The notes beneath the pieces are model-generated. The model was not told the DNA's origin. It worked only from the letters and a program-made list of their open reading frames with translations, and did no database searches. A stretch of DNA of 64,000 nucleotides from Candidatus Magasanikiibacteriota bacterium (lineage in GTDB: Bacteria; Patescibacteriota; Patescibacteriia; Magasanikbacterales; UBA922), in contig JACPSK010000005.1 of NCBI GenBank assembly GCA_016193335.1, positions 13,308-77,307 of the forward strand. The letters run 5' to 3'. Within the stretch, counting starts at the first letter, position 1. Each line of letters begins with the position of its first letter. The position numbers and the translations under genes were made by a program. Shown here piece by piece: positions 1-64,000 of the stretch.

Positions 1-335
1 CTCGGAAATGGAAAAACGATCGTTTTTCCATTTCACTCGCCTACGTCGATAATAAATCAAAAACCCAAGCAAACTCGAATTGCTTGGGTATGTATTATTA
101 CATGGTAAGTTGAAGAGGGAGAGGATCCTCTCCCAAAGACCTTGGAGGGTCTGTATACGCCATACGGACAGAATGGAACGATTGTTCTATTTCTAGCTTT
201 TTTACCTCACCAAATAAAATAAGGCCATTAGCATTCTACCACGGTCACCCCACACGTCAATATGTTGACAAAGGCAATAAAAGATGTTATAGTTGTTTGT
301 TATTCGTTGATCTGTAGAACAGTAGCATCCGCGCT

Positions 336-953
336 CTAGAAGTACCCCACCCCTCCGGTAAACAACTTATACAAAAAGATGATAATCGGGCTGATAAGCT
401 GAAAGAAAAAGAAAATAAAAACCAACAATACAACAAAACCGTAACGTTCGAGAGATTCTTTTACATGCGAGAGAGAATCGGGCAATAAAGCATACAAAAG
501 TTTAGAGCCATCAAGAGGAGGAATCGGCACTAAATTGAAAACTCCCAAAAGCACGTTCGCGTACACAATAATAGATAGGAAAGAAGTAAGATTTGAAACA
601 GGCAAAAAACGAACCATGAGCCCAAATACTAATGCGAGCAAAAAATTTGACATGGGCCCTGCCAAAGCCACCCATACCGGCCCCCAACGCTGATCCCGCA
701 AATTGTAGGGATTAAAGGGCACCGGCTTGGCGTAAGCAAACAAAAAATTTCCCTGAGTAATAAGAAAGAGAATCAAGGGCATAAGCAAAGTCCCCCATTT
801 GTCTATATGAGCTCTCGGGTCAAGCGTGAGCCGCCCGGCATAGCGAGCAGTAGGGTCTCCCAAACGGTCTGCCATCCAGCCATGGCCGTATTCGTGCAAA
901 ATGGCCGAGGGTATTATAATCAAGAAAAAAAATAATAAAGGCAAAAATTCCAT
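336..953 (-). CDS. site-2 protease family zinc metalloprotease (peptidase M50)
   Basis: HExxH motif (LHEYGHGWMA) within a polytopic hydrophobic protein; this layout is typical of M50/S2P. Confidence 0.6.
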   Translation of the reverse strand: MEFLPLLFFFLIIIPSAILHEYGHGWMADRLGDPTARYAGRLTLDPRAHIDKWGTLLMPLILFLITQGNFLFAYAKPVPFNPYNLRDQRWGPVWVALAGPMSNFLLALVFGLMVRFLPVSNLTSFLSIIVYANVLLGVFNLVPIPPLDGSKLLYALLPDSLSHVKESLERYGFVVLLVFIFFFFQLISPIIIFLYKLFTGGVGYF

Positions 954-1123
954 ATAGAATCTCTTAAAAAAATAAGGCTTGACATCTCCTTTTATATAGT
1001 ATAGACTAATTGCACTATTATACGTTTTTAGGCTGAAAAGGTCAAAAGAGATATTCGAGAATAGAAGACTGATTCAGTCCAAAACCAAAATTATATAGTA
1101 CTCATAAGTTCTAAGCTTCACCT

Positions 1124-1288
1124 ATGTCAAAAGTCTGCGAACACTGCGGTAAAGGCTCACAAAAGTCTGCGACGAGAAGCCATTCCAAAATTAAAACACT
1201 GCGACGCCAATACGCCAATCTTCAAAAATTTGAAGGCAAAAAATATTGCACTCGCTGTATCAGAACCGCTTCAAAGCAAACCGCGTAA
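1124..1288 (+). CDS. rpmB: 50S ribosomal protein bL28 (54 aa; too short for the ORF track)
   Basis: MSKVCEHCGKG...SHSKIKTLRRQYANLQ...CTRC matches the bL28 N-terminal CxxCGK / SHS..TKRR..PNL pattern plus a zinc-ribbon Cys pair; followed by a GC hairpin and T-run. Confidence 0.5.
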   Translation: MSKVCEHCGKGSQKSATRSHSKIKTLRRQYANLQKFEGKKYCTRCIRTASKQTA

Positions 1289-1313
1289 AAAACTCCCCTA
1301 AAGGGGAGTTTTT
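1288..1313 (+). terminator. rho-independent terminator after rpmB
   Basis: aaaaactcccctaaaggggagttttt: GC stem followed by a T-run. Confidence 0.5.
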
Positions 1314-1339
1314 ATGTAAGAAAAAATGTTTATCCTAGC

Positions 1340-1443
1340 CTATACCTTTAGAACATATTCATTTTGAAGCTTCCGGAAGTCATCCCGCTCCGCTCTCGCA
1401 CTCGTCCTCCAGCTTCAAAATGAATATGTTCTAAAGGTATAGG
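1340..1443. repeat. perfect 32-bp inverted repeat around a 40-nt GC-rich loop, between convergent genes
   Basis: ctatacctttagaacatattcattttgaagct ... agcttcaaaatgaatatgttctaaaggtatag; the loop contains the 17-mer gctctcgcactcgtcct, which is also found at 20738. Confidence 0.5.
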
Positions 1444-1461
1444 CGTACGTTTATCCACATT

Positions 1462-2010
1462 CTATTTTTGGGATGTTTCCTGCCCCTCTCTGCCGTATAA
1501 ACCCAACAATTCTGCTCTTGCCAAAATCTGGCCCTGCATGGCTGCTTCTATGTCCTCTGCGCGGGCTTCGGCAGGGAGGTTCAGCTGTACATTGAGCGCG
1601 TATAATTTGAAAAAATAATGATGAACTCCTGAAGGAGGGCAGGGACCGCCATAACCGGGTTTGCCAAAACTGGTGATTCCTTCTCTCGCGTCTCCACTCG
1701 GGTTAAAAGATTCAGGGAACTCTGTAAGAGAAGGATCAATATCCCACATGGTCCAGTGCACCCAGGTCCTGCCCGGAGCGTCCGGATCATCCACAATCAA
1801 GACAAGCGATTTCGCGTCTTTCGGAACCTCGGAAATCTGCAAAGGCGGATTCAGATCCTCACCGTCACAAGTATATTTAGACGGGATCCTGTCTTCATTG
1901 GCAAAAGCAACGCTGGTGAGTTTCATAGGTTTTTCTTTTGATAAAATAAAACCGATATACCCAAAGATAAGCACAAAAAAAACTCCGACGAACACAAAAT
2001 TCTTTTTCAT
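1462..2010 (-). CDS. YbhB/YbcL family PEBP (Raf-kinase-inhibitor-like) protein, membrane-anchored
   Basis: DPDAPGRTWVHWTMWDIDP and GYGGPCPP...HHYFFKLYAL motifs are characteristic of bacterial PEBP. Confidence 0.7.
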   Translation of the reverse strand: MKKNFVFVGVFFVLIFGYIGFILSKEKPMKLTSVAFANEDRIPSKYTCDGEDLNPPLQISEVPKDAKSLVLIVDDPDAPGRTWVHWTMWDIDPSLTEFPESFNPSGDAREGITSFGKPGYGGPCPPSGVHHYFFKLYALNVQLNLPAEARAEDIEAAMQGQILARAELLGLYGREGQETSQK

Positions 2011-2016
2011 AGTCTT

Positions 2017-2949
2017 TTATTTATTTCTATGCAAGGCCCGTATATCGTGGGCATGCGGCGGCCTCATATATTCTCTATTTTCTATCATGGTCTTACAATC
2101 CTTGGAACAGGTATTTTCATATACAGTATTACACGGATCGCAGGAAATAAACAAGCGATTGCAAAATTTATTGGCGCAATTTCTGTATATGTCATTTGAA
2201 ACCTCGCAATGCAGGCAACGCCCGATAATCCGGGCGTCGGGAGACTTGTTTACCGGTATCATCATCCTTTCATCAAAGACAAAACATTTACCCTCGTAAA
2301 AACCCTCATCGCCGTATTTTTCCGCGTATTTCACAATCCCCCCTTCGAGCTGATACAGATTCTTGGGGTCAAAGCCCTGCGCGATAAAAAAAGCCGAAGC
2401 CGGCTCACAGCGTATGCCGCCGGTACAAAACATAACTATTTTTTTATCTTTGAAAAATTTATAAAATTCTATATGATCTTTGAGATCTCTAAAATATTTC
2501 ATGGGCGGACGAATGGAATTCACAAATCTCCCGATCTCCCATTCATAATCATTGCGCATATCCAAAAGAACCATGTCCTCGCCATTCTTCAGCCATTCGT
2601 GAAAGATATCTCTGTCTATATGTTTCCCTCTGCGATTCAGATCAAAAGATTCTCTTGTTTCTGTGGTGATGATTTCTTCTCTGACTTTTATTTTTAATTT
2701 GGGAAAAGGATGTATCTCCGAAAGGCTTTGCTTAAAATCCGTGTTCTTAAACAAACGATGTTGATTCATGTATTCTCTGTACAAACGAAGGCTTTCTTCA
2801 GAGCCGCTCAGAGTGGCGTTGATCCCATCATGCCCGAGGAGGATACGGCCAAGCAACTGCAATGCCTTGCAGACTTCTCTGTGCCGCTTAAGCTCTGATT
2901 TCGGATCTTGAATAAAGACTAATTTATAAAATAATAATACAGAATGCAT
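2017..2949 (-). CDS. trhO: rhodanese-domain tRNA uridine(34) hydroxylase (YceA/TrhO family)
   Basis: N-terminal UPF0176 region; rhodanese active-site loop CTGGIRCE; C-terminal Cys cluster. Confidence 0.65.
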   Translation of the reverse strand: MHSVLLFYKLVFIQDPKSELKRHREVCKALQLLGRILLGHDGINATLSGSEESLRLYREYMNQHRLFKNTDFKQSLSEIHPFPKLKIKVREEIITTETRESFDLNRRGKHIDRDIFHEWLKNGEDMVLLDMRNDYEWEIGRFVNSIRPPMKYFRDLKDHIEFYKFFKDKKIVMFCTGGIRCEPASAFFIAQGFDPKNLYQLEGGIVKYAEKYGDEGFYEGKCFVFDERMMIPVNKSPDARIIGRCLHCEVSNDIYRNCANKFCNRLFISCDPCNTVYENTCSKDCKTMIENREYMRPPHAHDIRALHRNK

Positions 2950-3018
2950 AAGGGAAGAAATATACTTAAAATGCTAGACTCTGGAAAATACTAGAATCTA
3001 GTCCCGCCTTTGGCGGGC

Positions 3019-3095
3019 TGGTCGGGCTAGGCAGACTCGAACTGCCGACCTCATGCACCCCATGCATGCGCGCTAGCCAACTGCGCTATAGCCCG
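3019..3095 (-). tRNA. tRNA-Pro (anticodon GGG)
   Basis: manual cloverleaf: acceptor CGGGCTA/TAGCCCG, D-arm GCGC..GCGC, anticodon stem CATGC/GCATG with loop ATGGGGT, T-arm GGCAG-TTCGAGT-CTGCC; the CCA end is encoded. Confidence 0.8.
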
Positions 3096-3108
3096 AAACT
3101 AATAAATT

Positions 3109-3182
3109 TGGTGGACTCACCGGGAGTCGAACCCGGGACTCGGCAATGCGAATGCCGCGTAATACCACTTTACTATGAGCCC
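3109..3182 (-). tRNA. tRNA-Ala (anticodon CGC)
   Basis: manual fold: acceptor GGGCTCA/TGAGTCC with the G3:U70 alanine identity pair, anticodon loop TTCGCAT, T-loop TTCGACT; the CCA end is encoded. Confidence 0.75.
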
Positions 3183-3185
3183 CTG

Positions 3186-3500
3186 AGAGTGGTGTGTCTT
3201 TACAGTTTGGCTAGAACCCATTTTATCCGAAACTCCTGAACGAAACCAGACCAAGGAAGCCAGCCCGCCGCCGCTCGCTACCACTCGCCACCCAGCAAAA
3301 AAGTTTTCTTCGCATTTCTGATTTTGCGCGCGCCGGATTTTTTCTTCTAAAAGGAAAAGAAAACTTTTTTGCTGGATTCTGCTCTCAACGAGCAGGGCGG
3401 CGGGCTTGGCCTCTATTTTTTGCAAGAACACGGCGGAATTCCCCCCACACCCCCCTTCCGCCGTGTTCTTGCGGGGACGGACGGAATTTTTGGCGGCGGC
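3186..3500. repeat. left ~310-bp inverted repeat (IR-A) of the accessory cassette; it contains three perfect 15-16 bp hairpins
   Basis: ~95% identical to the reverse complement of 8040-8336; internal palindromes agcaaaaaagttttc/gaaaacttttttgct, caagaacacggcggaa/ttccgccgtgttcttg and gcccgccgcc/ggcggcgggc. Confidence 0.8.
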
Positions 3501-4453
3501 TATTTTTCTAAATCTACCTCTTTGTCTCCAACTTTCAAATTTTTCTTTGCGATCCACACAAAACCCTTTTCCGGCGTAATGACGGCAACATCAATTGAAC
3601 CACCCACGCCGGGCATATCGCCTGGGTCGCCTGCGATACCATCAGAAAATCTTTGAATGGCCGTAGTTGTTCCAATTGCCAAGGTGCTAAAATCAATGCC
3701 GTCCTGCAAAGTCATGGTACCCCATTGGATGACGTATTCTAAACTCCTCAATTGTTTCTGAACTTCTTGCGCACCCATATCTGAAGCCATTTTTTGCATG
3801 GCCGGCAAATTGCCAATACGTCCATCAAAACCAAGAACGATTCTTGATACTACATCAATCTGACCTATCCAACTGGCACCATATTCTTGCCCTCGCTTTG
3901 CGCTATCTCTCTTGAGCTCAACATCGCCGGGAACATAAACCATCGCAACTTGATGCGATTCATCCTGATTGTAACCAGCAACAATGAACTGCAACTGTTC
4001 TACACCAGCGACGCCTTCTTTTTGGATTCCTTTCGGGTCTTTGAATTTGAACTTAATATGGCCCTTTTCTTCCTTGATCTCAATAATTTGACAGCCCTGT
4101 CGCTCCAAATCAGCTTTTATTTGATTAGGAAGAATTTTTAACTGCTCTTTATATTGATATTTTGTTTCAAAAAATTCTTGTAGCTTTTGAGCGGTTTCAA
4201 GCATTGTTAATTTTTCGGCTTCGATACTTTTCTTAAATTCTTCGATAAACCTGCTTATGTTTTTCAAGACGCCGTTTTCCGGCAAAAATGCCAGCCCCGC
4301 AACTATTAAACCCGCCCGATCATTTATCTTAAAAACCTTTGACGCAGAATCGGAGCCGATTCTGCTCATCCCTTTTTGATTTCGGTAGGACTGCCGACTA
4401 TCTGCGGCTAAAACGATTCCTTCCGGTGTAGTTGTGTTAATTCCAAGACTCAT
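3500..4453 (-). CDS. proteasome beta-subunit/HslV-like Ntn-hydrolase with a large coiled-coil insertion
   Basis: N-terminal TTTPEGIVLAADSRQS, KVFKINDRAGLIVAGLAFL and FIVAGYNQD..MVYVPGDV match the proteasome-beta/HslV signature blocks; ~80-aa charged helical insert; no adjacent AAA partner. Confidence 0.5.
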   Translation of the reverse strand: MSLGINTTTPEGIVLAADSRQSYRNQKGMSRIGSDSASKVFKINDRAGLIVAGLAFLPENGVLKNISRFIEEFKKSIEAEKLTMLETAQKLQEFFETKYQYKEQLKILPNQIKADLERQGCQIIEIKEEKGHIKFKFKDPKGIQKEGVAGVEQLQFIVAGYNQDESHQVAMVYVPGDVELKRDSAKRGQEYGASWIGQIDVVSRIVLGFDGRIGNLPAMQKMASDMGAQEVQKQLRSLEYVIQWGTMTLQDGIDFSTLAIGTTTAIQRFSDGIAGDPGDMPGVGGSIDVAVITPEKGFVWIAKKNLKVGDKEVDLEK

Positions 4454-5037
4454 AGTGTTATTTTTTTATTCAAAAATTTAATTATTACGGCTTCGACTGC
4501 CGTCCAGATAAGTGCGTTTGTTCCGTTTCCGATTATGCCGATGTTTGCCCAAGTTAGTCCGCCCAAGAGCAATGCCCAGCTAAAAATTGCTCCCGTTTCT
4601 TCATTCGCATATATTTTGGTTGCAATACTGGCTACGGTATTTCCTACGACGGTTCGTAAATCATTGGTTAAGTTTGTCCCGTCAGTTTTTATAGATTGTT
4701 CTCCGTGTCCCACATAATCCGGAGCGGGAGAGGTAACCACGCCACTGCTGGCGGGCGACATTCGTCGGTAGGAGTAATTAAACTCTTCCAGCTGTTGACG
4801 GCGGAAAAGCGGAATCCCAAGCAACTCAAATGCCTTATCAGTCAAGAGGATTGATCTGGTTTTTTGTCTCCCTTTCTCTAAAAATCCTTGTTTTGTAAGG
4901 GCGGAAATAATACCGCTTACAGATTTATGGTCAGAAACGTGAATGCCCACGACCATTTCCTGAAGCGTGGGTGAGGCACCGTACTTAACCCTGTAATCGG
5001 CTATAAACCGTATAAGATTTTCCTGATTCCTAGTCAT
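4450..5037 (-). CDS. LexA-type winged-helix DNA-binding domain fused to a glycine-rich hydrophobic C-terminal region; no S24 peptidase domain
   Basis: N-terminal ~70 aa (NLIRFIADYRVKYGASPTLQEMVVGI..ISALTKQGFLEKG) resembles the LexA DNA-binding domain; C-terminus GAIFSWALLLGGLTWANIGIIGNGTNALIW; 4-nt overlap with the downstream Ntn-hydrolase gene. Confidence 0.5.
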   Translation of the reverse strand: MTRNQENLIRFIADYRVKYGASPTLQEMVVGIHVSDHKSVSGIISALTKQGFLEKGRQKTRSILLTDKAFELLGIPLFRRQQLEEFNYSYRRMSPASSGVVTSPAPDYVGHGEQSIKTDGTNLTNDLRTVVGNTVASIATKIYANEETGAIFSWALLLGGLTWANIGIIGNGTNALIWTAVEAVIIKFLNKKITL

Positions 5038-5093
5038 ATTTCAATACTACTCCACAACCTTTGTGGAGTCAAGGCCTTTTCGTTGGGGATAAG

Positions 5094-5495
5094 TTATTTG
5101 AGCTCGGACTGAATAACTTTTAGTGCTTTGGTCATTCCTATTGTTAGTTCGTGCTCCCAAATTCTAAAAATTTTCCACCCCTGTTTCTTGTAGTGTCTAG
5201 TAACCTCATTATCCCTTTTCGCATTTCGCGCAATCTTCTGTGTCCAGTAGCTTTTGCGGACAGTCGGAATACGACAGTGCTTTTTACAGCCATGCCAAAA
5301 GCAAGAGTCAATAAAAATAACTGCTTCGTGCCCCTTCAAAACAATATCCGGCTTCCCAAAGTATTTGCCGGAATTTTTGCGATAGCGAAAACCGAGTTTC
5401 CAAAGTTCTTTACGAAATAATGTCTCAATCTTGCTGTCTTGGCTTTTTATCCGAGACATTATTTCGCTTCGCTTTTGTTTTGAAACAGTGTCCAT
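5094..5495 (-). CDS. vsr: very-short-patch-repair endonuclease Vsr
   Basis: MDTVSKQKRSEIMSRIKSQDSKIETLFR...FIDSCFWHGC motifs typical of Vsr; start taken at the internal Met to avoid overlapping the upstream gene. Confidence 0.75.
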   Translation of the reverse strand: MDTVSKQKRSEIMSRIKSQDSKIETLFRKELWKLGFRYRKNSGKYFGKPDIVLKGHEAVIFIDSCFWHGCKKHCRIPTVRKSYWTQKIARNAKRDNEVTRHYKKQGWKIFRIWEHELTIGMTKALKVIQSELK

Positions 5496-5502
5496 ACATG
5501 CG

Positions 5503-6570
5503 CTAGATTTGAATTTGCCAATCAGAAGGCATAACGATTTTGTCGTATTCACGCTTTGCCATAAATGGCGCGATTTCTTTGCTTGACGGAAATTCTGCGG
5601 CAAATTCTCGCCCAACATCTTGCAGTAACTTTGCGCCGAGATTAGCTCTATATTTTTTACTCAAACAAAGTTTGTACCAATCATCCAGATCGTTAACGGT
5701 AATGACGCCCTGTATTCGCTCGCTCCACCCGACTTGTTTGAGCAATGCCTCAATCGTTTCTCGCTCGGTATCAATGCAAACAATCACAATCCTGTCGGAA
5801 GTTATGTCGTCCGCGATGTCCTCCATAAGTTCCGGGGTAAGCGTAAGGTGTTTAACTTGAATTGCCGGGCCAAAGTTAGCCCAGATGTCCAAACCTCTGT
5901 CCGAGGCATTTGTTACGCCAACGCGATACAGCGCGGCAGGCGAAACAAGTCGGGTTTGTTTCGCGTCAATGCCGAGAACCATTTTTATAAATCGCTCAAA
6001 ATCCTTCAAAATTTCCTTATCTTTATTTCCAATCTCCAAAGTTACTTGCGCTTTCAACGCGCGGACGATTGTTGTAAAAAGGGCGTAAACCAAAATTTCA
6101 TACATTTTGTCCACGCTTCTGCGAAGTCCGGGCGTTGTTTGAAAAATAGCGACCAATTTTTTGAGATCAAAAGTGTCCGGCGTTGATTTTCTGATATAGT
6201 CCTCAACTTCTCGAACGGATGAGAGGCGCGCTTCCAACGCTTTGTAAATGTATGCCTCAACAACGCCCTTGCTTTTCTTGTTTATCTCGCCAAGTTTTGC
6301 AAGCAGTTCGGGCGGCATGGCGTTGGCTTCAAAAAGATGCCGCGTATTTATTTGCTTGTCGGTCGGGAAATAGCCAAAAAACTTTCTTGAAATCTCGTCG
6401 CTCCATTCTTTTGATTCTGACTCAAAATCATCGCGCTTGGATAAATCAAAATCACCGCCAGTTCTGTGATGATGTAAAGTTTCGGCTATTCGGATGAGTC
6501 GAAAAGAATAAACGCTTGATCTTTCGAACAAGTCACCAATTCTATTTTTTACTTCGAGTGCAGTTGTCAT
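5503..6570 (-). CDS. putative type II restriction endonuclease (355 aa)
   Basis: sits between a C5-methyltransferase fragment and vsr in an operon-like array; candidate PD-(D/E)xK residues GLDIW...AIQVKH; the size and the linked vsr resemble HpaII-type systems; I could not run a homology search. Confidence 0.35.
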   Translation of the reverse strand: MTTALEVKNRIGDLFERSSVYSFRLIRIAETLHHHRTGGDFDLSKRDDFESESKEWSDEISRKFFGYFPTDKQINTRHLFEANAMPPELLAKLGEINKKSKGVVEAYIYKALEARLSSVREVEDYIRKSTPDTFDLKKLVAIFQTTPGLRRSVDKMYEILVYALFTTIVRALKAQVTLEIGNKDKEILKDFERFIKMVLGIDAKQTRLVSPAALYRVGVTNASDRGLDIWANFGPAIQVKHLTLTPELMEDIADDITSDRIVIVCIDTERETIEALLKQVGWSERIQGVITVNDLDDWYKLCLSKKYRANLGAKLLQDVGREFAAEFPSSKEIAPFMAKREYDKIVMPSDWQIQI

Positions 6571-7316
6571 ACTTTTGTTGTCCAGTTTATTTGAACTGTC
6601 CTTTGCTCCACGCGATTAAAAATAAGTTTTCCGCCGAGAGGGTCTTGAAAAAATTCATGGAATGGATTTTCTCTAAAATTCTTAACGACGAACAAAAAAT
6701 ATCGGTTCTTCAACAACGAAGCGACAGAGTGCTCTTTGTTTGTCATCGCAATATTTCCGCTCGGTTCGTTCATTCCTTTTACTTCCACACCATAAAAAAT
6801 ACTTGGTGAAATAAGCCGAAAGTCAAAACCGCAACCGAGCTTGGTGGTGTCCTCAATTTCAAATCCTGCGAATAGATCAATTTCTTTGTATTTTGTTTTG
6901 AAATATTGCTCCGCCGCTTGTCCAGTTATGAGCCGTTTTGCAAAAGTTTGTTCCCCGACCCCTTCCTTTCTGGCAACCTCTTCCATCAAAACGTCAATAT
7001 CGTGTTCCTTGTAAACAATCTGCTTTAATAGTTTTGCAAACTCATCAAGCCGCAAACCATTGAACGTGTCGTAAATTGCTTTGCAATAATCGCGTATCGG
7101 GCGTTTGTGCCAACCCTTCCTGTTGTTTGGAAAAAGCGGATCAAATTCATCGCGATAATTTTTTACAGAAGCTGGCTGAACCCCTAATGCAAGCCCGATA
7201 ACATTAAACGCTTCCGCAAAATTATCGAAGTCAAGGTAACGCAAACCTTCTGTGTCAAACTTGGAAAGATACAACCCCGCGAGTATTGATTTTTCGCGCA
7301 AAGATAGTTTTTTCAT
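6567..7316 (-). CDS. DUF3883-like PD-(D/E)xK nuclease-fold protein
   Basis: GQAAEQYFKTKYKE...GFEIED...CGFDFRLIS...YGVEVKG matches the DUF3883 restriction-endonuclease-like pattern (E...D...ExK); starts with an ATGA overlap on the methyltransferase fragment stop. Confidence 0.45.
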   Translation of the reverse strand: MKKLSLREKSILAGLYLSKFDTEGLRYLDFDNFAEAFNVIGLALGVQPASVKNYRDEFDPLFPNNRKGWHKRPIRDYCKAIYDTFNGLRLDEFAKLLKQIVYKEHDIDVLMEEVARKEGVGEQTFAKRLITGQAAEQYFKTKYKEIDLFAGFEIEDTTKLGCGFDFRLISPSIFYGVEVKGMNEPSGNIAMTNKEHSVASLLKNRYFLFVVKNFRENPFHEFFQDPLGGKLIFNRVEQRTVQINWTTKV

Positions 7317-7675
7317 ACATTCTCCAACAAAAACGCTTTTGGCTGTTTCGCTCTCAAAATTCGTTCAACATCAAAAAATAAAGTTCCTCGCGTATCTGCA
7401 AAACCACGCCCGTTGCCGATAATACTAAACGCTTGGCACGGAAATCCTCCCGTCAAAATTTCGTGATCTGGCACTTCATCTGCAACGAGTTTTGTAATAT
7501 CGCCAAAAGGTTTTTCGCCAAAATTTGCTTCATACATGACTTGGCATGGCTCGTCCCATTCAGAAGTAAAAACGCATTCTCCTCCGGCGCGCTCAAAAGC
7601 TATGCGGATGCCGCCAATGCCCGCAAATAGGTCTATGAATTTGAATTTTTTACCATTTCCGTTTGCCATAGTCAT
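7313..7675 (-). CDS. DNA (cytosine-5)-methyltransferase N-terminal fragment (motifs I, IV and VI only, 120 aa)
   Basis: FIDLFAGIGG (motif I), GGFPCQAFS (motif IV) and ENV (motif VI), then a stop codon; the downstream ORF has no methyltransferase motifs VIII-X; this is either a decayed gene or a non-canonical short form. Confidence 0.6.
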   Translation of the reverse strand: MTMANGNGKKFKFIDLFAGIGGIRIAFERAGGECVFTSEWDEPCQVMYEANFGEKPFGDITKLVADEVPDHEILTGGFPCQAFSIIGNGRGFADTRGTLFFDVERILRAKQPKAFLLENV

Positions 7676-7884
7676 TTGATTAAATCATCAACCCTGACTT
7701 GCAGGGCATTGGCGACCTTCTTTAAAGTTTCGATTGTCGGATTATCTTGTTTGCCCGCCTCAATATTAACAACTGTGTTGTTTGAAACATCTGCAAGGCG
7801 CGCAAGTTTTTCCTGCGATATGCCCAGTTTTTCTCTCAGTTTCTTTACTGTTTTGCCTATATTGGTTTTACTTGACTCTGCCAT
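7672..7884 (-). CDS. XRE-family HTH protein, R-M controller (C-protein)-like
   Basis: 70 aa; LREKLGISQEKLARLADVSNNTVVNIEAG HTH; stop codon overlaps the methyltransferase start (ATGA). Confidence 0.65.
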   Translation of the reverse strand: MAESSKTNIGKTVKKLREKLGISQEKLARLADVSNNTVVNIEAGKQDNPTIETLKKVANALQVRVDDLIK

Positions 7885-8039
7885 AATAGATTAGTAACAT
7901 TAAATTGTAGTATACTTATTGAAAGCCCTAAACACAATATAATGTTACCAAAATATTTTGATTTAATCAAAGGGAGTTCCTTAACCTTTTCCGCGCACGG
8001 GTGGTGGGGCAAGGAAAAGTATTTAGTCGTCGCCAAAAA

Positions 8040-8336
8040 TCCCGTCCGTCCCCGCAAGAACACGGCGGAAGGGGGGTGTGGGGGGAATTCCGCCGTGTTC
8101 TTGCAAAAAATAGAGGCCAAGCCCGCCGCCTGCTATGTCGGGAGCAAAACCCAGCAAAAAAGTTTTCTTTTCCTTTTAGAAGAAAAAATTCGGCGCGCGC
8201 AAATCAGGAAAAGCGAAGAAAACTTTTTTGCTGGGTGGCGAGTGCCAGCGAGCGGCGGCGGGCTGGCTTCCTTGGTCTGGTTTCGGTCAAGAATTTCGGA
8301 TAAAATGAGTTCGAGCCAAACTGTAAAGACACACCA
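8040..8336. repeat. right ~310-bp inverted repeat (IR-B), an inverted copy of IR-A
   Basis: reverse complement aligns with 3186-3500 at roughly 95% identity, with the same three hairpins. Confidence 0.8.
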
Positions 8337-8466
8337 AAATCTGACTTTCGGAAAATTGACCGACTTTTTCGTTGGCGGCGCACAGCGCCGCCCATGCGTT
8401 TTGCCCCGACAAATCCTTCCCGCTCGGCGCGCGCAGGCGCGCCTCGCGGTTGGCCAAGACGAGGTT
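8333..8466. repeat. ~130-bp inverted repeat (IR-C) upstream of the recombinase; it copies the tRNA-Val 3' flank
   Basis: caccaaaatctgactttcggaaaattgaccgactttttcgttggcggcgcacagcgccgcc... is close to the reverse complement of 9922-10053, the sequence immediately 3' of tRNA-Val. Confidence 0.7.
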
Positions 8467-8525
8467 CGCCTCCCGTGCGATTTAGAAATTCTGTCTCGGA
8501 TTTGCTTTGCCCAATTAAAAAATAT

Positions 8526-10097
8526 ATGAGTATGAACAATAACAAATTCTTTTTATACGCCCGCAAGTCCACCGATGTTGAGGACAAGCAGGTTTTATCT
8601 ATTGAAGCGCAGATCACAGAATTGCGCGCCTTTGCCAAGCAAGAGGGTTTGCATATCGCCGAAGAATTTATTGAAAAACAATCCGCCAAAATTATCGGTC
8701 GTCCGATATTCAACAAAATGATTGAGCGTATTGAACGAGGCGAAGCAAACGCTATTCTTGCTTGGCATCCGGACAGATTGGCGCGCAATTCTGTGGACGG
8801 TGGAAAAATTATCTACCTGCTTGACGGTGGCGGACTTGCGGATCTCAAATTTCCACAATTTTGGTGTGAAAATACCTCGCAAGGAAAGTTCATGCTCAAT
8901 GTCGCCTTTGGGCAAAGCAAATATTATGTGGATTCGCTTGCCGAGAATACTAAACGAGGATTGCGCCAAAAAGTGAGGCGCGGAGAATATCCCTGTCTTG
9001 CGCCAATCGGATATATCAACGATGTGCGGACGAAAACGGTAATCGTGGACAAAAAGCGCGCCTCATTTATTCGCAAGGCGTTTGAGATGTATGCGAAAAA
9101 CAGTTCACGATTAGAAGACATCTCAAATTTTTTGGCGCAATCCGGCATCCATTCTCGAAACGGCAAGCGACTCCACCGAGACAGAATTACTTTTATCCTT
9201 TCCAATCCGTTCTACTATGGACATTTTCGCTATGGCGGCGAAGTTCACGAGGGCAAGCACCAGCCAGTCGTCTCAAAGAAAATTTTTGACAAGGCGCAGG
9301 AAGTGTTGAAGCAAAGAGGCAGGCCTCACCACAAGCAGAAAAATGAACCGCAACCATTTTGCGGACTGCTTTCCTGCGCCTCATGCGGAATGATGATAAC
9401 TGGCGAATACAAGGTGAAGAAGCAAAAGAACGGCAATATTCACGAGTATGTCTATTACCACTGCACCAAGAAATCAAAACTCAAATGTCCCGAACCTTGT
9501 ATTCGCCAAGAGGAACTGGATCGCCAGTTATCATCTCTATTACAAAAATTTTCTTTGAGACAGGATTGGGCGGAAGAAATGCGCGAGATGTTAGAAAAAG
9601 AAAAATCAGAATCCGCCCAATCCTCAACCGCTTTTGTTCAGGAAGCCGGAGACAAAATCCGTGCCATTCAAACGAAACTCCAGCGACTTCTTGAGGGATA
9701 TTTAGAGCAGGATATTGAGCGCGAAATATACCGAACCGAAAAAGCAAAACTACTTTCCGAAAAGAAGTCGCTGGAAGAACAAATGGCCCGGATTGAACAA
9801 AAGCGGACTGGCTGGCTCGAACCTATGGCGGAATGGATAAAAGAGGCAGAAAATCTGCCTAAAATCGCACAGGAAAGTAACCTTTTTGCGAAAAAGGTTA
9901 CTGCCAAAGAAATCTTTGACTCGAACCTCGTCTTGGCCAACCGCGAGGCGCGCCTGCGCGCGCCGAGCGGAGAGGATTTGTCGGGGGGAAATGCTTGGGC
10001 GGCGCTTTGCGCCGCCAACGAAAAAGTCGGTCAATTTTCTGAAAGTCAGATTCTGGTGGGCAACACAGGAATCGAACCTGTGACCTCTGCAATGTGA
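8526..10097 (+). CDS. large serine recombinase (resolvase/invertase N-domain, recombinase domain and zinc ribbon)
   Basis: YARKSTDVEDKQVLSIEAQ catalytic-Ser region; CGLLSCASCG...HEYVYYHC zinc ribbon; coiled-coil C-terminus; the last ~57 codons run through IR-D into the tRNA-Val gene. Confidence 0.8.
   Translation: MSMNNNKFFLYARKSTDVEDKQVLSIEAQITELRAFAKQEGLHIAEEFIEKQSAKIIGRPIFNKMIERIERGEANAILAWHPDRLARNSVDGGKIIYLLDGGGLADLKFPQFWCENTSQGKFMLNVAFGQSKYYVDSLAENTKRGLRQKVRRGEYPCLAPIGYINDVRTKTVIVDKKRASFIRKAFEMYAKNSSRLEDISNFLAQSGIHSRNGKRLHRDRITFILSNPFYYGHFRYGGEVHEGKHQPVVSKKIFDKAQEVLKQRGRPHHKQKNEPQPFCGLLSCASCGMMITGEYKVKKQKNGNIHEYVYYHCTKKSKLKCPEPCIRQEELDRQLSSLLQKFSLRQDWAEEMREMLEKEKSESAQSSTAFVQEAGDKIRAIQTKLQRLLEGYLEQDIEREIYRTEKAKLLSEKKSLEEQMARIEQKRTGWLEPMAEWIKEAENLPKIAQESNLFAKKVTAKEIFDSNLVLANREARLRAPSGEDLSGGNAWAALCAANEKVGQFSESQILVGNTGIEPVTSAM
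9922..10053. repeat. ~130-bp inverted repeat (IR-D) between the recombinase 3' end and tRNA-Val
   Basis: reverse complement matches 8333-8466 and includes the ggcggcgc-aaa-gcgccgcc hairpin. Confidence 0.7.
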
Positions 10098-10130
10098 ATG
10101 CAGCGCTCTAACCAGCTGAGCTAGTTGCCC
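10054..10130 (-). tRNA. tRNA-Val (anticodon CAC)
   Basis: manual fold: acceptor GGGCAAC/GTTGCCC, D-arm GCTC-AGCTGGTTA-GAGC, anticodon loop TTCACAT, T-arm ACAGG-TTCGATT-CCTGT; the CCA end is encoded. Confidence 0.8.
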
Positions 10131-10204
10131 ATTTACCAATCAGAAGTTTCTGAATTTTTCTGTTTACATCCCTCGCTTTTTGATAGGCGATAAGTTTTTC
10201 AAAA

Positions 10205-10276
10205 TCAAACATAGTTTCAAAATACTAGGCTCTAGAATCTAGTTACTAGACTCTAGACTCTAGTAACTAGATTCTA
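10205..10276. repeat. CTAG-rich perfect palindrome (~46 bp) 3' of tRNA-Pro(CGG)
   Basis: ctagaatctagttactagactctag|actctagtaactagattctag; a shorter relative occurs at 2962-2998, 3' of tRNA-Pro(GGG). Confidence 0.5.
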
Positions 10277-10294
10277 GTCCCGCCTTCGGCGGGC

Positions 10295-10371
10295 TGGTCG
10301 GGCTAGGCAGACTCGAACTGCCGACCTCGTCGTCCCGAACGACGCGCGCTAGCCAACTGCGCTATAGCCCG
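10295..10371 (-). tRNA. tRNA-Pro (anticodon CGG)
   Basis: body identical to tRNA-Pro(GGG) except for the anticodon arm CGTCG-TTCGGGA-CGACG; followed by the same gcccgcc-hairpin terminator. Confidence 0.8.
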
Positions 10372-10761
10372 ATTTGCGAGATGATACTACAGAATTTTAC
10401 ACTCTTTTGCAAGAGAAAACAAAAAACCCCTTTTAAAGGGTCTTTTATGATCCCACCATTGGGTAACAATATCGTACATCCCTATGTACTAGGTGGGTCA
10501 CCGCAATCTCGGCCCGCGAGCCGAAACAATATTGGCGTCCCTATGTTACGATATGTAGAATGAGATATGTCACCCTACAGCAAGGATCATGAGGAAGTAT
10601 AGAAACACTTGCAGATATTGTCAACGAAAAGTTAAGAACATTTTATCCACTTTTTTTCCAGATCCTCTGATTACTTAGCAATGAAAGAGAAATAATCAAA
10701 GGGAGTGAGAGATGCGAGAGGGGGAATTTTGGCTTCTCTCTATGGGGGGGGTTCAGGAGGC

Positions 10762-10977
10762 TCAGTCGTCCAGACCGTAGCGGTCGAGCATGGCCTGCTC
10801 GATCTGCCGCCGCATGGCGGGGGGCATGCGGCCCAGGCCATCGCCGATGCGCAGGTCGCGAACGACCAGAAGAGCATCCGCATGGCGGCGGCGCACCACA
10901 CGCGCGGCGGGCATGCCCGTGCCCTCCGGAAGCGTGGTGTCGGTGCTGAGGCCATCGCTCTTGCTGTCTGCAGTCAT
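10762..10977 (-). CDS. hypothetical small protein (71 aa) in a GC-rich islet
   Basis: AGGA 6 nt upstream of the ATG; the high GC makes this ORF call uncertain. Confidence 0.2.
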   Translation of the reverse strand: MTADSKSDGLSTDTTLPEGTGMPAARVVRRRHADALLVVRDLRIGDGLGRMPPAMRRQIEQAMLDRYGLDD

Positions 10978-11175
10978 GTTTGTCCTTGTTGCTACCCTGT
11001 AATCAGAGGAAGCGCTGCCCCCAGGGTTGAGGCGAGCCACACATACAGCTCTTGGTGTCCATGTGGCTCGCCTCAAATATTCCATGATTTCGCATCTCTT
11101 AAAATTGAGAAAGAACGGGTGTAATCCCCTCTCCGCGATCCTCCAAAGCGCGCGGGCAAAGGACTATAATAAAAA

Positions 11176-11210
11176 TCACCCCGTTTGTCCGGGGTGATAT
11201 ACGTTTTTTT
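11176..11210 (+). terminator. rho-independent terminator
   Basis: atcaccccgtttgtccggggtgat followed by tttttttg. Confidence 0.4.
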
Positions 11211-11531
11211 GGCTCTTAGCAGTTCCCGCCGCAGGTTCCCCCGCAGCATTCATCTTCTTCTCCGCCAACGCATAGCACCCCTTTTTTGAGTACACATAGA
11301 TTTGCCCACGCAAAAATAGCGACTAGGTCGTTCTTAATTACTGAGCTGCGGTACATGCGATTTAAACTCTTCATATATGTTTACATTGAAATAACTATAA
11401 AACAATTCTTAAAAGGGGTCAACCACACCTTATCCACAGTCAATACCGCATAAATCAATTACTCGCAGAGATCAAAAAACCCGGCCGAGCCGGGTTTCAT
11501 AGTACTTGTTTAGCTTAGTTTAAGCTCACAG

Positions 11532-12011
11532 TCAAGCTCGCTCATCTTCCATGTATACATGCAGATATTCGGTTTTGTTGTAATCAAAGATCTCATTTTC
11601 CCCAAAAAAACGCTTTACTTCCGCTTTGGCGGTTTCCACAGAATCCGAGCAATGTACCACATTGCACATGCCCATGGCCAAGTCTCCCCGAATAGTTCCA
11701 CCGTCGGCCTGCCCCGCGTGAGTAACCCCGGAAATAAGACGGACAGCTCCCACGGCTCCTTTGCCTTCGAGACAAACTGCCACTACCGGGCTTGATTTCA
11801 TAAATGATTCCAAGCCCGGGTAAAACGGTTTTTCCACATGATGGGCGTAATGTTCGCGGAGTTTTTGTTCATCCAAATACATCATTTTTAAACCTGCCAC
11901 CTTCAAACCCTTGAGTTCAAAACGTTTTAGGACTTCACCAAGCAAACCACGCTGGACCCCGTCCGGTTTGATGATCACAACAGTCTTTTCATTGATTCCC
12001 TCAAATTTCAT
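11532..12011 (-). CDS. ndk: nucleoside diphosphate kinase
   Basis: IIKPDGVQRG and NVVHCSDS (active-site His) NDK signatures; start placed at the internal Met MKFEGINEKT. Confidence 0.8.
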   Translation of the reverse strand: MKFEGINEKTVVIIKPDGVQRGLLGEVLKRFELKGLKVAGLKMMYLDEQKLREHYAHHVEKPFYPGLESFMKSSPVVAVCLEGKGAVGAVRLISGVTHAGQADGGTIRGDLAMGMCNVVHCSDSVETAKAEVKRFFGENEIFDYNKTEYLHVYMEDERA

Positions 12012-12790
12012 ATAAGATACGTATATAGTATTGGCACAGAGTATAGCTAAAAACAGAAAATATGTCAACTTGATCTAATTTTGTCTATTTTTTCTAAAAA
12101 TTGTCCTAAACTTGAATCTTTTGAATCCGTATGTTTAAATGGCCAAGGACTCAAACTTGGAGGAATACTTTGAGTACTGCATACCCGACCGACAACCGTG
12201 AACGCCTGCTCCACCGCAGGCGAGCCAAGAGGGCCAACCGGGCATCCCGCCCCCATGGGCCGGACAAGTTCTGGCTGAGCCTGACTGGAACGACAAGAAG
12301 TCCCACGACTTCGCTTCCAGCGCCTCCCGCGGTGCCCCAATCCAGGGGACCCTGGGCTTGTTCTTGCGGCTACCAGAACCCTACTTGGGCAGACAAATGT
12401 GAGAGGTCCTGGTGCAATGGACGCGCCCCTTGGAACCATGGCTACGGAGCCTACTAGATGGGAGAAAGGACGCGACAGACTGCGGACAAGCGCTGTCCGC
12501 GTTGCGGACACTTGAACTCTCCGAAGGCCGAAGTCTGCCGAGGCAGGGACACGGAGAGCCGGCGACCCTGCAAGTACCGATTTGTAAAGACTGAGGTTCG
12601 TCCGCCAAATTCCGCGGACTAGAGCCGAAGGACGCTGTTCCGCTGTCCAAACTTCCAAAGGGCAGACAAGCTATCTGAGTTTCGGAAGACAGCGGAACAA
12701 TCTCAGCGAATAAACCCCAATACTTTAGCATTGAGCCGAACTCGCGGGAACAAAAATAAAAAAAATCATGAACAAGGCATGATTTTTTTA

Positions 12791-14980
12791 TTAGAGTTCA
12801 TCTATACTCTTCAAAAAAGTCCTCTTCGGATTGCGGGAAACAAAAGGCTCGTCTTCCGGCAGATATTCTATATCATCCACCGGATCGCTGGGATCGGAAA
12901 ACACAGAACCGGTATAAGCCAGAGCTCCCGGAACAAAAATGTGTTCATCAAATAAATCTTTACGCAGCTCTTCCAAAAACATGCTCGGCCCTCCGAGCAC
13001 AGAAGAAAAGCCGCTCATCAAAGGATAGCTCACATATAACTGTTTTTTTGCCCTCGTCACCGCCACATACAAAAGTCGTCGCTCCTCCTCAAGACCTTGA
13101 GCTGATTCAAGGGCTCGTCCATTGGGGAATTGTCCGGAAGAAAGATTCAAGATAAACACCACTTCCCATTCCAAACCTTTGGCTTGATGAATGGTAGACA
13201 AAACAACCTGTTCGTCTTCATAATGGCTCCCCCGCGCCCCTGCTTCTGCGTAGCTTTCTTGCATACTCGCTTCTGCCAAAAATCGAGACAAATCATTTTG
13301 GCGCGAAGCAAACAAAACCAACTGTTCTATATCCTGAATTCTATCTCGGTAATTATCATACTCAGCTTCCAGATAATCCGCGTATTTGGAATGCAGAACC
13401 GCCTGCATCAACCCTGCCGGACTTCCATCGCTTTTGGTGATCTCATCCCAAATTTGCAAAAAATCATTCCATCCGATCTGAGCCCTGGACGGCAAGAGAG
13501 CACCGATATGAGATAGATTCGCCCTCTTGATTCGGGGAACATTCTTTTGGATTTCTTTCTGTTTCTTGAATGGCGATGCAAGATCTTTTTCATCTAATTC
13601 CGTACCAGACAAACTTTCTTCCGCTTTGCCAAGAGCCTCATCATCCAAAATGATCGGTCTCTCTTGATTCTGAACATTTTTTAGTCCTTGTATAATAGCG
13701 CCGGCGCTTGCGGGCCCTATTCCGGTTTGCATGTTGAGAACTCTGCTCCAAGCTATACTGTCGTCAAGATTCGCGAAAATTCTCAAATATGCGAGAACAT
13801 CTTTTATGTGAGAACGTTCAAAAAAACGCAGGCCTCCTCGATAATCATAAAGAATATCCCGCTTGGTGAGTTCCACTTCCAAAGCCTGTGAATGAAAAGC
13901 CGCCCGAAACAAAACAGCCATTCCATTCAATGGTACCCCTTCTTCTCTAAGCTCCAAGATTCGTTCGGCAATATATTCGGCCTCTTCGCTCTGATCCGCG
14001 AAAGCATGAAGCTCGGGTTTCGTAAAACGTTCGACATGAGCCTGCAAGGTCTTTTGATATTGGCGTTCATTATGGACAATGACTTCATTCGCCAGATCCA
14101 GTATGTCGGGAGTTGAACGATAATTTTTTTCCAAACGGAATATTTTGACCTGTTTATACTGATGTTCAAAGTCCAAAATATTCTGTATATCGGCCGCCCG
14201 AAAAGAATAAATGCTTTGCGCGTCATCCCCCACCACCAAAACATTGCCATGAACTGAGGCAAAAAGTCTGATTATTGAAGCCTGAATTTTGTTGGTGTCC
14301 TGATATTCATCAACTAAAATATACTTGAATTGAGCGGCGTACCTGTTCCTCAGACTCTCCGACCGGATCAAGAGCAGATACAAATTGACCAGTAGATCAT
14401 CAAAATCCATAACATTCGCTTCACGTTTCCGTTTGGCGTAATCTTCTGTCACGCGAGTGATCTGGTCGCTAAAATCCAACCACTTGGGATGCTGATCGCT
14501 GAGCACAGATTCAATGGTTTGTTCGGCGTTTCGCGCATAACTGATAATGGAATGAACAACGCGAGGAGAAGGAAAACGACGCTGTGTCCTATCTATCCCC
14601 TCTTGTTTCAAAGAGAGCTTTATCAAATCCAAGCTATCCTCAGAATCCAAAATCGAAAAGTTATGGTCAAGGCCGATAAGCGGGGCAGAGACGCGAAGTA
14701 TTCTATAAGCCACATGATGAAAAGTCCCGGCCCAAGGAAGTCCTTGCTCAGCGCCAAGAAGCAATTTCACGCGTTCGGTCATTTCTTTGGCCGCTTTATT
14801 GGTAAAGGTAAGGAGGAGAATGTTCTTTGGATCAATTCCTTGTTCAATAAGATAAGCGACTCTATAGGTGATAGTTCGCGTTTTGCCGCTCCCGGCTCCG
14901 GCCAATACCAAACAAGGGCCGTCACCCTCTCGTACCACATTCAATTGTTCAGCATTTAATTCATCTTCAAAGTGAATCAT
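12791..14980 (-). CDS. UvrD/PcrA-family ATP-dependent DNA helicase
   Basis: Walker A AGAGSGKTRT; UvrD-type motifs throughout 729 aa. Confidence 0.8.
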   Translation of the reverse strand: MIHFEDELNAEQLNVVREGDGPCLVLAGAGSGKTRTITYRVAYLIEQGIDPKNILLLTFTNKAAKEMTERVKLLLGAEQGLPWAGTFHHVAYRILRVSAPLIGLDHNFSILDSEDSLDLIKLSLKQEGIDRTQRRFPSPRVVHSIISYARNAEQTIESVLSDQHPKWLDFSDQITRVTEDYAKRKREANVMDFDDLLVNLYLLLIRSESLRNRYAAQFKYILVDEYQDTNKIQASIIRLFASVHGNVLVVGDDAQSIYSFRAADIQNILDFEHQYKQVKIFRLEKNYRSTPDILDLANEVIVHNERQYQKTLQAHVERFTKPELHAFADQSEEAEYIAERILELREEGVPLNGMAVLFRAAFHSQALEVELTKRDILYDYRGGLRFFERSHIKDVLAYLRIFANLDDSIAWSRVLNMQTGIGPASAGAIIQGLKNVQNQERPIILDDEALGKAEESLSGTELDEKDLASPFKKQKEIQKNVPRIKRANLSHIGALLPSRAQIGWNDFLQIWDEITKSDGSPAGLMQAVLHSKYADYLEAEYDNYRDRIQDIEQLVLFASRQNDLSRFLAEASMQESYAEAGARGSHYEDEQVVLSTIHQAKGLEWEVVFILNLSSGQFPNGRALESAQGLEEERRLLYVAVTRAKKQLYVSYPLMSGFSSVLGGPSMFLEELRKDLFDEHIFVPGALAYTGSVFSDPSDPVDDIEYLPEDEPFVSRNPKRTFLKSIDEL

Positions 14981-15017
14981 AAAAAATTTTAAACAAAAAC
15001 AAATCTGTCAGACAAAG

Positions 15018-15121
15018 CTTTCAGCAAAACTTTTGAGGAGACCGCGGAGCGCGACCTGGCGCGAGCCTGAGCGAAAATTCAGCAGAATTTTACGCGTGCT
15101 CCTCAAAAGTTTTGCTGAAAG
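15018..15121. repeat. perfect 24-bp inverted repeat flanking a 58-nt GC-rich loop
   Basis: gctttcagcaaaacttttgaggag ... ctcctcaaaagttttgctgaaagc. Confidence 0.5.
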
Positions 15122-15166
15122 CCCATCTCAGACTCATACATTATGATGTATATACTCTCAAAAAAC

Positions 15167-16072
15167 TTACTCCAATACCAAAACAGCCTTCCTCCCCTCC
15201 GCGACATTTCCTCCATTCCAATCATGCAAAGCTTCCATGAGATCATCCGCCGGAAAACTAAAATTTCTGCCGCGATTCACTCCCGGATCATTGGTAATGA
15301 ATTTTCCGTCACTCGTGTAACCTCTAATGATAAGCGCATGATAATCCGGCCCGTCCCCACTGTACCATTTGTTTGGGAGTTCGGTTCCGTCCGCAACCGC
15401 AAGTATGGGTAAGCCCTTGTCTAAAAATGTTTTTATATCCGAGACACTTGGATTCTCAACAAGTCTGGGTTTCTTATTAATAGTCATGTATGTTTCGAAT
15501 AGAACTCCTATATCCTTAATGGGAATACTGGACCCCCAATTTTGTTCTTCTTCCCAATCTATAATTTTTAAAATCTCATCCTTGGCGAATAAAGGACTCA
15601 AGCCATAGCCTTTATAATACGCTTCAAGCATAAGAATGGCAGCTTCTTCACAAGCATCCTGCCAAGGCTGTTCCCAATTCTTCTCTGGAGCCTGTGATGT
15701 AAAAGGGACATCAAGATTCACGAGCACATGCTTAATGACTCCTTGCAATTCATTATTCACGGAAAATTCTTGTTTGTACCCAAGGGCCTCGGCTTTATCA
15801 GGTTCAACAATTTCATCGGCTTTATCAACTCCAGTGTTAAGGACAACTTCGCGACTAGAATCATCGGCAATTTCGTTTTCTAATTTGTCCAAAGTACTTG
15901 AGGTCTTTATGGCTTCCCCTGGTCTTGGTTGAGAGAGCAAAACGCCGGACAAAAATTTTTCTTCAAAAACATAGCCCGTGCGGACGAAAGAAGGGCGCCA
16001 GAGCCAGACAATGCCCAAAAAAAACATAAAGCCCACAAACAAACAAGACAGATTAAATCTCCAAACGATCAT
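15167..16072 (-). CDS. membrane-anchored peptidase C39-like domain protein
   Basis: N-terminal TM; VNLDVPFTSQAPEKNWEQPWQDACEEAAILMLEAYY resembles the C39-like (BtrH-like) Cys region. Confidence 0.4.
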   Translation of the reverse strand: MIVWRFNLSCLFVGFMFFLGIVWLWRPSFVRTGYVFEEKFLSGVLLSQPRPGEAIKTSSTLDKLENEIADDSSREVVLNTGVDKADEIVEPDKAEALGYKQEFSVNNELQGVIKHVLVNLDVPFTSQAPEKNWEQPWQDACEEAAILMLEAYYKGYGLSPLFAKDEILKIIDWEEEQNWGSSIPIKDIGVLFETYMTINKKPRLVENPSVSDIKTFLDKGLPILAVADGTELPNKWYSGDGPDYHALIIRGYTSDGKFITNDPGVNRGRNFSFPADDLMEALHDWNGGNVAEGRKAVLVLE

Positions 16073-16159
16073 ATAAGAATAGTGTAACGATTATTGATAT
16101 ATAAAGCAAAATAAGCTAGAGTAAGATGACTTCTTAAACTAAGGGACAAAGGCTTTACT

Positions 16160-16345
16160 TTAAATTTTTAATTTGTAATTTATAATTTTTAAACAATTTA
16201 CAATTTATAATTTATTCTCTTAATTTCTAATGGTTGAGTCTGCGAAAGTATCTTTCGGATGACAGTATTTTGTTTACATCATTAGAAATTGTATCATTAC
16301 AAATTGTTTAAAAATTAAAAACTAAAAATTGTAAATTTAAACCTA
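16160..16345. repeat. AT-rich inverted-repeat element with a conserved ~60-nt core (copy 1)
   Basis: arms taatttgtaatttataatttttaaacaatt, inverted at 16285-16340; core gagtctgcgaaagtatctttcggatgacag; homologous to 36850-37030. Confidence 0.5.
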
Positions 16346-17562
16346 TGTTTTTCGAAATACAACATAAAGAAACTGAAACAAAGGCCAGAACAGGTACCAT
16401 ACACACAGCGCATGGGAGCGTAGAAACTCCCATGTTCATGCCAGTAGGCACTCAAGCCACGGTAAAGTCTCTTGATTCAGATGATCTGAACACTATTGGT
16501 GCTCAGATTATTTTGGCAAACACCTACCACCTTCATTTGCGCCCCGGAGAAGAACTTATAGCAAAATACGGCGGACTGCACAAATTCATGAACTGGGAGA
16601 AACCCCTGCTCACAGACAGCGGCGGCTTCCAAGTTTTTAGCCTCGCCATTCCAAAAAAAAAATCAGACGCGCATAAAATCCCCGAAGAAAAAAAAGAAGC
16701 CGCAAAAAACCAAAATACTCTCCACGGACAAGGAAAACTGGTGTGTATTGACGAAAACGGCGTTGATTTCAGATCCCACATAGACGGGAGCCTTCACCGA
16801 TTCACTCCGGAAAAAGCCATAGAAATCCAACACAAACTCGGCGCGGACATCATTATGGCCTTTGATGAATGCACGACCGATGAGGCGGATGAAGGTTACG
16901 CAGAACAAGCAATGCAAAGAACTCATCGCTGGGCAGAGCGCTGTATCGCGGCCCATAAAAAAAACCAAGTCTACCACGGTTATCCTCAATATCTGTTTGG
17001 CATCATACAAGGCGGGAAACACAAAACCTGGCGTGAAGAAAGCGCGCGCGCGATCTCGGGAATGGATTTTGACGGCATAGCCATTGGCGGAGAAAGCATA
17101 GGCTTCAACATGGAGGCTACAAAACAAATACTTGAATGGACACACCCTCTTATCCCTGAAGAAAAGCCACACTACGCCATGGGAGTGGGTTTTTCCCCCA
17201 AAGATATATTTGAAGTGGTGGAGAGAGGCATAGATATGTTCGATTGCGTGTCTCCCACGAGAACCGCCCGAAACGGAACTCTTTTTGTGCGTCCTTCAAT
17301 AGACCAAAATTACAGAATAAATATCACCAACAGCATATACAAAGATGACCAAAACCTCATAGACCCCTGGCTGGAAAATTCGCCGGTCGCCAAATACAGC
17401 AGAGCCTACCTGCACCATCTATTTAAATGCGAAGAATTATTGGCCTATCGAATCGCTTCGCTTCATAATCTTTATTTTTTGTTGAAATTAATGGAGGATA
17501 TCCGAACAGCCATTTCCAAAAATGAATTTCTAAAATTAAAAAAAGAATGGGTAAGGAGCTGA
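16345..17562 (+). CDS. tgt: queuine tRNA-ribosyltransferase
   Basis: TDSGGFQVFSL, ILANTYHL and Zn-site motifs; ~30-aa Lys-rich insertion. Confidence 0.85.
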   Translation: MFFEIQHKETETKARTGTIHTAHGSVETPMFMPVGTQATVKSLDSDDLNTIGAQIILANTYHLHLRPGEELIAKYGGLHKFMNWEKPLLTDSGGFQVFSLAIPKKKSDAHKIPEEKKEAAKNQNTLHGQGKLVCIDENGVDFRSHIDGSLHRFTPEKAIEIQHKLGADIIMAFDECTTDEADEGYAEQAMQRTHRWAERCIAAHKKNQVYHGYPQYLFGIIQGGKHKTWREESARAISGMDFDGIAIGGESIGFNMEATKQILEWTHPLIPEEKPHYAMGVGFSPKDIFEVVERGIDMFDCVSPTRTARNGTLFVRPSIDQNYRINITNSIYKDDQNLIDPWLENSPVAKYSRAYLHHLFKCEELLAYRIASLHNLYFLLKLMEDIRTAISKNEFLKLKKEWVRS

Positions 17563-17654
17563 GAATTTTTAATTTATAATTTCTAATTTTTAAACAAGCT
17601 AAACCTTAATACCCACACGAAAATCCGCCGGAGCTTGACTGAGGGAGAAAACCT

Positions 17655-17906
17655 ATGTTATGCTCTACGCCGTTCAACTACACAGGAGCGCACATGCGCA
17701 GAACCATGATGAATGGATCAGGCGGCCAGCACAACCAGCACGGCAAGAACGAGGGCAAGGGGCCCACGATCCGGAAGATCCCCCTGCCCCGCCGGGGCAG
17801 ACGGGACCGAAGCCAGGAGCAGACGCCCGTGGAGTCCAAGCGACCGCCCGCGGTCCCGCTCGGACCCTCGGGCTGGACCGAGGATGACCTGGCCTTCATC
17901 CCCTAG
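17655..17906 (+). CDS. hypothetical small basic protein (83 aa) in a GC-rich islet
   Basis: GAGGGAG RBS 7 nt upstream of the ATG; low-complexity Arg/Pro-rich sequence; could be spurious. Confidence 0.2.
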   Translation: MLCSTPFNYTGAHMRRTMMNGSGGQHNQHGKNEGKGPTIRKIPLPRRGRRDRSQEQTPVESKRPPAVPLGPSGWTEDDLAFIP

Positions 17907-18156
17907 AGGCCTCTCGCCCCTCCCCCACCTGCGTCTCGACTCTTCCAAGATGAACCGCAAGCACCCGAAATCATCCTAAATACGCAATTCTCTTACCTTA
18001 CAAACATCCTCCACAACAAATTTGGAGACAATTTGATAATGTAAGAGAACCAAAATTTCGTATTCAGGGGGAGGTCGGGTGCTTTTGCGTGACCGACGTC
18101 CTGTCGAGAGGACAGACAGAGCAGACAGATTTGATCGGGATTAAACAAAATGTTTT

Positions 18157-18489
18157 CTAATCTCCATCTTCGTCATCGGCTGAAGCCTCCTGCCGAGCGA
18201 TAAGAGCTGACTCAGGATCAAGGCCAGAATCTGGTATATTCTCCGTGCTTGTCCAAGCTGCGCTGTCTTTTGGCCCGAATGTGCCATATTCGCCACTCTT
18301 ATTCTTACGCCCCAAAACTTCGGGTCCGTCTCCGGTTCTCGGATTATCGCTGGTCCCTTTTAGATACTGTTCGTCTCCTTCTCCATGCATAGGAGAAAAT
18401 TTACCCATGTCCCGTACTGCGTCTCTTCCTTGAATCGAAATTTCTTCACCCATAAAATATGCTTTAATAAATAAACATGGCATCACCAA
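18157..18489 (-). CDS. hypothetical acidic protein
   Basis: ORF only; overlaps the queA start, so the true start is probably internal. Confidence 0.25.
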   Translation of the reverse strand: MVMPCLFIKAYFMGEEISIQGRDAVRDMGKFSPMHGEGDEQYLKGTSDNPRTGDGPEVLGRKNKSGEYGTFGPKDSAAWTSTENIPDSGLDPESALIARQEASADDEDGD

Positions 18490-19537
18490 AACTATAGAAT
18501 CTATAGCCTTTGTGTATTGCCTCTTGATATGAGTATAACATGTATTCCCTGTCGCCTACAAACGCGGCCACGAGCATAAGGAGCGTGGATTTGGGCAAGT
18601 GAAAATTGCTGATAAGCGCGTCTACCACCTTAAATTGAAATCCCGGTTTTATAAACAAATCAATATCTCCGTTGAAAACCTCAAAACGCTTATCAGCATA
18701 GCCCGCAAGGCTTGCTATGCCTTCGAGCGTCCTGGTTGAGGTGCTCCCAACCGCAATGACACGGCGGCCTTCTTGTTTCGCCTTATTGATTTTGTCGGCA
18801 TTCACCTGGGTTAATTCCGCCCATTCTCCATGCATGGTATGATCTTCTATACGTTCGGTTTTGACCGGCAAAAAAGTGCCAAGACCCACATGCAAAGTGA
18901 CTTCGGCAAACTCCACTCCCTGAGATTTGAGCTTCTTTATAAGTGAAGGAGTAAAATGAAATCCCGCCGTAGGCGCGGCCACTGAACCCTCTTTGTCTTT
19001 ATCAGAATAACAAGTCTGATACACTTCCAATTCATGTTTTTCATCTTTTATATACGGAGGCAAAGGCACCTGGCCGTATATATTTGCTTTGGCCCTCACT
19101 TCGGCTTCTTCATAAGGAAACTGCACGAGGATACTTCCTTCGGGTTCTTTAAGTAATACTTCGCAGTAAAAATCTTCGGCAAAAATAATACGGGAGTCTG
19201 GCCTTACATGCCTGCCCGGCTTTGCCAGTACTTTCCAGACGCCTGGATTTTCCATGGGTCGTACCAAAAAAATCTCAATCGGTTTTTTGTGTTCGCGCAG
19301 GATCTCCCCCTTTGGAGATAACAAGAAGCCGGAAAGTCGGGCCTTAAACACTCGTGAATTATTCCACACCAGTAAATCCCCGGGCCTGGTATGGCGGGTA
19401 ATATCATAAAAATGTTCGTCCTGCAGAATCTTGCGGTGCCTATCAAGGGTCATCATCCTCGAATGATCCCTGGGTTCAACCGGGCTCTGCGCGATACATT
19501 CAGGAGGCAATCGGTAATCGAAGAGTGAACTGAACAT
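18464..19537 (-). CDS. queA: S-adenosylmethionine:tRNA ribosyltransferase-isomerase
   Basis: N-terminal DYRLPPECIAQSPVEPRDHSRMM; QueA-typical length. Confidence 0.85.
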   Translation of the reverse strand: MFSSLFDYRLPPECIAQSPVEPRDHSRMMTLDRHRKILQDEHFYDITRHTRPGDLLVWNNSRVFKARLSGFLLSPKGEILREHKKPIEIFLVRPMENPGVWKVLAKPGRHVRPDSRIIFAEDFYCEVLLKEPEGSILVQFPYEEAEVRAKANIYGQVPLPPYIKDEKHELEVYQTCYSDKDKEGSVAAPTAGFHFTPSLIKKLKSQGVEFAEVTLHVGLGTFLPVKTERIEDHTMHGEWAELTQVNADKINKAKQEGRRVIAVGSTSTRTLEGIASLAGYADKRFEVFNGDIDLFIKPGFQFKVVDALISNFHLPKSTLLMLVAAFVGDREYMLYSYQEAIHKGYRFYSFGDAMFIY

Positions 19538-19552
19538 ATTCGAATAGGTATG

Positions 19553-20674
19553 TTAGCGTTTCAAAAAAAGCGCTGCGTTTTTATTGTGTTCTTCCAAAGT
19601 ACGAGCGTATTTCACTTCTCCGGTGTCAACCGTGGTTAGAAAGTACCAATACTCATTTTTCGTTGGATACAAAACGGCTCGAATAGACTCAAGACTCGGA
19701 TTGGATATAGGCCCCGGAGGCAATGAAGGATACTTGTATGTGTTCCATGAGTTTGACGAATCACGATCTTCTTTAGTGGTAAAAATATCTCCCTTCTTTC
19801 CCACGGCATAATGCACGGCGGAATCTGCTTGCAAGCCCATATGTACGTCATGGCGTCGCCAAAAAATATCAGCCGCCAGGGCTCTATCTTCCGGATTCCG
19901 TACTTCTCGTTCCACGATACTTGCCATAGTAAGGATCTCATGAAAACTGCGTTCACTCTTTTTTATATCCTGGCGCAGATCAAGATTGAGCTCATCATAA
20001 CGAGCTTTTATCAATTTCAGAACAATATCTTGAATCAAAGCATCTTTGAAAATACGATAGGTGTTTGGACTTATATATCCTTCAAAACTCAATCCAGCAG
20101 GCTTTTGAAATAGCACCGCGATATCCGAGCCCAATTCCAAGCTTGGGTTGTTTGTGTCTCCCAACAAAGCCGGGGTACCCGCGACAGCATAAAAATCTTC
20201 TCTTGTGGCTATCTTTTCTTCTTCAAAATATGAAGCTATATCCCGAAAATCCCAGCCCGGTATGATGGTTATTTCCCGCTCAAGCGTGCTCGGATGGCTC
20301 AGTTGTTCGACCACGCGTTTGAGAGTAATCGGGGAACTGAGCTCATAATTTCCTCTCGCAATCTGTGTATCCAAACCTTTGCGGCGAAGATACATCTTAA
20401 AGAGCCAGGCATGGCGTATGATGCCCTGCTCTTCCAGACGCCAAGCAAGATCGGCCGCGGTTTCGCCTTCTTTCACTTCAAAACGGACCGTAGTGTCCTC
20501 TTTCCAAGCCTCGACCGTGTAAAGTTCAGTATAAAAAAACCAAGTTCCCGCCAAAAAACAAAGGCCCAAAACTGAAATGACAAATAAAAGTACCCCTTTT
20601 TGCTTCATAGAATCAAGATAATCAAGTTCCCCTTCGGCCTTCTGACGCAATTTCGGCTTAGTTGGACTTACCAA
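19553..20674 (-). CDS. mltG: endolytic murein transglycosylase MltG (YceG-like)
   Basis: N-terminal TM; RGNYEL; C-terminal NTYKYPSLPPGPISNP signature. Confidence 0.75.
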   Translation of the reverse strand: MVSPTKPKLRQKAEGELDYLDSMKQKGVLLFVISVLGLCFLAGTWFFYTELYTVEAWKEDTTVRFEVKEGETAADLAWRLEEQGIIRHAWLFKMYLRRKGLDTQIARGNYELSSPITLKRVVEQLSHPSTLEREITIIPGWDFRDIASYFEEEKIATREDFYAVAGTPALLGDTNNPSLELGSDIAVLFQKPAGLSFEGYISPNTYRIFKDALIQDIVLKLIKARYDELNLDLRQDIKKSERSFHEILTMASIVEREVRNPEDRALAADIFWRRHDVHMGLQADSAVHYAVGKKGDIFTTKEDRDSSNSWNTYKYPSLPPGPISNPSLESIRAVLYPTKNEYWYFLTTVDTGEVKYARTLEEHNKNAALFLKR

Positions 20675-20809
20675 TATTTATCAGCGATTGTCCTCTTCAT
20701 AATATATTTTAAAAATTCTCCGGAGTCAGCCCGCTTGGCTCTCGCACTCGTCCTTAGGATTTATAAAAATATCTTATGAAGGAACAGACTTGCATTTGTC
20801 CACAAAATC

Positions 20810-21862
20810 CTATAAATACTCTTCCTTGTTCGGTTCACTCATGCTATCCAAAACAGAAGTCATATCTGAAACAGCATCTTTGTGACAAACCAAGAGAGCG
20901 TCCTTGGTATTTACGACAATCATGCCCTGAAGGCCAACAGCCACAACTATTTTCTTTTCTTCTTCATTATATATGAAAGAATCGCTAGACCGATGTTCCA
21001 GGACTTCTCCTTGTATAAGGTTTTCATTACCAGAACCGGACATGGCCTCTTTAAGCGCGTACAAAGTGCCCGGATCAGACCAGCCAAGATCTACTTTTAT
21101 AACAACAGCTTCTTCAGGCTCTATGCGCTCTATAATAGCCCGGTCAAAAGAAATAGATTCCAAGGCTTGATATGCTTTCTCCAACTTTTGTTCGTCTTTG
21201 GCCATCTCAAGCAGGGCGGCGTGCATATCTGGCATATGAAGAGCATAGAGCTCCAGCATAAAATCCAAATCAAACACAAAATATCCCGGATTCCACAGCC
21301 AGTCGCCGCTCTGAAACATTTTTTTGCATGTTTCAAGCTCGGGTTTATAACGCCATGCTCTAAAAACCCGAAATCCTTTCTCCATCTCCTCGCCGCAAGA
21401 GATCCATCCCAAATTGTGATTCGCAAAGCGAGGTTTTTCTCCCAAAAAAACAAGCTGTCTCGGATGATTTTTGATATGCTCATCAGCCTTTTTGAGCGCA
21501 GCCAAAAAAACATCCGGACGATCCATAAAATGATCTGACCACAAAAGAGCCACCCTGCCATTCAGCCCTTTTTCTTTCAGCCTAAAAAGACTCAAGGCAA
21601 CGGCCGGGGCCAAGTCTCTCCTCGTGGGTTCAGAAAAAATATGATCTTCGGGGATCTCGGGGATTTGTTTTTTTACGAGATCAATATACTTTTGATTGGT
21701 AGAGATATATATGTGTTCAGAACCGAAAGAAGCCACCCGATCAAAGGCCATTCGGAGAGTGGAACGACCATCTTTTAAAAATTCAAATTGCTTGGGAGCA
21801 TTCTTGCGGCTCAGCGGCCACAATCGAGATCCCACTCCTCCGGCAAATATAACAATATTCAT
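20810..21862 (-). CDS. mannose-1-phosphate guanylyltransferase-like nucleotidyltransferase
   Basis: MNIVIFAGGVGSRLWPLSRKNAPKQF G-rich sugar-nucleotidyltransferase motif. Confidence 0.6.
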   Translation of the reverse strand: MNIVIFAGGVGSRLWPLSRKNAPKQFEFLKDGRSTLRMAFDRVASFGSEHIYISTNQKYIDLVKKQIPEIPEDHIFSEPTRRDLAPAVALSLFRLKEKGLNGRVALLWSDHFMDRPDVFLAALKKADEHIKNHPRQLVFLGEKPRFANHNLGWISCGEEMEKGFRVFRAWRYKPELETCKKMFQSGDWLWNPGYFVFDLDFMLELYALHMPDMHAALLEMAKDEQKLEKAYQALESISFDRAIIERIEPEEAVVIKVDLGWSDPGTLYALKEAMSGSGNENLIQGEVLEHRSSDSFIYNEEEKKIVVAVGLQGMIVVNTKDALLVCHKDAVSDMTSVLDSMSEPNKEEYL

Positions 21863-21882
21863 ATATACGATATTCCAAAAAT

Positions 21883-22479
21883 TCAATTAAAAAAAACATT
21901 AAACGCCGGATACAGCCAGGGAGAGAGCAAAAAACAAATAACCGCAGTGAATATGCCACCAAGAATATCCCTGGGGTAATGAACCCCCACATAAACACGG
22001 GACAGAGAAATTAAAATAGCCAAAACAAAAGCAATTATAGGTATACCCAATCTAGCACTGTAAGTCCAAATAGTAAATGCCAAAACAAAAGAAAGAGCCG
22101 TATGATCCGAAGGGAAAGATTTCCAGGTCTGCCAGGTCCTGCACAATTGTTTTGAATGCGGAAATTCTATAATCGGCCTCTCGTGCTTCCATGCCAAACC
22201 AAACGAAAAATTCAAAGCCAGTACGCTCATAAGACCGGTGATCAAAAATCCAAAAAACGCGTAGACATTAATGGAAGGAAGAAGCGAACCGGGAGATAAA
22301 AAAAATAAAGACAAACCAAAAAGAAAGACAATAAGCCAACGAGCGCAAAAAGTCATAAAAGCGTCCAAGACTCTGTTGCGCCCCAAGCGAACGTTTATCT
22401 TTAAAAAAAGTTTTTTGCTCCAAGAGTAATTTGCCATATATAAGCCACAAAAAAAAGAGCCTACGCGCCTTTTATCCAT
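21883..22479 (-). CDS. PAP2-family phosphatase (membrane)
   Basis: SDHTALSF ... SRVYVGVHYPRDILGG PAP2 motifs. Confidence 0.6.
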   Translation of the reverse strand: MDKRRVGSFFCGLYMANYSWSKKLFLKINVRLGRNRVLDAFMTFCARWLIVFLFGLSLFFLSPGSLLPSINVYAFFGFLITGLMSVLALNFSFGLAWKHERPIIEFPHSKQLCRTWQTWKSFPSDHTALSFVLAFTIWTYSARLGIPIIAFVLAILISLSRVYVGVHYPRDILGGIFTAVICFLLSPWLYPAFNVFFN

Positions 22480-23558
22480 TTCAGATAAGCTTCCACGAAA
22501 GCGTCCAGATTGCCATCCAAAATGTCTTCAGGCTGGTTGCTTTCAAATTTCGTTCTCAGATCCTTAACCATTTTGTACGGGTGCAAAACATAAGATCTAA
22601 TCTGGTTCCCCCACTCCGGACTTTTGTATTCACCGCGCAGTTTCTGCTTTTCTTCTTCTTCTTTTGCTTCCTGTATTTGCTGCAATTTTGAATGGAGAAT
22701 TTTCAAAGCCGTTTCTCTATTCTGAAGCTGAGAACGCTCATTCTGACATTGGACCGTAATACCTGTGGGAATATGCACAATTCTCACAGCAGAATATGTG
22801 GTATTCACGCTCTGGCCTCCTGCTCCGCCAGACATAAAGGTATCTATCCTCAATTCTTTGGGATCTATAGAAATTTCTTTGTCTGATTCCACTTCTGGTA
22901 TCACCTCAATGAGAGCGAAAGATGTGTGCCGCATGGATTCAGCGTCAAAAGGAGAAATCCGCACGAGCCTATGAGTGCCATGTTCTGATTTGAGCAAACC
23001 GTAGGCATATCTGCCTTCTATTCGAAGCACCGAAGATTTTATGCCGGCTTCTTGACCTCGAGATTCATCAAGTATTGTGATGCCCCATCCTTTCTTTTCA
23101 GCGTATCTCATGATCATTCTTCGGAGCATCTCAGCCCAATCTTGAGCCTCGGTGCCCCCACTGCCGCTATGTATGGTCACGATCGCGTTTTTGGTATCAT
23201 GCTTGCCGTTCAGCAAAACAAAAAATTCCAATTTCTGAAATTCTTTCTCCAATTGCCCGATCCGCTGAGAGAGATCCTCGGCCAGAGCTTCATCAGGGTT
23301 AGATTCAAGCTGATGGCAAAAATCCAAAAGCTCTTCCACCTCGGCGCGCAAATGTTGCCACTCTTCCACTTCAGAGCGTAGCTGTTCATGTCTTTTGCCC
23401 ACTGCTTTTGCGTGAATTTGATCCTGCCAAAACTCAGGGACTTGCATTTCTTTCTCTAAAACATGCATTTCGGCAAGCATAGTGTCGAGGCCGAGCAAGA
23501 CCCAGGTATCCTGAACTTTTTGTTTCAAAAGGCTCAATTTTTCGACGTGTTCTTTCAT
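22461..23558 (-). CDS. prfB: peptide chain release factor 2, encoded in a single frame
   Basis: SPF tripeptide and the GGQ motif (GGAGGQSVNTT); 365 aa with no internal frameshift. Confidence 0.85.
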   Translation of the reverse strand: MKEHVEKLSLLKQKVQDTWVLLGLDTMLAEMHVLEKEMQVPEFWQDQIHAKAVGKRHEQLRSEVEEWQHLRAEVEELLDFCHQLESNPDEALAEDLSQRIGQLEKEFQKLEFFVLLNGKHDTKNAIVTIHSGSGGTEAQDWAEMLRRMIMRYAEKKGWGITILDESRGQEAGIKSSVLRIEGRYAYGLLKSEHGTHRLVRISPFDAESMRHTSFALIEVIPEVESDKEISIDPKELRIDTFMSGGAGGQSVNTTYSAVRIVHIPTGITVQCQNERSQLQNRETALKILHSKLQQIQEAKEEEEKQKLRGEYKSPEWGNQIRSYVLHPYKMVKDLRTKFESNQPEDILDGNLDAFVEAYLKWIKGA

Positions 23559-23744
23559 AAAATATTATTTTGGGATCTGTGCCTCTCCTTTAATCTTTTT
23601 TGAGATGGGCTCTAGAGGAAACATAGAGGCGGCGAACCGGTTTCATCCGGATTGAAAGTTCTTATATGTTACGATAGCTCATGATATAAATCAATATCTT
23701 GGCGAGACAAAAATGGCAAATAAACGCCGGCAAAACCGAGAATA

Positions 23745-23780
23745 CAAAAAGGCCGCGCTCGCGCGGCCTTACATGATTTT
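23745..23780 (-). terminator. rho-independent terminator after groEL
   Basis: ggccgcgctcgcgcggcc hairpin with a T-run on the minus strand. Confidence 0.45.
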
Positions 23781-23796
23781 ACGTGCTTTCAGTTTC

Positions 23797-25440
<1,644 letters not shown>

Positions 25441-25475
25441 TTAATAGTAATAAAACAATTCCGCGTTGAAAATAA

Positions 25476-25766
25476 TTACGCAAGAATCGCCAAAATATCG
25501 TCTTGGGATAAAATTTTGTATTCTTTGTCTCCCAATTTCACTTCGTCTCCGCCCCAACTTTTGAACAAAACTTTCTGCCCCACTTTTACATCCATGGGAG
25601 CTCGAGCGCCGGACTCAAGCATTTTCCCCGGTCCCACGGCCAAAACCTCTCCCTCGGTTTTCTTTTCTTTGTCAACCGTGTCTGGAAGCACAATGCCGGA
25701 AGCGGTTACTTCCTCTTCCTTAAGCTGTTTTATTACAACGCGGTCTCCAAGTGGTTGTATATTCAT
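25476..25766 (-). CDS. groS: co-chaperonin GroES
   Basis: 96 aa; characteristic GroES sequence. Confidence 0.9.
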   Translation of the reverse strand: MNIQPLGDRVVIKQLKEEEVTASGIVLPDTVDKEKKTEGEVLAVGPGKMLESGARAPMDVKVGQKVLFKSWGGDEVKLGDKEYKILSQDDILAILA

Positions 25767-25798
25767 AACTCAAACTTATGTTAAAAATGAATCAGACA

Positions 25799-25825
25799 TT
25801 ATCACTCTCATACTTAGAGTGATAA
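25799..25825. promoter_or_regulatory. CIRCE-like HrcA operator upstream of groES
   Basis: TTATCACTC-N9-GAGTGATAA against the consensus TTAGCACTC-N9-GAGTGCTAA. Confidence 0.55.
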
Positions 25826-26260
25826 TAGCAAGGACTATAATACAAAAATTAAAAATACTTGTCAAGCCCCCCTGCAAACCCCTTATCCTTTGCCTTTATT
25901 CCTCTAAAAATAGAGCCTAAAAAATACTTAAAAAAGACTCCGCAAACAAAAAACCTGTTATAGGTGGGAAGCTCGATGTGACGTCCATTATGTAAGTCCG
26001 TGATGCCTGTCAGTAACACGAACTAGAATGGCGTACACTCCGCGCATACCACCTATAACAGGTCTTTATTATCCTTATAGTAAACCACACTATAAAAGCG
26101 AGGTCAACTAGTCCAAAACCAGCAAAAATGAGGCCCTGTGCACAAAAGGTGGATGTTTTGTGGACAGATACACTTCTCCCAGCGCGCGACATTAGTTTTA
26201 GAAAGCCGAGGCTAAACGCGAAAGCGAAATGGATTGACTCAGTGAGATTTTGGAAATATA

Positions 26261-27631
26261 TTATGAAAGGATAGGCTTAGACAGAAAAAGCCTGGTTGCA
26301 ATGCCAATATACAAAACGAGCAATATGGTCCCCGGATACAAACTCAAAACCTGATGATCCAATAAAAGAAAAGGAAGAGGGGGCGCAAAAATCAAAAGTT
26401 TTTTAAAATAAATACGCTTTGAAGAAGGATCTGATGACCGCAAAAAAAACAGATAAGAAAGACAAGCTATGCTCGCGAGCCCGAATCCCAATAAGCCAAA
26501 TTCCACCAATGCTAAAAGCAAGACATTATGCGCCGGCTGTAAACGCCAGGCCTCAATATGAGAAATCTCGTCCTTGTTCAGTGAAACATATAGAGCTTGG
26601 GTGTAATTTCCGGCTCCCTGTCCCAAAACAGATTTCTGAAAAAATAAAAGCTTTGCTTGTTCATACTCAGAAAGGCGTTCTTCTATGGATTGAATTTCAT
26701 GAGGGGCGTTAAATCCGAAACGGACACGAACCAAAGGAAAAGCGGACCACAGCAACAATAAAACAAAAGAAAGAGAGGCGAAACACAGCATTTTTGCGCG
26801 TACTGATTCTATATTAAAATTAAAAAAACGGTGGAAATACAGTACAAAAAGCCAGAGTACAAAAGCCAGCCAAGCCGACCGGCTAAAAGTGAAAAACAAG
26901 GCCATGATTTGAAGGGAGACCACTGAAAAAAGAAGACTGTTTGCCAAAAGAGACTTTTTTGAATTCACATACAAAAGAGTGGACGCCATCAATGACAAAA
27001 ATAGATAAAACCCAAATGTATTGGGATGACCAAAACTTCCATAAGCGCGAAGCCAGCGCCCCACGAGATCGGCAGAGAGAATAGAAGTTCCCGGTTCAGA
27101 AGCGAGATGTTCCGTGAGTCCCAATAGCGAAGAACCCCAGGTAGTTTGGAACAAAAATTGCGCCAAGCCCAGGAGAGCCGGCAAAAAACTTCCGTACATA
27201 AGCCAGCGCAAAAGACTCTTAAAATCAAAGGAGCTGAAAAAAACGGCCATAAAAAACAAAAAACTCGCGAGCAGACGCAAGGACTGCTGAAAGGCGATAT
27301 CAGAATCCTTTGCCCAAAAAGCGGACATGAAAGCATAAACAAGGAACAAAAAAACGGAAAATACAAAAAATCTGTCCGGGCTAAAATCCAAAGAGATTGT
27401 TGATTCCTTCTTTTTCATCTCCTTGAGATACCAGAACATAAAGAACACAATCGAAAGCCACAGCAAGGCTTCAGAAAGAAAAAACTGCAAAGTTGCGTGT
27501 TGCCATTTGACTCCGTCTACAAAAATTTCTCTCTGTATCCATACGGTCTGCCATGGCAAAAAAAATAAAAAAACTTTGACGGAGAAAGAAAGAAAGTAGT
27601 CCACCGCACGTTGTTTCTTTGATATCCACAT
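26261..27631 (-). CDS. O-antigen ligase/polymerase-like polytopic membrane protein
   Basis: more than 10 predicted TM segments; FSRSAWLAFVL-type Wzy_C-like region; weak call. Confidence 0.35.
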   Translation of the reverse strand: MWISKKQRAVDYFLSFSVKVFLFFLPWQTVWIQREIFVDGVKWQHATLQFFLSEALLWLSIVFFMFWYLKEMKKKESTISLDFSPDRFFVFSVFLFLVYAFMSAFWAKDSDIAFQQSLRLLASFLFFMAVFFSSFDFKSLLRWLMYGSFLPALLGLAQFLFQTTWGSSLLGLTEHLASEPGTSILSADLVGRWLRAYGSFGHPNTFGFYLFLSLMASTLLYVNSKKSLLANSLLFSVVSLQIMALFFTFSRSAWLAFVLWLFVLYFHRFFNFNIESVRAKMLCFASLSFVLLLLWSAFPLVRVRFGFNAPHEIQSIEERLSEYEQAKLLFFQKSVLGQGAGNYTQALYVSLNKDEISHIEAWRLQPAHNVLLLALVEFGLLGFGLASIACLSYLFFLRSSDPSSKRIYFKKLLIFAPPLPFLLLDHQVLSLYPGTILLVLYIGIATRLFLSKPILS

Positions 27632-27665
27632 ACAAGTTCCAGATCTTGTTTATACGGTATTTCAC

Positions 27666-28613
27666 TCAAACTCCCAAAGCCCCGCATCTGGCCTCCCAGG
27701 CGGATTTAAATTGCGCGCGTCTGTCATTTTCGTGGAATTTAAGCCGTGAATCATTAATAACGACGCGGGTGTCCGGTTCATTCTGTACGCTATTCGTGTT
27801 GCGTGACATCTTGGCTCTTTGCAAAGAACGAGCTTGGTCTTCCAAAAAATTCCCATACTTCCCTTCCCACATCACTTCAAAAAAATGCCTTGCTCTCTTT
27901 TGCGCCTTTGCCTCTGGCACAATCCATCCTGGCGCCACTCTATAACCAAAAGATGCCTGAGACAGATACTTTTTGATCCAGACATTTGCATCCATAATCT
28001 GAGAATAGACCTGAGACGGATCATACACAGGCAAGAGCCGAGCGAGCCAGTACACCAAATATATGTCCGCTTCTTCCAAAACCAAATCTGAGATGTCGAG
28101 GGCATTGTCGGTCACATAAAAACTCAAACACAATTTATCCTGTATCTTGGTTTTACCTCGTCTCAATCCAAAAAGCGATAAAATACAGCTAACCAAAAAC
28201 CGGCTGATCCAAAGTCTGCCTGCTTTCGTGACTATAAATACATCTATGTCGCTGTCTTTCTTGGGCCAAGCAAAAGCCAGGGTATTGCATACAAAAACAG
28301 CCCTTACAAAAGGAACCCAACGAAGTTTGCGAATCCCTTTCCGAGCGATTTCCATCTTTTTTTCAAGAAGCCAAATCTTTTGCTGACGTATATGAACGAT
28401 AGCCCCGCGTCCCGGCAAAACGACATACCCGGAAACCAGCTCCAATTCGCCATTCTGTTTGAGGCTGTCAAGAAATTTCAAAAAATCACGCTCAACAATA
28501 AAATCCTCATAAGACCACAACCATGTATGCAACTCTTGAGAAGTGAGCGGGTAATCGAATATATCAAAAAATGCCAAAGTCTTTAAAATAGAAACTCGTA
28601 ACGGCTCATTCAT
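27666..28613 (-). CDS. hypothetical protein (possible nucleotidyltransferase-like SDIDVFIV motif)
   Basis: ORF only. Confidence 0.25.
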   Translation of the reverse strand: MNEPLRVSILKTLAFFDIFDYPLTSQELHTWLWSYEDFIVERDFLKFLDSLKQNGELELVSGYVVLPGRGAIVHIRQQKIWLLEKKMEIARKGIRKLRWVPFVRAVFVCNTLAFAWPKKDSDIDVFIVTKAGRLWISRFLVSCILSLFGLRRGKTKIQDKLCLSFYVTDNALDISDLVLEEADIYLVYWLARLLPVYDPSQVYSQIMDANVWIKKYLSQASFGYRVAPGWIVPEAKAQKRARHFFEVMWEGKYGNFLEDQARSLQRAKMSRNTNSVQNEPDTRVVINDSRLKFHENDRRAQFKSAWEARCGALGV

Positions 28614-28799
28614 ATATGTTTTAGTGTAGCTTATCGTCAGAGGAATGTAAAAACCCCTATTCGGGGTTCAAAAATTCCGGAATGCATCAAGCAATAACCA
28701 CCATTAAATGGGTGCCCCACAGCCCACAGACTATTGTTTCAAAGTCTGAGCAGAGGCCAAAAGCTTAGGATGCCCTTTGGTGTTTGTATATACACCGAA

Positions 28800-29090
28800 T
28801 TACTCAACTTCCGTTATAGAGACCGGTTCAGCGCGATTGGGAGATTTTTCTTCGGTAACCTGCCTCGACGCGGCCAGGCTGTCTTCCACCGTTATTTGAG
28901 TCTCAGATATTGAAAGCACCTGATTTCGATGAATGAGATATTCACGAGACGCCAAGCGACGAGAACGAACAATATACTGCACAATGGAATGATCCGAAGA
29001 ATCCACAACAAAATCTCGCACCTTACCCAAATAGATGCCAGATTGTGTTCTGACCTGTAACCGCTTAAGTTGTGCGAGAGATACACGCAT
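28800..29090 (-). CDS. small PRC-barrel-like protein
   Basis: weak pattern similarity. Confidence 0.25.
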   Translation of the reverse strand: MRVSLAQLKRLQVRTQSGIYLGKVRDFVVDSSDHSIVQYIVRSRRLASREYLIHRNQVLSISETQITVEDSLAASRQVTEEKSPNRAEPVSITEVE

Positions 29091-29096
29091 GGACCT

Positions 29097-29840
29097 TTAT
29101 GATACAAGCTCACCTTCTACCGCAGATGAGTCTGATTTTTTCTTTTTAAACAAAACCATCTGTTGCAAACCAGTCAAGAGAGTAGACAAAAACCAATAGA
29201 GAGACAAACCGGCCGGAAATTGCAAACCAATGATAACAGTCAAAAAGGGCATCATATAGAGCATCTGCTTGTTCATCATAGCGGCCATGCCCTCATCTTT
29301 GGCCCCGGTCCCCGCTTCTTTGGGCGGCTTCTTGTGTGAAAACATTTTTGCCTGCCAAAATTGGGCGGCTCCCGCCAAAATGGCGAGCACAATGCTTCTC
29401 TTGCCCAAATCAACTAAGCCAAGAGAAATGGGATTGATCGAGCCGGGGTTTGACACAAAAGGGTAGAGAGCATCAAAATTGTTTGAAGTGATACCTGAGC
29501 GCAACACATAAAACAAGGCCAAAAAAATCGGCAGCTGCACCAAAATGGGGAGACAAGAACCCAAAGGATTTACTTTATGCTCTTTGTATAATTTCATGGT
29601 CTCCTGGGCCAAACGCTGTTGATCATTTTTATAGGTGACCTTGAGCGCGTTCAATTTTGGCTGCAATTCGGTAAGAGATTTTTGAGCCTTTATGGAAGAG
29701 GAAGTAAGCGGATACAAGACTACTTTTATAAAAATGGTCAAAACAACAATAACAACTCCCAAATCAGGAATGATGTTGTACAGGCCGACAAATATATTGA
29801 AAATGGGATCGTAGAGCAAAGCTTGAAAAAAAGCGCGCAT
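29097..29840 (-). CDS. yidC: membrane protein insertase YidC (short form)
   Basis: YKEHKVNPLGSCLPILVQLPIFLALF core motif. Confidence 0.8.
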   Translation of the reverse strand: MRAFFQALLYDPIFNIFVGLYNIIPDLGVVIVVLTIFIKVVLYPLTSSSIKAQKSLTELQPKLNALKVTYKNDQQRLAQETMKLYKEHKVNPLGSCLPILVQLPIFLALFYVLRSGITSNNFDALYPFVSNPGSINPISLGLVDLGKRSIVLAILAGAAQFWQAKMFSHKKPPKEAGTGAKDEGMAAMMNKQMLYMMPFLTVIIGLQFPAGLSLYWFLSTLLTGLQQMVLFKKKKSDSSAVEGELVS

Positions 29841-30103
29841 AATAGAAATTAAAATATTACATACAATAGAACGTCCAATATTGAATACGAGATAACACTT
29901 CCTATCCCAGAGTCAGCTGAGTATATCACCGGCAGATATTTGTTTCAAGTGCACGGTGCAGAATGATAGATGAAAACCATCGCCTCGTATCCAGACCTGA
30001 AATCTGTTCTTTAAACGGCCGGTGCGCTAACCCCGCATCCTAAAAATTTTAAAAGACGCCTTCACCTGGAAAGCGCCTTTCAATACGCTAGAGCCCATTA
30101 TGA

Positions 30104-31426
30104 TTATTCGGCTCCCTGGGTTTCGTCTTGTTCAAGATTTTGGTTTTCAGCGTTATGAGATTCAGAAGGAGAAATAGGTTCAGAATCAGGCTTTTCAGGC
30201 TGGGCCTGTTGATCTTCGGAACTTGAGACAGCGGTTTCAGCGCTCTCGTCAGAGTTAGAAGAAGACGACTCAGCAGAAGCGGGCGGTTTCTGCTCCAGCA
30301 CTTTTATAGTCCAGCCGGTTAATTCAGAGGCCAAACGCACATTTTGGCCTTCACGTCCTATCGCGAGCGAAAATTGGTCCTCTGCCACGTACACAAGCGC
30401 CTCTTTGTTGGATTCGTCAAGTTCCACGGTGCTGATTTTGGCAGGTGATAAAGCATTTTTTATATATGCTTTCGCGTCTTCACTATATTCTATAATATCA
30501 ATTTTTTCACCTCCCAATTCATCAATAATGGTATTGATACGGCTGCCACGCTGGCCTATGCAAGAGCCGATGGGATCTATATTGTCATTATCAGTAGACA
30601 CCGCAACTTTGGAACGGCCGCCCGCCTCACGCGCTATATTTTTTATTTCCACTTCCCCGCTTTCTATTTCCGGTATCTCTTGTTCAAATATGGTTTGCAC
30701 CATGCGTTTGTCGGCGCGAGATAGCATAATTTCAGGGCCTCTGCTTCCCATTTCCACTGAAACCAAATAAAATTTCATCCGAGCGCCCGGTGTGTAATGT
30801 TCGCGTCTAACTTGGCCATTCTGCGGCACAATACCCGTTACTTTTCCCAAATCAATGATAAGAGCGCCGCTTCGATCCCGTCTTTGCACAAAGCCCTGGA
30901 CAATGCTTCCTAGCTGACCCTTAAAGTCTTCATATACCGTACTTCTCTCGGCTTCGCGAAGTTTTTGAATAATAACCTGCTTGGCGGTTTGAGCGGCCAT
31001 GCGCCCAAAATCTCCCGGGACTTCGAGATCTATTTTCAAAATTTCACCAAGCTCTGCCTTGGGCTTCAATTCCTTGGCCTGAGTGACCATGATCTGAGTC
31101 TTGGGATTAAAACGGATCAAATCTTCCATTTCTTCGTCCGAAAGTTCCCGTCGTTCCTTGCGAGCTTCTTCTCGACGCTTGGTCATTTCTTCCTGAGCTT
31201 GCTCCAAAATTTCTTCGGAAATGTCTTCCACGACTTCTTTTTCATCCCAAACCTTCATGTCTCCGGTCTCAGGATCAAACTCAACTTTGATGTTTTGTTG
31301 ACGATTGCCGAAATCTTTTCGATACGCGGCGGCCAGAGCCGATTGCAAAGCATCCATGACCACCGAAGGGTCCAGCCCTTTTTCGTCACAGACAATCTGA
31401 ATTGATTTTGTTATTTCTGATGCCAT
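30104..31426 (-). CDS. nusA: transcription termination/antitermination factor NusA with an acidic tail
   Basis: S1 domain plus two KH regions; acidic Ser/Glu-rich C-terminus. Confidence 0.85.
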   Translation of the reverse strand: MASEITKSIQIVCDEKGLDPSVVMDALQSALAAAYRKDFGNRQQNIKVEFDPETGDMKVWDEKEVVEDISEEILEQAQEEMTKRREEARKERRELSDEEMEDLIRFNPKTQIMVTQAKELKPKAELGEILKIDLEVPGDFGRMAAQTAKQVIIQKLREAERSTVYEDFKGQLGSIVQGFVQRRDRSGALIIDLGKVTGIVPQNGQVRREHYTPGARMKFYLVSVEMGSRGPEIMLSRADKRMVQTIFEQEIPEIESGEVEIKNIAREAGGRSKVAVSTDNDNIDPIGSCIGQRGSRINTIIDELGGEKIDIIEYSEDAKAYIKNALSPAKISTVELDESNKEALVYVAEDQFSLAIGREGQNVRLASELTGWTIKVLEQKPPASAESSSSNSDESAETAVSSSEDQQAQPEKPDSEPISPSESHNAENQNLEQDETQGAE

Positions 31427-31466
31427 ATAAAAATAGGTTATGAGATCCGCACTTATAAAAAACGCA

Positions 31467-31500
31467 GCTTCATAATGAAGCTGCGTTTATACTATAGCAG
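31467..31500. terminator. bidirectional terminator hairpin
   Basis: aaaaaacgcagcttcataatgaagctgcgttta. Confidence 0.5.
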
Positions 31501-31625
31501 AATTCTTGGAACCTGTCAAATCACCGACTTCAATCTTCTGTGTTCAAATATACGGAACAAAGTTCCTCATTTCCCAAGCAAGGAACAGACTTTGAACAAT
31601 CCTTACGGGCTCTTGGGTTACGGGC

Positions 31626-33347
31626 TCAAAATGCTTTGCAGGCGAGACCGTCTCCGCAGCCAATCGCGAAATTGGTGCAGGTAAAAAAGCTTCCGCTCTG
31701 GTCAAAACACACATAAGGCAATTTTTCATTTTGACACAAGGCAAAGGATTCGCTGGCTTCAGAGGCTTTAAGCGCGCAGGCGTCGGGAGCGCATATCTCA
31801 CTGTTTATAAACATGGGATCTTTGCCTTCAAGAGACTTTGCCATTTGGTTGATGCAGGTGCGCGCCGCGTCTGGACTCCCTGCGTATGGGCCATTTGTAG
31901 TCAGAGAACAACCAGCAAGAGTCTGAGTGCTCACGAAATTGTCGTAAGGATTCCAATCCAATACGGCATAAGCGTCTTGCCCTACTTTAAAAGTGACCAT
32001 TCCTCGGTACACATCAGCGCATTCATAAGAATTGACGAGATTTTGCCAGGAATTTTTTGACAAACCCTGCACAGAGCTCAGGCGCTTAAAACATATGTCT
32101 GCCTTGTTCGCGGCGCTTGTGGCGCAGAATTCTTTTTCTTTGTAACATTGAGAAAGACCCAAAAAGAAAATATTCTGTTCAAGAGAAGCGGAAAGCTCGT
32201 CTACACAAGCTTTGGCATTGGCAAAAGAATCAGGATTAAGACTGCATCCGGAAAATTGTTGGCCGAGAATAAGATCGGCCGTGTTATCATATGAAACTGT
32301 TTGATATAAGGCCCCATTTTTTATAATAGGCATGCCTTTGTATACACCTTCGCAACCGTAGGTATCGAGCATATATTGAGCCTGAGTCTCGAGACCTGCG
32401 GCTTTAAAACGATTGGCGCAAAAACCCTTACCCGAAGCTTCACAAAAACCGGCCAAATCCGGGCAGGTGGATTCTCCGAGATATAAATCTTTACCTTTTA
32501 TTTCTGAAGTTAGCTCATCAAGACAAGCTTTTACGATCTCAGGCGTTTTGGCGAAATTCGAATTCACCAAAGAACAATTGGCCAAATACACAGGCCCGGG
32601 GACATTATCATAAAGATTCACGTTCAGAGCCGCATAACCTTGAGGGTCGGAAATGATGGGAAATCCTTTGTATACGCCGGCGCATTGATGATTTTGAAGC
32701 AAGGTATCTATAGCTCCTTCATCCAATTTGGTGGCGGAAACTAAGCGTTTTTTGCATATGCCAGGATCCAGAGCCGCGGGGACTGAACAAAAATTACTGT
32801 CTTTAAAAACTGGTTCTGTTATTTCTATGGTTCCGCTTTCTGTGGGTCCCACAGGCTTGGAGCTTAAACCGAATTTGGCAAAGGGAACCCCGTAGTTATT
32901 ATTTTTTTCATTCAATTCAAGGATATAACCCTTCGGGTCTTTTTCTTTATAATCAATGTAGGCTATAAGTTGATTTTCTGCAGCATCTTCTTGGTATATC
33001 TTTTCAAGAACAATATCCACTTTCCCGGATTGGCCGGGCTTAAGCTGAAAAGAACCAGGCTGAGTGCTTAGTGTAGTAACTTTTTTTGCAAGTTCTGCCG
33101 AAGGTTTAGAATACAAAAATAAAGCGTATCTTCCCTTCACCTGAGTCTTTCCTATATTTGCGAATTCAACAGAAACCGTATCTTGTTCCTGACCGACTTG
33201 ATATATCAAGTCTTTAATGACAAGGTCGGGCTTTGCGAAAGCTCCACCGGCCGCTGAAGCTGCCAAAGCCGCGGCGCCGAGAAACGCCGAAGCCACTGCG
33301 AGCTTGGCACCGGTCACTGCCTGAACTTTTGTCGTTTCTTGTGGCAT
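31626..33347 (-). CDS. secreted Cys-rich protein with three ~120-aa internal repeats
   Basis: signal/anchor LAVASAFLGAAALAASAAGG; repeated C..GVYKG.PII...GYA...N.YDN block, three copies. Confidence 0.5.
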   Translation of the reverse strand: MPQETTKVQAVTGAKLAVASAFLGAAALAASAAGGAFAKPDLVIKDLIYQVGQEQDTVSVEFANIGKTQVKGRYALFLYSKPSAELAKKVTTLSTQPGSFQLKPGQSGKVDIVLEKIYQEDAAENQLIAYIDYKEKDPKGYILELNEKNNNYGVPFAKFGLSSKPVGPTESGTIEITEPVFKDSNFCSVPAALDPGICKKRLVSATKLDEGAIDTLLQNHQCAGVYKGFPIISDPQGYAALNVNLYDNVPGPVYLANCSLVNSNFAKTPEIVKACLDELTSEIKGKDLYLGESTCPDLAGFCEASGKGFCANRFKAAGLETQAQYMLDTYGCEGVYKGMPIIKNGALYQTVSYDNTADLILGQQFSGCSLNPDSFANAKACVDELSASLEQNIFFLGLSQCYKEKEFCATSAANKADICFKRLSSVQGLSKNSWQNLVNSYECADVYRGMVTFKVGQDAYAVLDWNPYDNFVSTQTLAGCSLTTNGPYAGSPDAARTCINQMAKSLEGKDPMFINSEICAPDACALKASEASESFALCQNEKLPYVCFDQSGSFFTCTNFAIGCGDGLACKAF

Positions 33348-33374
33348 AGAAAATAAAATTATAATAAAAAATAA

Positions 33375-34013
33375 TTAAAGTTTGGGACCATAGGATACGG
33401 AGAGCTCATTATTTTTTTCGTTCAATTCTGGAATCTCCGCTTTAAAATCCACAACCGCGCGTATTTCCATCCGGTTTTCTCCTGTTAGAGAATCACTAAA
33501 ACGAGGAACCAGCACCTGCGCTACACCCTTGTCGCCAGGCTTAAGACGATACTCGTTTAAACCGGAAACCGTATTCCCTTCGGAACGAAATTTGGCGTTT
33601 ATAGGAATAAGCAACATGCCAGCCTGCTGTTTTTTTAGAAGAAAAAAAGTGGCCGGAGCTTGAGAAGCTTCCTCAGCCTTATAGTCCACCATATGCTGAA
33701 CACGAGCCGCCCCTATGAGGGGATCGTCAAATTGAAGACCCAACTCAAAAACCTTTGTATTTTCAGTATTTCCTGCGTTGGAATAATATATAGAAACCGT
33801 GTCATGCTCTGAATCCGCGTAAGCCGAAGAATCATTCACCGTAATCTGATCTATCACAAGATCTGGATTATTCGCCTGAATATCAGCGGCAGAAGCAGCC
33901 AAAACGGCGGCGCCCAAATAGGCTACGCTTATAGCCATTTTTGTCTTAGAGACCGACTGTGTTTTTATTTGTGTGGCTATGGGCACAGGAAAAGAGAAAT
34001 TTTTAATTTGCAA
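33375..34013 (-). CDS. secreted protein, paralog of the N-terminal domain of the upstream gene
   Basis: shares the signal sequence and the DLVI..I N-terminal domain with 31626-33347. Confidence 0.45.
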   Translation of the reverse strand: MQIKNFSFPVPIATQIKTQSVSKTKMAISVAYLGAAVLAASAADIQANNPDLVIDQITVNDSSAYADSEHDTVSIYYSNAGNTENTKVFELGLQFDDPLIGAARVQHMVDYKAEEASQAPATFFLLKKQQAGMLLIPINAKFRSEGNTVSGLNEYRLKPGDKGVAQVLVPRFSDSLTGENRMEIRAVVDFKAEIPELNEKNNELSVSYGPKL

Positions 34014-34126
34014 TTTTTAATTTTTAATTCCTGCGTGGTGATGCAATCAATATCTTTCAGCGTCTCATCATTCCAAAGAATCAATCCTCTCGCGACAGAC
34101 CATGAAAAATCTTCGCTAAGCGCGAC

Positions 34127-35302
34127 TTAATGAATCTCTTCTCGCTTCATTCCCACCCACTCGGCGACAATTTCTTTGATATCGTCCACATCCACCGTGC
34201 TTTGAACCTCATCCGCGGCCTTTCCCCTCTCTGCTTCTTCAATTTTTTTGACCTGTTCGACAATTTTTTTTCTGATAGTGAATAATTTTTTTTCGTCGTC
34301 AGTGCCCTGTTCTTGAGAGCGTAAATCTTCCAATTCTTTTTTCATTTTTCCAGCGGCATTGGAGTGAAATACACTCTTTTGTTTCGCGGCTCCGTGCAAA
34401 AGAGCTCCCGCGTGATCTACGGCTGAACCTTCCTGAACATTTACCATGGCGGCGGCCTCGTCGATAAGATCTATCGCCTTATCCGGAAGCCGGCGGCCTT
34501 TTATATATTCATGAGAAAGAGTAACCGCTTTTTTGATGGCTTCATCGGTAAACTGCACTTTGTGATAAGCTTCGTAATTCTTTTTGATGCCCTGGAGAAT
34601 GGTTATCGCCTCTTCCACGCTCGGCTCATCCACCAATACAGGCTGGAAACGACGCACCCAGGTCTCGTCCGGAGCTATAAATTCGTCATATTCTTTTTGC
34701 GTGGTCGCTCCTATGAGCTGCAAATCGCCTCGAGCTAGAGCCGGTTTCAGAATGTCGGAAAGGTTCACCGAACCTTCGGCACCTTTGGTCTGCATAACGG
34801 TATGAATTTCGTCCACAAACAATATGATCGAACGGTTTGATTGGCTGATCTCTTCTACCACCCTTTTGATGCGCTGTTCAAATTCGCCGCGGTATTTGGT
34901 CCCGGCCAAAAGTTCCGCTACCCGCAAAGATAAAATACGTTTATCCTTTAATACTTGAGGAACGTCGTTGGTAACAATCTTAAGGGCCAAACCTTCAGCT
35001 ATAGCCGTCTTGCCTACACCGGGAGGACCGAGCAAAATGACATTATTCTTATTGCGTCGGGTCAAAATCTGAGTGACACGCATAATTTCTTCTTCTCTCC
35101 CTATAACCGGATCAAAGCGGCCATCTCGGGCGTTTTGGGTGAGATCGGTGGAAAAACTGGCCAGAGCCGGCGTATTGCCTGAAGTTCTTTTTGAAGCAAA
35201 AGATCCGAAACCCGAAGACCTTTTTTGGGCGAACAAATAATAGGTAACTGTAAATATAATTATCGCGACCCCGAACCAACGTAATAACTCAAAAAGAGTC
35301 AT
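34127..35302 (-). CDS. membrane-anchored Clp-family AAA+ ATPase, D1 domain only
   Basis: N-terminal TM; ClpA/B D1 motifs [39 protein letters not shown]; ends at the D1/M-domain boundary; no D2. Confidence 0.55.
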
Positions 35303-35457
35303 ATAATTTAGATTAAAATGGTATCAGCAGTATAGCATCTCTACTCATACCTGTGAAGCGCTTTGAATGAGGAAAATCATTATTTCCTTTTCCTACTAAA
35401 ACCAATAGACAAAAAAATAAAAAGAATAAAATCCTATAATTCAAAGGAAACAGGATC

Positions 35458-35847
35458 TTAACAATTGACCATGGGCAATAATCGTTTTTGAAAATGCAAA
35501 CGCCTATGCAAACGATTAATATACAGGCTGATATGTTCAAACCTTATACCAACAGAATCCAAATCAATACCACGCAAAGCGCAATACTCTATAGCGGCTC
35601 TGTATATTCTTTGTCTTTTCTTGGCTTCGGTCGCGTATTCTGGCAAAGAAAAAAGACTGCTGCGAGTCTTAACTTCAATAAAAGATAGTACGAATCTCCC
35701 CTCTGACGCCATATAAGCAATTATATCTATTTCGCCTCTCCTCGTTCTGAAATTAGTTTCTGCTATCCGATAGCCCTGACGTTTTAAAAAAGCGCAGGAT
35801 TGGGCCTCGCCCCAGATTCCTATATTTTGGGCTCCGCTCTTCGACAT
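35458..35847 (-). CDS. YraN-family (UPF0102) endonuclease
   Basis: GEAQSCAFLKRQGYRIAETNFR...GEIDIIA. Confidence 0.6.
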   Translation of the reverse strand: MSKSGAQNIGIWGEAQSCAFLKRQGYRIAETNFRTRRGEIDIIAYMASEGRFVLSFIEVKTRSSLFSLPEYATEAKKRQRIYRAAIEYCALRGIDLDSVGIRFEHISLYINRLHRRLHFQKRLLPMVNC

Positions 35848-35860
35848 AATGGTAGATTTG

Positions 35861-36415
35861 TTAGGAGTGCCGGAACAAAATCAAGGCCTTATGATAGGAA
35901 CCCACATCAAAATCATCTTGCACTACACAGCCACAGGTCCGAGCCAGGACGCTGAGTCTGGGAAAATCAACCATTTTGTCTAAAGCAGGGCCAAGATTGG
36001 CAAGTCTTTTTACCCAATCTACCACGACAATTCTTCCTTTGTCTTTCAAAACACGGAGAGCCTCTTTAAGAACTGCCTCATAATCCGAAATATGAAACAT
36101 AACATTCACCAAAAAAATAAGGTCCAGGCTGGCGGCCGGTATGGCTACCGAACCCGAACGTTCTATGTCGGCCCACACCGTGTGTATATTCACAAAACGT
36201 TCGAGTTCCGCCCGTTTTCTGATAGATTCCAACACATCTTTAAGTATATCCACCGCGTATACTACTCCCCGTTCACCCACCATCTGAGCCGCGGGAAATA
36301 CAAGATGGCCGGTTCTCCCAACGCCAAAATCCGCCACATGCATTTGGGGGCGCAACTGAACCTTGCTGAAAAGAATCCCGGGATCGATAAGCTGATGGTC
36401 ACGACTCTCTAACAT
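35861..36415 (-). CDS. class I SAM-dependent methyltransferase
   Basis: VADFGVGRTG glycine-rich motif I. Confidence 0.55.
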   Translation of the reverse strand: MLESRDHQLIDPGILFSKVQLRPQMHVADFGVGRTGHLVFPAAQMVGERGVVYAVDILKDVLESIRKRAELERFVNIHTVWADIERSGSVAIPAASLDLIFLVNVMFHISDYEAVLKEALRVLKDKGRIVVVDWVKRLANLGPALDKMVDFPRLSVLARTCGCVVQDDFDVGSYHKALILFRHS

Positions 36416-36610
36416 ACCGGCACATACTTATTATTAGCAGCCCTTGATTAAAAATTTGTAATTTTCATTTTTTAAACAATTTTTGATTTTGATAGAATCG
36501 GATAAGCGAATGCAGTCCCTCTGAGCTTGTCGCAAAAATGATCCATCCCTATTCAGGCGCTCAGTCTCTGTTATGGGTAGGATTATTGCGGAGATTTGAT
36601 TGCAAAATGT

Positions 36611-36850
36611 TTAAAGCCCAAAAAGACGACCAAAAACACCTACAATAATTTCTCCAAGAAGCCCGGTCATGCCAAACAAAGAAAGAACAATAAAAATTAT
36701 GCCGAGAAGTTTGTACATCAGATAGGTGCCTCCACCCCCCAGATGATCCTCTGCCCAGGCGCTATGCCCAAAATTTTGGACAAACCAGCTGCTCTTGACC
36801 ACCATAAAAAAACCGAGCGCTATAATTCCTATCCCGAAAATATATTTCAT
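36611..36850 (-). CDS. small membrane protein
   Basis: two TM helices; ORF only. Confidence 0.3.
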   Translation of the reverse strand: MKYIFGIGIIALGFFMVVKSSWFVQNFGHSAWAEDHLGGGGTYLMYKLLGIIFIVLSLFGMTGLLGEIIVGVFGRLFGL

Positions 36851-37030
36851 AATAATATGAAATTTTTAATTTGTAATTTATAATTTTTAAACAATTCATA
36901 ATAATACAATTTCTAATGATCTAAACGAAATACCGCTATCTGAAAGATACCTTATAGCAGACTCGGTCATTAGAAATTTATATAGAATAAAAATTTTTTA
37001 AAAATTATAAATTACAAATTCTCCTCATAC
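36850..37030. repeat. AT-rich inverted-repeat element with a conserved ~60-nt core (copy 2, inverted relative to copy 1)
   Basis: arms tttaatttgtaatttataatttttaaacaatt at 36855-36890 and inverted at 36985-37020; the core reverse complement aligns with the 16222-16282 core. Confidence 0.5.
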
Positions 37031-37139
37031 TATTGTACTATGAGACATCCGTATTTACAAGAAATAAAACTTGCGCGATAAACTGCTTTCTGATAGTCTC
37101 TCGGAAGCAGTTTTGCCCTGCGGCTACGTCGGATCAATC

Positions 37140-38108
37140 TCAAACTATCAATGTTTTAAATTCTTCCACCATGGGAACTTGTTCAGACTCGAGCCCATAG
37201 TGTTTGGCCAAATAAAAGGCCGCCCAATCAGCAAGCAACAATGAAGAAAATATCTTTTCAGACGCGGTCTCTCCCTTTAGTTCAAAGAACTCCACTTCCA
37301 GTTTTCTTTCTTCATACAGAGTTTTCAAAACATCCATACGCTTCAAAATCTTGGGATGGTCTGAAAGATCTTTGAGAAAAATAAAATAAAAACGCTCCGA
37401 GAGATGCCTGCTGGATTTTTTCACGTCAAAACCAGTCATTTCATTGTGATTCAATTCTGAAAAAAAATTGTAAAAAGCAGGAATTTTGCCGGTCTCATTA
37501 AATTTAATTTTCCAATTGTAGGCCAAGGAACGATTTACCCTCGAAGAATAGACAACAGGCACACGATCCTTGAGACGATTCGCAAGAGCCTTACCTGCTT
37601 TCTCATACATCAAAGGATCAAGACTCTCCGCAAGTTTGTAAGACTCTTCCAAAAGTGTGCCAAGGCCCATAAGGGCACAAAGACCTCTAAGACTAAGGCC
37701 CAAAGCGGAACGAGGCTGAATGCCCGTGTCGGGCATCTGAACATAGGGTACTTGGTCTCTTTGCGCCCTTTCTATGAGTTCGCCGCCAACAGCGATTGCG
37801 GCTACAGAGAGGCCCGCCGACCGGGCTTGGTCGTAAACTTCCAAAACTTCTTCAGTATTCCCCGAATAGGAACTGCATATAACGAGAGTCTCGGGAATAC
37901 AGGCGGATGGAATTGAAGGTAAACCATAATCACAGTGAACAGTAATATGGAGCTCAGGCCTGAGAGACGCGATAATATCGGCCGCAAGATGCGAACCGCC
38001 CATGCCTGCCACAATATACTTTTTTTTATCTTTCAATAAACTCCGATTTTCCACTCGCGGCTCGTAAGCGAATTGCGTATTAAATGTCCGAATAGCGTCC
38101 TGCATCAT
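37140..38108 (-). CDS. SIS-domain bifunctional phosphoglucose/phosphomannose isomerase-like protein
   Basis: YIVAGMGGSHLAADIIA SIS motif. Confidence 0.5.
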   Translation of the reverse strand: MMQDAIRTFNTQFAYEPRVENRSLLKDKKKYIVAGMGGSHLAADIIASLRPELHITVHCDYGLPSIPSACIPETLVICSSYSGNTEEVLEVYDQARSAGLSVAAIAVGGELIERAQRDQVPYVQMPDTGIQPRSALGLSLRGLCALMGLGTLLEESYKLAESLDPLMYEKAGKALANRLKDRVPVVYSSRVNRSLAYNWKIKFNETGKIPAFYNFFSELNHNEMTGFDVKKSSRHLSERFYFIFLKDLSDHPKILKRMDVLKTLYEERKLEVEFFELKGETASEKIFSSLLLADWAAFYLAKHYGLESEQVPMVEEFKTLIV

Positions 38109-38157
38109 AGAATACCGTTTAGATCGTCAAAAGACAGACGTAATTAACTCCAAAAGC

Positions 38158-38409
38158 TTATCTTAATTTTTTCTCCAACTCAGCTTCTGCCTGCAATTTT
38201 GCCAAGTCATCATAGCCACCTACAAACTCATCTCCAATCACTATCATCGGTACGCTCTGCCAATGATACTTTTCAGACAGTTGCTCGCGCAGTTCGGGAT
38301 TTGAAGCAAGGTCCACTTCTTCATATGCTACGCCAAGAGAGCCGAGCAATGCTTTTGCCCGCGCGCAATAGGGACAAGTGGGTGTGCTGTATATAATGAC
38401 TTTTTTCAT
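38158..38409 (-). CDS. glutaredoxin/NrdH-like redoxin
   Basis: TPTCPYC active site. Confidence 0.7.
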   Translation of the reverse strand: MKKVIIYSTPTCPYCARAKALLGSLGVAYEEVDLASNPELREQLSEKYHWQSVPMIVIGDEFVGGYDDLAKLQAEAELEKKLR

Positions 38410-38489
38410 AATATGTTGGGCCTAAGCTTAAGAAAAAAAACCGAAATTGTCAAATATACCATGCCTTTTCGATACACTATAACACAGTA

Positions 38490-39740
38490 TCATTCCTGGC
38501 GCATGGCTAGGACCGGCTCAAGCGTGCTGGCCGCTCGGGCAGGATGCCAACCGAACAGTATACCGACTGAAGCCGAAAACCCGGTGCTCAACAAAATCGA
38601 AAACAGCGGTATTTCAAAAACCCAATGATAACCCAAATGCCGGGCTACGAAGGCAAGCGCGTAAGACAGGAAAGAACCAAAGAATACTCCCAACAAACCC
38701 CCGCACAAAGTGATGACCAAAGATTCTATCAGAAATTGTCTTTGTATAATACGACTCGAAGCCCCGACGGCCTTTCGCAAACCAATTTCAAAAGTTCTCT
38801 CCACTACTGACACGTACATCACATTCATAATGCCCACGCCGCCCACCAGCAAAGAAATACAGGCCAAAGCCACCAAAAGCCAGGTGACGGCGTTTAAAAT
38901 CGTGCCGACCAATTCCAAAGATTCATTCATTGTGGTAACCGAAAAATCGTCTTTGTCCGGATCAGATATATCATGGCGTTCGCGAAGCAAAGCCCGTATC
39001 TCCTCGGCAGTAAATTCCGCTTTGCCGTTATCGTTTGCCTTGGCGGTAATCCACAACACATGATCGACGCCCATGAGTTTTTTTTGTGCGGTGTTTAAGG
39101 GAATATACACCATGCGGTCCATATTTACGAAACCGGTGGCCCCACGTTCGGCCATGATCCCCACCACCTGATATGTTTTTTTGTCAATCTTGATCCTCGT
39201 CTCAAGAGCCTGTTTATTCCCAAATAGCGCCTCTCTTACTTCACTCCCGAGAACCACCACATTACGCGCTCCTTTGTCTTCTGAATCAGAAAAAAATCTT
39301 CCCTCGGCTAAAGTACCCTTATCTATGTCTGGAAATGAAGCCGAAACTCCAAAAATCATAGGCCGCATTTTCTCGTTTTCATAAGACAGCACGGCTTGGC
39401 CTGTAAGCGCTGCATAGGCATTTTCTATATTTTCCAAATCAATGATAGCTTGAGCGTCTTCTGATGTGAGACTGGTAATACTCACACCCCGTGCGTGCCC
39501 ACTGGCGTTTTGGATCGAAGTCTTGCCCGTTTGGGGAATTTTGACCTCTATCTGTATCCAATCATCTCCAAAACTGATCAATTCTTCGAGCAAAAGCCCC
39601 TTAAGTCCCTGCCCTGCTGAAAATACGATAATCACCATTGCTATGCCCAAGATAACTCCAAAAACGGTTAGCAGGCTCCGTGTTTTATTTTTGATAAGTG
39701 CTTTGAGGGCGATCAAAAAAGAATCGAGATACATAATCAC
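38490..39740 (-). CDS. ABC transporter permease (FtsX/MacB family)
   Basis: N-terminal TM, large periplasmic loop, C-terminal FtsX 3-TM bundle. Confidence 0.7.
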   Translation of the reverse strand: MIMYLDSFLIALKALIKNKTRSLLTVFGVILGIAMVIIVFSAGQGLKGLLLEELISFGDDWIQIEVKIPQTGKTSIQNASGHARGVSITSLTSEDAQAIIDLENIENAYAALTGQAVLSYENEKMRPMIFGVSASFPDIDKGTLAEGRFFSDSEDKGARNVVVLGSEVREALFGNKQALETRIKIDKKTYQVVGIMAERGATGFVNMDRMVYIPLNTAQKKLMGVDHVLWITAKANDNGKAEFTAEEIRALLRERHDISDPDKDDFSVTTMNESLELVGTILNAVTWLLVALACISLLVGGVGIMNVMYVSVVERTFEIGLRKAVGASSRIIQRQFLIESLVITLCGGLLGVFFGSFLSYALAFVARHLGYHWVFEIPLFSILLSTGFSASVGILFGWHPARAASTLEPVLAMRQE

Positions 39741-39766
39741 CTATCTTAATTAATAATTCACCGATA

Positions 39767-40993
39767 CTATTCGTAGTGAAGAGCGGTGATGGGGTCAAGC
39801 CCCGCGGCTTTGCGCGCCGGAAGCAAGCCAAAAATCAAGCCTACAAGCAATGATATACCGACAGTCACTATGATAGAAGAAAAACTGATAATAAAATGAT
39901 AATCATAACCCGTATATTGAACTCCTCTCGCTATGATATAAGCAAGTAAAACTCCAAAAAAAATGCCGAACAGGCCGGCGAGAGCAGTAATGAAAATTGT
40001 TTCAAACAAAAATTGCCTCATAATATCCTTACTCCGCGCTCCCAGAGCTTTTCGAAGCCCGATTTCCCGCGTTTTCTCACGCACGCTCATAAGCATAATA
40101 TTCATGACTCCCACGCCGCCCACAAAAAGAGCCACCGAAGCTATACCGACCAAAAAAAATTTAAGTGCGTTGGTTATCGTGGTCAAAATGGCGAGCAAGT
40201 CAGTAATTTTTCTGACTGAAAAATCTTCATCCCCGTGTCGTTCGACCAAAGTCTGTTTTATTTCCTGAACTGTCTGTTCTATAAAACGCTCGTCTTCCAC
40301 TCGGATACGAAGGAAACTAACATGACGCAGGCCCAGCAAATCCCGTTGAACCGTGCTGAGAGGTATTAAAATCGCGTGGTCCGGATCTTCGAAGCCGTCA
40401 GAGCCTTTTTCTTCCAGAACACCAAGCACCCGAAAATGTTTCTTTTTTATCTTTATGGATGCTCCCACCGGATCGACATCTCCGAACAATTCATCCGCGA
40501 TAAGAGAACCCAATACCACGACACGTTCATAGCCTGAAAATTCTATGTCATCAAAAAAACGCCCCTCTCTCACGCTTAGCTTTTCCAGAGAAGCGTAGCT
40601 TGGTGTGGTCCCGGTATATGTGATATTGCGTTCAGTGCTCTGCCATTGCACGAGATCATTGCCAGATATATAAGCCGCGAATTCTTTACCGTGCTCTACG
40701 TTGTTCTTGTCCATGAGAGCGAGACCGTCTTCATACGTGAGTGTCGTTACCAATATGCCAAGGGCCGAAGCGGGCGGTCCGGTTTCTTCCGAAGCGCCCG
40801 CAAGCACGGCCACCAAATCAGTGCCCCTGGCTTTTATCTGATTGGTGATAAGGCCCTGCGCCCCTGAACCCACGGACATAACCAAAATGACCGCCGTGAT
40901 GCCTATGACAAGACCCAGCATGGTAAATAAAGTTCTTCTTCTATTTACGCGCAAATTTTTTATGGCGATTTTGGCGAGCAGAGAAAATCTCAT
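39767..40993 (-). CDS. ABC transporter permease (FtsX/MacB family), second copy
   Basis: same architecture; paralog of the 38490 gene. Confidence 0.7.
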   Translation of the reverse strand: MRFSLLAKIAIKNLRVNRRRTLFTMLGLVIGITAVILVMSVGSGAQGLITNQIKARGTDLVAVLAGASEETGPPASALGILVTTLTYEDGLALMDKNNVEHGKEFAAYISGNDLVQWQSTERNITYTGTTPSYASLEKLSVREGRFFDDIEFSGYERVVVLGSLIADELFGDVDPVGASIKIKKKHFRVLGVLEEKGSDGFEDPDHAILIPLSTVQRDLLGLRHVSFLRIRVEDERFIEQTVQEIKQTLVERHGDEDFSVRKITDLLAILTTITNALKFFLVGIASVALFVGGVGVMNIMLMSVREKTREIGLRKALGARSKDIMRQFLFETIFITALAGLFGIFFGVLLAYIIARGVQYTGYDYHFIISFSSIIVTVGISLLVGLIFGLLPARKAAGLDPITALHYE

Positions 40994-41090
40994 AAAAATT
41001 ACATTCTCCGCCCATTTCCTGACGGAAAGTGAATCAGCCGTTTTCGTGATAAACTCTGAAAAAGATTATTCCAGCCCGTCTGGCCGTCTT

Positions 41091-41810
41091 TCATTTCAAC
41101 AATGCCCCATCTGAGATAGAACGAAACTGCGCGTTCAATTCGTCGCGCACGATGAGCCCATCTTTGAGATGCACAATACGTTTCGCATGCCGAGCCGTGT
41201 CAAGCTCATGAGTTACCATAATGATGCTATGGCCTTTTTTGTTTAATCCCTGCAAAATGGACATGATCTGGGTACCGGATTTTGAATCCAAATTACCGGT
41301 CGGTTCATCGGCAAAAATAACATCCGGATCATTCACCAAAGCTCTCGCTATCGCCACCCTCTGACGTTCGCCGCCAGACAGCTGATTTGAAAGATGTTGA
41401 CCACGATGGCTCAAGGCAACTGACTCAATGGCCTTGTCCACAAGATCCTTATATTCTTTTTTATTCTTTGAACTATAAAGCAAAGGCAGTTCAATATTTT
41501 CTCTCACCGTAGTCCTTGGCAAAAGATTAAAAGACTGAAAGACAAAACCTACGCGCCGGTTGCGCATCTCTGCCAGTCGATCTGTATCAAACCCCCCGGC
41601 GTCTTGTCCGTCGAAAAAATAGGAGCCAGCGCTCGGGCTGTCCAAAAAACTCAAAATATGCATCAACGTAGACTTTCCAGAACCGCTCGGACCCATGATG
41701 GCCACAAACTCACCCCGCTCGATTTTGAGCGTGATACCATGCAATACTTTGGTTACGACATCATCAGTTTGATATTCTTTTTGTATGTTTTGTGTTTCGA
41801 TAAGTGGCAT
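41091..41810 (-). CDS. ABC transporter ATP-binding protein (MacB/LolD type)
   Basis: Walker A GPSGSGKST, LSGGERQRVAIARAL signature, Walker B IFADEPTGNLD. Confidence 0.85.
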   Translation of the reverse strand: MPLIETQNIQKEYQTDDVVTKVLHGITLKIERGEFVAIMGPSGSGKSTLMHILSFLDSPSAGSYFFDGQDAGGFDTDRLAEMRNRRVGFVFQSFNLLPRTTVRENIELPLLYSSKNKKEYKDLVDKAIESVALSHRGQHLSNQLSGGERQRVAIARALVNDPDVIFADEPTGNLDSKSGTQIMSILQGLNKKGHSIIMVTHELDTARHAKRIVHLKDGLIVRDELNAQFRSISDGALLK

Positions 41811-41825
41811 AGATAAGTCTCGAAA

Positions 41826-43706
41826 TCACTCTGTTTTGAGAAAACTGACAACTTCTTCTCCTTCGTTAAGACCTGAAATGATCTCAGTCTGTCCCCTATC
41901 TCCCGACAGACCCACGAGCACAGAACGTTCTTCAAAAATTCCGCTTTTCGCGTCCATGAGCACCCTCACAAATGAAGATCCATCCTCCCGCCGTATTATC
42001 GAGCGCTCTGAAACGGCGAGCACAGCTTGTTTTTCTTCTGTGATAATCCGGACATTCGCCGTCATGCCAGAACGCAATTCATATTCCTTTGGATAATTTT
42101 TATCGAGAGCTATTTTGGTTTTGTAATAAATAACTCCGGAAATCTCGGTCTCGGCCGGCTCCACAAAAAGTACGTTCCCTTTGAATTTCACTTCTTCTCC
42201 GTATGCGTCGAAGCTGATTAAGACAGGATCCTCCGCCAGAACTTTTACAATATCAGATTCAGAAATATCTACTTCTATGTTCAAATCAGAAGACAAAATA
42301 TGTGCCACGCTCTGATTGGCTTGGGCATTTTCTCCTATCTCAATATCCAGACCGGCAAGAATGCCGTCGCTCAAGGCTTTTAATTCGGTTTTCTCCAGAT
42401 CATCCTTGAGAGCCTGCACATTGGCGGCCTGCCGCCCCACTTCTGCTTTCAGAGAAGCAAGGTCCACGTCTCGAGGGTCAGAAATTAAATCTTCATGCCC
42501 TGCTTCGGCTTCTTCTAGCTGCGCGGCTTTAAATAAAGCCTGAGCATGAGCGATATTATTGTCTGCCTCCACTTCTTTACGAAGATTCGCGAGTTCCACC
42601 GTGGCTTTGTCATACGCAATTCGATATGAAGAAAGAGAGGTTCTCGCCGTACTGATTGCTTGTTTCTTGGCGCTCAAATCCTTGGCAGAACTGTTCACAC
42701 TGGCTTGCGCTGAGCTGATGTCTGTTTTCAAAGTATTTAACTCTGATAAGCTAAGATCCCCACCCGGTTCGGCATCCGCGAGAATAAGCTGCATGCGCGA
42801 CAATAATTTTTGAGTATTCTCCAAAGCTAAAACCATTTCAAGAGTCCAAGAATCAACAAGAGCATGGGTGCTTTGTTCCTTGAGCGCTAAAATATCAAAT
42901 TCAAAAGCCCGCAAAGTGCCATGCAAAGACTTGTACAAAGTTTTTGTTTGGTTCAAAACAGTGGTATTATCAAGCTCCAAAACATCCTCATAATCATCAT
43001 TAGCTTGTATATTGTCAATCCCCAATATCTTGTCGGTTTCAATTAAAGCGTCGGAAAAGACCGTAAGAGAAGATTTTAGGGCGTCTATAAGATTCAGATA
43101 CGCGTCTTTTACCAATCTGCTGTCTTCTCCTCCTTCGACCAATGACAAATTATTTTTTGCCGTTTCCAAAGCTTTTTCAGCGTTTGATATTTTTGTTTCT
43201 CCGGAAGCCTTAACCTTGTCGAGTTCAGCCTCAACCTCTTGAAGAGCGGCTTTTGCCTGATCCACGGTGGCTCTGGATTTCTTGGCAGCCTCGGCACTCG
43301 GCCCGGCCAATTCAAGATTGAGTTTTGCTTGCGCCGAACTCAGAGCGGCGTATCCTTCATTAAGACGAGCTCTCTGCTTGGCGCTGTCAAGACGCGCCAA
43401 TACTTCACCGTTTTTTACTTGATCGCCGGTTTTTTTTAAAACCTCAAGCACTTTTCCTGAAATTTCCCAGCCGTATCTGAGCTCGAGATTCGAGACAAGG
43501 GATCCGGTCTCTTCCACTGACTGAATCAAATCAAGACGCTCCACTCGGGAGCTTGAATACTCAAGCTCTTCCGGGCTTCGTTTTTTTGCGACAAAAAAAA
43601 TAAGCAGAAAAAAAATGACAAGCGCCAAAAAACGAACTGACGGCTTTTTCAAAGCTGTTTTGGCGGAAGCAAAAAATTCTTTCATAAAAATATTCGCCCT
43701 ATACAT
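41826..43706 (-). CDS. HlyD/MacA-family periplasmic adaptor with a very long coiled coil
   Basis: N-terminal TM, extended helical repeats, C-terminal beta-barrel-like region. Confidence 0.6.
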   Translation of the reverse strand: MYRANIFMKEFFASAKTALKKPSVRFLALVIFFLLIFFVAKKRSPEELEYSSSRVERLDLIQSVEETGSLVSNLELRYGWEISGKVLEVLKKTGDQVKNGEVLARLDSAKQRARLNEGYAALSSAQAKLNLELAGPSAEAAKKSRATVDQAKAALQEVEAELDKVKASGETKISNAEKALETAKNNLSLVEGGEDSRLVKDAYLNLIDALKSSLTVFSDALIETDKILGIDNIQANDDYEDVLELDNTTVLNQTKTLYKSLHGTLRAFEFDILALKEQSTHALVDSWTLEMVLALENTQKLLSRMQLILADAEPGGDLSLSELNTLKTDISSAQASVNSSAKDLSAKKQAISTARTSLSSYRIAYDKATVELANLRKEVEADNNIAHAQALFKAAQLEEAEAGHEDLISDPRDVDLASLKAEVGRQAANVQALKDDLEKTELKALSDGILAGLDIEIGENAQANQSVAHILSSDLNIEVDISESDIVKVLAEDPVLISFDAYGEEVKFKGNVLFVEPAETEISGVIYYKTKIALDKNYPKEYELRSGMTANVRIITEEKQAVLAVSERSIIRREDGSSFVRVLMDAKSGIFEERSVLVGLSGDRGQTEIISGLNEGEEVVSFLKTE

Positions 43707-43844
43707 GGCAGGACTTCCGAACTTGCGCTTGGGGACAAAGAACTAAAGGCTCTCTGAGGGTCTGAGATGAACGAGGCAAGCAAACTATTTCACTCTTAAA
43801 CATCAAGCGGCCGCAGACTCAAAATCCCACACCATATCGGGGAT

Positions 43845-44510
43845 TTATTCTTTTGTAATGAGTGTGACTGATTCTATCAGCACCGGTTCAATGGGATTAT
43901 CCCGCGCGTCTGTTTCAACAGCTTCTATAGAATCCACAATATCCATTCCCCCCACGACAAAACCGAAATTAGTATGCTTCCCGTCAAGCCAAGGAGTGGC
44001 TTCCGCGATTACGATAAAAAACTGTGACCCGTTTGTGTTCGGCCCGGCATTGGCCATGGCCAGAGAACCGCGAAGCAAGGGATGGGAGTTTATTTCATCT
44101 TCAAAAGTATAGCCAGGACCACCTGTGCCGTGCGGAGCCCGATTATTCTGATCTTTGCTTAAAGGATCGCCGCCTTGAATCATAAAATCTTTGATCACTC
44201 TGTGAAAACTCACAGCATTATAAAAACCTTCCTGAGAGAGCTTCAAAAAATTTTCCACGGTTTTAGGAGAATCTTGATTGTAAAATTCAACAGTGATATC
44301 GCCCTTGTTGGTTTTGAGAATCGCTCGGTTGTATGTTCCAACTAAACTGTCTTGTGGCATAGAAGAATCAATAATGTTATCTACCTTACTTATTGGTGAG
44401 ACTCCAGACTTCGCTCCCAAATCAGACGAAGAGACGGGAACAGAAGATCCGGATGAACAGCCGGCTCCCAGAAAAAGAACAAGGGTACTGAAAAAGATGA
44501 GCAAACGCAT
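43845..44510 (-). CDS. cyclophilin-type peptidyl-prolyl isomerase (lipoprotein)
   Basis: FHRVIKDFMIQGGDP and HGTGGPGYTFEDE cyclophilin motifs; lipobox LFLGAGCSS. Confidence 0.8.
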   Translation of the reverse strand: MRLLIFFSTLVLFLGAGCSSGSSVPVSSSDLGAKSGVSPISKVDNIIDSSMPQDSLVGTYNRAILKTNKGDITVEFYNQDSPKTVENFLKLSQEGFYNAVSFHRVIKDFMIQGGDPLSKDQNNRAPHGTGGPGYTFEDEINSHPLLRGSLAMANAGPNTNGSQFFIVIAEATPWLDGKHTNFGFVVGGMDIVDSIEAVETDARDNPIEPVLIESVTLITKE

Positions 44511-44520
44511 AGAGTAGAAA

Positions 44521-44931
44521 TTAAAAATTCTCAACGCCCTTTTTCTTAAAATTAAGGCAGACCGAATTGATGCAATACCGTTTGCCCGTAGGTCCGGGGC
44601 CGTCATCAAAAACATGTCCCAAATGAGAGCCGCAGGAAGAGCACGTAACTTCGGTCCTCTCCACACCATGGCTTATGTCGCGATTAATCGTCACCGCCCC
44701 CTCTTTGGCCAAATCGTAAAAACTCGGCCAGCCACTTCCAGAGTCATATTTCTTGGAAGAATCAAATAAAATTTGGCCGCAAGCCATGCAAGCATAGCTT
44801 CCATCTTCTCCATGTTTGTAATATGCCCCGGTAAAAGGAGCTTCTGTGCCTTTTCCCCTTAATATCTGATACTGTTCAGGACTTAATTTCTCTTTCCAGT
44901 ATTCTTCTCCAAGATCTTTGAAATTCGACAT
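44521..44931 (-). CDS. msrB: peptide-methionine (R)-S-oxide reductase
   Basis: two CxxC pairs and the GWPSF motif. Confidence 0.85.
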
Positions 44932-45030
44932 AAAGATACAATAAATTACCCCTATCATAAAGGAATAAAGAATGACCGTCAACGGCCTTCAAAAATCTTC
45001 TAAAAATAAACAAAAGCAAGACAAATATTT

Positions 45031-45690
45031 TTAGCTTGCGGACGTTTTTATGTTGCCGGGTTCTCGAAGAAGGCGGATACCAAGATACGAAAGCGGAGTA
45101 TAAAGCGCGCCCATCACCACTTTGTAGAGCCACCAAGAAATAATGATACTAATCAGCGTGCGGGTTGAATAAACGCCCGCGAAGGCGATAACCATGAAGA
45201 CTGTCGTGTCGAGTAATTGTGACCAAAGATTGGAGAGAAGCGAGCGCAGCCAAAAAAATTTTACTCCCAATTTCTCGCGGAAAAAGAAAAAAGACAATAC
45301 ATCTTGGTACTCAGCAATCAAAAAAGCGGTAACCGAGGCAATGGCAATGCGCACCGAAACGCCAAAAATCTGATTGTACCCCTGTCTCGCCCATTCGCTG
45401 GCATCGGACCATGGCATGGCAAGCGACAAAAATGAATAGGCAATGAACAAGGTCGTGCTGATAAAGCCGGCAAGAACGAAAAACTTTGCGGCGCGCTTGC
45501 CAAATACTTCTCCGATAACGTCAGTGGTTAGAAACACAATGGGGAAAGAAAACACTGCCACCGATAAGTGGGAACCAAAAATAAATGGCATCAGCTTCAA
45601 ACCAAGAGTATTGGCCGCGAACAAAGAGGTAAGATATATGGCAAGCGTGATAATGAGTTTTTTAAACGAACGTTCTGTAAGTTGAATCAT
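45031..45690 (-). CDS. queuosine-precursor transporter (YhhQ/VUT family, DUF165)-like membrane protein
   Basis: 6-TM pattern and N-terminal similarity to YhhQ; pattern recognition only. Confidence 0.45.
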   Translation of the reverse strand: MIQLTERSFKKLIITLAIYLTSLFAANTLGLKLMPFIFGSHLSVAVFSFPIVFLTTDVIGEVFGKRAAKFFVLAGFISTTLFIAYSFLSLAMPWSDASEWARQGYNQIFGVSVRIAIASVTAFLIAEYQDVLSFFFFREKLGVKFFWLRSLLSNLWSQLLDTTVFMVIAFAGVYSTRTLISIIISWWLYKVVMGALYTPLSYLGIRLLREPGNIKTSAS

Positions 45691-46048
45691 ACTGATAATT
45701 CCTTAGTTTAATAAATACGCGGGAACAAAAACAGGTGCTCAATATTCAGAAACAGATAAAAAACCTCCCAGATTCTTGGAAGAGACTTTGCAGACAAAGC
45801 CGGACCAGGTTTCTATCCGATGATTGTGAAGCATAGTTAAAAAATATTATGAAAATCTAGACGACTCGATTTTCTGGAACAAACAACAAAAGTTAACAAG
45901 CTTAGTTAAAATAAACTGAAAGTGATTTTATCAGAATACCTGAACAATACAAATTTTGCAAATTTTCGCAGTTAATGGATTAGACGCCAAAAAAACAGGA
46001 TTAAAAAACTAAAAAAATTCAAACAGACCAAACGCACCCCACTCTACT

Positions 46049-46687
46049 TTAAAACTCTGTTCTCAATCCCTTTTCCAAAACCACAAATCGCATTCCTTCG
46101 GCTCCCAATACATCTTTTGGAATGCTATGAAAAGGGCCAACATGCTTGAGCATACCGTCATGAATAGGAAACACAAGCTGTGGCTTTATCTTTTTTGCGT
46201 ATTCGAGGCTATCGGCCATACGCATCCACGGCGCGATAACCGGAAGCGCGAGAATCTCAACTGGCTTATCCGGATACACATTAAGCGCGTCCCCGGGATG
46301 AAACAAGCGCCCATCAAATAAAAAACCGGTATTGTCAAAACGAGGAAAAGACTGATAGATCACCGCGTGATCTTGGCCAAAAGCCTCAACACTCAAGCCT
46401 TTGACCGTCATACTGGCTCCGTTTTCAAGCAATTCAAAGGAAAAATCTGCCCCAGCAAGCTTCTTGCCTACTCCTTTGTTGGTGTATATACGAAAATTTT
46501 GATTATGTTCACGAAGACGCGAAAGAGATTCAATATCGCAGTGATCCGGATGTTCATGAGTTATAAAAATAGCGTCTAAACCAGAAATTTCTGTGTGCCC
46601 TTCTGACCAAAAACCGGGATCAACCATAAGCCGAGCCCCGTTTTCTTCAATAAGCAAGCAAGAATGTCCGAAAAAAGTAAGATGCAT
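46049..46687 (-). CDS. MBL-fold metallo-hydrolase
   Basis: HEHPDH motif. Confidence 0.65.
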   Translation of the reverse strand: MHLTFFGHSCLLIEENGARLMVDPGFWSEGHTEISGLDAIFITHEHPDHCDIESLSRLREHNQNFRIYTNKGVGKKLAGADFSFELLENGASMTVKGLSVEAFGQDHAVIYQSFPRFDNTGFLFDGRLFHPGDALNVYPDKPVEILALPVIAPWMRMADSLEYAKKIKPQLVFPIHDGMLKHVGPFHSIPKDVLGAEGMRFVVLEKGLRTEF

Positions 46688-46782
46688 ACCGGCAATAATT
46701 ATCTATAAAGGCTAATCTTATTCACCCTAAAACTAAAAGATATCTCTTTACTCTGAGATCCGCAATAACGTACAGCAGATTT

Positions 46783-47433
46783 CTACAAACCAGGTTCAAA
46801 ACTCTGTAAAGTCAGGTCTAAATCACTTTTGTAAGCTTCATAGTCAGCGGGAAGGGCCATAAACGTAAGCACAAAACCTTTATAATCTCTATAAGCCTGT
46901 ACTTGGGTCATACGCAGTGTGAGAGTGCCTTGTGTCAGAACACCTTCCGCTCGTATTGCCTCTCCAAAAGGAAACTGAATTTTGCTAACTTTCGCTTCCA
47001 TAGTCCCCGCGCTCTCCAAAGCCGTCTTGATACTCTCTGGCAATTCATCCAACACAACTTCGTCTTGAGTAAACTCAGTGGGGGTCAAAATAACTCCAAG
47101 ATTGGATTGAAACCCCGCGTTCGTATCAGCCATGGGAACTTTAAAATATATTTGCCCCTCAGCCGCCAAAGTTTCGTCCAAATTCCATGTATTTGGATAA
47201 GAAATGCTCCAGCCTCCGGTGCTCTTGTAATCAGTAAAATAACTGGGGAGTTCGGCTTTGCTAAGAGCAGGAGCTTTGTCTGTTGTCGGGTTGCCAGACG
47301 CGCATCCTCCTCCGATCAAAAGCAAAGTAAGTGCGAAACCGAGGCCAGTAATGAATCTTCGCATATAGTGATGATACATAATGAATAAATTGAAGACCAA
47401 AATCAGTATAACAATAATATATTCAAAACACAA
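46783..47433 (-). CDS. hypothetical lipoprotein
   Basis: lipobox LLLIGGGCASG. Confidence 0.3.
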   Translation of the reverse strand: MCFEYIIVILILVFNLFIMYHHYMRRFITGLGFALTLLLIGGGCASGNPTTDKAPALSKAELPSYFTDYKSTGGWSISYPNTWNLDETLAAEGQIYFKVPMADTNAGFQSNLGVILTPTEFTQDEVVLDELPESIKTALESAGTMEAKVSKIQFPFGEAIRAEGVLTQGTLTLRMTQVQAYRDYKGFVLTFMALPADYEAYKSDLDLTLQSFEPGL

Positions 47434-47439
47434 AAAGCC

Positions 47440-48261
47440 TTAAGGAGATTCGATCGTATAATATTCTCTGTCTGTATCATACCAAGTATCCAACAAATCA
47501 GATACAGAATGTCTACCCACCGCGAAACGGTCCTGAGATGGATCCCATACATCATACACACGCAAAGCTTCACGTTTGAGTTTCAATTCCTCAGAATTCA
47601 AAGCTACGGAAATATCATTAACGCTCGGTGTTAAGGGAAACCAACGCTTATCCGATATGTTGTTTGCTTTCACCAGGCCATTGGCCAAAGCCACATGGTC
47701 CGGATGGCCGCCGGACACGGTGACATATACTCCATCTCCCAATTTTTCGCGTAAATCTTCAAATACAAGTCTTGCCTGTTTTTCATCGAGATCCCCATCA
47801 GAATAATATGGCTCAAGAGAACCGGCCACTCCGCCCGGATTTAAAAATAGTACATGGTCCTCCGATATGCCGAGCTTTTTTGCAGAATCCAAAAACTCAC
47901 GGTTACGGGCCGCGACAAAATCTTGATGAGACAATTCAGAATATCCCTCTTCTCCAGGATGATGAACTTGTTTATGCACCGGGCAGACAATATCAGTCCC
48001 ATGTCCGTCCGTTCCATTTATAATATACCGAGCCGAAGACCGAGACCCATCTGTTACCACCACCGCGTAGACTTCCTGTCCTTCAATCGCTGAACGTGCC
48101 AGAAAACCGGCCATAAACAATTCATCATCTTGATGGGGCAAAACCGCTACCACTATTTTTCTTTTTGAAACAAAAGTGTCGTCTTTAAATGAAAAAAGAA
48201 AGATAAACGTAAAAAAAACAATTGCCAGAATTCCCATTGTCAAGAGACCCAAAGTCCGCAT
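47440..48261 (-). CDS. PIG-L/LmbE-family deacetylase
   Basis: VLPHQDDE motif. Confidence 0.6.
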   Translation of the reverse strand: MRTLGLLTMGILAIVFFTFIFLFSFKDDTFVSKRKIVVAVLPHQDDELFMAGFLARSAIEGQEVYAVVVTDGSRSSARYIINGTDGHGTDIVCPVHKQVHHPGEEGYSELSHQDFVAARNREFLDSAKKLGISEDHVLFLNPGGVAGSLEPYYSDGDLDEKQARLVFEDLREKLGDGVYVTVSGGHPDHVALANGLVKANNISDKRWFPLTPSVNDISVALNSEELKLKREALRVYDVWDPSQDRFAVGRHSVSDLLDTWYDTDREYYTIESP

Positions 48262-48383
48262 AAATACTCAACCAATAGAACCTTACGTATGGCCACTATA
48301 TATTACAATGTACACGCCAAACAATCCAATCGAAAGATGGCGGGATTTCTAAAGCGCACCATACATAGAAATATCCCGAGTCT

Positions 48384-48707
48384 CTATTTTTGTGGATCTG
48401 GATACCCATCTGGATCCGGATAGAAGCTGTCCGGATTAGGGAATACGTCAGGGTCAGGATACTTTTGTGAATTTGGAATCTTATCCGGATCAGGAGACCT
48501 CTGAGAATCAGGAACATGATCCGGGTTAGGATATACTGGCGAAACCACACTATTCACTTTCTCAAAACTTCTGGAACCGGGCTGATTTTGCTTGGCAAGA
48601 CGAGAACCTGCCGCGGCCGCGGCCAAGGCCGCAGCGCCGAGAAATGCAAGCGCCAAACCGATCTTTAACTTCGACACCGTTGCTGTTTTTTGTGTAATCT
48701 TTCCCAT
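48384..48707 (-). CDS. small secreted PDPD-repeat protein
   Basis: N-terminal LAFLGAAALAAAAAG anchor shared with the 31626 and 33375 genes; repeated YPDPD. Confidence 0.3.
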   Translation of the reverse strand: MGKITQKTATVSKLKIGLALAFLGAAALAAAAAGSRLAKQNQPGSRSFEKVNSVVSPVYPNPDHVPDSQRSPDPDKIPNSQKYPDPDVFPNPDSFYPDPDGYPDPQK

Positions 48708-48830
48708 ATTATATGACGAAATAAATACTTAACTATAACTAGAACCACAGCCCAAAAATAATTTTGAGTTGGGCTCTAAATATACCACAAAAGTTAACAA
48801 GAACAAAATAAATATAGGATGTGTGTGCCC

Positions 48831-49376
48831 CTAAGTCTTTTCTTCGCTGAGCAGATGTGAAAATCTTTGTCTGAGTTTTGCAACTTTCGGATCAATTACG
48901 AACTGGCAATACGGCTCATCTCGATTCTTTTCATAATACGCTTTGTGGTATTCTTCCGCTTCATAAAAAGTATCAAGCGGTTTGAGCTCCGTGACAATAG
49001 ATTTGGAAAATGTTTTATTCTGCTCCAATGTTTCTATAAATCGCTTTACGATAGAAGCCTGCTCTTCACTGTTGCACAATATGATAGAGCGATATTGAGG
49101 CCCACTGTCATTTCCTTGACGATTTGGGGTAGTGGGATCATGGGTGGCAAAAAATACAGAAAGCAAAGTGTCCAAGTCTATACTATCAGAATCAAAATCC
49201 ACCCGTATAACTTCGGCGTGGCCTGTATCCATCGTGCAGATTTGATGATACGTGGGGTTGGGTACTCTACCTCCCGCGTACCCGGGTTTAACTGAAATCA
49301 CGCCTTTGAGACGACGAAATACCGCCTCAGCGCACCAGAAGCAACCACCGCCGAACACGATAGATTGTATGGTCAT
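48831..49376 (-). CDS. msrA: peptide-methionine (S)-S-oxide reductase
   Basis: GGGCFWC active site. Confidence 0.85.
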   Translation of the reverse strand: MTIQSIVFGGGCFWCAEAVFRRLKGVISVKPGYAGGRVPNPTYHQICTMDTGHAEVIRVDFDSDSIDLDTLLSVFFATHDPTTPNRQGNDSGPQYRSIILCNSEEQASIVKRFIETLEQNKTFSKSIVTELKPLDTFYEAEEYHKAYYEKNRDEPYCQFVIDPKVAKLRQRFSHLLSEEKT

Positions 49377-49380
49377 AGAA

Positions 49381-50151
49381 TTATTTTTCTTTATTTCCTA
49401 ATGCCTCGGCCGACGCCTCACGATACGCGCAATAGTCACAGCTCTGCTCTGCTTTCGGGATCTGAGGAGCATCTAGAACTTTCTTTATCTTCTTCAATAT
49501 CGGTTCAACCCAAGCGTCGTCACCCTCATAAGGAATCAAAGTAACCTCAAACTCGAGCCTGGCGTCAAAAGCTTCTTTGTCTGCTATGCCGTTGCAATAT
49601 ACGAAATATCCGATATCGCCGACATCAAGACCATTCGCGCGCAAAAGCCATTGATAAATTTCCATCTGCCGCTTGTATCCGTCCTGCCAGTCTTTATCGA
49701 GTTCAGTAATCTTTTCATTCTTGCTGGTTGATTTGTAATCAACGACTATATATTCTTTGGTAGCCACGCTCATCCAAAGATCGTCGATGGCGCCCGTTAT
49801 AATAAAATTGTTGGGTTCATGAAAAAATTGAACGCCCTTAAAATTTTCTCTCCACATATCAAGACTTTCATGGCCCGCAGGAATAGCATCTATGCCATAG
49901 CGTTTTTGCAAAGGATGCTGAACGCCTTTTATCCGATGAGAATCAAATTCTTGTTTCAAAAGAGAATCCACGGCCGAATTGAGACTAAAAGGAAAACCCG
50001 GAGGCCTCCCTACCCCCAAACGCCGATCCATATAAAAACATCTCGGGCATTGTATGAACAAATCTATTTTTGAGCGGGATAATTTGAAAGGAGCACTGTC
50101 GGACGGACGATATATATTACGCGTTCTCTTAGCTGTGTAATACTCCGACAT
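49381..50151 (-). CDS. PD-(D/E)xK nuclease-superfamily protein (Cas4/RecB-like fold with a C-terminal Cys cluster)
   Basis: N-terminal CPRCFY; VVDYKST; C-terminal CDYC. Confidence 0.45.
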   Translation of the reverse strand: MSEYYTAKRTRNIYRPSDSAPFKLSRSKIDLFIQCPRCFYMDRRLGVGRPPGFPFSLNSAVDSLLKQEFDSHRIKGVQHPLQKRYGIDAIPAGHESLDMWRENFKGVQFFHEPNNFIITGAIDDLWMSVATKEYIVVDYKSTSKNEKITELDKDWQDGYKRQMEIYQWLLRANGLDVGDIGYFVYCNGIADKEAFDARLEFEVTLIPYEGDDAWVEPILKKIKKVLDAPQIPKAEQSCDYCAYREASAEALGNKEK

Positions 50152-50152
50152 A

Positions 50153-50455
50153 TTATTTTTTGATGGAAACTTTTTCTTGCTTCAAAATTTTTTTCGCGAT
50201 AATAAACACGGCAAAAGCCAAAATAATAAAATGGAGAAAATCGGCCAAAAAAGCTCCCCATTTGAGAGCTATAGGGCCTATACGCAGGGTGGCTTCTCTC
50301 CAGCCTGCGCTGGAAAGAGGAATGACAAAGGGCATGAACACATTGTCCACCAAAGATTTGACCACCGAATTGCTGGCTGCCCCCATAATAAAAGCAAGAG
50401 CAAGCTGTATGATATTGTATTCTTTTAGAAAAGAAAAAAAATCGCGGAAAAACAT
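50153..50455 (-). CDS. mscL: large-conductance mechanosensitive channel
   Basis: 100 aa; FKEFAMRGNVIDLAVGVIIG-type N-terminus. Confidence 0.75.
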   Translation of the reverse strand: MFFRDFFSFLKEYNIIQLALAFIMGAASNSVVKSLVDNVFMPFVIPLSSAGWREATLRIGPIALKWGAFLADFLHFIILAFAVFIIAKKILKQEKVSIKK

Positions 50456-50572
50456 AGATAGATTTCAATAATATTGCCAAAAAAATAATAAAGATACGAC
50501 AGATGTGGCAGTTCCGCGTGTAGAACTGCCACTGCTTCCCTCCGGCTAAGCCGGCCCTCTATTCCCGCTTCT

Positions 50573-50797
50573 TTACTCTTTCTTTACTCTCAGAAAGAGC
50601 AGCCAAACCAGGGGCCAGGCGAAAATACAAAAAAGGAACAGGGGTAAGATTGAGAGAGACACTTCCGGATCCTCGTGTGTCCCGTCGAGGATCTGATTAG
50701 TGCATCTCTCGAAGATACTCCAGCCCAGACTCACCCAAAGAGCCGCGAACACAAAAAAAATGAATTCCGAATGAGACACCGAAGCCCCCCCGCTCAC
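50573..50797 (-). CDS. small membrane protein
   Basis: ORF only. Confidence 0.2.
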   Translation of the reverse strand: MSGGASVSHSEFIFFVFAALWVSLGWSIFERCTNQILDGTHEDPEVSLSILPLFLFCIFAWPLVWLLFLRVKKE

Positions 50798-50966
50798 ATT
50801 GATACGAATCCAGTGTACCTAGAAAAAACAGAGAAGTCCAGCTGTGAGTCATAAAACCAGAACTCATCTCAAAAATAATTATGAAGTCATTAACAAGACA
50901 GTTTCTGCATATATGGACTTGGTCCTTAAAATCTTAAAAAGATAATGCGAAGACGGAAGATAGAAG

Positions 50967-50995
50967 GGTTGACAAAGTCCTTTTTTGTGATATAG
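50967..50995 (+). promoter_or_regulatory. sigma70-like promoter reading into the GC-rich islet
   Basis: TTGACA, a 16-nt spacer, then TATAGT. Confidence 0.4.
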
Positions 50996-51101
50996 TTATT
51001 CCTTATCTTTTACAATTCACTTCCGATGCGCTCTATGGGAGGGAGAAATTTCTTCACAGAGAGTGCAGTGGAATCAAATTGTTTTTCAAGAATCTGCGGG
51101 T

Positions 51102-51656
51102 ATGATACACCCGTACCATATGGAGTGGCTAAGAGTCACAAGGAGAGGATCCGTGAAAATTCTTGAATGGAAGTATAATTCATTGTATATCCTTGACTTG
51201 AAGATCTTTTATCGATCTCCACTTGGTTTTTGGAACTCGGAGATCTTTGGACAGAATGTGGTTGTCTTTCTCACCTTGTCTGTGGCTTCCATTGGCGCCT
51301 TTTTCGTGGGGGGCTTCATGGCAGATCAGTTCCTCAAGGCTGATGAATACAAAAGAGCGGTCGAGGCCTGGACTGAGGCTAATCGGAAGGCAGTTGCGAT
51401 GCCATCCTACCTCAAAGCGGAGGTCGGCTCATACGACTTCCACATGGCCAACTGCTCCTTAGTGAGGGACAGGTGTGAGGCCGTGACGCGTAATTCCTGC
51501 GCGTCGGCCAAGGATGAGAGAGAGAAGCTCCTTATTCTGGAGTTTCGCCTTGCGGACTGTGGCGGGTTCGACGGCGAGCATAAAATCCTTCTTGTGTACT
51601 CCGACCACACATGCCTGTTTGTCGAGAGCTCCCAGGAGAGCTGTCCGGGCGGGTGA
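51102..51656 (+). CDS. hypothetical single-TM protein in the GC-rich islet; possibly frameshifted against the overlapping ORF 51514-51855
   Basis: ORF with a TM segment VVVFLTLSVASIGAFFVGGF; a second coding-like frame continues to 51855. Confidence 0.3.
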   Translation: MIHPYHMEWLRVTRRGSVKILEWKYNSLYILDLKIFYRSPLGFWNSEIFGQNVVVFLTLSVASIGAFFVGGFMADQFLKADEYKRAVEAWTEANRKAVAMPSYLKAEVGSYDFHMANCSLVRDRCEAVTRNSCASAKDEREKLLILEFRLADCGGFDGEHKILLVYSDHTCLFVESSQESCPGG

Positions 51657-51924
51657 AGCCAAGTGTGCCACAGGATGTGGCAGGGCAAATGGGGAATGTT
51701 TTATCCAGGCTCGACTCTTTGACCTCTGCGAGGTCTATGCCAAGGGCGGAGGCAAGAGGGCCATGGTCGCCCTATACGCCGAGAAGGTGGCAAAAGATCC
51801 CACATGGGGCGAGGCAGACCGTCGTCTGATCCTCGAACTCGGCCAAACCGAGTGATAGTTAGGAGGGCAGGCCGCGCGCCCGATCCGGCTTGTGATCCTA
51901 TTCTAAGATCGCAGAAAGCATCGG

Positions 51925-51968
51925 GAAAAGACAAAAACGACTCAAAATTCTTGAGTCGTTTTTGTCTG
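51925..51968 (+). terminator. strong rho-independent terminator
   Basis: gacaaaaacgactcaa-aattc-ttgagtcgtttttgtc, a 16-bp stem. Confidence 0.6.
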
Positions 51969-52197
51969 CAATAAATTCCAGTCTATCAAGACTACGAGCC
52001 GACGCCGTTAATGGTGTATTCGTCACCTCTAGTTTAGCAGAGTATCACCTCATAAAGTGTACTGTACATGATCCGTATCTTGACAAAACCCAAAAAATAG
52101 GGTGTACTGATACATTCTTTATTCCTCTGCGGTTGGTCCGTTCAAGCAGAATGGATCTACGAACAAGGGAATAGAACCGAACACAAGGGGGTGGGAC

Positions 52198-53382
52198 ATG
52201 GGACGCAAATCTCGAGAGAAAAGAGCAAAGCGGCGCTTGGACACGGCCAATGGCCTTGAATGGCTCTTGCGCTACTGGGAAGCGCTTCAGCGCTTTGACC
52301 GGGCCAACGCCCTTGCGGAGGAACGTTGGGGGCGTGGGATTCCAGCCCCGCGCTTTGGTCCGCAAACCTGCTGGCAGGACTTCCGTTCGTATCTCTTGGC
52401 TTCTCGTCCGGGAGATACTTACGACTCCGAACGTTTTGGCGGCATCATCCGCGGACGTAGAGATTACGTAAAGCACGCCAGCATTGCCACGTCTTTGCAT
52501 TCCTGGGCGAGCAACTCACGCAGAGTGTACCAGGTTGACGAAGATCTGGCGCTTCTTCTCAGCGCCACGTCTTTTGCCACACTGCGCATGGAAGATCTGC
52601 GATTTCCCTTTGACGGATTCGCGATCACCGTTGACAGCCCAGTGAGCTACGCCGGATCTTCCTTCAACACTTTTGTATGCGGGAAGGTTGTTGACGCGAG
52701 CGGGAAGACGGTGAAAGTGTTCACGGCCGTTTCGGCGCACATCTCAGAGTACACCGAGCCTTTCAGTAGTCTGAGTTCCGCTTTGCTCAGAACGGCCGAA
52801 AATGGCACAAGGGTTGAATTTGAGCGGCTGGCGCGGGATATCAGTCGGCTTACCCAGAAGCATAGCACGCGCTCGCATGAAGCGCTTTGCTGGCCGATCT
52901 CCGAAGAGCCCGGCTGTACTGTGGAAGACTGCATTAAAAAAACGTTTGAGATGCAGGCGGACAGCGGGGAAGCTGAATTGGTGAAACATCTTTCCGTATT
53001 CACCACGGTCGCCAGACTCGTCTTTGGCGTGCCGGTGTATTTGCAGTCGCTGGAGCCTGCGAAGCGAGACGCTTCAGGCTTCAAGAAGCTTCCTCGCGAA
53101 GCGGTTTTGCCTGACCCGAACGTGGTCACGCGTGAAGCCGAAGTTTGCAAGATCTCTTCAACCCGGGTGCTCAGCCCGGCTGAGCGGGAGATCCTGCGCC
53201 GCTATCGCAGAAACCCGTCGGGTGAAATTGGCGCTCATTTCCGCTGCGGACATTGGCGCAGGCCTCCGGGCAAGGGTGCTGATCCGGATGCCCCCAAAAC
53301 CGTCTGGGTTTCTCCGACCATCGTGCGACAGGATCGTCTGCCCGATGGTACGGCAGCGCCAGGAGCCAAACAAATTTTGTAA
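52198..53382 (+). CDS. hypothetical 394-aa protein (GC-rich, basic N-terminus, no recognisable domain)
   Basis: strong SD AAGGGGGTG 6 nt upstream of the ATG; clean long ORF; codon usage differs from its neighbours. Confidence 0.5.
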   Translation: MGRKSREKRAKRRLDTANGLEWLLRYWEALQRFDRANALAEERWGRGIPAPRFGPQTCWQDFRSYLLASRPGDTYDSERFGGIIRGRRDYVKHASIATSLHSWASNSRRVYQVDEDLALLLSATSFATLRMEDLRFPFDGFAITVDSPVSYAGSSFNTFVCGKVVDASGKTVKVFTAVSAHISEYTEPFSSLSSALLRTAENGTRVEFERLARDISRLTQKHSTRSHEALCWPISEEPGCTVEDCIKKTFEMQADSGEAELVKHLSVFTTVARLVFGVPVYLQSLEPAKRDASGFKKLPREAVLPDPNVVTREAEVCKISSTRVLSPAEREILRRYRRNPSGEIGAHFRCGHWRRPPGKGADPDAPKTVWVSPTIVRQDRLPDGTAAPGAKQIL

Positions 53383-53476
53383 AGGAGCGGCCGATTGAAT
53401 TCACAACAGATCGGCCAAAACAAAAAAACGTCAGACATGGCGTTTTTTTGTTTCAAAAATCTGGAGCTTACTGTCT

Positions 53477-55198
53477 TCACAACAAAAGCATTCGCGCCAT
53501 CCGCAATTCATCATAGGTATACGCGCCGTTGAAATGCTGAAACACGGGCGATAATTTGTCTGTATCACATTCACGAAACGCGGCGTGAATTTCATCAAGC
53601 CCTCGAGATATCGAAGGAGTCAAAAGATTTTCCAAACGAGTACGGTCAATTTTGCCTTTCAAAACTAATATTTCCACATGACTCAAAATAGTACCTGGTT
53701 TCAAATTTCTTGCTTTCGCGATCTCCTCAACAGACAAGCCTTCGTTCCATAATTCAAGGGTTTTTTCTTGAGTGTTCGTTTCTGCTTTTTTAGGGGAAAG
53801 GCCTTGCCCCATATCTGATTCTTTTCTGAGGTTTCGCATAATTCCCCCACAACGAATAATAAAATGTTTCGTCAATTCTTCTGCTTCGTCCTTGGACATC
53901 CGCGCATAGTTCCCTTCAGTTTTCTCTGAGTCGGCGCGGAATATTCTGTCCTGGTCCAAAACATCCGGGTGAACCTCAAAAGTCTGATCATTCCACCCCA
54001 ATATATGCAAACCGGAAAGACGCCTGACTCGGGATAAAGCCACATAACCTTGGCCATACTCAAAAACCTGAGACAGATCCATTACAGCTTCATCCAAACT
54101 CATCCCTTGGCTCTTGTGCACGGTAATGGCCCAGGCCAAACGCAGAGGCACTTGAGTGATACTTGCTCTCAAACGGCCATTCTCTTCGAGATTCCAATCC
54201 ATGGGTTCCACCTCAATAAGGCGGCCATCCCTGGAACGCACCAAGGGCAGACGGGTCTCCTTATGAAAAGCCTCCACAGTGCCGAGCGTGCCGTTTGAAA
54301 AACCGGCGCTGGGATTATTTTTCGTAAACATGACAGAAGCGTTTATTTTTAGAGCGAGGCGCTCCGGAGAAATACAGCCCCGTTTGAGGGCTTCCACCGC
54401 ATGTTCAGAACCATGTGAACTCATGGCATAGATCTGAGCAAGACCGGGAAGCGTGGAAAGCATCTTGTCATTCATCCGATCCACGTCCGCGTTATGAGAA
54501 AACAATTTAGGCACATCTTTGGGCGCTTGGCTCTGAACAATTTTCCTCGATTGTATATGCCGCAAATGCTCCGGACCGAAAACATGCGCTCTCACAGCGG
54601 AAAGCACGGAAAGATAAGACGCATCATCCTGGCGATATTGTTCAGAGAGATAACAAATTTTAGGCCCCAGCGCCTTCCATGCTTGAGATCCGTAGGCAAA
54701 ACGGAGGGCTGGCGTATCAAGAAGAACCGCTCGAGCCTGCGTCGCCTCAATTTCTCTTTTAAGAACCGGGGGTAACTGAAAAAAATCACCCACGAGTACG
54801 GTTTGCAATCCACCAAAAGGAAAATCATTTTGTTTTACCGCACGGCAAACCGCGTCTACCATGTCTAGAACTCCGGGGGCGAGCATGGACACCTCGTCTA
54901 CAATCAAAACTTTGGAACGCCGAATTCTTCTTTCAATCTGCTGTTTCTCCGCGATCTTTTTGATTTCGTGTTTGCTGAGTTTGTCTTTTATACCGATTCC
55001 GCTCCACGAATGTATCGTCATGCCCCCAACATGCGTGGCCGCGATGCCGGTGGACGCGGTGATAGACGGATCGATGTCATGTTCTCGGAGCCAGTCAATG
55101 TAGGCGTTCACCGTGTGGGTTTTCCCTGAACCTGGTTCTCCGGTAAGAAAAACATTGGTCCCTGTTTTGAGAATGTGAAGGGCAAGGGATTGTTTCAT
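53477..55198 (-). CDS. PIF1/RecD-family ATP-dependent DNA helicase with a C-terminal HTH region
   Basis: Walker A GEPGSGKTHT; LIVDEVSM; C-terminal LSVEEIAKARNL HTH. Confidence 0.7.
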   Translation of the reverse strand: MKQSLALHILKTGTNVFLTGEPGSGKTHTVNAYIDWLREHDIDPSITASTGIAATHVGGMTIHSWSGIGIKDKLSKHEIKKIAEKQQIERRIRRSKVLIVDEVSMLAPGVLDMVDAVCRAVKQNDFPFGGLQTVLVGDFFQLPPVLKREIEATQARAVLLDTPALRFAYGSQAWKALGPKICYLSEQYRQDDASYLSVLSAVRAHVFGPEHLRHIQSRKIVQSQAPKDVPKLFSHNADVDRMNDKMLSTLPGLAQIYAMSSHGSEHAVEALKRGCISPERLALKINASVMFTKNNPSAGFSNGTLGTVEAFHKETRLPLVRSRDGRLIEVEPMDWNLEENGRLRASITQVPLRLAWAITVHKSQGMSLDEAVMDLSQVFEYGQGYVALSRVRRLSGLHILGWNDQTFEVHPDVLDQDRIFRADSEKTEGNYARMSKDEAEELTKHFIIRCGGIMRNLRKESDMGQGLSPKKAETNTQEKTLELWNEGLSVEEIAKARNLKPGTILSHVEILVLKGKIDRTRLENLLTPSISRGLDEIHAAFRECDTDKLSPVFQHFNGAYTYDELRMARMLLL

Positions 55199-55294
55199 AA
55201 AGATATATTTGTGCCATAATCAGATGGCGTTTCCAAAATCCAATATAGTATATGAAAATTCTAATCTTAACGAAAGGATAAAAATAAAAAATCT

Positions 55295-55840
55295 CTAAAC
55301 GCCCAATCCATACCTCTTGAGTTCCGCCCGCCGCGGGCGGTAATCCGGAATCGTTTCTGCGACAAGATTCCAAAATTGCTGAGAATGATTTAAATGTTCA
55401 AGATGGCATAGCTCATGCACAACAACATAATCAGCGAGTTCAAGGGGCAAAAACACCAAACGATAATGAAAATTTAAATTTTTTTCTCCAGAACAACTCC
55501 CCCATCTGGTTTTCATGTTCTTTATTGACACGCGACGGTAGAAAACCGCGTATAGCGGCGCATAAATTTTCAATCGTTCCATCACAAATTTTTTTGCCCG
55601 TCCGCGAGCGGCCAAAAAATGTTCTTGCTTCATATCTTCTGGCCTCAACCAATCCGCTCGTCTACGTTTTATTTCTTCAGTCCTGGATCGAATCCATTCG
55701 GAATGAGATTCCACAAAAGAATTGATAACATCTCGGCCGACTTTCATAGGAGCGACCACAAGCACCGCGTCGCGACATAGAACAATAGAAATGCGTTTAG
55801 CGCGGCGGGAACGTCGAAGCGTATAAAATAACTTGGACAT
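55295..55840 (-). CDS. YgjP/DUF45-family metal-dependent hydrolase (M48-like)
   Basis: RWGSCS...YVVVHELCHLEHLNHS. Confidence 0.65.
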   Translation of the reverse strand: MSKLFYTLRRSRRAKRISIVLCRDAVLVVAPMKVGRDVINSFVESHSEWIRSRTEEIKRRRADWLRPEDMKQEHFLAARGRAKKFVMERLKIYAPLYAVFYRRVSIKNMKTRWGSCSGEKNLNFHYRLVFLPLELADYVVVHELCHLEHLNHSQQFWNLVAETIPDYRPRRAELKRYGLGV

Positions 55841-55914
55841 AAGATAAACCCTGGCTTAAAATACACAAAATACCGGATTCGGTCCGGGCGCAAGCCATCT
55901 TGTCAGACCAACGG

Positions 55915-56184
55915 TTATTTTTTACCCATCGCGTTATAAATCGCGGCGAAGACAAAACCAAACAAATAACCGGAAACAAAGGCTCCGACTACACCCCAAA
56001 GAGCCACGGAAAATGCGAATCCTCCCACAACATGCAGATCATTTAAAAAATGCATGCCATGCCACCTGTTGGCAAAAGGCTGACCCCAGCCTGCCGCGAC
56101 CGTGAGCACCCACAAAAGATGCGTTAGTCCAAACAATAAGCCAAGAGACAGACCCGCTCTATTTTTGTCGAAAGACATAGACAT
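55915..56184 (-). CDS. small membrane protein
   Basis: ORF only. Confidence 0.2.
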   Translation of the reverse strand: MSMSFDKNRAGLSLGLLFGLTHLLWVLTVAAGWGQPFANRWHGMHFLNDLHVVGGFAFSVALWGVVGAFVSGYLFGFVFAAIYNAMGKK

Positions 56185-56248
56185 ATAAGTAAGGTAACTT
56201 AATATTTCTTAAGTATAGCAAAAACTTATTCTTACAACAAAACAAACC

Positions 56249-56656
56249 CTAAAATTCAGAGACCATCTTTCTTGTTTTTTTAAGCCGGCTCTGCCTTTTT
56301 TTATCATCCAGTCTTCGCTCGATACTCGCCCTGCCAGGACGCGTACGTCTGCGAATCTTTTTTGGCTTCAAAGCCTCGCCTATTAACCCATGAAGCCGTT
56401 CAATGGCGATCACTTTATTACGAACCTGGCTACGTTCTTCGTCCACGTTTATCATCACCTCATCGCCAATGGTGACACGCTTACCAAGAGCCCGGCGTAT
56501 TTTATTTTTTTGTCCATCGGAAAATGCCTTCGATTCGCCTACACACCAACGGAGCTGTGCTTTAGTCTCCACTTTGTTCACATTTTGACCGCCAGGACCA
56601 GAAGACCGAGCAGTAGAGAAAAAAAATTCCTGCGGAGGTATAGTTGGGATAAGCAT
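56249..56656 (-). CDS. arfB: alternative ribosome-rescue factor ArfB (peptidyl-tRNA hydrolase)
   Basis: GPGGQNVNKV GGQ motif and a basic C-terminal tail. Confidence 0.7.
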   Translation of the reverse strand: MLIPTIPPQEFFFSTARSSGPGGQNVNKVETKAQLRWCVGESKAFSDGQKNKIRRALGKRVTIGDEVMINVDEERSQVRNKVIAIERLHGLIGEALKPKKIRRRTRPGRASIERRLDDKKRQSRLKKTRKMVSEF

Positions 56657-56736
56657 ACCTGCTTGTTGTAGATTATACCGCTCTATAGCTAGAACGTATT
56701 TTGAGATAGACTCCAAAAAAATTAAACGCAAATAAT

Positions 56737-57309
56737 TCATTCAAGCCCAGACAAAATGGTGTTGAATTGTTCATACACCTGTTCCAAACTCTTCCCTACC
56801 GTGTTGATCTGAAAATAAGACTCCCAAGTCCCAAAATACGCGCGGGTTTCCTCTCGGATTAAATCCCAATATCTATATTGCGCCTTTGTCTTATAAATTC
56901 CACGTTCGAGAAGACGCTCGATCGTAGTCTGATAATCACTCAAAAAATACAGTACAGCCACATTCCCATAATGGAGCTCTCTTGTCAGACAGTCCAGATA
57001 TTCGTTGTTCAAATCAAAATCTTTCTTTCTCACCTTTCCACTCTTATATTGAGCCACACCCAAGGGATATTGATAATGCAACACGCGTTCAAAAATAATT
57101 GGCTCTTCCTTATGTGTGGCAAGCGCTTTTTTGTCTCTATCAAAAAAATAATCGCAAAACCACCTATGTGACGCCGGCTTGTCTTCCTCGACTTCCTTGG
57201 GTATCCGCTTCCATCCTTCTTCAAAAACTACCAGTTTATCTTGAGCCGCCAATTGTTCAAGTATGCTTGATTTCCCTGTGCATGGGTCTCCGAGAAGCGT
57301 GATGTGCAT
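56737..57309 (-). CDS. deoxynucleoside kinase-like P-loop kinase
   Basis: LLGDPCTGKSS P-loop; ERV and LSDYQTTIERLLERG dNK-like blocks. Confidence 0.4.
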   Translation of the reverse strand: MHITLLGDPCTGKSSILEQLAAQDKLVVFEEGWKRIPKEVEEDKPASHRWFCDYFFDRDKKALATHKEEPIIFERVLHYQYPLGVAQYKSGKVRKKDFDLNNEYLDCLTRELHYGNVAVLYFLSDYQTTIERLLERGIYKTKAQYRYWDLIREETRAYFGTWESYFQINTVGKSLEQVYEQFNTILSGLE

Positions 57310-57316
57310 AGCCTAT

Positions 57317-58765
57317 TTAATCCCCTTGTCCTATTCCATACCAATCTATTCTGCGCGATACCCACATGATTGCGCCAAGGATCACAAACAAAGCTATGGA
57401 GCCGAGTAAAAGCGCATAATCGGTAAGCTGCAAAAGTACATATACAAATCCATAGAACAAGGTAAGAACCCCGCCACCCATAAGAGCGCGCTTCCAACTT
57501 TCCATGATACTCTTGCTGAAGAGAGTAACCATACCAATAACTGCCGCACTCGCGACAAGATAGGCCCAACCGAAACGGATATATTCCGCGAGAGACAGAA
57601 GCAACGTATAAAAGACAACCAAAGCAAAACCGACAAGAGCATACTGAACCGGGTGAATCCTTCTTCTAGCCGTGAGCTCGGTAAAGAAAATAACCACAAA
57701 TACAAGAGCGATCACGGCAATGCCATATTTGGCAGAACGCTGAGTTTTTTGGTACAAATCCACAGGCTGGAGCAGACGAACCCCGAAAGCATCATCAATG
57801 ACTTGTCCCCCTTTGCCTTCCATCGTCGGATACACAGGTTCAAAAAAACGTCCATCAAAATCAGTCTTCGGATAGGCTATGGCTTCTCCACCACTAAATC
57901 CAAAACCATAACTTTCTTTGTCAGTCCATTTTTGTGGAAAGGCCCTATTCAAATCCAGCACAGTCCACTCAGCTTCAAACCCAGAGTCTGTGATAGTATG
58001 AGTAGTCGGCAAAAAAGCCCCGTCAAAACTGGGATAAGCCCAATTTGATACAAGTTTTACTTTCGTTTCTTTGCCTATGGGCATGAAGGCAAGAGCCTGG
58101 CTTCCTCTCAAATCAAATTTGACGCTAAAAGCGTATCTGGTAGGGACAGGAATCTGGGGCTGGCCGGAAAGAGCCAAAGAAACCGGAGCGCTCACTCCAG
58201 AAGAAACAGCAAAACCTTTTACTCCGGGTGAAAATGATACTTTGGAAGTGTTCCATTGCATCTCAATTTGTTCCCGCACGCCACGCAAATCAGGAAGACC
58301 AAAAACGACAAAGGATTCGGAATAACGCATGTCCTGAGGATCCAAACCCAGCCCGTTAATATCGGGGGCTGAAAAAGAACCTTCAAAATCTAGGACTGAA
58401 GCATACACCGGCACATCATAAATATCTCTTGAGCGTATTTCAACGTCGACGCGTCCGCTGGCAGCCAAAGTATCCGGCAAAAAATAAGCATATTCTGTTT
58501 CCAAAGGTTTATCCGCCGCGACTCTCTTATTATAAGGAACAACCAAGATCGGCCCCACCAAAGTTTGAGGACGCCCCCAACTTGCGCTGACCTCCGCGAT
58601 AGTGTTCTGCTGTCTCGCGGAACGCTCATTGACAATATTATTCACCAAAGAAGAAGGAATAAGAAACAACACAACCAAAAATACAATAGCCAAGAGCTTA
58701 AGAGTGATTGAATTGCGCTTATTTGTTTTGATCCCTAGTCCGGAAGAACTTGAATGTTCCGACAT
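57317..58765 (-). CDS. creD: cell-envelope integrity inner-membrane protein CreD
   Basis: N-terminal TM plus the NERSARQQ motif, a large periplasmic domain and a C-terminal multi-TM region. Confidence 0.65.
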   Translation of the reverse strand: MSEHSSSSGLGIKTNKRNSITLKLLAIVFLVVLFLIPSSLVNNIVNERSARQQNTIAEVSASWGRPQTLVGPILVVPYNKRVAADKPLETEYAYFLPDTLAASGRVDVEIRSRDIYDVPVYASVLDFEGSFSAPDINGLGLDPQDMRYSESFVVFGLPDLRGVREQIEMQWNTSKVSFSPGVKGFAVSSGVSAPVSLALSGQPQIPVPTRYAFSVKFDLRGSQALAFMPIGKETKVKLVSNWAYPSFDGAFLPTTHTITDSGFEAEWTVLDLNRAFPQKWTDKESYGFGFSGGEAIAYPKTDFDGRFFEPVYPTMEGKGGQVIDDAFGVRLLQPVDLYQKTQRSAKYGIAVIALVFVVIFFTELTARRRIHPVQYALVGFALVVFYTLLLSLAEYIRFGWAYLVASAAVIGMVTLFSKSIMESWKRALMGGGVLTLFYGFVYVLLQLTDYALLLGSIALFVILGAIMWVSRRIDWYGIGQGD

Positions 58766-58893
58766 ATTATAAGATAGTAGAAGATAACTTAATAATCTTA
58801 TACTAGCATCCTGTTCGAAGGAGAGTCAATATCGCAATGCCCTAGCAAAAAAAACAAGACCCTTTTGAGGATCTTGTTTTAATGTCGGTTTAT

Positions 58894-59199
58894 TTAGTTG
58901 TCACCGCGATATCCGCCGCCAAATCCACGACCATTGTCTCGAGGACGATCGGTTTTTGGGCGAGCTTCGTTGACAACGATGGTGCGGCCGTCGAGCTCCT
59001 GATTGTTGCAGGCGTCGATGGCTGCCTGAGCTTCTTCTGGAGTGGACATTTCCACAAATCCAAAGCCCTTTGATCTCCCGCTCATTCGATCTTGAATGAT
59101 CGAAGCTGAGGTCACCGTACCAGACTGGGAAAAAAATTCTTTCAAACTTTCATCCGTGGTGCTGTATGAGAGATTACCTACGTATAACTTGTTCGTCAT
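58894..59199 (-). CDS. RRM-type glycine-rich RNA-binding protein
   Basis: RNP2 LYVGNL, RNP1 KGFGFVEM, and an RGG tail. Confidence 0.75.
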   Translation of the reverse strand: MTNKLYVGNLSYSTTDESLKEFFSQSGTVTSASIIQDRMSGRSKGFGFVEMSTPEEAQAAIDACNNQELDGRTIVVNEARPKTDRPRDNGRGFGGGYRGDN

Positions 59200-59455
59200 A
59201 ATGATGCTTACACAGTACATGTTCGATTACGTGATCCGACCTTTACCTTCTTGGCCTTACACTAACTGTGTAAGAAAGAAAAACGATACGTAATAGCAGA
59301 TACAGGATACCACATATGGGAAAAGAAGTCAATAGCTTAGTACGGATGCTACGGATCTACAGATCAACGGATAAGGGCATGGACACGAAACCCAAACCAC
59401 AGGTCATCCCAACCATAGATTTGTTTCCTCCGTAGATCCGTAGTGTCCGCACTTT

Positions 59456-59779
59456 CTATAATGTCTCTATCTTAGCCGCCAAAATAAAATCATTTTCACT
59501 TAAGCCCCCTACGGCGTGAGTCCAAAGTTCAATAAACACTTTATTATAATGAATCGAAATATCTGGATGATGCGTCTCTTGTTCAGCAAGCGCGGCTACT
59601 TGATTTACAAATTCCATAGCTTCTTTAAAATCGGAAAACGAAAACTCATGGCTTATCTTCTTGCCTCCGGTTACTCTCCACTCCAATGAAAGACTCGGGA
59701 GGTAGGCCATGATCTCTCCCCCTTGTATCGGGGAACTGGTTCCTTCGCATGGCTTGCAATGTTTTTGTTTCAAGCTCAT
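59456..59779 (-). CDS. pterin-4a-carbinolamine dehydratase
   Basis: EQETHHPDI ... W.TH PCD motifs. Confidence 0.75.
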   Translation of the reverse strand: MSLKQKHCKPCEGTSSPIQGGEIMAYLPSLSLEWRVTGGKKISHEFSFSDFKEAMEFVNQVAALAEQETHHPDISIHYNKVFIELWTHAVGGLSENDFILAAKIETL

Positions 59780-59996
59780 AACAAATATTCAGACTTAAGA
59801 TGGATACAAGCAATTTAGACTATAAACAACACAAAAAAATTAAATACAATCATACAATATCGGTGAATCACACACTCTCAAAGTTAACCAGTATATAAAT
59901 GGCAATTCTCGCCCGCGTCGAAAACAGTTCCTGCCAAGCCCAAAAAAAACTGAAAAAAATGACAACATTTTTCCTCTAAGACAGGGATACCACAAA

Positions 59997-60095
59997 GCTA
60001 AACGAAAAAGCTACTGATTTTCTGACGCCAAGCAAAGGATCCGATGATAGATCAGAAAAAATTGGCGTTAGAAAATCAGTAGCTTTTTCAGCGAA
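59997..60095. repeat. perfect 28-bp inverted repeat (hairpin) 3' of the giant gene
   Basis: gaaaaagctactgattttctgacgccaa ... ttggcgttagaaaatcagtagctttttc. Confidence 0.5.
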
Positions 60096-60127
60096 GCCGG
60101 GATCCTATTTCTACAGTCTATAACAAA

Positions 60128-63100
60128 CTACCAAAGGGTCCCATAATGACGATCCAAAAACTCGTCATTTTTATTCCAGATTCTAAGGAATTGGGGAGAC
60201 ATGAGACCTATGCTTTTTCTAAGCGACTGGGCAAAATCTTTCATGACAAAAGAGAAATGCTGCCACAAAACCGCGTCGGCGATGCGCCCGGAATCTGGCG
60301 AAGGAGCATAGCTCGTGGAGCCTCCGCAGGCGCTCGCGTTGAAATTGGCACAGGCCGAATCATTGGGATATGAACCCGGACATCCGGCGCTTTTACAGCT
60401 TTGGCAATCATAACACACAGAAGACATACCGTTCGTGCCAGGACTGCTACCGCAGTCCGCGGGACAGCTCGCGGTAGTTTCGCTGCTGCCACAACTACCG
60501 TCACCGCAGGACCCGGAGCTTGAACCTGAACAAGAATTATTCGAATCTTTCCAGCAATAGCCGTTGCACCAAGAGTATCCATGAGAAGTGCAGTCTGACG
60601 ATGAATAACAGTAGTTATAATTCGTTGCGCAGGTTCCGCTCGTTGATCCCCCGCAATCCGAAGGACAAGAACTATACGATTCAGAACTTTCGCAAGTGCC
60701 ATTACTGTTACAGGAATTCGAACCAGTTCCTCCTGATGAACAATCCGAAGGACAACTGGACGAAGTCTCAGTATTTTCACAAGTTCCATTGCTATTGCAT
60801 GAGCCTGAACTCGAATAACAGCTTACCGGACAGCCGGAATTGTCAAAATTACAACCATTCGGGCAAATACTGTAACTGCAAGTGTATGAATTCGTGTAAT
60901 TGTTGTACTGGGTAGATGGACAAGATGTGGTACTTGAAGATTTACAATCTTGCGGACAGGATCCGGTGCTTTCACCGGCCTCACAAGATCCATTGTAGTT
61001 GCAGGCAGTACTTGCAGTGCTGGGACATTTAGCTGCAGTGTAATTATCTTTGTTGAGATAACTCGGATAATTGTAATCACAGCGTTGTTCCGTATTGAGT
61101 TTGCAGTAGCGGGTTCCTTTGGAATCCCAACTGCTGTAGGCAAAGCCCGGGCAGGAGCTGGCGTCTCCGGGGTATTCTTTAGCTGAATTGCAATCGGCCG
61201 GACAAGAAGTGGCAGTTTCATTTGATCCGCACCACTTATCCCCACAAGTGCTTTGGGTATTGCTGACACAGCCGGTTGGACAGCCATTGGCATCCCATTG
61301 ACACCAGGTGCCTGTAGAGCTTCCTTTGCAAGCACTGCAAGAGCCGGAATTGGCGCAGGTGGTTCCATCTTTCACACAGCTGTCAGCGGTAGAATCATAG
61401 TGCCAACCGGTCATGCCTTGGCATTTGCCACTGGTGCCAGTGCCAGAAGTCCAACAGCCTACCGGACAACCGGAATTGTCAAAATTGCAGCCACTAGGAC
61501 AAGCCGTATAATTACAAGCGAAAGAACCGGACGCGCTATTGAATCCATTATTAGGACAGCTCGTGGCTGTCTTGCAGTCTGCCGGACAACTGGCAGGAGT
61601 CTCGCCGTCTTTGCATACGTTATCTCCGCAATTGGAAGTCACGGAGCCATTACAATCCGCGGGACAACTGTTGTTTGCTTTCTCGGTGCTAGAACATTGT
61701 TTATCTCCGCACACATCAGCGGCCGGAACGAAGCAGCGCCCATTTTCACACGTATAAGTGCTACCAAGTTTTTTACAATCATAGCCTTTCGGGTCATCAG
61801 ATCCGATCACCACTTTCGTGCCTTGGCATATATATTCCACTACAAGAGCCCCATTGCAATAATCGTCATAAGAACCGGTCTTATCCTTTGCCGTGCCCTT
61901 GACTTTATAATCTTTGGCGTCCGTATCAGAACAGGTTCCTGCCAAATCTCCGCAGTCCACCGGACAATTACTCTTGGTTTCGTCCACAGAGTTACAAATG
62001 CCGTCTCCGCAATACTTGCCATCCTTTGGCTTGCACTTTTCGGCGCAGCCATTGGCGGTAAAGACACAGCCATTTGGACAGAGCCCATAATTGCAATCAT
62101 ATTGTTTGTCAGAATACCCATTCGCCGTGTTGGGAACACAGGAAACCGGAGCAATTTTGCAATCCTGGGAGCAAGTTTCAGAAGTTTCTCCATTATCGCA
62201 AACACCATTGTAATTGCAGGTAGAACCGGTGGGGCTCGGACAATTGGCCGCGGTATAATTATCTTTGTTGAGATAACTCGGATAATTGTAATCACAGCGT
62301 TGTTCCGTATTGAGTTTGCAGTAGCGAGTTCCTTTGGAATCCCAACTGCTGTAGGCAAAGCCCGGGCAGGAGCTGGCGTCTCCGGGGTATTCTTTGCCAC
62401 AGTCGGCAGGACAGGAATCTTTGGTTTCAGAACTATTGCAAACGGCGTCGCCGCAGGTATCTTTTACACAACGCCCTGCTCCGGAATCCCAGTACGAAGG
62501 AGCTTCACAAGCAGGAAGCTTGCCCGAACAGTCTGGTATGCCGAAAATCTGCCAATTGGTATCATCGCCCGCCCCTGAAGGCCAACGCATCAAGGATTTC
62601 AGGACAGCGCGGCATTTTGCTTCAGCGGCTGCTATATGGTTGGTATATTCAGCGTCTGTACGATTCAAAATGTAAGACGTTTCAGATCCATCACTAAACT
62701 TCCACGTATAACTCTTCCATTTGGAGGTCTCCGGCTTAGTGTCATAAACCACCCCAAACTTGCTCTGACATTCGGCAGATATCCCTTTGCCGCTTCCAGG
62801 GCCGTACTGCTTGCAATATGAATATGCCTCGTCTTTTGTGTACACAGCATGTCCGTCTGAAAAAGTGTGGTAGACCGCCGGTTTCAGTTCATTGACAATA
62901 CAAGAACCGGATCGAGTACATGATTTTTCATCCACATAAAATTCTCTCCTGTATCCTTGTTTGCAAGAAGTATCTCCGAGAGGTGGGCATTGAAATTGTT
63001 CAATACAGGTATTGAGGCCGCAGGGATCCTTGGCAGGATCAGAAGGCAAGGGCTTCTCCCCGGGAGCGCAAACACGTGGCATAACCATGGGGCAAATCAA

Positions 63101-63991
63101 AGGTTTGCACTCGGCATATTCAACACAACCATCAACCCGTTTAAACGTGTCACGTGTCATGCCGGCTTGACAAGGTAAGGGCTTAGCCGGACAACGATCC
63201 TTAAAAGGAACGCAAGAGCCCGGGAGCCAGCAACCGTTTTGGTCTTGTGAAGGTTCACGATAATAGCCCACCGGACAGGCTTCCGGGTCGTAAGAGGGAC
63301 AAATTACTTTATTAACGGCTACACAGAGGGTTTTGATGTCATCCCAATACATGCCCTCGCCGCATCTTGTTCGCTCTTCTTGAATGCAACGACGGGATGA
63401 AAAATCAAAATAAAAACCCGGTTGGCAATCTACAAAATCCTTGGGCATACAATCTTGAATACGGCTGTTCCAGACCCAAGAAGCCGGACATATATGCCCC
63501 GCATCTTTATAACATTCTTTGGGGTACACCAACCTGCCCGTTGTCTTATCCAATACGCCTGAACAATTGTTTCTTGCGTCGGATTCACAGATGCCTCTTT
63601 CTTCATTCCATCGCAAACCTCCTGAACAAGATCTAAATCTTTCGGGTGGGCGGTAATACGGATCTTGCACGCAAGAATTGGCGGCTCCATCCCAATATTG
63701 TCCTTCCCCGCAATTTCCTATAAAGGTGTTGGAAGCCACGCAAGCGCGAACTGCCGGATCCCAATAATTCGGAGGTGAACAGACCGGATGTTCATCTTCC
63801 TGCGTGTACCATGAACAAGACGGCTCGCTTCGATGCTCGGCACAATAATTTTGACAGGCTTCTGGCGTATCGCATTTGCCAGCCAAAGGATTATCCCGTT
63901 TGAAACGCGTCTGTTCAGACTCTATCCTGTTTCGTTCTCTGCGCAAGTCATCCGCCAGTCGTTCTTTTTGATGACGCAAATCCTGATCCAA
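60128..63991 (-). CDS. giant Cys-rich secreted/surface protein; more than 1287 aa lie in this window and the ORF is 5'-truncated by the window edge
   Basis: the ORF runs open to the window end from a TTG pseudo-start; more than 10 CGDGxC...E...CPxDC modules; Ser/Gly/Cys-rich C-terminal region. Confidence 0.6.
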   Translation of the reverse strand: MDQDLRHQKERLADDLRRERNRIESEQTRFKRDNPLAGKCDTPEACQNYCAEHRSEPSCSWYTQEDEHPVCSPPNYWDPAVRACVASNTFIGNCGEGQYWDGAANSCVQDPYYRPPERFRSCSGGLRWNEERGICESDARNNCSGVLDKTTGRLVYPKECYKDAGHICPASWVWNSRIQDCMPKDFVDCQPGFYFDFSSRRCIQEERTRCGEGMYWDDIKTLCVAVNKVICPSYDPEACPVGYYREPSQDQNGCWLPGSCVPFKDRCPAKPLPCQAGMTRDTFKRVDGCVEYAECKPLICPMVMPRVCAPGEKPLPSDPAKDPCGLNTCIEQFQCPPLGDTSCKQGYRREFYVDEKSCTRSGSCIVNELKPAVYHTFSDGHAVYTKDEAYSYCKQYGPGSGKGISAECQSKFGVVYDTKPETSKWKSYTWKFSDGSETSYILNRTDAEYTNHIAAAEAKCRAVLKSLMRWPSGAGDDTNWQIFGIPDCSGKLPACEAPSYWDSGAGRCVKDTCGDAVCNSSETKDSCPADCGKEYPGDASSCPGFAYSSWDSKGTRYCKLNTEQRCDYNYPSYLNKDNYTAANCPSPTGSTCNYNGVCDNGETSETCSQDCKIAPVSCVPNTANGYSDKQYDCNYGLCPNGCVFTANGCAEKCKPKDGKYCGDGICNSVDETKSNCPVDCGDLAGTCSDTDAKDYKVKGTAKDKTGSYDDYCNGALVVEYICQGTKVVIGSDDPKGYDCKKLGSTYTCENGRCFVPAADVCGDKQCSSTEKANNSCPADCNGSVTSNCGDNVCKDGETPASCPADCKTATSCPNNGFNSASGSFACNYTACPSGCNFDNSGCPVGCWTSGTGTSGKCQGMTGWHYDSTADSCVKDGTTCANSGSCSACKGSSTGTWCQWDANGCPTGCVSNTQSTCGDKWCGSNETATSCPADCNSAKEYPGDASSCPGFAYSSWDSKGTRYCKLNTEQRCDYNYPSYLNKDNYTAAKCPSTASTACNYNGSCEAGESTGSCPQDCKSSSTTSCPSTQYNNYTNSYTCSYSICPNGCNFDNSGCPVSCYSSSGSCNSNGTCENTETSSSCPSDCSSGGTGSNSCNSNGTCESSESYSSCPSDCGGSTSGTCATNYNYCYSSSDCTSHGYSWCNGYCWKDSNNSCSGSSSGSCGDGSCGSSETTASCPADCGSSPGTNGMSSVCYDCQSCKSAGCPGSYPNDSACANFNASACGGSTSYAPSPDSGRIADAVLWQHFSFVMKDFAQSLRKSIGLMSPQFLRIWNKNDEFLDRHYGTLW

Positions 63992-64000
63992 AAATTGAGT

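Follow-up and report, generated by a model that had tools for sequence, protein, structure and literature searches.

About half of the genes of the MspJI family adjoin m5C methyltransferase genes, some of them together with a vsr gene, and Zheng et al. (2010) proposed that a methyltransferase linked to an MspJI-type enzyme turns dispensable and decays (PMC2938202). DUF3883, in turn, performs catalysis in the modification-dependent enzyme YenY4I and in McaZI-type DUF3427-DUF3883 fusions, some of which adjoin C5 methyltransferases (Lutz et al. 2019, PMC6765204). In this work, we analyzed a 64,000-nucleotide stretch of DNA from a Candidatus Magasanikiibacteriota bacterium (hereafter the window), in which the methyltransferase gene of a HaeII-type restriction-modification (RM) operon is reduced to a 120-aa stump directly followed by a nuclease gene. 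We favor, with a probability of about one half, the reading that this is a cassette-converted HaeII operon whose 249-aa nuclease is a modification-dependent restriction enzyme incompatible with a linked methyltransferase. No published description of the stump-nuclease arrangement was found in the literature, the MspJI paper (PMC2938202) being the closest.

The operon comprises five genes, all on the minus strand, and the anatomy given by the initial annotation (controller, half methyltransferase, DUF3883 protein, endonuclease and Vsr) was recovered ORF by ORF. The first gene encodes an HTH_3 controller (C) protein of 70 aa (7672..7884; Pfam HTH_3 E 7e-18, PADLOC Control_protein E 7e-11), and its stop overlaps the start of a 120-aa ORF, all that is left of an M.HaeII-like C5-cytosine methyltransferase gene (7313..7675; Pfam DNA_methylase E 1e-48). 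They are followed by the gene for a 249-aa two-domain nuclease, NOV_C/DUF3883 (6567..7316; Pfam E 7e-10 at residues 136-218), by that for a full-length, chimeric HaeII-family restriction endonuclease of 355 aa (5503..6570; Pfam RE_HaeII E 2e-105), and by vsr, which encodes a very-short-patch mismatch endonuclease of about 133 aa (5094..5495; TIGR00632 E 4e-36, Pfam Vsr E 7e-28) and probably starts at the ATG at 5495. Vsr usually accompanies m5C methyltransferases, and the gene order, with controller and Vsr both in the operon, is that of the 54 canonical loci described below. ATGA overlaps are found at the three junctions between controller gene and stump, stump and nuclease gene, and nuclease and endonuclease genes; these clean overlaps had been taken to speak against random decay, a view that is upheld. 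PADLOC matched the operon to generic RM models and to the NOV_C region of TmtA, and to nothing else.

The stump covers only positions 1-111 of the 324 of the DNA_methylase profile (Pfam PF00145). Both the profile and the reading of the ORF confirm that motifs I (FAGIGG), IV (GFPCQ) and VI (ENV) are kept and that the ORF, ending in FLLENV, stops straight after the last of them, short of the ten motifs of a full C5 methyltransferase. Lacking motifs VII-X and the target-recognition domain, the stump is unable to methylate DNA, and the operon holds no full-length methyltransferase cognate to a HaeII-type endonuclease. The missing half did not turn up elsewhere: motifs VII-X and a target-recognition domain were searched for in every frame of the whole 64 kb and not found (phmmer --max, best E 1.9), and an M.AquI-like second subunit, with target-recognition domain and motifs IX-X, was found neither in the window nor in the related contigs L088, L124 and L090 (loci and contigs are given L numbers throughout). 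As for a second DNA methyltransferase, the window contains no Dcm, and a crude motif scan of it returned no (D/N/S)PP(Y/F/W/H) enzyme. The initial annotation had allowed for a full-length methyltransferase recoverable by error correction within 6567-7316. A sequencing error or frameshift hiding such an enzyme is excluded, as the 249-aa ORF found there belongs to a conserved family and no frame gives a methyltransferase C-terminal signal.

Similar stumps occur in related operons. At least five diverged operons, those of the window, L088/L089, L090 and L094 among them, have kept the ENV-terminated ORF intact; in L091/L092 the ORF ends at EN, and the stump of L124 is cut just past motif IV. The dN/dS of the stump (0.06-0.15) exceeds the canonical value only about twofold and thus leaves room for residual function, which counts against a type IV-like reading of the nuclease; this ratio is nevertheless uninformative on function, as full-length genes renew the stumps time and again.

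The origin of the arrangement is apparent from canonical operons. A HaeII relative is present at 68 metagenome loci, of which 54 have a full-length Dcm gene followed by HaeII and usually then by vsr, with Dcm lengths of 328-404 aa (most about 340 aa; one ORF of 593 aa has an N-terminal extension). A NOV_C gene replaces the full Dcm in 3 of the 68, and the remainder are interrupted by contig ends. The window shares with the canonical HaeII-type operons L095, L102 and L099 the controller, the methyltransferase N-terminus, the endonuclease body, Vsr and the gene order, at 85-97% DNA identity, as well as a flanking 313-nt repeat; it differs from them in that the nuclease gene fills the space of the missing methyltransferase part and in the divergent endonuclease codons 1-77. 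DNA identity to L102 amounts to 96.7% for the controller gene and 93.2% for the endonuclease gene from codon 78 onwards, and the stump is 94.2% identical to codons 1-120 of the L102/L095 methyltransferase genes, whereas vsr is about 85% identical to canonical vsr genes. The homology of the stump stops at 7317, and from 7316 to 6339 the window has no DNA similarity to L095, L102 or L099 (blastn). The foreign cassette (6339..7316, minus strand) thus consists of the nuclease gene plus endonuclease codons 1-77; its canonical counterpart is the methyltransferase C-terminus (219 codons) plus the endonuclease's own N-terminus, and its right junction lies at a conserved LFEANAMPP stretch in both the protein and the DNA alignments.

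In the window and in L088, the cassette is flanked by sequence that matches the L102/L097 clade at about 94%; in L094, the flanks match L106/L107 (90.5% and 91.8%). The nuclease gene of the window, in contrast, is 91.8% identical to that of L094 and 86.5% identical to that of L088. Flanks and nuclease gene cluster differently, and therefore cassette and flanks have separate histories; as the cassette lies in backgrounds resembling different canonical clades, it moves by recombination. The locus is, in sum, a canonical HaeII-type operon in which recombination swapped the segment from ENV to endonuclease codon 77 for the cassette.

The endonuclease spans positions 2-338 of the 338 of RE_HaeII (Pfam PF09554; PADLOC REase_II E 1e-95), so that it appears intact, as had been noted, and belongs to the HaeII family and not to the HpaII type that had been guessed. 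Its specificity is predicted to be RGCGCY from family membership. Codons 78-355 share about 93% DNA identity with canonical operons, and the dN/dS of this body equals that of canonical genes, while codons 1-77 are a cassette-type variant with no DNA similarity to the canonical N-terminus and a protein identity of about 35-40%, as estimated by eye from the alignment. RGCGCY sites show no avoidance (60 in 64 kb against 64.6 expected, about one per kb). The operon poses a paradox, namely a selectively maintained, intact HaeII-type endonuclease gene without a methyltransferase of its own. That the HaeII gene is kept intact does not sit easily with an unmethylated genome holding these 60 sites, which weighs against the type IV-like reading. 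The initial annotation had offered two ways out, protection of the genome by another methyltransferase encoded elsewhere or an inactive restriction enzyme, and either may apply.

The gene after the stump had been described as DUF3883-like and devoid of late methyltransferase motifs and target-recognition domain, and the NOV_C match and motif searches agree with this. Residues 1-130 of the 249-aa protein make up an all-helical domain, in which KNYRDEFDPLFPNxRKGWHKRP is an invariant motif, and residues 136-249, approximately, form the PD-(D/E)xK NOV_C/DUF3883 domain (Pfam PF13020), with the conserved D...ExK as invariant D165, E178 and K180. An AlphaFold model likewise has two domains, a reader-like domain separate from the nuclease domain as in modification-dependent enzymes, the N-domain being modeled with only moderate confidence. 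This N-domain belongs to no Pfam family, and comparison with known modification-sensing folds (SRA, EVE/PUA, DUF3427, wH and McrB-N) and with solved structures gave no match; its unlikeness to any known sensing fold is a point against the type IV-like reading. The same domain occurs on proteins without a nuclease and at the head of an 883-aa McrB/LlaJI-like AAA_5 protein. McrB-type proteins have their DNA-recognition domain at that N-terminal position, and such domains can read unmodified sequence too, as in LlaJI, which is a further point against that reading.

Strong purifying selection acts on the nuclease (dN/dS 0.03-0.065). Its gene lacks a conserved leader, promoter or ribosome-binding site of its own, and no conserved leader or terminal sequence of the kind expected of a transposon-like end was found upstream of it. 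A conserved downstream partner gene was considered and rejected, since the small ORFs past the nuclease in other phyla belong to at least six unrelated families and the window has none. Tiamat was rejected as well: TmtA is a large protein with an ATPase region and a C-terminal NOV_C domain, and the PADLOC matches (E 5e-8) span only the NOV_C region of profiles of 1,063-1,782 positions. With respect to phages and plasmids, PHROGs returned nothing, no phage match was obtained and only two distant plasmid matches were found.

The nuclease family comprises at least 2,310 database clusters (90% identity), which match the 249-aa ORF over its full length at 65-96% identity; it occurs in many phyla, with 50-96% identity across them. 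At 38 of 80 genome loci, again from many phyla, a same-strand ORF for a Dcm N-terminal fragment terminates immediately ahead of the nuclease gene, and at one further locus (L045) stump and nuclease are fused in frame; several loci have a truncated vsr before the nuclease gene, and others have no stump at all. For 37 of the 38, the stump alignment begins within query residues 1-13 (the exception, L023, is split by a frameshift), and the alignments end anywhere between residues 23 and 298, approximately, of the methyltransferase query that they match. At least four methyltransferase subfamilies are recognizable among them. Since both subfamily and cut point vary in this way, the stumps are remnants and not partners. 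The linked methyltransferase is clearly truncated at 36 of the 38 loci, and at the other two (L063 and L070) only about 35 C-terminal residues are missing; at L034 and L036, the nuclease gene is followed, at a distance of 0.4 kb, by an apparently intact C5 methyltransferase. These four loci argue against a type IV-like enzyme. Two short Dcm fragments, L170 and L171, were set aside as ordinary pseudogenes, there being no nuclease.

In the sister operons L091 and L092, the slot held by the nuclease gene in the window is occupied by a gene for a 237-aa protein with an SRA-fold N-domain (sequence match to Pfam SAD_SRA only E 0.02) and an HNH C-domain. SRA-HNH is an architecture of 5mC-dependent restriction enzymes, and the domain pair is that of the type IV enzymes TagI, ScoA3IV/Sco5333 and TbiR51I; the L091/L092 protein is shorter than TagI and is absent from the window. 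Two unrelated nuclease genes thus lie within 2-3 nt of one point, at the strongly conserved ENV codons. The HNH family is also found on its own, in three further contexts devoid of any dcm remnant. A sensor common to the N-termini of the HNH and NOV_C proteins was discarded, as BLASTP found nothing and an SRA beta-barrel faces an all-helical domain.

The stump supplies a controller-regulated promoter to the promoter-less nuclease gene, and the ATGA overlap probably couples the translation of both. According to the reading that we favor, the N-terminal helical domain may read modified DNA, most likely 5-methylcytosine, and the DUF3883 domain would then cut it, in the manner of a type IV enzyme. 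Such a nuclease could be maintained only if the methyltransferase linked to it is dead; the incompatibility with a live one would account for its position directly behind truncated dcm genes across phyla, and likewise for SRA-HNH as the alternative occupant of the slot. The operon would have shifted from methylating self and cutting unmethylated DNA to not methylating and cutting methylated DNA, and neighbors with the canonical operon might provide the methylated targets. The points that we count in favor of the type IV-like assignment are the canonical architecture, the mosaic structure, the family-wide dcm linkage, the reader-plus-nuclease layout, the MspJI precedent and the selection on the gene.

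Several of these observations could be read otherwise. The cassette might be a homing-like selfish element whose nuclease (the 249-aa protein or, in sister operons, the SRA-HNH protein) cuts an intact dcm/M.HaeII gene at or near a conserved motif, so that repair copies the cassette allele and the nuclease gene spreads through the conversion of methyltransferase genes, the co-transferred endonuclease N-terminus disarming or altering the endonuclease and the convert surviving. The movement between operon backgrounds, the two nuclease genes beside the ENV codons, the lack of a promoter or leader and the specific tie of the family to dcm genes of several subfamilies are all consistent with this. 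However, the target gene is replaced and not split, with no methyltransferase C-terminal half downstream at any locus, and the truncation points vary widely among lineages where a precise, recurrent insertion site would be looked for. Plain homologous exchange between operons would give the same junctions in different backgrounds, the HNH family occurs free of dcm remnants, and a reader-plus-nuclease layout, with an SRA fold in one case, suggests recognition of a modified base and not of a long DNA site. We therefore consider homing unlikely.

That the nuclease is a classical type II endonuclease, with the upstream Dcm as cognate methyltransferase and a host protected by a methyltransferase encoded elsewhere or tolerant otherwise, seems improbable to us. 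The methyltransferase-nuclease-(Vsr) order is indeed that of an RM system, and the Dcm upstream is near-complete in L063 and L070, but nucleases 50-96% identical across phyla lie beside stumps from unrelated subfamilies, which indicates no co-evolution; the methyltransferase is truncated while the nuclease is intact (dN/dS about 0.05), the reverse of RM decay; and the window nuclease sits inside another RM operon, in place of its methyltransferase. The initial annotation had suggested a repurposed module, in which the half-methyltransferase works with DUF3883 as a sensor or partner. The stump, with its AdoMet pocket and catalytic cysteine, would then be a functional subunit or, in a variant of this idea, one part of an M.AquI-like split methyltransferase with its C-terminal half encoded elsewhere. 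The recurrence of the intact ENV-terminated ORF with its three motifs and low dN/dS, the in-frame fusion in L045 and the tight coupling through ATGA overlaps would suit such a partnership. It fares poorly against the family as a whole, in which the stumps vary in aligned length between about 23 and about 298 residues, derive from at least four subfamilies, are sometimes absent and, in L124, end after motif IV; besides, recent origin from full-length genes (94% identity) explains the low dN/dS, and no C-terminal half exists in the 64-kb window or related contigs. We regard this module as highly improbable.

If the modification-dependent reading is true, this widespread, uncharacterized family is a strong contender for a new class of methylcytosine-dependent restriction enzymes, the reader fold of which resembles none known, and could matter as the MspJI-family enzymes do, which are useful epigenetics reagents. 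The window would then record, at nucleotide resolution, the change of an RM operon into a methylation-restricting one by a single cassette exchange, and a cassette moving among operons in a natural groundwater community would amount to a conflict of "epigenetic" defense strategies. It is tempting to go further, although we hold this to be rather unlikely, and to speculate that the 249-aa and SRA-HNH genes are methyltransferase-replacing cassettes that target m5C methyltransferase genes, through homing-like cleavage or by killing methylating cells, and have spread through the RM operons of many phyla, CPR bacteria and DPANN archaea among them; one recombination would disarm both the methyltransferase and the endonuclease N-terminus, and the reader would be a new methylcytosine fold.

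Compared with known systems, homing endonuclease genes (T4-like mobE/seg; I-Ssp6803I, a PD-(D/E)xK enzyme) are likewise small, promoter-less nuclease genes at a conserved motif, with different nuclease families at one site and transfer between alleles. With the 249-aa family, by contrast, the downstream half of the host gene is deleted, insertion points vary by lineage and the cleavage site is only hypothetical. McaZI and YenY4I resemble the 249-aa protein in having a C-terminal DUF3883 domain behind an N-terminal domain, which in those enzymes senses modification, but the 249-aa protein is much smaller and lacks both the DUF3427 and PUA domains. As a precedent, the MspJI family comes closest, since it combines a reader and a PD-(D/E)xK nuclease in an RM-like setting with a C5 methyltransferase and vsr, as in the window. 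The window nuclease departs from it in its putative all-helical reader, which is not SRA-like, and in a DUF3883 domain in place of an Mrr-like one; and what distinguishes the locus itself is a methyltransferase truncated cleanly at the nuclease start codon, the nuclease gene behaving as a cassette that has no promoter and is exchanged between operons by recombination.

The operon comprises five co-directional genes on the minus strand (7884-5094), with an ATGA overlap at each of the first three gene junctions: a 70-aa HTH_3 protein matching restriction-modification (RM) controller-protein models (7884-7672), a 120-aa methyltransferase ORF (7675-7313) that covers only positions 1-111 of the 324 of the C5-cytosine methyltransferase profile and ends in ...FLLENV*, a 249-aa protein with a NOV_C/DUF3883 domain at residues 136-218 (7316-6567), a 355-aa endonuclease (6570-5503) and, last of the five, Vsr (5094 to a likely start at 5495). 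The initial annotation had described these genes as we find them, except for the endonuclease, which it guessed to be HpaII-type but which covers the whole RE_HaeII profile (E 2e-105). It had also allowed for a full-length methyltransferase recoverable by error correction. Scanning of the other frames did not bear this out: no trace of motifs VII-X or of a target-recognition domain was found in any frame of the 64-kb window, and the 249-aa ORF, matched over its full length by 2,310 database clusters at 65-96% identity, is a real gene, so that a frameshifted methyltransferase is excluded.

The HaeII protein was used to scan metagenome contigs, and the resulting 68 loci (L-numbers denote such related loci) were annotated by phmmer. 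In 54 of them HaeII follows a full-length Dcm methyltransferase (328-404 aa, mostly about 340, with one 593-aa ORF carrying an N-terminal extension); in most of these canonical loci Vsr comes after HaeII, a controller homologue is seen upstream in about 20, and a second Dcm often lies 3' of Vsr. Three loci (L093, L094 and L124) have a NOV_C gene instead of full-length Dcm, five lie on contigs starting inside the 3' part of Dcm and six have no sequence upstream. When compared with the canonical operons L102 and L095, the window showed DNA identities of (i) 96.7% and 92.8%, respectively, in the controller gene, (ii) 94.2% over the 120 methyltransferase codons, (iii) 93.2% from endonuclease codon 78 to the end and (iv) about 85% in vsr, whereas DNA similarity was zero at 7316-6339. 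This interval is occupied in the canonical operons by 219 codons of the methyltransferase and the native N-terminus of the endonuclease, and in the window by the 249-aa gene and another version of the endonuclease N-terminus. The left break falls at the ENV codons, where canonical operons read ...TTGGARAATGT followed by GAAGCAACT and the window reads ...TTGGAGAATGT followed by ATGAAAAAACT; the right break falls in the conserved LFEANAMPP stretch of the endonuclease. These comparisons show a canonical ancestry for the operon and define a foreign cassette and its boundaries.

The history of the cassette is separate from that of its flanks. In both the window and L088, the stump (the 120-aa methyltransferase ORF) and the endonuclease body are nearest to the canonical clade L102/L097 (about 94%), while those of L094 are nearest to canonical L106/L107 (90.5% and 91.8%) and share only 84.7% and 86.2% identity with the window. 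The nuclease gene of the window, however, is 91.8% identical to that of L094 and 86.5% to that of L088. Synonymous divergences are concordant, with dS values of 0.24 (stump) and 0.93 (nuclease) between the window and L088, and of 0.90 and 0.38 between the window and L094, showing that recombination has exchanged the cassette between HaeII operon backgrounds. The variant endonuclease N-terminus accompanies the cassette and is found at the DNA level in no canonical locus; dN/dS of this segment is 0.07-0.24 in cassette-type and 0.007-0.07 in canonical operons, with equal values for the endonuclease body in both groups.

A genome scan for the 249-aa family gave 306 loci, 80 of which were retained; they span Acidobacteriota, Pseudomonadota, Nitrospirota, Planctomycetota, Verrucomicrobiota, Bacteroidota, many Patescibacteria and one Nanoarchaeota MAG. 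Immediately upstream of the nuclease gene, and on the same strand, an ORF homologous to the C5 methyltransferase N-terminus ends in 38 of the 80; in L045, one further locus, the two are fused in frame; a truncated Vsr is the upstream ORF in several others (L017, L071, L083 and others), and Vsr occurs somewhere in 36. At least four methyltransferase subfamilies can be recognised among the stumps. Their alignments begin at query residues 1-13 in 37 of 38 loci (L023 is frameshift-split) and end at scattered points from about residue 23 to 298, those of L063 and L070 alone being nearly complete (about 35 C-terminal residues missing), and the C-terminal half was never found downstream of the nuclease gene in the 80 loci. 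HaeII genes lie 3' of the nuclease in several phyla, intact in L030, frameshifted in L007 and truncated in L028, L054 and L079. Different lineages have unrelated DNA directly up to the nuclease ATG, so the nuclease gene brings with it no leader, promoter or RBS. Linkage to truncated dcm genes is a family-wide feature, and the overall pattern identifies the stump as a remnant whose 5' end supplies expression signals and not as a conserved protein partner.

The same slot has a second occupant. In L091 and L092 the same stump ends in LLEN*, 2-3 nt from the NOV_C junction, and is followed by a 237-aa HNH protein and a cassette-type endonuclease (then by Vsr in L091; the L092 contig ends within the endonuclease gene). 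The points at which these two unrelated nuclease genes adjoin the methyltransferase hence lie no more than 3 nt apart. The HNH protein, with a weak Pfam SAD_SRA match (E 0.02), shares its SRA-HNH architecture with known type IV enzymes; in three further genomic contexts its family occurs by itself, without a dcm remnant.

Several further arrangements were observed among the family loci. In L001-L003 a 303-aa fusion (4081-4992) joins a complete Vsr to an N-terminal piece of Dcm that extends about 20 residues past ENV; the NOV_C gene follows after 8 nt, and farther downstream are a transposase (IS200-type Y1) and a DUF4928 protein. In L007 (a Nitrospirales chromosome) and L030 (another MAG), the NOV_C-HaeII pair has no methyltransferase stump, and a tRNA- or tmRNA-3'-end-like sequence (GGTTCGAATCCCACCCTCTCCGCCA) about 30 nt upstream suggests that the pair came within a tRNA-targeted island. 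In other phyla (L008-L087) the nuclease gene is followed, at -19 to +4 nt, by a short ORF (60-120 aa) that the window lacks; these ORFs sort into at least six lineage-specific families unrelated to one another, one of which is CxxC-rich, and could be accessory or immunity-like partners.

The AlphaFold model of the 249-aa protein (pLDDT 77) has an all-helical N-domain (residues 1-130), absent from Pfam, and a PD-(D/E)xK C-domain, in which D165, E178 and K180 are invariant. The N-domain bears an invariant motif (N53 Y54 R55 E57 F58 D59 P60 ... R66 G68 W69 R72 R75), and an exhaustive profile-free search with this domain alone yielded 516 cluster representatives. It heads the 883-aa database protein P0450, which has a McrB/LlaJI-type AAA_5 module; McrB-type proteins carry a DNA-recognition domain at that N-terminal position. 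It also forms the C-terminal half of nuclease-less proteins of about 240 aa, is duplicated in P0384 and occurs further in P0457, P0463, P0473 and P0446. The motif recurs across proteins as KN(Y/M)RDEFDP(L/Y)F.N.R.GW(H/Y)QR, the helical domain being a free-moving module. In the modification-dependent enzyme YenY4I, as in McaZI-type DUF3427-DUF3883 fusions, DUF3883 serves as the catalytic domain (PMC6765204).

Taken together, we infer, with a probability of about 0.5, that the 249-aa protein acts as a restriction nuclease dependent on DNA modification, probably on 5mC, which would be unable to coexist with the linked methyltransferase, and that the cassette would turn a methylating operon into one restricting methylated DNA. 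That two nuclease families meet at the ENV codons, and that the nuclease lacks any promoter, would hint at a homing-like selfish element targeting dcm; however, the target is deleted rather than split, and ordinary homologous exchange would also give identical junctions, so we consider this unlikely. A classical restriction enzyme fits the comparative data poorly and seems less probable still. The partnership of a half-methyltransferase with DUF3883, proposed in the initial annotation, likewise fits these data poorly and is the most doubtful.

Under the preferred reading of a modification-dependent nuclease, the retained endonuclease calls for comment, as its gene is intact in the window and in related cassette-type loci wherever the contig shows it, and its body is under canonical purifying selection. 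The variant N-terminus possibly disarms the enzyme; protection may be encoded elsewhere, although this would clash with a broadly 5mC-dependent nuclease; or the arrangements may be young and repeatedly regenerated from canonical operons. No other DNA methyltransferase was found in the 64 kb. RGCGCY is not avoided in the chromosome, with 60 sites against 64.6 expected in the 64-kb window. None lies in 1-8383 and all 60 fall, at about the expected density, in the other 55.6 kb; HaeII sites seem to have been purged from the 4.5-kb island and its left flank but not from the chromosome.

This island, containing a proteasome-like gene, a LexA-HTH membrane protein, Vsr, HaeII, the nuclease, the stump and the controller, is bracketed by a 313-nt inverted repeat (3190-3502 and 8024-8336; 92% complementary), each arm of which forms long hairpins (z -5). 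Copies of this 313-nt repeat also flank the canonical operons of L095, L102 and L103; the RM operon thus appears to be carried on a module bounded by repeats and possibly invertible or mobile. Downstream of vsr, two minus-strand genes (3500-5037) are kept with the operon in L099 (88.6% over 2.9 kb); they encode a protein of 195 aa, whose N-terminus is of the LexA-type winged-helix kind and whose C-terminus, by eye, looks membrane-like from its hydrophobic sequence, and a 317-aa protein with a weak proteasome/Ntn-hydrolase match, and may be a further defence or addiction pair. Beside the island, a large serine recombinase (Resolvase, Recombinase and Zn-ribbon; CcrB/XisF-like; 8394-10097, plus strand) is itself bracketed by a 137-nt inverted repeat (8332-8468 and 9922-10058) and lies between two tRNA clusters (3019-3182 and 10054-10371), with a duplicated tRNA-Pro region (2990-3096 and 10266-10372; 90% identity); this looks like an integration or inversion hotspot.

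We found no description in the literature of the 249-aa family or of its cassette replacement; the family is very large and uncharacterised. The general theme is already known from the MspJI family, a clear precedent for the linkage of vsr and a decaying m5C methyltransferase to a modification-dependent nuclease: about half of its members adjoin m5C methyltransferase genes, linkage to vsr was also noted, and its authors suggest that the methyltransferase turns dispensable and decays (PMC2938202).

Follow-up and report, generated by a model that had tools for sequence, protein, structure and literature searches.

A probably old two-gene insert with an AcrVA2/FinQ-family gene in a Candidatus Magasanikbacteria chromosome

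To our knowledge, AcrVA2, the anti-CRISPR protein encoded beside acrVA1 in a Moraxella bovoculi prophage, is so far the only case in bacteria in which a protein has been shown to eliminate one particular mRNA upon recognising its nascent product. The mechanism is only partly known; destruction of the Cas12a mRNA requires the HxRxxH motif of the protein, and alanine mutants of W79, D89, H286, R288 and H291 show lowered or lost activity (bioRxiv 10.1101/2022.11.29.518452). FinQ, a fertility inhibition protein of enterobacterial IncI plasmids, belongs to the same family and has been reported to reduce the mRNA of F transfer genes (bioRxiv 10.1101/2022.11.29.518452), and therefore the family has targets besides Cas12a. 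A third point of comparison is phrog_6160, a phage family of unassigned function, which a Shewanella phage homologue of AcrVA2 matches at 1e-58.

The protein described here, 394 aa long and encoded on the plus strand at 52198-53382, is, as judged from sequence, a distant relative of AcrVA2 and FinQ, and thereby a new member of this already known family, within a CPR subfamily. Its gene is the second of two in a GC-rich islet of the chromosome of a Candidatus Magasanikbacteria bacterium (Patescibacteria/CPR), studied in a 64-kb window, that is, the whole stretch of DNA that was analysed. The sequence-only reading had taken the product for an orphan with no recognisable motif, a view that has to be abandoned. 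Pfam PF26125 ("AcrVA2-like") is assigned to it in a precomputed table, where an unmarked match such as this one means E <= 1e-5, and the same family is carried by all 13 homologues (13/13) retrieved, with E-values between 1e-30 and 1e-43, from a word index. In the local copies of Pfam-A, NCBIfam and PADLOC the protein has no match; local Pfam-A was equally silent on the homologues carrying the precomputed PF26125 and evidently does not hold this model, so that the Pfam assignment rests on the precomputed table. A search with the subfamily profile retrieved 945 representative clusters at E <= 1e-3, and the members found by genome scanning are almost all chromosomal and from Patescibacteria, with a few from Bdellovibrionales.

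Pairwise similarity between the 394-aa protein and AcrVA2 goes undetected by tblastn and phmmer, and none is detectable with FinQ either, the relationship being found only by profile-profile and fold searches. An hhalign comparison of a 14-sequence subfamily alignment, which includes the 394-aa protein, with one AcrVA2-like sequence on its own gave no useful information (probability 7.8%). Therefore, a nine-member alignment was built, composed of FinQ, the Shewanella-phage AcrVA2 homologue (which matches the 7ci1 sequence at 1.5e-72) and homologues from Moraxella, Leptospira, Pasteurella, Erwinia, a Lactobacillus phage, and Acinetobacter and Thermus plasmids. The two alignments match with a probability of 91.3% (E 9.8e-7) over 242 columns, and the alignable part extends from a W-x-(S/N)-x-x-x-Y-x-x-D-E-(D/E) segment to the C-terminus. 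The structural model predicts a multi-domain alpha/beta protein with a flexible C-terminal tail, an architecture that may resemble that of AcrVA2. Its top three Foldseek matches in the PDB are the AcrVA2 structures 7ci2 and 7ci1, the sole PDB matches with a probability above 0.8; the match is weak (E ~1e-2, TM 0.20-0.25), and the C-terminal module of the model has a pLDDT below 50. Three phage proteins in BFVD match the model with a probability of 1.00, and a sequence search of the PDB with the subfamily profile gave nothing relevant. Seven of the 14 subfamily members weakly match phrog_6160, the 394-aa protein at E 0.064 over residues 240-378, a match that alone is below significance.

The most conserved part of the protein lies close to its C-terminus, where the sequence-only reading had already pointed to an HFRCGHW patch (residues 347-353, nt 53236-53256). 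This patch is the key motif, corresponding to the HxRxxH of the family, and opens a putative effector module, HFRCGHWRRPPGKGADPDAPKTVWVSPTIVRQDRL (residues 347-381, nt 53236-53340, plus strand), delimited by invariant columns. H347, R349 and H352 correspond to H286, R288 and H291 of AcrVA2 (7ci1 alignment numbering), and W79 and D89 of AcrVA2 align with W103 and D114. The three module residues and W103 are invariant in the 14-sequence alignment, and H, R, H, W, G and W are invariant in the nine-member alignment. In the acidic patch, D114-E115-D116 stands against D89-E90-E91 of AcrVA2, and within the subfamily D116 alone is conserved, D114 not. AcrVA2 shares H-x-R-x-G-H-W identically, followed some 17 residues on by W-x-P-x-x-V, and FinQ has a motif of the PHIRRGHWH type. 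In contrast to AcrVA2 (322 aa), the motif of the CPR protein is longer and invariant (GHWRRPPGKGxDPxxPKTVWVxPTIVR), and its first ~100 residues are unrelated to AcrVA2 and give no alignment with it.

These likenesses raise the question of whether the protein is a true anti-CRISPR directed against Cas12a, or an anti-defence remnant of a prophage or plasmid. Family membership and the conserved effector residues agree with this explanation, and two related loci (L001 and L039) adjoin N6/N4 methylase and ResIII restriction-like genes. Nevertheless, it is a very improbable explanation, given that the N-terminal part, the one expected to bind the target, is not alignable with that of AcrVA2, that the majority of homologues come from genomes lacking Cas12a (Marino et al., bioRxiv 10.1101/2022.11.29.518452), and that the 64-kb window holds no CRISPR array. 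The genomic context argues in the same direction. AcrVA2 is prophage-borne and 553 of the 585 plasmid matches of FinQ lie on conjugative plasmids, whereas the 394-aa gene lies on the chromosome and keeps its synteny in CPR bacteria. Carriage on mobile elements, typical of PF26125 though not strictly defining, is absent for this gene: tblastn of the protein against the PLSDB plasmids and INPHARED phages gave no match, a scan of IMG/VR with the family alignment placed no member of the CPR subfamily on viral contigs, and near the islet there is no integrase, transposase, recombinase, phage or plasmid gene, or acr/aca partner, the neighbours being housekeeping genes. Housekeeping genes also dominate the Pfam summary of neighbours at related loci, and an all-vs-all BLASTP of 118 ORFs (112 from 22 related loci and six of the window) revealed no recurrent neighbour gene.

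The islet is about 2.2 kb long. GC, measured in 300-nt windows, climbs from 0.36-0.46 to 0.55-0.62 at ~51.25-53.4 kb, going down to 0.45-0.48 in the intergenic part at 51.85-52.3 kb, and the remaining window varies between 0.41 and 0.49 in 2-kb windows (backbone, 0.44). A jump in composition between 51.06 and 53.40 kb had been claimed from the sequence; the jump itself is clear, its onset lying at ~51.24 kb, within the first ORF, and not at 51.06 kb. Codon usage is likewise atypical for the window, with GC3 values of 0.617 in the ORF at 51063-51656 and 0.618 in that at 52198-53382, both at z = +4.1 relative to the other 56 long ORFs (mean 0.442, sd 0.042), and GC1 (0.59) and GC2 (0.51) are elevated too. 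The two plus-strand genes run opposite to the strand of every neighbour and form a compositional island amid minus-strand housekeeping genes. With classical genomic islands the islet shares an atypical GC and codon usage, an inverted strand and an orphan cargo; it differs from them in its small size, its retention in the nearest relative, and the lack of an integrase, a tRNA (those at 3-10 kb are ~40 kb away) and convincing direct repeats. The sole flanking repeat, a 21-nt sequence found at 50739 and 53408, was rejected as a target-site duplication, being A-rich and matching at 17/21 positions.

So abrupt a change in composition could suggest a chimeric assembly, in which DNA from a GC-richer organism had been joined to a CPR contig. 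The probability of such an artefact is negligible: eight contigs from seven Logan runs, together with an NCBI MAG contig, match at 99.96-100% identity, both borders lie wholly within four of them, and the few differences between assemblies fall outside the islet genes. Misassembly, which the sequence-only reading had set as a test of its own claim, is thus excluded by borders that are identical in at least seven independent assemblies, and a related genome shares the junction with the adjacent helicase gene.

The first gene of the islet (51153-51656, plus strand) encodes, from a GTG at 51153 preceded by the Shine-Dalgarno sequence AAGGAG at 51139-51144, a Cys-rich orphan of 167 aa with a single TM segment, VVVFLTLSVASIGAFFVGGFMA, read off the translation. 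Its longest reading comprises 51063-51656 (197 aa), and the NCBI call starts at ATG 51120 (178 aa). The ORF stops early, at TGA 51654-51656, and the coding signal continues in the +1 frame (51657-51855, plus strand), the frame of an ORF of 113 aa at 51514-51855. GC3 phase follows the frame of the 197-aa ORF until the stop and that of the second ORF by ~51690, and no in-frame start codon exists at 51657-51763. The frameshift that had been suspected is therefore located at ~51.66-51.69 kb. A sequencing error of one assembly was rejected as its cause, since every independent assembly has the same sequence. The gene is probably a decaying pseudogene with a frameshifted 3' part. It has no Pfam, PHROG, PADLOC or PDB match, its sole match among 5.8 billion proteins is itself, and the conceptually repaired product (233 aa) has no match in Pfam or the PDB. 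A 166-aa gene located upstream in a Saccharibacteria locus was considered as a counterpart and rejected, its sequence being unrelated. The product would thus be a membrane-anchored, Cys-rich, lineage-specific orphan.

With regard to expression, a sigma-70-type promoter, TTGACA-N16-TG-TATAGT, with 11 of 12 consensus positions and an extended -10, is found on the plus strand at 50969-50996, two bases off the 50967 given by the sequence-only reading, and would drive the first islet gene. Seven promoter sites with at least 11/12 consensus positions exist in the 64-kb window, against ~1.0 expected. This promoter is host-like, because the sites at 265 (plus) and 31519 (minus) are of the same TTGACA..TGnTATAGT type, and the earlier proposal that the islet genes carry expression signals of the host type agrees with this match to the window's own promoters. 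Between the two genes, where a terminator with a 16-bp stem had been placed at 51925-51968, there is a hairpin at 51929-51967 with a perfect 17-bp stem, flanked by an A-tract and, at its opposite end, a T-tract (-25.6 kcal/mol, z = -6.3; none of 200 shuffles folds equally well), which resembles a bidirectional intrinsic terminator. A second bidirectional terminator hairpin, likewise of the A-tract/T-tract type (53418-53453; -22.5 and -21.4 kcal/mol, z = -5.1 and -4.4), is common to the 394-aa gene and a Pif1-like helicase gene convergent with it (53477-55198, minus strand). Upstream of the AcrVA2-like gene, the two copies of a 13-nt direct repeat, ATAAAGTGTACTG and ATAGGGTGTACTG, lie on either side of a TTGACA (position 52079) that has a TGTACT after N17; this plus-strand element (52052-52113) may be a weak promoter and operator of its own. 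The Shine-Dalgarno sequence AAGGGGG, also recognised in the earlier reading, lies at 52185-52191 on the plus strand, with 6 nt separating it from the ATG at 52198. When the islet was searched against Rfam, sub-threshold hairpin matches were all that was found.

The most immediate interpretation of these data, and the one advanced from sequence inspection, would be a recent horizontal gain, from a donor of high GC, of genes already equipped for expression. The GC3 of both ORFs (0.62 vs 0.44, z = +4.1), their strand, opposite to that of all neighbours, the host-type signals, and a first gene without homologue anywhere searched speak for it. It is largely refuted by the comparison with L040, the nearest relative found, whose helicase is 78% identical (dS 1.43) and which keeps an ortholog of the 394-aa gene in the same convergent position, with 70% amino acid identity, dS 1.68, dN/dS ~0.11 and GC3 0.66. 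As this ortholog is at the same position and its dS is not lower than that of the adjacent helicase but a little higher, the gene predates the split between the two lineages; it is held under purifying selection. If the missing integrase, tRNA and convincing flanking repeat, and the raised GC found family-wide, are added, a recent gain becomes very improbable. Two metagenome scans gave no match for the helicase and one distant relative, 29% identical, for the protein, and therefore neither an empty site nor a longer contig of the L040 lineage was obtained.

At the other extreme, the 394-aa gene could belong to the ordinary gene stock of CPR bacteria, inherited vertically throughout and at no time transferred into this lineage, with a GC that would derive from an Arg/Gly/Pro/Ala-rich composition together with selection at synonymous sites. 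Over 24 family loci, gene GC follows host GC with a slope of 0.55, crossing it at ~0.56 (Wilcoxon p = 2e-4), and 18 of 23 loci are GC-richer than their flanks. The elevated GC1 and GC2 (0.59 and 0.51), the synteny, the purifying selection and the housekeeping neighbours also fit this explanation, and so do GC3 values of 0.62 and 0.66 maintained across dS >1, which neutral amelioration would explain poorly. In part, then, the possibility raised in the sequence-only reading that a conserved gene of the host simply has a high GC is borne out, family genes being drawn toward ~0.56 GC irrespective of that of the host. Against an exclusively vertical history, the family is patchy and its neighbours are not conserved, as would be the case for a mobile single gene, and its characterised relatives are phage- and plasmid-borne. 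Moreover, the unrelated first gene has an equal GC3 (0.617), an equality that speaks for a shared foreign source of the entire 2-kb block rather than for a constraint specific to the protein. The neighbourhood of a helicase homologue with 59% identity lacks the 394-aa gene, although it is a different neighbourhood and, as such, uninformative as a test of context. An exclusively vertical history is thus rather unlikely, and a foreign origin in the deeper past is plausible, going by composition only.

Taking all this into account, the explanation that we consider probable, with moderate confidence in it as a whole, is that the islet is a small, compositionally atypical and old two-gene insert in the Candidatus Magasanikbacteria chromosome, with a member of the AcrVA2/FinQ family that is full-length and kept by selection. 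This gene would have entered the lineage before its split from the nearest sampled relative, being inherited vertically at the same locus ever since, and would be transcribed from host-type signals. By analogy with AcrVA2, a specific polypeptide would be bound by the variable domains in the N-terminal and middle parts of the protein, probably while this polypeptide is still being translated, and the C-terminal HxRxGHW...W.P..V module, which is invariant, would in turn cause the mRNA of the bound protein to be lost. This target need not be Cas12a. Thus, the most likely function, by inference from AcrVA2, would be a target-specific, translation-coupled down-regulation of mRNA.

A further proposal, which we put forward only tentatively, is that the whole GHWRRPPGKG...PKTVWV.PTIVR clade is a domesticated chromosomal branch of the AcrVA2/FinQ family, present in ultra-small CPR bacteria and some Bdellovibrionales, in which it is the host, instead of a phage or plasmid, that uses mRNA destruction triggered by nascent peptides and the synonymous GC is actively maintained. 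If so, this clade could serve for defence against an invader protein or for the post-transcriptional control of a host gene, and the GC-richness of its synonymous sites (GC3 0.62 and 0.66, genome 0.44, dS >1) would be a maintained property and not the fading trace of a transfer.

A GC islet with a GC3 z >4 is therefore no evidence of recent transfer, since here it has persisted through the saturation of synonymous sites. For many homologues in Cas12a-free genomes, the authors of the AcrVA2 study suggested other targets (bioRxiv 10.1101/2022.11.29.518452). Because it belongs to a large clade that genome scanning recovered nearly exclusively in CPR bacteria, conserves the key residues, is under purifying selection and occupies a fixed chromosomal site with no mobile context, the locus described here is a reasonable candidate for asking what role this family may have beyond anti-CRISPR warfare.

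The 394-aa protein encoded at 52198-53382 (+), taken for an orphan in the sequence-only reading, is a divergent new member of a family already known and widely catalogued, that of the anti-CRISPR AcrVA2 and the plasmid fertility inhibitor FinQ. A word-index search retrieved 13 homologues at 27-34% identity (E 1e-30 to 1e-43), each with a precomputed match to Pfam PF26125 ("AcrVA2-like"), and the window protein itself appears in the protein collection with an unmarked precomputed PF26125 match. Local Pfam-A returned nothing for this protein, nor for homologues with a precomputed match, so the model is evidently absent from the local copy. A profile of the window protein and its homologues (14 sequences, hereafter the CPR subfamily) reached 945 clusters (50% identity) at E <= 1e-3 and 433 at <= 1e-30; about 1,800 orthologues, some in MAGs, have been counted by Marino et al. 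(bioRxiv 10.1101/2022.11.29.518452).

A reference alignment was gathered from the Shewanella phage vB_SbaS_Y11 protein annotated as AcrVA2 (PMC10846135), which matches the sequence in 7CI1, a crystal structure of AcrVA2 (1.5e-72), and phrog_6160 (1e-58). It includes FinQ of an IncI plasmid, together with homologues from Moraxella, Leptospira, Pasteurella, Erwinia and Lactobacillus phages and from Acinetobacter and Thermus plasmids. With hhalign, the CPR subfamily was aligned to it with a probability of 91.3% (E 9.8e-7, 242 columns), the aligned part of the window protein running from residue 100 to the C-terminus. Seven of the 14 subfamily members match phrog_6160 weakly (window protein, E 0.064). 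The only PDB matches to the AlphaFold model (pLDDT 74, pTM 0.76) with a probability >0.8 are three AcrVA2 chains, at weak scores (E ~1e-2, TM 0.17-0.25), and three uncharacterised phage proteins in BFVD match at a probability of 1.00.

All the residues known to matter are conserved. In AcrVA2, H286A, R288A and H291A abolish down-regulation while Cas12a binding is kept, and W79A and D89A weaken activity (Marino et al., bioRxiv 10.1101/2022.11.29.518452). According to the 7ci1 (chain numbering +1) and hhalign alignments, H286, R288, H291, W79 and D89 correspond to H347, R349, H352, W103 and D114 of the window protein, of which W103, H347, R349 and H352 are invariant in the CPR subfamily. The HFRCGHW patch that had drawn attention near the C-terminus is exactly the H286/R288/H291 motif. 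In the CPR subfamily it opens an almost invariant segment, HxRxGHWRRPPGKGxDPxxPKTVWVxPTIVRxDxL, to which HIRRGHWHGYWQGTGQAKEFRVRWQPAVFVN corresponds in AcrVA2, its second W being equally distant. The segment, the most conserved of the protein, has a pLDDT <50, resembling in this the AcrVA2 C-terminal domain, described as loosely packed and flexible; it may fold on a partner.

The gene lies in an islet that is compositionally foreign and host-wired, as had been proposed. In 300-nt windows, GC is 0.55-0.62 at ~51.25-53.4 kb, except in the spacer separating the islet genes (0.45-0.48), vs 0.36-0.46 outside; the remainder of the 64-kb window has 0.41-0.49 (2-kb windows). The two islet ORFs, 51063-51656 (+) and 52198-53382 (+), have GC3 values of 0.617 and 0.618, both at z = +4.1 against the 56 other non-overlapping long ORFs of the window (mean 0.442, sd 0.042). 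Both are on the plus strand, and every gene flanking them is on the minus strand: a PD-(D/E)XK nuclease (49381-50151), MscL (50153-50455), a Pif1-like helicase with a C-terminal HTH_40, convergent to the 394-aa gene (53477-55198), and a YgjP-like protein (55295-55840). An imperfect, A-rich 21-nt direct repeat (17/21; 50739-50759 and 53408-53428) brackets the islet, probably by chance, since its right copy belongs to a terminator hairpin. The sole other strong compositional outlier of the window is a 139-aa ORF without Pfam match at 10705-11124 (+) (GC 0.612, GC3 0.594, z = +3.6), adjoining tRNA-Val and tRNA-Pro genes; it may represent another small islet or, alternatively, a GC-rich element that does not code for protein.

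The expression signals (promoter, Shine-Dalgarno and terminators) are of host type. A promoter-like TTGACA-N16-TG-TATAGT site at 50969-50996 (+) matches 11/12 consensus positions; the window contains 7 sites of at least 11/12, vs ~1.0 expected from Markov shuffles, and two of them (265+ and 31519-) share the TTGACA..TGnTATAGT form, so that this promoter type is in use by the host, and that of the islet conforms to it. The terminator predicted between the islet genes is a perfect 17-bp stem at 51929-51967 (-25.6 kcal/mol, z = -6.3), and a second hairpin separates the 394-aa gene from the convergent helicase gene (53418-53453; -22.5 kcal/mol, z = -5.1). Each is flanked by an A-tract and, opposite, by a T-tract, and thus both could be bidirectional terminators. 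Upstream of the AcrVA2-like gene, a 13-nt direct repeat (52052-52113, +; copies ATAAAGTGTACTG and ATAGGGTGTACTG, 45 nt apart), whose first copy includes the palindrome TGTACTGTACA, may be an operator; a TTGACA at 52079, between the two copies of GTGTACTG, hints at a separate, possibly regulated promoter. Elsewhere, a sub-threshold Rfam 6S RNA match at 10446-10590 (-) (28.4 bits vs a gathering score of 46.4, E 0.0015), directly 3' of an 11/12 TTGACA-N17-TATACT promoter starting at 10624 on the same strand, is a candidate for a divergent CPR 6S RNA.

Gene callers place the start of the first islet gene at ATG 51120 or at GTG 51153, the latter with an AAGGAG Shine-Dalgarno 8 nt before it. The product of the gene has a single hydrophobic helix, VVVFLTLSVASIGAFFVGGFMA, and after it a Cys-rich domain. 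The suspected frameshift is real: the third-position GC signal keeps to the first frame until the stop at 51654-51656 and by ~51690 shifts to that of ORF 51514-51855, which has no start codon within 51657-51763. Every assembly compared has the frameshift in identical form, which leaves a genuine mutation, with the gene then a pseudogene, or programmed frameshifting. No match to the product was found in Pfam, PHROG, PADLOC or PDB, nor, after conceptual repair, in Pfam or PDB; among 5.8 billion proteins it matches only itself, annotated in Candidatus Magasanikbacteria as a hypothetical protein.

A misassembly or chimera, which had been raised as a concern, is excluded: the window is matched at 99.96-100% identity by 8 contigs from 7 Logan runs, belonging to two projects, and by the NCBI MAG, four of the matching contigs span both islet borders entirely, and the few differences are all outside the islet genes. 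The window matches MAG GCA_964404105.1 (contig CAYOIR010000005.1), and a Candidatus Magasanikbacteria MAG has a protein 100% identical to the window's helicase, annotated as helix-turn-helix domain-containing. A DUF5667-domain ORF at 60128-63991 (-) and beyond exceeds 1287 aa in the window and reaches 2003 aa in the MAG contig.

The Pif1-like helicase is widespread (at least 8000 candidates in the protein collection at E <= 1e-30), with ~55-60% identity among the matches listed, those with a source name being CPR/Patescibacteria; it behaves as a core gene and is thus a useful clock for the islet. Its nearest homologue (78% identical) is on Logan contig L040, where it is followed by a convergent gene 70% identical to the window protein over the 281 available residues, with a GC of 0.56-0.63 vs 0.39-0.52 in the helicase part. 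In codon alignments between window and L040, the helicase gives dN 0.141 and dS 1.43 (GC3 0.475 and 0.476), and the AcrVA2-like gene dN 0.185 and dS 1.68 (GC3 0.62 and 0.66; dN/dS ~0.11). Thus, the AcrVA2-like gene predates the split and has been diverging along with the adjacent helicase gene, under purifying selection. Of the sequence-only interpretation, the foreign composition, host wiring and frameshift stand; "orphan" and "recent" have to be abandoned.

Across 24 family loci, gene GC follows 0.25 + 0.55 x flank GC (r = 0.73), the two being equal at 0.56; the genes exceed their flanks in GC where the host is GC-poor and fall slightly below them where it is GC-rich (Wilcoxon p = 2e-4). Their GC3 is near the host value in several loci and far above it in the window and three others (L020, L023 and L031). 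The upstream orphan, unrelated to the AcrVA2-like gene, has the same GC3 (0.617), which argues for a common foreign origin of the whole 2-kb block. In conflict with this, the GC3 excess has, by a rough estimate, persisted through ~0.7-0.8 synonymous substitutions per site per lineage, which simple amelioration would explain poorly; it could stem from an ancient transfer, the donor being very GC-rich, or from GC-rich codons being maintained.

Scanning one genome for each GTDB species gave 22 subfamily loci, 20 in Patescibacteria (Uhrbacteria, Saccharibacteria, Moraniibacteriota, Paceibacterota, Falkowbacteria, Magasanikbacteria, Parcubacteria) or unclassified MAGs and two in Bdellovibrionales. 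Searches of IMG/VR, INPHARED phages and PLSDB plasmids gave none. No neighbour gene is conserved across family loci; the neighbours are mostly housekeeping (NUDIX, ABC transporters, PheT, glycosyltransferases, translation factors), with no integrase or transposase among the 25 most frequent families listed. The sole recurrent defence-type neighbour is a type III restriction-modification-like module, an N6/N4 DNA methylase and ResIII helicase pair 1-3 kb downstream of the AcrVA2-like gene at two CPR loci (L001 12040-15847, L039 8001-11934).

By analogy with AcrVA2, the divergent N-terminal and middle parts of the protein would recognise a specific polypeptide, and its C-terminal module would then lead to loss of the mRNA encoding that polypeptide, the effect that AcrVA2 has on Cas12a. 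FinQ has been reported to lower F tra transcript levels (bioRxiv 10.1101/2022.11.29.518452). Nothing in the window, which has no CRISPR array, suggests Cas12a as the target. Rather than a new kind of system, a chromosomal, syntenic and selectively maintained CPR clade with a lasting GC3 anomaly offers moderately interesting leads.
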